A stretch of 11,905 bases of DNA from Bdellovibrionia bacterium (GCA_045805065.1 JBJMMA010000041.1:1-11905), one strand, 5' to 3'. Positions 1 through 11,905 are shown, counted from the first letter of the stretch. Made by a program: numbers and translations. The notes: generated from the letters alone by a model not told the origin.

Positions 1-7
1 GATGCCG

Positions 8-34
8 AAAGGAAACTGCGACAGGAAGTCGCAG
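8..34 (-). terminator. Probable intrinsic terminator after hpt
   Basis: Perfect 7-bp inverted repeat CTGCGAC(16-22)/GTCGCAG(28-34), followed on the minus strand by TTTCCTTT, about 40 nt downstream of the hpt stop. Confidence 0.55.
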
Positions 35-75
35 CGAGGGGTGATCTGAATTTCGCGTTCTGTGTTTTTGCGAGA

Positions 76-609
76 TCAGTTCGGATACTTGAGATAATAG
101 ACGTCAGGCAGATTACGGCACTTCTCTTCGAGATCAAGTCCGTAGCCGATGAGGAATTGGTCGTCGATTGGGCGACCTACGTATTTCACCGGAACGTCGA
201 CAACGCGCTTGGAGGCTTTGTCGAGGAGAGTGACGATTTCGACGGATGCTGCGCCGGAGGATTTCAGACGCTCAAAAAGGAACTTGAGGGTGCGGCCGCT
301 GTCGATGATTTCTTCGACGATCAGGACGTGCTTGCCGCGGATGTCGCAGCTGATGTCCTTGAGGATCGTGACGGTTCCGCTGGAGGTACGGGCTTTGCCG
401 TAGCTCGAGAGACGAACGAATTCCACCTCGGTGTCGACCTTGATGTGACGGATGAGATCCGCCATGAAAACGATCGCACCTTTGAGGACACCTACCAATA
501 CCAATTGCTTGCCTTCGTAGTCGGCGTTGATTCGATTCGCCAGGGACTGGACGGCAGCGTCGATCTCGTGGCGATTGAGGTATTTGGTAAAGTTTTTATC
601 GTCCATCAT
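76..609 (-). CDS. hpt: Hypoxanthine phosphoribosyltransferase
   Basis: 177 aa with the HPRT motifs VGVLKGA, SSYG, the PRPP loop VLIVEEIIDSGRTL, LLDK and F.IGYGLD....RNLP. The start overlaps the tatA stop (ATGA). Confidence 0.95.
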   Translation of the reverse strand: MMDDKNFTKYLNRHEIDAAVQSLANRINADYEGKQLVLVGVLKGAIVFMADLIRHIKVDTEVEFVRLSSYGKARTSSGTVTILKDISCDIRGKHVLIVEEIIDSGRTLKFLFERLKSSGAASVEIVTLLDKASKRVVDVPVKYVGRPIDDQFLIGYGLDLEEKCRNLPDVYYLKYPN

Positions 610-899
610 GTATTATTGCCTGAAGAGGATGAAGAAGAGGAAGTCGTGGTGGCTGCTTCGACCGGTTGAGCAGTTGAAGCTTGAGCGGCAGCGGTTTGAG
701 CTGCGGCAGCTTGATGAGCTTGTTGAGCCTTTTGTTCTTCAATGCGGCGAAACTGAGCTTCTTCAACGCCAGATACGGCATCCTTGAAGTTACGAATCGC
801 TTTGCCTAAAGTGTTTCCGAGCTCCGGCAAGCGACGGGGTCCGAAAATGAGTAATACAATGCCCAAAATAAGTAGATGTTCGCCAGAAATTCCAAACAT
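606..899 (-). CDS. tatA: Twin-arginine translocase TatA/TatE family subunit
   Basis: N-terminal TM helix, FG hinge and amphipathic helix (LLIFGPRRLPELGNTLGKAIRNFKDA), then a low-complexity Q/A/T/S tail. Confidence 0.93.
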   Translation of the reverse strand: MFGISGEHLLILGIVLLIFGPRRLPELGNTLGKAIRNFKDAVSGVEEAQFRRIEEQKAQQAHQAAAAQTAAAQASTAQPVEAATTTSSSSSSSGNNT

Positions 900-1605
900 A
901 TCTAACCTATACAGGTGCCTGGGAGTCGTGTCAATTTGCCTGATCGGACTTGTCGCGATTGTGCACCCAAAACTGGGCCAAGCGGACGAGCTAAGGCCAC
1001 GTTCTGGCAGTCCTTATGTCCAAATCACAGGCGATGATGCCGAGGATGAGCGCACTCGCTGGGATACGATTTTTAATACGGCAACTTACGTCTTTGGAAC
1101 CGAGCCTTTTCCATTCCTCAAAGAGAACATTCACCTCCTGCCGGTGGGTAAGGCATTGGACCTGGCAAGCTCGGAGGGAAGAAACTCGGTTTTCCTGGCC
1201 AAGAGGGGATTTCAGGTTACCGGAGTGGATTACTCTGATGTTGCTCTCACCAAGGCTCGAAGACTGGCCCACGCCAATCACGTCAGCATCAAAACGGTGA
1301 ACGCCGATTTGACCGATTACACGATCAAGCCCGAATCCTACGATGTGATTCTCAACATCGACTTTCCTCAGCGCGGCCTCATCACTCAGATCAAGCGCGG
1401 CCTCAGACACGGGGGTATGGTCGTTTACGTGGGCTACACCGAAGATCAGACCAAAAACGAGGCTGGAAAATCGATCAGTCATCGCGAAAAGTTTTTCAAG
1501 AAGGGTGAGCTCAAAGAACTCTTCAAAGACTTCAAGGTTCTGGTCTATAAAGAGACCAATGACGGAAACGACGCGTACGCCAACTTGATTGCAAAGAAAC
1601 CGTGA
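847..1605 (+). CDS. Class I SAM-dependent methyltransferase, TehB-like; start uncertain (ATG 847, ATG 859 or GTG 928)
   Basis: W....Y.FG.EP..FL, motif I ALDLASSEGRNSVFLAKRG, V.GVD.S..AL, YDVI and L..GG. GGGGT lies 6 nt before ATG 847. The TTG at 784 is unlikely because it lies deep inside tatA. Confidence 0.85.
   Translation: MSNTMPKISRCSPEIPNISNLYRCLGVVSICLIGLVAIVHPKLGQADELRPRSGSPYVQITGDDAEDERTRWDTIFNTATYVFGTEPFPFLKENIHLLPVGKALDLASSEGRNSVFLAKRGFQVTGVDYSDVALTKARRLAHANHVSIKTVNADLTDYTIKPESYDVILNIDFPQRGLITQIKRGLRHGGMVVYVGYTEDQTKNEAGKSISHREKFFKKGELKELFKDFKVLVYKETNDGNDAYANLIAKKP
906..934 (-). promoter_or_regulatory. Sigma-70-like promoter for tatA-hpt
   Basis: The minus strand reads TTGACA(934-929)-N17-TATAGG(911-906)-N6-ATG(899). 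The -35 is perfect and the -10 matches 4/6. Confidence 0.55.
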
Positions 1606-2831
1606 CCACACTCAATTCGCATAGCGCCCAGCATCCGCCGCAACTCAAAAAAATCTCTGAACTCGCCTGGGTCTTTTTACGGATCGGATGCCTTGGATTT
1701 GGTGGACCCATCGCGACGATGGCGATGATGGAAGAAGAGGCCTGTCGCCGGCGCGGTTGGATCACGCAAGCTCAGTACAATGAGATGTACGCCATCACCA
1801 AAATGCTCCCGGGCCCTGCGTCCACGCAGCTTGCGATCTTTATCGGAAAAACTTATGCGGGCACGCTCGGTGGATTAGTCGCAGGAATCTTGTTTATCCT
1901 GCCGTCTTTTCTTTTTGTTCTCGCGCTCTCGATTCTCTACGTCAAGAGCGGCCATGTCAGTCAGGTGAGGGGACTCCTCACGGGTCTTCAAATCGGCGCG
2001 CTTGCGGTGATCCTGATCTCCGTTGAGCAGATGGCCAAGCATTACTGGAAAGAGCTCTACGCCTGGATCATCGTGGCGATCAGTGCCGTTTTGATTTTTT
2101 ATCAGCCTCGCTGGGAGCCTTTGGTGATTCTGTTCTTTGGTGTTCTGGGAGCGATTCTTTTCTCGCGTAAGTTCAAAAGCGACGCTGCTCATTCTGTGCC
2201 TGCAAGGACGTCGAGCCAAAGCGATGGCGAATTATCGGACGAATTGTCGGATACCACACTCAAGGCCGTGGTCGCAGCACCACTGGTGGGCGCGGCCAGT
2301 CTATCGACTTTGGGCCAGCTTTTTTGGACCTGCTTCAAGGCAGGAGCCTTTGTCTTTGGAACCGGGCTTGCGATTGTTCCCGTGCTGGAAGGGGATACGG
2401 TTTCGCACTTTCACTGGGTCACGCACAGTCAGTTCATGGATGGACTTGCCATCGGACAGATCACGCCGGGCCCGGTAGTCATCACTGTGACGTTTATTGG
2501 TTACATCGCGGCAGGGTTGCTGGGATCTCTCATCTCAACGATCGGGATATTCATGCCGCCGTTTATTAACATCCTGATTCTCGTTCCGCTTTTCTGGGCG
2601 CGCTGGAGTGGGACACCCTCCTCGAAAGGCTTTTCAAGCTGGGCGATCCCTGCAGTCATTGGGGGAATTCTTGGAACGATGGTGAGGTTGGGCGTGATCA
2701 CTGTCACGACGCCTGCGCAGCTTGTGCTTTTGATCGTCTGTCTAATTTGCGCCATGAGATTTCGCCCGCCAGCTTGGCTGCTCATTCCGGGAGCTGGAAT
2801 TGCCGCACAAGTACTTTCGTTCATAGGATAA
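1602..2831 (+). CDS. chrA: Chromate ion transporter (CHR family, long-chain, two homologous halves)
   Basis: GFGGP and MLPGP in the N-half, FGTGLA and GQITPGP in the C-half, with many TM segments. The GTG start overlaps the upstream stop (GTGA). Confidence 0.92.
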   Translation: MTTLNSHSAQHPPQLKKISELAWVFLRIGCLGFGGPIATMAMMEEEACRRRGWITQAQYNEMYAITKMLPGPASTQLAIFIGKTYAGTLGGLVAGILFILPSFLFVLALSILYVKSGHVSQVRGLLTGLQIGALAVILISVEQMAKHYWKELYAWIIVAISAVLIFYQPRWEPLVILFFGVLGAILFSRKFKSDAAHSVPARTSSQSDGELSDELSDTTLKAVVAAPLVGAASLSTLGQLFWTCFKAGAFVFGTGLAIVPVLEGDTVSHFHWVTHSQFMDGLAIGQITPGPVVITVTFIGYIAAGLLGSLISTIGIFMPPFINILILVPLFWARWSGTPSSKGFSSWAIPAVIGGILGTMVRLGVITVTTPAQLVLLIVCLICAMRFRPPAWLLIPGAGIAAQVLSFIG

Positions 2832-2903
2832 AACCTTCCTTTTGAGTGTTTCTTGAGTTTGATGCTTTGACCCGGCATATTAAATTGCAGCTCATTTTAG
2901 AAT

Positions 2904-3629
2904 ATGCGGACAAATCTCGTCACCATTCTCATCATCGATGACGACTCAACCTTTATCGATTCTGTTTCATTAGCGCTTCGGAGCCGAGGCACGATTCTGC
3001 GCGCTTCCTGCTTTGAGGAAGCCAGAAAGCTATTTTCCGGAATCGCCGTCGATATGGTCATCAGCGATTATCGGATGTCGCGAGGTGATGGGCACGATGT
3101 GCTTCGCGAGGTCAAGAAACTCTCTCCTCAAACGCCTGTGGTGCTTGTTACGGCATTTGCGGAAAAGGACATGGCCATTCGATCCGTGAATTTACGGGCG
3201 GATGGTTTGCTTGAGAAGCCAATCGACCTGGTCGAGCTGACTCAAACTGTGGATCGATTCCTTGAAGCAAAGGCTGAAAAAGACCAGAAAGTCGGAGCCT
3301 CACGCCCCATGGCGCCAAAGCCAAACGATCCGCTCGTTCGTCACGGAGATCTGGTTTTGAATTCCACCGATCTCTCGGTTTCGCATGAGGGGCAAACCTA
3401 CCAATTGACCGAGATCGAGTTCCGTATCCTTTGGACATTTGTCAGCAGCGAAGGAAAGAGAGTCAGCCGCGAAGAGCTCTTGATTAACGTCTGGGGAAAT
3501 TCGACACAGTCCTCAAATCTCTTTGATACCCATCTGACGAATCTCAAGAAGAAGCTCCCGTTTTTAAAGACCCGCCTGCGTGCTGTCCGCGGGCTGGGTT
3601 ATATCTACTCTCAATCCCCGACCGAATAG
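2904..3629 (+). CDS. OmpR/PhoB-family response regulator (REC + winged helix)
   Basis: ILIIDDD, phospho-acceptor in VISDYRM, VLVTA and EKP. The C-terminal region reads LTEIEFRIL, SREELL..VWG, DTHLTNLKKKL and VRGLGY. Confidence 0.93.
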   Translation: MRTNLVTILIIDDDSTFIDSVSLALRSRGTILRASCFEEARKLFSGIAVDMVISDYRMSRGDGHDVLREVKKLSPQTPVVLVTAFAEKDMAIRSVNLRADGLLEKPIDLVELTQTVDRFLEAKAEKDQKVGASRPMAPKPNDPLVRHGDLVLNSTDLSVSHEGQTYQLTEIEFRILWTFVSSEGKRVSREELLINVWGNSTQSSNLFDTHLTNLKKKLPFLKTRLRAVRGLGYIYSQSPTE

Positions 3630-3697
3630 TCTGCAGCATAGCAATCTGCTCCCATAGGGCGTGGCAAGGCTGCTTCTATTGGGGTAAGTTAGGGGAT

Positions 3698-4897
3698 ATG
3701 GAAAGATACAGAAAAGCCGCGGTCTGGTGCATGATCGGCTACTTCGTCAATTCTTCTCTGATCATGCTTTCAGAGATCCCGATGGTTCCTGAAAGCCAAA
3801 GAACGCTTTTCATTGTGACGAAGTTTCTTTTGATCGTGTGGACTATTCCCATGGCTTTCTGGCTTTATCGAGATGTCTTCTCACAGACTGCCAACACCAT
3901 CGTGGGTGTTTTGTTCATGATCTATGTCATTCATGGGCAATACTTCCGTCCGCTTTATTATTTCGCATTTGCCCAGCTCTTGATGCTGTACTCGTTTTTG
4001 TTTCCGATCTCAAAAACGCGTTTTCGAATCATCGCCGGTTTCGGTGGACTGGGTTATCTTGCGGTCTTTTTTTATCGCTGGGACGCCTACGTTGAGGCGC
4101 TTCGACATCCAAGTGCTTCCGACATGGTGTTTTGTGTTACTGCGATGTGGATCATCGGGTACATCGCGAATACTTTCTTTGCGTCGGAGCGAAGCTTTCG
4201 CGAAGAAGCGATGAAACGCTTTGGCCATATCGGGATCCAGACTGCGCGTGTTGTTCATGACTTGAAGGGCCTGGTCGCAGCTCCGAAGCTTTATGTGCAA
4301 ATGCTTCAATCCAAGTTCAATTCAGTGGAAGATGCCGAAGCGGTGGAAGTGTTAAACGCCCTTTCCAGAGACCTCGAAGGTTTCAGTCGCGTTCTCTTTG
4401 AGTTGAATCAGCTTTCGGGCTTCAAGTCGCAAGAAGTGGCGCAAGTATCGGTAAGTGAAGTCGTTGATTCACTCAGAGTTCTCTTGAAGAATCAGCTGTC
4501 TGGCGTCCAGCTCGATTCATCCGTTCAGATGACGATTGAGGCAGATAAGACGCTTTTTAGCTCGATGCTGATGAATCTCATTTTGAACTCGATTGATGCG
4601 TTCCGCGCCTCGAAGGTGAGCGAACCTAAAATATCGATCATCGAGGAAGATCATCGAATTCGGGTCATCGACAATGGCGGTGGTTTTGATCAACAGGTCC
4701 TGAAGTCGATTTCTCAAGGTCAATTCTTATCGACTCGCCCCAAGGGAAGTGCGCTGGGACTTTTCTTTGTTTTTGATGGCATGAAGAAGATGGGCGGGAG
4801 CGTAAAGACTTATAACATCGCTGATGGCGCATGCGTTGAGCTGATCTTTCCAAAAAAATATCAGGCGAAAAAAAACGGGCCAGACATTTCTGCCTGA
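3698..4897 (+). CDS. Membrane sensor histidine kinase with a polytopic N-terminus
   Basis: About 5-6 hydrophobic segments in the first ~165 aa. H-box ARVVHDLK, N-box NLILNSIDA, G1 DNGGGF and G2-like GSALGL. Confidence 0.9.
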   Translation: MERYRKAAVWCMIGYFVNSSLIMLSEIPMVPESQRTLFIVTKFLLIVWTIPMAFWLYRDVFSQTANTIVGVLFMIYVIHGQYFRPLYYFAFAQLLMLYSFLFPISKTRFRIIAGFGGLGYLAVFFYRWDAYVEALRHPSASDMVFCVTAMWIIGYIANTFFASERSFREEAMKRFGHIGIQTARVVHDLKGLVAAPKLYVQMLQSKFNSVEDAEAVEVLNALSRDLEGFSRVLFELNQLSGFKSQEVAQVSVSEVVDSLRVLLKNQLSGVQLDSSVQMTIEADKTLFSSMLMNLILNSIDAFRASKVSEPKISIIEEDHRIRVIDNGGGFDQQVLKSISQGQFLSTRPKGSALGLFFVFDGMKKMGGSVKTYNIADGACVELIFPKKYQAKKNGPDISA

Positions 4898-4903
4898 CCC
4901 GTT
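4868..4903 (-). terminator. Rho-independent terminator of the transglutaminase-like operon
   Basis: The minus strand reads AACGGGTCAGGCA-GAAA-TGTCTGGCCCGTT-TTTTTT: a 13-bp stem with two G-U pairs, a GNRA loop and a U-tract, about 30 nt after the stop at 4932. Confidence 0.85.
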
Positions 4904-4931
4904 GCTCGTTCTAGCGTTGCTAGCCTAGATT

Positions 4932-6398
4932 TTAATGGTGGCCGCCACCGGTGTTGCCAGTGTTGCTATGTCCACCACCCGTGCCCGTGCCGCCACCGCC
5001 ATGGGTGGGTACCGGAGCGGGAGCGGGAGCTGGTGCCGGATCCGTCGTAGGAGTCGACGTTGGATTCGAGCCAGGCCATGGGAAAGGCCACCATGGAGAA
5101 TGACTCGATGTCGGTACCGGAGTCGGGGCCGGATTGGTGATCACAGGTCCCGACGTGGTTCCTGGGTTAGGAGTCGACGATGGACGTGGGCTTGAACTTG
5201 GCGCAGGTTGAACCGTGCCAGGATGCGCCGACGTATCATCGCGTCCGCCCGGGACGAGGATGTGATTTTCAATCCAGCGGATATCAATCTGCGGATTGGC
5301 GCTATCATCATCCGGATCGGTCGATGGAACGAGTGAGTAGGGCACCCACATATAGTCAGGCCATGCATCGTTGGAGAATCCACCCATCTTCCAAGCACCA
5401 CCGAGGAAGTATTCGCCCTGACGAGTGACAATCACGTTACCCGAAGAGGTGATCTTTCCGTCGGCTCCGAAAACAACGGGAGCATCGAGCCAGATTTCCA
5501 TCTTAAGAACACGGCTTGCGTAAATATCCGTGTCATAGGCTGGGAAATCAAACGCAGGCGTTTGAACGTTTGCCGCAACTTCGTCGCTTGCCCACCACAT
5601 CGTGGAAGTGACGTTGATTCGGTAAACGTTTGGATGTTCTGGATCTGCTCCCAGGTAATCCTCGCGTTTTGGATATTCCATGCGATAGCCAGCCAATGGC
5701 TGGTTCCACACTTGATCGCCGGTGTAGCGGTCGATCAGAACCGTGTTCCCAAGCTTGCCCATGTAGTTGGTCAAGACGAGGAAGTATTGATCAGGAACCG
5801 TGTCATCGGCTTTTGGAGTATTGAAATCACCGCCGAAGTCGACGCGATTTCCAAAGAAGTCAGCGTTTGCGGACATGCCGGCCTCTGCGAGGAGACCCTT
5901 GATGTCTGCAACACCAAACTCAATTCCATTCACTTTCACAGAGTCAGTTGGTTCTGGATAGAGTGCAGACGATGCGCACCATCCGTTACAGTGACCCCAC
6001 CAGCCTTGAATGCCCTTGACGTTTGGACCGTGGAAGCGACCTTCCCAGCTTTGAGCGCTGGTCTGGTTGCCGCGAGCCGCATCGTACTTGCCTGCAGGGC
6101 TTCCGCCGCTGGTCGAGCGAGCCGAAGCGATGCCGTTTTCCTTATAAGGCCACCAATAACCTGCCCAAGGTGCACGTTTTGGCTTACCTTCAGCGTATTT
6201 ATTGATGAGAGCCGCGAAGTTCTTTTCGCCGGCCACATCGCCGCCGCGGAAACGTGGGTAAGGATTATTGCGTCCCGTTCCGTTGATGTCATCAAAGTTA
6301 AAGTCCGCACTTTCAGGCTTGCCGCATGATTGCAACGCCAGCACGGATGCAAGCGCTGCGACAAGAGTCGTAGTGATTCCTGCTTTGATCAGTTTCAT
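4932..6398 (-). CDS. Putative lipoprotein with a transglutaminase-elicitor (GP42/Pep-13-like) domain and a Pro/Ser/Thr/Gly-rich tail
   Basis: The ATG at 6398 has GGGAGG upstream and overlaps the upstream stop (ATGA). The signal peptide ends LALQSC. Ordered motifs PWAGYWWP, SPAGKYD, WWGHCNGW, EP...V..NG..F...DIKGLL, FFG.R, Y.GK.....ID and VWNQP match the family from recall. Confidence 0.85.
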   Translation of the reverse strand: MKLIKAGITTTLVAALASVLALQSCGKPESADFNFDDINGTGRNNPYPRFRGGDVAGEKNFAALINKYAEGKPKRAPWAGYWWPYKENGIASARSTSGGSPAGKYDAARGNQTSAQSWEGRFHGPNVKGIQGWWGHCNGWCASSALYPEPTDSVKVNGIEFGVADIKGLLAEAGMSANADFFGNRVDFGGDFNTPKADDTVPDQYFLVLTNYMGKLGNTVLIDRYTGDQVWNQPLAGYRMEYPKREDYLGADPEHPNVYRINVTSTMWWASDEVAANVQTPAFDFPAYDTDIYASRVLKMEIWLDAPVVFGADGKITSSGNVIVTRQGEYFLGGAWKMGGFSNDAWPDYMWVPYSLVPSTDPDDDSANPQIDIRWIENHILVPGGRDDTSAHPGTVQPAPSSSPRPSSTPNPGTTSGPVITNPAPTPVPTSSHSPWWPFPWPGSNPTSTPTTDPAPAPAPAPVPTHGGGGTGTGGGHSNTGNTGGGHH

Positions 6399-7219
6399 GA
6401 CGCCCTCCCGTTCACGTTCGAGCGAAGAAGAATGGACATGCCGGAGCTGGTCTTCAGATACGAAGGCCATGGATTACCGTATTGCCAAAGGATTTGGACA
6501 GGGCGTCCAAAGAAGTCATCTTGCTCAAGCCAGGTGCTTTGATTGAGCACTGGCTGATAGCCCGCGCGACTTGCAACGGATTGAACCGTGGCAGGAAGTT
6601 CAGGCAGGGAAGAAGGTGTGTTCTTGATCGCAGTTGCGATTTCAGGAACATCCAAAGCATAAAGCTCGATCGGAGTGATCCGAGAATGCAATCCGTCAGG
6701 CGAGACTTTCACTGCTTCAGCACTGCCTTTCAGACGATAGGCCTTCTCGGTTTGCACGAGTCGATCGCTCATTGTGAGAGTCAGCTCTTCGACTTTTGGA
6801 TCGACCGGGGTCATTCCAAAGTCAGAAATCTGCTTCACGCTGATCACGACTTGAGGCGTCGTGCCGTTGCGAACTTCCTTCACTTCGTAGTGAAAGACGC
6901 CGCCTTTGCCAACCTTAGGCGACTGCCCTTCAGCAATCGGAGCATAGGACAGCATCGGGTTTTTGATCTCCCAAGATGCAACATCCCAGGAGTCTCCAAC
7001 CTTATAATATCGGCCAAAATAGGCCTTAATGATCGGTGAGCTCAGCGCATTGGCTGATCCCGATTGCTGTGTCCGCGCAACTTTCTCGCTGACGATTTTA
7101 AGAGCGTTCTTGTAATCCTGTTCCGTCATTCCAAAAGTCGAAGAGCTTGCAACGAGCATCACTAAGCTCGAGCATAGGAGCCCTTTGTAGCTTTTATTTT
7201 TCCAATCAACCATTCGCAT
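6395..7219 (-). CDS. Hypothetical secreted protein
   Basis: 274-aa ORF with GGAGG upstream (start 7219 or 7213) and a Sec-type signal peptide (KGLLCSSLVMLVASSSTFG). It is coupled to the downstream gene. No family recognised. Confidence 0.85.
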   Translation of the reverse strand: MRMVDWKNKSYKGLLCSSLVMLVASSSTFGMTEQDYKNALKIVSEKVARTQQSGSANALSSPIIKAYFGRYYKVGDSWDVASWEIKNPMLSYAPIAEGQSPKVGKGGVFHYEVKEVRNGTTPQVVISVKQISDFGMTPVDPKVEELTLTMSDRLVQTEKAYRLKGSAEAVKVSPDGLHSRITPIELYALDVPEIATAIKNTPSSLPELPATVQSVASRAGYQPVLNQSTWLEQDDFFGRPVQILWQYGNPWPSYLKTSSGMSILLRSNVNGRAS

Positions 7220-7243
7220 AGACCCTCCGCGCCGTCAGCACTC

Positions 7244-7260
7244 AGCAATCGGCGTGCCGG
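7244..7260 (-). promoter_or_regulatory. Sigma-54 (-24/-12) promoter
   Basis: The minus strand reads CCGGCACGCCGATTGCT against the consensus YTGGCACG-N4-TTGCW, with exact GG-N10-GC spacing. The predicted start near 7233 lies just upstream of the GGAGG at 7228-7224. Confidence 0.8.
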
Positions 7261-7288
7261 ACAACCAAAAGCGTGTTAGCGTGGATGG

Positions 7289-7762
7289 GTGACAAGCGAT
7301 TTGAGTCCGACATCGCCATCCTTGGGATCTGCATCTACGCTGGGGAGCCGCCCTGCGGGTTTCTTTCTGCGAGTCGTTGCATCACTCTTGGATCTTTCGA
7401 TTGTCGTGCTTGCGACTTGGGTATTGGCGATGCTTTTAATCCATACGCATGATCCTGAGGCGGAGCAGGATGCGGTGGTGACGATTTTCTTAGTCGTCAG
7501 CGCGGCTTACTCGGTGGGGTTCAATTGCTGGAAGGGTGGAACGCCTGGAAAGCTTCTCTTTGGAATGCGCGTTGTGCGAATGCGGGATGGAGCGCGGCTG
7601 ACCTGGCACCAAGCTCTGGCGCGCTGGGCAAGCTATCTTCTATCCGCGTCGCTCTTTGGTGCAGGGTTTTTAATGGCGGCGTTTCATCCATTAAAGAGAA
7701 CGATCCACGATCTTTTGGGCGGCTCGCGCGTGATCAGGCTGACATCAAAGTCGAAAGTCTAA
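7289..7762 (+). CDS. RDD family membrane protein
   Basis: AGFFLRVVASLLD, GGTPGKLLFGMRVV, ALARW and KRTIHDLLGGSRV, with three hydrophobic segments. Confidence 0.92.
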   Translation: MTSDLSPTSPSLGSASTLGSRPAGFFLRVVASLLDLSIVVLATWVLAMLLIHTHDPEAEQDAVVTIFLVVSAAYSVGFNCWKGGTPGKLLFGMRVVRMRDGARLTWHQALARWASYLLSASLFGAGFLMAAFHPLKRTIHDLLGGSRVIRLTSKSKV

Positions 7763-8061
7763 GCCTTTTGGCCAACGAGATAGGTGACGCTGCCGTTTTT
7801 TGAAACTTCTGCAGTGTGGGGGAGTTTGGCCGGGAGATAGAGACGATCGCCAGTTTTGAGCGAGTACTTCTGATCTTCGATTTCAAAGATGAGCTCGCCT
7901 CTTAAAATCCAGATGCACTCATCTTGTTTGTGGACGTGCTTGCGATAGCAGGCACCTGGCACGTCGTACCATTTAAAGGATTCGTAACCTTCTTGATGAA
8001 GTCGTGCTTCCGCCTCTTCTTGAGAAGGAGGATCCGCACGTTCCCATCTAACAATCCGCAT
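7759..8061 (-). CDS. Cupin domain protein
   Basis: Motif 1 HVHKQDECIWILRGEL and motif 2 GDRLYLPAKLPHT. AAGGT lies upstream of the ATG. Confidence 0.9.
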   Translation of the reverse strand: MRIVRWERADPPSQEEAEARLHQEGYESFKWYDVPGACYRKHVHKQDECIWILRGELIFEIEDQKYSLKTGDRLYLPAKLPHTAEVSKNGSVTYLVGQKA

Positions 8062-8067
8062 CGTACC

Positions 8068-8298
8068 TTAGATTGTACCACCAGACGTTTGGGATTTGGA
8101 TAGTCCTAAGTCCCAAAGTTCACGAGAGAAAACACGAATTTCTTCAAGCTCGCGCCACATACCTGGCTGCCAGCCTTTGGCGCCTTCGAAAGATTCGTAT
8201 TCCCAGGCGGCTACGTCATTGTGCAGTGCGGTAACGGCGGCGTTAACGCCTTGGGATTTCAGAATTTCGATGTATTTGTCGCGGTCGATTTTGAACAT
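8068..8298 (-). CDS. Small hypothetical protein, probably co-transcribed with the cupin
   Basis: 76 aa with protein-like amphipathic composition. It ends 6 nt before the cupin start and fills the gap without conflict. Confidence 0.75.
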   Translation of the reverse strand: MFKIDRDKYIEILKSQGVNAAVTALHNDVAAWEYESFEGAKGWQPGMWRELEEIRVFSRELWDLGLSKSQTSGGTI

Positions 8299-8378
8299 AT
8301 ATCTAACGATTACTCGTAAATCGGTCCGCGCTCAAGAGTTTAGGTGGAGATAAGTGGCTGGGAATCGTTTCAGAATCA

Positions 8379-8407
8379 CCTGGGGCCGCCTTTCGAGCGA
8401 CCCCAGG
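8379..8407 (-). terminator. GC-rich hairpin downstream of the 8425-8820 gene (terminator or 3' stabiliser)
   Basis: The minus strand reads CCTGGGGTCGC-TCGAAAG-GCGGCCCCAGG, an 11-bp stem 17 nt after the stop. The U-tract is weak (TGATTCT). Confidence 0.5.
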
Positions 8408-8424
8408 ACCCTTGGAGGAAACTT

Positions 8425-8820
8425 TCAGAATGCTTCGGTCTTTTGGACGTTGAGAACAGTGTCGTTCGATACGGTTCCTTCGATGGCCACCTTGCGGGTG
8501 CCATTCTTAAAGAACTGCTTGGCTGTCTCGTTGTCGCCCGAGAGCCGGTAGGTCTTACCTGTTTGATTTTCTTTGATATTTATCGATTCTTCGCCCGTTG
8601 ATTCGGTCGTCGTGGTCAATTCTCCCACCACCCGTATTTTAGGAGCGGTGTAGCTGGATGGCCGGCGAAGGGCAGGGGCAAAGTCGGCGCCCGAGCCGTC
8701 CCCGCGCGGAAAGGCGTAGAGGACTTGCGGGCTTGCGAGCATGAAGAACAGGCTCAAAGCGGTGAGACGTATCGCCAGGCGCTTGGTGGTTATTGGATGG
8801 TTGGTAGTAAAAGTCGTCAT
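8425..8820 (-). CDS. Small secreted hypothetical protein, possibly OB-fold-like
   Basis: The ATG at 8820 is preceded by GGGAGGGAGAG. Signal peptide KRLAIRLTALSLFFMLASPQVLYA. The mature part has a beta-strand pattern (IRVVGEL...GKTYRLSG...KVAIEGTV...VLNVQK). The fold is inference. Confidence 0.8.
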   Translation of the reverse strand: MTTFTTNHPITTKRLAIRLTALSLFFMLASPQVLYAFPRGDGSGADFAPALRRPSSYTAPKIRVVGELTTTTESTGEESINIKENQTGKTYRLSGDNETAKQFFKNGTRKVAIEGTVSNDTVLNVQKTEAF

Positions 8821-8870
8821 AGGCTCTCCCTCCCAGTTGGAAAGCATAGGTTCGGCTTTGGCCTTTAGAT

Positions 8871-8896
8871 TACGGCCAAGCTCCAAAAAAGTTTCA
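8871..8896 (-). promoter_or_regulatory. ECF sigma factor promoter (sigmaW-type)
   Basis: The minus strand reads TGAAAC(8896-8891)-N16-CGTA(8874-8871), with a T-tract right after the -35, about 50 nt upstream of ATG 8820. Confidence 0.65.
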
Positions 8897-9314
8897 GTCT
8901 AGTGTTTGTTTTGGACCTGATTTCGGCGCCGAGCGGCGCAGGCAGGTTATGCCGGAAGCTCCACAGCAACCCTCACAGGTGCCGCAGGCCAGGCGTTGGA
9001 GTCTGGACAGGGTTTGTGGGTGTTCTTTAGGAAAGAGGCAGCAATCTGAGACATCTTTGGCACCTCCGTGTGGCTTTTTGGCGTTTTTACAACACTCGAG
9101 AGGTTCAAAGTGCCGTACCTCATGTACGACTTCGGTCCTCTCATCTCTAAGGTTAGGGGAATTTTTCGGCCGAAGCGAGAGATATTTTGCTGACGCAGTC
9201 CGCCGGGGAGCCGCTCTGGTGGCTCATCCGAAGGTTTTTTATAAAATCGCGGTTTTAAGCTGCTTCTGACGCTTTACATTAGCCAAGAACGATACTATAT
9301 CTTTTGGACACCGT

Positions 9315-9392
<78 letters not shown>

Positions 9393-9529
9393 TTTTTCTC
9401 CCTCTCTCTCTCTTCCCATCACGAAATCTTAAAATTTCCGACAGCGCTTTGTACTCGGCAGCTGACGTCATTGCAGTCATACTCAATGGATCGAGTAGTA
9501 GACGTTTTCCAGGCCAGGAGTAGTGGGCA

Positions 9530-10090
9530 ATGGCGCTTTATCGTGAGTTCAATGGGAAGCTAGAGTCGTTTCAATACGCGGTCGTTTATGATTCGACCGG
9601 CGCACATGTACCCGTCTCCAAGTTCTGGAGCGAGCGCACCGCCATCCTGGTTTTTCTGCGCCACTTTGGCTGCATCGCTTGCCGCTCGCATGCACAAGAC
9701 GTGTGGGAGAATCGTGAGAAGCTTCAGCAGAACGGCGCGCGAATCATCTTCATCGGGAATGGCCAGAGCTCTTACATCGAGAAGTTCCGCGCCGACTTTA
9801 ATCTAGGAGACGCGCCGATTTACACCGATCCCACCTTGCGCGCGTTTGAGCTGGGGGGCTTCAAGCGCGGACTCAGTCACGTGATGAACGTCGAAAGTGT
9901 AAAAAATGGCCTCGAGCTGATGAGCGAAGGCCACCGTAACGGAAATCCTTTCAGTTCCAAGACAGGTAACAACTGGCAGCTGGGCGGGGTGATTGTTGTG
10001 CATCCCGGAACTCGCGTGACTTATCACTATATCAGCGAGGCTTTGGGGGATACTCCGGAGGCGGGGGAGATTCCGTCAGAAAATTCCTAG
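9530..10090 (+). CDS. Peroxiredoxin-like thioredoxin-fold protein (AhpC/TSA_2, PRXL2/SelU-like)
   Basis: LVFLRHFGCIACR (CxxC), IY.DP....F and QLGGVIVV.PG....Y.Y. AGGAG RBS lies 9 nt upstream. Confidence 0.9.
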   Translation: MALYREFNGKLESFQYAVVYDSTGAHVPVSKFWSERTAILVFLRHFGCIACRSHAQDVWENREKLQQNGARIIFIGNGQSSYIEKFRADFNLGDAPIYTDPTLRAFELGGFKRGLSHVMNVESVKNGLELMSEGHRNGNPFSSKTGNNWQLGGVIVVHPGTRVTYHYISEALGDTPEAGEIPSENS

Positions 10091-10092
10091 TC

Positions 10093-11905
10093 TCACAGCG
10101 TGGATGCAAGCGCCGATTCAGCGCTTTGGACGTGAGTGTGGAGCGGGAGCTGGTTCAAAAGAAACTTTGGAAGAAGCTTCTGTCCAAGCTTCTCGCAACG
10201 TTGACGAAGCTCCTCGTCATCCCAACGATGAGTCACAAGAACTGCCGACTCTCTGACACCTGTCATCTCGATCAGATCCAATCCATTAGGTGTTTGACCC
10301 GTCTGTGATCGGCTCGAAAAGCTGTAGTCGCAAAAGTAGAAAACATTCTCGAGTGACAAGTTTTCACGATACCAAGACAGAAGCTCTTGAGCGGTATAGA
10401 GGTGAACTACTTTAGGTTGGTCCTTGCCGTGGCCAGTGAATGGCAAAACTTTTCCGTCCCAGATCTGATGAACAGATGGATCGTCATCAATTACCACGAT
10501 AGTGCTGGTTGGGGCGATCGTCGTGGCTTGTGGAAACCACTGTGGAGAATCACAGAGTGCAAACTCGAGAGTGACTGTTGTACCGACTCCCACTGTTGAT
10601 TCGAGCTTGAAGACACCACCCCAAGACTCGGTCGTGGATTTCGCATGCGAAAGGCCCAGGCCGTTTCCATTCACTTTGCCGAAAGTTCCACCGGGCAGGA
10701 CAACTTTCGAAAGGAGTTCCGAAGGAATACCCTTTCCGTTATCGATGACTCTGACTTGAGCTCGTTCGTTTGAACGAGTGAGGCTAACTTGAATATGGCC
10801 CTTTTCACCGAGTGCTTCAGCTGAGTTATTGATCAGGTTAGACAGGACTCGATAAAATTCGGTCACTTTAATTTCAGCAAAAAGTCCAAACTCTTCTCCA
10901 GTCAAGTTGAGTGAGATCTCTAAGTCAGGTCTATCCTGATATTGCAGTCTGGCTTGCGTAACGACAGAATCCAAATGAGCTGCCAAAAGCTCCACGGTTT
11001 TGGCTTCCTCTGTTGCATCCGAGGGGAGGGGTGTTGTTGCCGAGCTTGCAACAGGCGAAATTTCGCTGCTGTCTCTCTTCTTTTTCAGCAGACCATCGGC
11101 GATGTTTCGAATTCGAGTTGCAGCAGTTTGTAACTGAGCTCGAATCGACTCATCCACTGCTTGGGAGTCAAAAATGACAGCGTTCAATGCCGCTAAAGGT
11201 GCGCGGATATCGTGGGCCACTTGAGCGGCTGTGCGAGAAAACGCGGCATCGCGTTCAAATTCTGCGACCTGCCGGGCGCGCTCAAAGAGTCGACGAATCG
11301 GTACCAGCGGAATCAACGTAGGCTCGCCATTAAATCTCTGTCCGACAAACCCTTCTGCAAGGGCGATTGAGCGGATGGTCGGCCAGAAGATAATGGCCAG
11401 GAGAAATAGAAATACGAACGATAAAGCCGCGCCCGAATAGGTGGCGTATTTGGAAATGATTTTCCGCTCTTCGACCAGAAAGCAGCTGTCCTGATAAATG
11501 GTCACGCGAAATGGATACATCGAATCTGGATAAGAAAACTCGCGCTGCCGACTGGATAGGCATCCCGGAGCTACCGATGTGTTGGTCTTCCAATTCGCAT
11601 ATTTGAAGTTTTGCTCTTCGCCGCCGCTGATCACCACTTCAGTGATCCCTCGATCGTTCAACCGAGAGTTGGACATCAATCTTTTAAGCTGCTCGTCCGA
11701 ATACGCAGCAGAATGCAGCCTTGCAAAAGCGACAGGGCCTGCCTCAATCGATCCGAACAGGATCTCAACTTCTTTATCGATAACTGCTGTGGAAATAGAG
11801 CTGATGAGTAACTTTGTCGACAGAGTGACGACTGCAATCGCAGTCAGCGTTCCCGCCAAACCCAGCCACAGAAGGCCAGCATAAGTGATGTTTAAAAAGC
11901 CTCGA
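10093..11905 (-). CDS. Hybrid sensor histidine kinase (TM-periplasmic-TM-HisKA-HATPase-REC); 5' end outside the window
   Basis: AQVAHDIRAPL, SNLINNSAEA, DNGKGI, GNGLGL and GVGTTV, then a C-terminal REC (VIDDD, FCDY, LVT, LPK). The frame stays open from 11859 to the window edge (RGFLNITYAGLLWLGL...), so the TTG at 11859 is probably not the start. Confidence 0.9.
   Translation of the reverse strand, partial: RGFLNITYAGLLWLGLAGTLTAIAVVTLSTKLLISSISTAVIDKEVEILFGSIEAGPVAFARLHSAAYSDEQLKRLMSNSRLNDRGITEVVISGGEEQNFKYANWKTNTSVAPGCLSSRQREFSYPDSMYPFRVTIYQDSCFLVEERKIISKYATYSGAALSFVFLFLLAIIFWPTIRSIALAEGFVGQRFNGEPTLIPLVPIRRLFERARQVAEFERDAAFSRTAAQVAHDIRAPLAALNAVIFDSQAVDESIRAQLQTAATRIRNIADGLLKKKRDSSEISPVASSATTPLPSDATEEAKTVELLAAHLDSVVTQARLQYQDRPDLEISLNLTGEEFGLFAEIKVTEFYRVLSNLINNSAEALGEKGHIQVSLTRSNERAQVRVIDNGKGIPSELLSKVVLPGGTFGKVNGNGLGLSHAKSTTESWGGVFKLESTVGVGTTVTLEFALCDSPQWFPQATTIAPTSTIVVIDDDPSVHQIWDGKVLPFTGHGKDQPKVVHLYTAQELLSWYRENLSLENVFYFCDYSFSSRSQTGQTPNGLDLIEMTGVRESAVLVTHRWDDEELRQRCEKLGQKLLPKFLLNQLPLHTHVQSAESALASTL

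Follow-up and report, generated by a model that had tools for sequence, protein, structure and literature searches.

The stretch of DNA analysed here (11,905 nt, referred to as the window) comes from an uncultured Bdellovibrio-type soil bacterium and carries a coupled pair of genes for a GP42-like lipoprotein and a partner protein. Both genes belong to one operon on the minus strand, delimited from its sequence as running from promoter to terminator (4868..7260). A sigma-54-type -24/-12 element, C-GGCACG-CCGA-TTGCT (7244..7259, GG at 7258-7257, GC at 7246-7245), is followed by a ribosome-binding site, GGAGGG (7223..7228), which lies 3 nt 5' of the ATG of gene 1 and is conserved in the same-genus locus L005. 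Gene 1 (P0001; 6395..7219, ATG at 7219, TGA at 6397-6395) encodes the partner of 274 aa, and its stop codon overlaps the start of gene 2 in an ATGA (6395..6398). Gene 2 (P0002; 4932..6398, ATG at 6398) encodes the enzyme, a GP42/TGase_elicitor lipoprotein (Pfam PF16683) of 488 aa, whose homologues share this start position in the alignment. The operon ends in an intrinsic terminator (4866..4903; 13-bp stem at 4903-4874, loop of 4, T8) with a folding energy of -24.2 kcal/mol (z -5.27), a stability equalled by none of 200 shuffles. An earlier, sequence-only reading of this DNA had claimed the promoter, ribosome-binding site, two ORFs (for a secreted protein and a lipoprotein), ATGA overlap and terminator, and all of them lie on the minus strand where it had placed them. 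On the plus strand, a histidine-kinase ORF (3698-4897) converges on the operon and ends within the terminator stem, and a gene for an RDD-family membrane protein (7289..7762; Pfam RDD, E 1.3e-22) diverges from it. The RDD gene is a conserved neighbour, since 14 of 30 unique related loci have such a gene immediately next to the operon in divergent orientation, and it may or may not be tied to the operon functionally.

As the criterion for a sigma-54 promoter we used GG and GC doublets 10 nt apart in TGGCACG-N4-TTGCW, directly 5' of a gene. The -24/-12 promoter element is GGCACGCCGATTGCT at 7258-7244 (minus strand); CGGCACGCCGATTGCT matches 11 of the 12 consensus positions, and its GC lies 25 nt 5' of the gene 1 ATG. 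In the window, GGCAY-N5-TTGCT occurs once against 0.06 expected, and the promoter is one of 34 sites with at least 11 of the 12 consensus positions in the genome (4.22 Mb, both strands). A -24/-12-like element was found 5' of the partner gene in 29 of the 33 fetched loci, corresponding to 26 of 30 unique ones, against a background of 0.042 per 260 nt, and it is absent from L034, L037, L038 and L040, the four most divergent of the 33. The promoter block is near-identical to that of L005 and the flank 5' of it has diverged, a footprint-like pattern, and no sigma-70-like site was found 5' of gene 1. Furthermore, the genome contains one Sigma54_DBD match for rpoN (218 bits, on C21) and 24 Sigma54_activat matches for enhancer-binding proteins, 17 of them with E <=1e-46. 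The promoter element proposed from the sequence is upheld, and its comparative conservation supports a sigma-54-dependent operon, for which the rule of spacing predicts a transcription start near 7233, about 12 nt 3' of the GC. There is no enhancer-binding protein gene on the 11.9-kb contig, and the usual position of activator sites, 80-150 bp upstream, falls within the RDD gene; both observations count against the explanation that we favour below.

The enzyme matches TGase_elicitor (PF16683) with 70.7 bits (E 1.3e-19), the curated cut-off of the profile being 25. The match comes in two stretches, the best of which places residues 130-241 on profile positions 115-237 of 361, the only part of the family profile that is matched strongly, and PF16683 is carried by 120 of 120 enzyme homologues among the matches listed. 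The enzyme also matches chain 3tw5_A by sequence (E 1e-10), and its model (pLDDT 78.5) retrieved this chain in Foldseek as the sole match at E <=0.001 (E 6.3e-14, probability 1.00). In a VIA comparison, the model was aligned with GP42, the Ca2+-dependent transglutaminase of Phytophthora sojae from which the Pep-13 elicitor derives (3TW5), over 279 residues at Z 25.1, with an rmsd of 3.0 and 24% identity, in agreement with the TGase_elicitor membership and GP42 fold that had been claimed. The runner-up structures were papain-like Cys proteases at Z about 6 (next entry 6.1), in line with PMC10318531, where GP42 is assigned to the papain-like superfamily. Judged by sequence and model, the product of gene 2 appears to be a papain-superfamily Cys enzyme of the GP42 family, presumably one that cross-links or cleaves. 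The bacterial homologues of GP42 had been described as scattered; in this phylum they are not, as GP42-type genes occur in 209 of 401 sampled genomes.

In contrast to GP42, the enzyme is bacterial, lipid-anchored and extended by a Pro-rich tail of 100 residues, and it is encoded with a dedicated coupled partner under a sigma-54-type promoter. Its translation contains the lipobox L22-Q-S-C25 with Gly at +2 (6324..6335, minus strand), the Cys column of which is at least 90% conserved (alignment A2). The low-complexity tail, about residues 392-488 (4935..5225, minus strand), is Pro/Ser/Thr-rich and Gly/His-ended, with pLDDT <50 at residues 408-456 and 462-488. Tails of similar composition are present in close homologues (A2) and absent from the three paralogs of the enzyme that the genome holds without the partner.

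The active-site motif, W133-W-G-H-C137-N-G-W140 (5979..6002, minus strand), was located by alignment to 3tw5_A. C137, the first residue of model helix 137-146, is invariant in 37 of 37 aligned sequences; W133, G135 and W140 do not vary either, H136 and N138 reach at least 90% conservation (alignment A2), and W[WVF]GHCNGW is present in 31 of the 33 partner-linked loci. In chain 3tw5_A, C137 is aligned with the Ser of an S-H dipeptide, which we infer to be a Cys-to-Ser change at residue 290 of the crystallised chain. Cys137 occupies the position that the literature gives to the Cys in GP42. The active site of GP42 is described as a C-H motif in the same paper (PMC10318531), whereas the enzyme reads G-H136-C137-N138-G-W, that is H-C-N, with Asn after the Cys and His before it. 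The enzyme thus deviates from the C-H motif of GP42, and the C60 paralog alone has GICHGW. That Asn stands where GP42 has its His directly after the catalytic Cys also counts against the explanation favoured below. In the GP42-type site this His pairs with Asp or Asn; in the enzyme, D223, N232, D305 and D348 are invariant and could supply such an acidic or amide partner. The best-conserved stretch shared with GP42 is the Pep-13-like segment (VWNQP.xG), V230-WNQPLAGYRMEY (5673..5711, minus strand), in which VWNQPLAGYRMEY is aligned with VWNQPVRGFKV of 3tw5_A and W231, N232 and P234 are invariant. The full Pep-13 peptide of Phytophthora, a surface segment there, is VWNQPVRGFKVYE.

The partner belongs to a previously undescribed family, the enzyme itself being of a known kind. 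It matched no Pfam or NCBIfam family, and its own family is small (174 representatives), without fusions, and marked by the signature EQDDFFGRPVQILWQxGxPWPSYLKT. The N-terminus is hydrophobic and lacks a lipobox. With signal peptides judged by eye and from alignments, the protein and its model (pLDDT 78.7, pTM 0.73) suggest a signal peptide at about residues 1-30, a long helix at 33-52 and a LolA-like half-barrel at about 62-271. The model of the partner suggests an open beta half-barrel, perhaps of the kind seen in LolA, LolB, RseB, LppX and the chlamydial CT021 (6UXD, PF24683). Its closest structural neighbours were CT021 (6uxd; Z 9.5, rmsd 3.5, 142 residues aligned), 2yzy (Z 8.7) and LolA (8t5j, Z 8.7), and many LolA, LolB, RseB and LppX chains followed with Z 6-8.7 over about 130-160 residues, where the best noise values are typically 7-8. 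Foldseek gave E 4e-3 and TM 0.33 against RseB. The fold match is moderate, with a best Z of 9.5 and scores near the range common for unrelated beta proteins, and the list of neighbours is consistent.

Unlike LolA and CT021, the partner model carries an additional helix at its N-terminus, and the predicted ligand of the partner is a folded domain of the enzyme instead of acyl chains. It also differs from both families in sequence membership, since none of 31 partner family members matched LolA (PF03548) or CT021 (PF24683) at E up to 1; a genome-wide search with PF24683 at the same E limit also came out empty, and the housekeeping LolA is a separate gene (C139:21159-21668, 93.9 bits). By language-model features, the nearest Atlas clusters are those of CT021 (score 0.92). 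The features shared number 161 of 256, where true members typically reach 170. Together with CT021 being the best structural neighbour, this means that the partner may be distantly related to CT021.

The two genes are consistently paired. Among 33 fetched partner-linked loci, representing 30 unique ones, the enzyme gene lies directly 3' of the partner gene and on the same strand in 32 (29 of the unique loci), and of the 28 other genomes in which an ortholog of the enzyme was found at 50% identity or more, 26 have the partner next to it, in keeping with the co-occurrence on which the sequence-only reading depended. The 4-nt ATGA overlap is found in 23 of the 29 paired unique loci, and TGATG in two more brings this to 25 of 29. 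Across the same loci, identity is 22-47% for the partner against 35-65% for the enzyme, i.e. the partner evolves faster, as inhibitor and adaptor proteins often do relative to their enzymes. In three divergent loci, the partner is retained beside an enzyme with a plain signal peptide and no lipobox, which is easier to reconcile with a role in protein-protein binding than with one in carrying lipid.

Structure prediction of the pair, modelled without the lipidated N-terminus of the enzyme, gave a partner-enzyme complex with an ipSAE of 0.87 (runs 0.88, 0.85 and 0.87) against 0.01 for the best control. Among solved complexes, 116 of 157 attain the score mark applied, compared with 2 of 215 mismatched pairs; these counts are a rough guide here because our own alignments were used. 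The predicted interface comprises about 150 contacts, at least 90% of which agree between runs, with partner pLDDT >=84. On the enzyme it involves Q131, W134, N138, D223, D305, the hairpin 323-338 and the N-terminal linker, and on the partner the N-terminal helix, the loop 170-186 and the DFFGRP motif. C137 is not among the listed interface residues, and from this list we infer that the partner may cover the active site. The predicted interface shows no enrichment of invariant partner residues: it takes in 5 of 26 of these, compared with 50 of 245 residues overall. No GP42 complex was found among the solved structures searched, so that the predictor is unlikely to have reproduced a known complex. 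The earlier proposal of a partner working with the enzyme as substrate, chaperone or inhibitor gains support from this high-scoring predicted heterodimer.

We tentatively favour an explanation in which the operon encodes a sigma-54-induced envelope heterodimer, with the partner as a dedicated regulatory subunit that probably holds the enzyme latent. Upon an inducing signal, an enhancer-binding protein would activate sigma-54 RNA polymerase to start near 7233, and translational coupling would yield both products in about equal amounts, which would leave the cytoplasm by separate routes, the partner as a soluble periplasmic protein and the enzyme as a lipoprotein, whose Gly at +2 makes the outer membrane its probable destination. 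The two are predicted to form a tight 1:1 complex in which the partner wraps the catalytic face and N-terminal linker of the enzyme. The partner would keep the enzyme latent or shielded on its way to the place where it acts, and there the enzyme may cross-link or cleave a protein or peptide of the envelope. Latency is harder to square with 1:1 production, since an inhibitor made in this ratio would require a release step. The absence of C137 from the interface list, the lack of enrichment of invariant partner residues in the interface and the moderate fold match of the partner likewise count against this explanation.

Pairing, coupling and the predicted complex also fit an obligate two-subunit enzyme, an alternative that we regard as rather unlikely. 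Here the partner would be non-catalytic and build the substrate site instead of inhibiting: a substrate that is hydrophobic or linked to lipid (lipid A, a lipid-linked peptide or the acyl chain of a lipoprotein) would sit in its half-barrel and be presented to Cys137, and the complex would transfer acyl or peptidyl groups on envelope molecules that carry lipid. The structural neighbours of the partner are mostly lipid or acyl binders (LolA, LolB, LppX/LprF, RseB/MucB, vitellogenin, MTP), and coupled 1:1 synthesis is more readily expected of a permanent subunit than of an inhibitor. However, the fold is matched at no more than Z 9.5, a moderate value, the enzyme evolves much more slowly than the partner, and GP42 and the three paralogs in the genome do without a partner, so that the catalytic domain is in principle independent of it. 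The prominence of LolA and LolB among these neighbours, together with the Gly at +2 of the enzyme lipoprotein, could also point to a dedicated lipoprotein carrier, i.e. a private LolA-like chaperone that shields the acyl chains of the enzyme and ferries it across the periplasm or to the surface, and structures have been solved for additional, specialised LolA paralogs, e.g. P. gingivalis LolA3 (9tp6). We consider this improbable, as a canonical LolA gene exists elsewhere (on C139), the partner has no Pfam LolA match, the complex, modelled without the lipidated N-terminus, places the partner on the catalytic domain through an extensive protein-protein interface, and the three divergent loci retain the partner although their enzymes lack the lipobox Cys.

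There is similarly little to recommend the partner as a substrate, a secreted protein whose conserved Gln or Lys residues would let the transglutaminase cross-link it to itself or to the envelope, forming an induced surface layer or matrix. A single operon for enzyme and substrate is plausible, Q233 and K159 of the partner are invariant and K46 nearly so, and the predicted interface includes K46 and residue 234, which adjoins Q233. But residue 233 itself is not among the listed interface residues, residues 236-237 make their best-determined contacts not with the Cys but with helix 202-215 of the enzyme, a rigid and confident interface of this size is atypical of an enzyme-substrate encounter, and coupled 1:1 production fits a complex. 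Finally, the sigma-54-like motif could be fortuitous, with another promoter driving the operon and the genes being mere neighbours. The single-window statistic is indeed modest, as 10 of 200 shuffles contain at least one match, but motif, gene order and overlap are conserved across loci with partner identity down to 22%, and this conservation, together with the complex prediction, already disfavours a chance association and leaves it scarcely credible.

For the latent heterodimer that we favour, analogies can be drawn with known systems. Our literature search on Bdellovibrio and transglutaminase found nothing relevant. Bdellovibrio has a self-protection pair, the DD-endopeptidase Bd3459, which is secreted into prey, and the ankyrin-type immunity protein Bd3460, and a common logic is possible, with an envelope-active enzyme of a predatory lineage and a periplasmic neutraliser in the producer. 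Folds and families differ, and the enzyme described here is lipid-anchored and comes from an uncultured lineage that may or may not be predatory. In staphopain-staphostatin operons and in the pro-peptide of Streptomyces transglutaminase, a small protein or segment lies over the active-site cleft and blocks premature activity. Staphostatins are cytoplasmic, encoded downstream and fold as a lipocalin-like 8-stranded barrel, and the Streptomyces pro-peptide is part of the enzyme's own chain. By analogy, the partner may likewise act as a co-expressed, beta-rich cover of a Cys-enzyme cleft, although, unlike them, it is a LolA-like protein that is exported and encoded upstream of its enzyme, and its sequence is unrelated to theirs.

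The operon joins a known kind of enzyme to a new partner family. In the 4.22-Mb genome (262 contigs, 94% complete; the window is the entire contig C41, 11,905 bases), every minus-strand element described in the sequence-only reading was found again: a sigma-54-type element, GGCACG-CCGA-TTGCT, at 7258-7244, a ribosome-binding site, GGAGGG, at 7228-7223, a partner ORF of 274 aa (7219 to 6395), an ATGA overlap at 6398-6395, an enzyme ORF of 488 aa (6398 to 4932) with the lipobox LQSC25, and a terminator made of a 13-bp stem at 4903-4874 followed by T8 (-24.2 kcal/mol, z -5.27). A convergent histidine-kinase ORF on the plus strand (3698-4897) has its stop codon inside this stem. As no T-run follows the stem on the plus strand, the hairpin looks like a terminator of the minus-strand operon only.

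The assignment of the second gene to the GP42/Pep-13-type enzymes was borne out by both sequence and predicted fold. Its product matched Pfam TGase_elicitor at 70.7 bits (cut-off 25) and the GP42 crystal chain of Phytophthora sojae, 3tw5_A, at E 1e-10, and its AlphaFold model, built from 37 sequences (pLDDT 78.5; lipoprotein linker and Pro-rich C-terminal tail disordered), matched the same chain with a Foldseek E of 6.3e-14 and a VIA Z of 25.1 (rmsd 3.0 over 279 residues). Essentially no other structure matched; next in line were papain-like proteases at Z ~6. Cys137 is invariant, and in the alignment it falls on the S-H dipeptide of the crystallised protein. According to a passage in a 2023 classification (PMC10318531), GP42 is unusual among papain-like enzymes in having the His directly after the Cys, a ‘CH’ motif; the window's enzyme differs in reading WWG-H-C-N-GW, with the His before the Cys and an Asn after it, and this H-C-N form occurs in 31 of the 33 partner-linked loci. 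The best-conserved part of the enzyme is the Pep-13 segment, VWNQPLAGYRMEY. At the C-terminus, a Pro/Ser/Thr-rich tail of ~100 residues with a Gly/His-rich end (4935-5225, minus strand) is alike in composition and different in sequence among close orthologs and is missing from the paralogs.

The view of bacterial GP42 homologues as scattered did not hold for this phylum, where the family is far from rare: PF16683 was detected in 209 of 401 sampled genomes, usually as several paralogs per genome, versus none of 14 control genomes. The window's genome encodes three more paralogs, with the motifs GICHGW (contig C60), GHCNGW (C123) and GLCNAW (C226), and directly upstream of each, on the same strand and across a gap of 49-132 nt, lies its own exported-protein or lipoprotein gene (locus L001 124-1050 on C60, L003 154-1032 on C123, L002 515-1093 on C226). 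GP42-type enzymes in this genome may thus generally come as enzyme-plus-neighbour pairs. Profile comparison showed no relationship of the C123 and C226 neighbours to the partner (probability 0.3 and 0.1, respectively). Among the papers listed for the family, almost all of them on oomycetes or plant immunity, we found no tested bacterial member. The operon shows that GP42-type genes are common and diversified in one bacterial phylum and that, in the window's lineage, they also come with a dedicated partner not named before and with predicted sigma-54 control.

We found no description of this partner in the literature and no relatives among Pfam or NCBIfam families; the best PDB match had an E of 0.52. 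The only recurring sub-threshold Pfam match across 31 family members, SCAF11-like_C (6 of the 31, best E 0.0032), was taken as noise from the N-terminal helix. A word-indexed search returned 35 proteins, the query included, and the few named relatives belong to metagenome bins of Bdellovibrionota, Bdellovibrionales or Oligoflexia; one is labelled Methylotenera in one source and Oligoflexia in a second. Searching 1.84 billion representatives with an HMM yielded 174 family proteins, and as the best 150 of these are all at most 337 aa long, no fused form was seen among them. Every member has a hydrophobic N-terminus and the signature EQDDFFGRPVQILWQxGxPWPSYLKT. In the partner model (pLDDT 78.7, pTM 0.73), a helix leads into an open beta half-barrel. 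Its structural neighbours include CT021 of Chlamydia (Z 9.5), 2yzy (Z 8.7) and a LolA (Z 8.7), besides many LolA, LolB, RseB, MucB, LppX and lipid-transfer entries, and the nearest Atlas clusters were likewise CT021 (score 0.92). All of these scores are moderate. By sequence, the partner falls outside both the LolA and the CT021 families, and a canonical LolA is encoded elsewhere in the genome.

Partner and enzyme are closely linked. The partner profile matches 34 of the 401 phylum genomes, the window's own included; with that genome set aside, the matches comprise 29 of 57 genomes in its family, 2 of 7 in a sister family and two weak ones among the 100 genomes of another family. Among 33 related loci fetched, 30 of them unique (three were picked up by two tools), a same-strand GP42-type gene directly follows the partner gene in 32, corresponding to 29 of the 30 unique loci, the sole unpaired locus being one of two divergent partner copies within a single genome. 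In the reverse direction, the partner immediately adjoins the enzyme in 26 of 28 other genomes with an enzyme ortholog of at least 50% identity, and the remaining two belong to a genus where the partner is barely detectable. Seen from either side, the pairing is conserved. The ATGA overlap recurs in 23 of the 29 paired loci, with TGATG in two further ones, and partner sequences have diverged faster than those of the enzyme (22-47% versus 35-65% identity). Two other genomes (G112:C46:15708-18693 and G141:C52:23052-26533) show variants of the locus: one has a single partner gene followed by two enzyme genes in tandem, and the other has two divergent partner genes, one of which precedes an enzyme gene with an in-frame TAA.

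The promoter element is conserved as well. GGCAY-N5-TTGCT has a single match in the window versus 0.06 expected, and no sigma-70-like site was found upstream of the partner gene. When the loci were surveyed from -200 to +60 of the partner start for GG/GC at the correct spacing and at least 9 of 12 consensus positions, a -24/-12-type element was present in 29 of 33 loci (26 of 30 unique), against a background of 0.042 per 260 nt in the remainder of the same loci; the four loci without the element are the most divergent ones. Compared with the same-genus locus L005, the stretch from element to ATG is almost identical and the flank farther upstream diverges. Only 34 sites in the whole genome match at least 11 of 12 positions, the operon's included. 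Of these, 31 lie just upstream of an ORF (length at least 80 aa, distance up to 150 nt). Judged by eye, most of the products begin with signal peptides or lipoboxes, which suggests a sigma-54 regulon with a large share of envelope proteins. Another of the 34 sites precedes a lipoprotein gene adjoining the GP42-type paralog on C226. The genome encodes rpoN and ~17 strong activator genes; all 24 Sigma54_activat matches lie away from the window contig, which carries no enhancer-binding protein gene. A fragment of such a gene occurs 4.4 kb upstream in L005, where the synteny differs from that of the window.

We predicted the complex of enzyme residues 26-392 and partner residues 30-274 using alignments for both chains. 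The score was 0.87 (runs 0.88, 0.85 and 0.87), a mark reached by 116 of 157 solved complexes versus 2 of 215 mismatched pairs; the best control gave 0.01. The counts hold only roughly here because analysis-specific alignments served as input. The model has ~150 contacts, at least 90% of them shared between runs, and a partner pLDDT of at least 84. It supports binding of the partner to the enzyme. On the enzyme side, the predicted interface takes in three residues flanking the catalytic Cys (Q131, W134 and N138), two invariant Asp residues (D223 and D305), the N-terminal linker 44-59 and a hairpin, 323-338, that is missing from two partnerless paralogs. The partner would contribute helix 36-51, loop 170-186 and the DFFGRP motif; its invariant positions show no enrichment there (5 of 26 versus 50 of 245 overall).

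Taken together, the observations fit a conditionally expressed envelope heterodimer. As to what the partner does, we lean, at slightly less than even confidence, towards a regulatory subunit that keeps the enzyme latent, because it appears in the model to sit on the catalytic face, because it evolves fast, because the GP42 fold family as such can dispense with a partner, and because the partner is kept in three divergent loci where the enzyme has no lipid anchor. In these most divergent pairs (L037, L038 and L040), the enzyme has an ordinary signal peptide and no lipobox Cys, judged by eye, and the sigma-54 element was not found. Against latency-keeping stand the lack of interface enrichment among the partner's invariant residues and an H-C-N site that is only putatively active; moreover, the reading presumes a release step for such an inhibitor, an activator and a start site.

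The main rival, which we consider rather unlikely, is that the partner is an obligate subunit presenting the substrate to the enzyme. Other accounts are less likely than either of these. Retention of the partner beside enzymes without a lipid anchor also weakens a pure lipoprotein-carrier role, which is very improbable; that the partner is itself the substrate of the enzyme deserves equally little credence, and a chance association of the two genes is barely credible.

A wider reading, in which the pair would be the first member to be recognised of a regulated system for envelope remodelling specific to Bdellovibrionota, is improbable. A sigma-54 activator would switch on the GP42-type Cys enzyme, the LolA-like subunit would bind a lipid-bearing envelope molecule, and the complex would act on lipoproteins or lipid-linked peptides, tethering them covalently or trimming them, on the cell's own surface or that of a prey cell. 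The shifted H-C-N site would then mark a chemistry other than classical Gln-Lys cross-linking, and the GP42 expansion in the phylum would represent a toolkit of enzyme-partner pairs. Among the matches listed for GP42, Bdellovibrio transglutaminases and Bdellovibrio RpoN/sigma-54, no such system appeared in the literature. The operon raises the questions of what bacterial GP42-type enzymes do, whether a Cys enzyme can work with the His before instead of after the nucleophile, and what role a CT021/LolA-like half-barrel plays at the active face of an enzyme. The system is cleanly testable. Should the lineage prove predatory, the module would be a candidate envelope remodeller in attack or development.

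The 11 sequencing runs listed for positions 4800-7500 are all DNA and none RNA, and they come from soil, root or rhizosphere samples (best word share 0.27). On the convergent, downstream side, the operon is followed by the histidine kinase with an OmpR-type response regulator and, farther on, by genes for a TehB-like methyltransferase and a chromate transporter. Upstream lies a divergent RDD-family membrane protein gene (7289-7762, plus strand; Pfam, tblastn), and past it a cupin gene, small ORFs, an AhpC/TSA-like gene and a histidine-kinase-type ORF truncated by the contig end. An RDD gene stands divergently right next to the partner gene in 14 of the 30 unique related loci as well as in the window, where the 69-nt gap at its 5' end holds the sigma-54 element; it may belong to the module as a third component. 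The chromate-transporter gene (784-2831, plus strand; Pfam) lies within a few kb of the operon. A chromate-transporter-like gene, judged by eye from the N-terminal sequence, is also present in the distant locus L007 (7261-8418) and possibly in L008 (7331-8215), which may reflect residual synteny.
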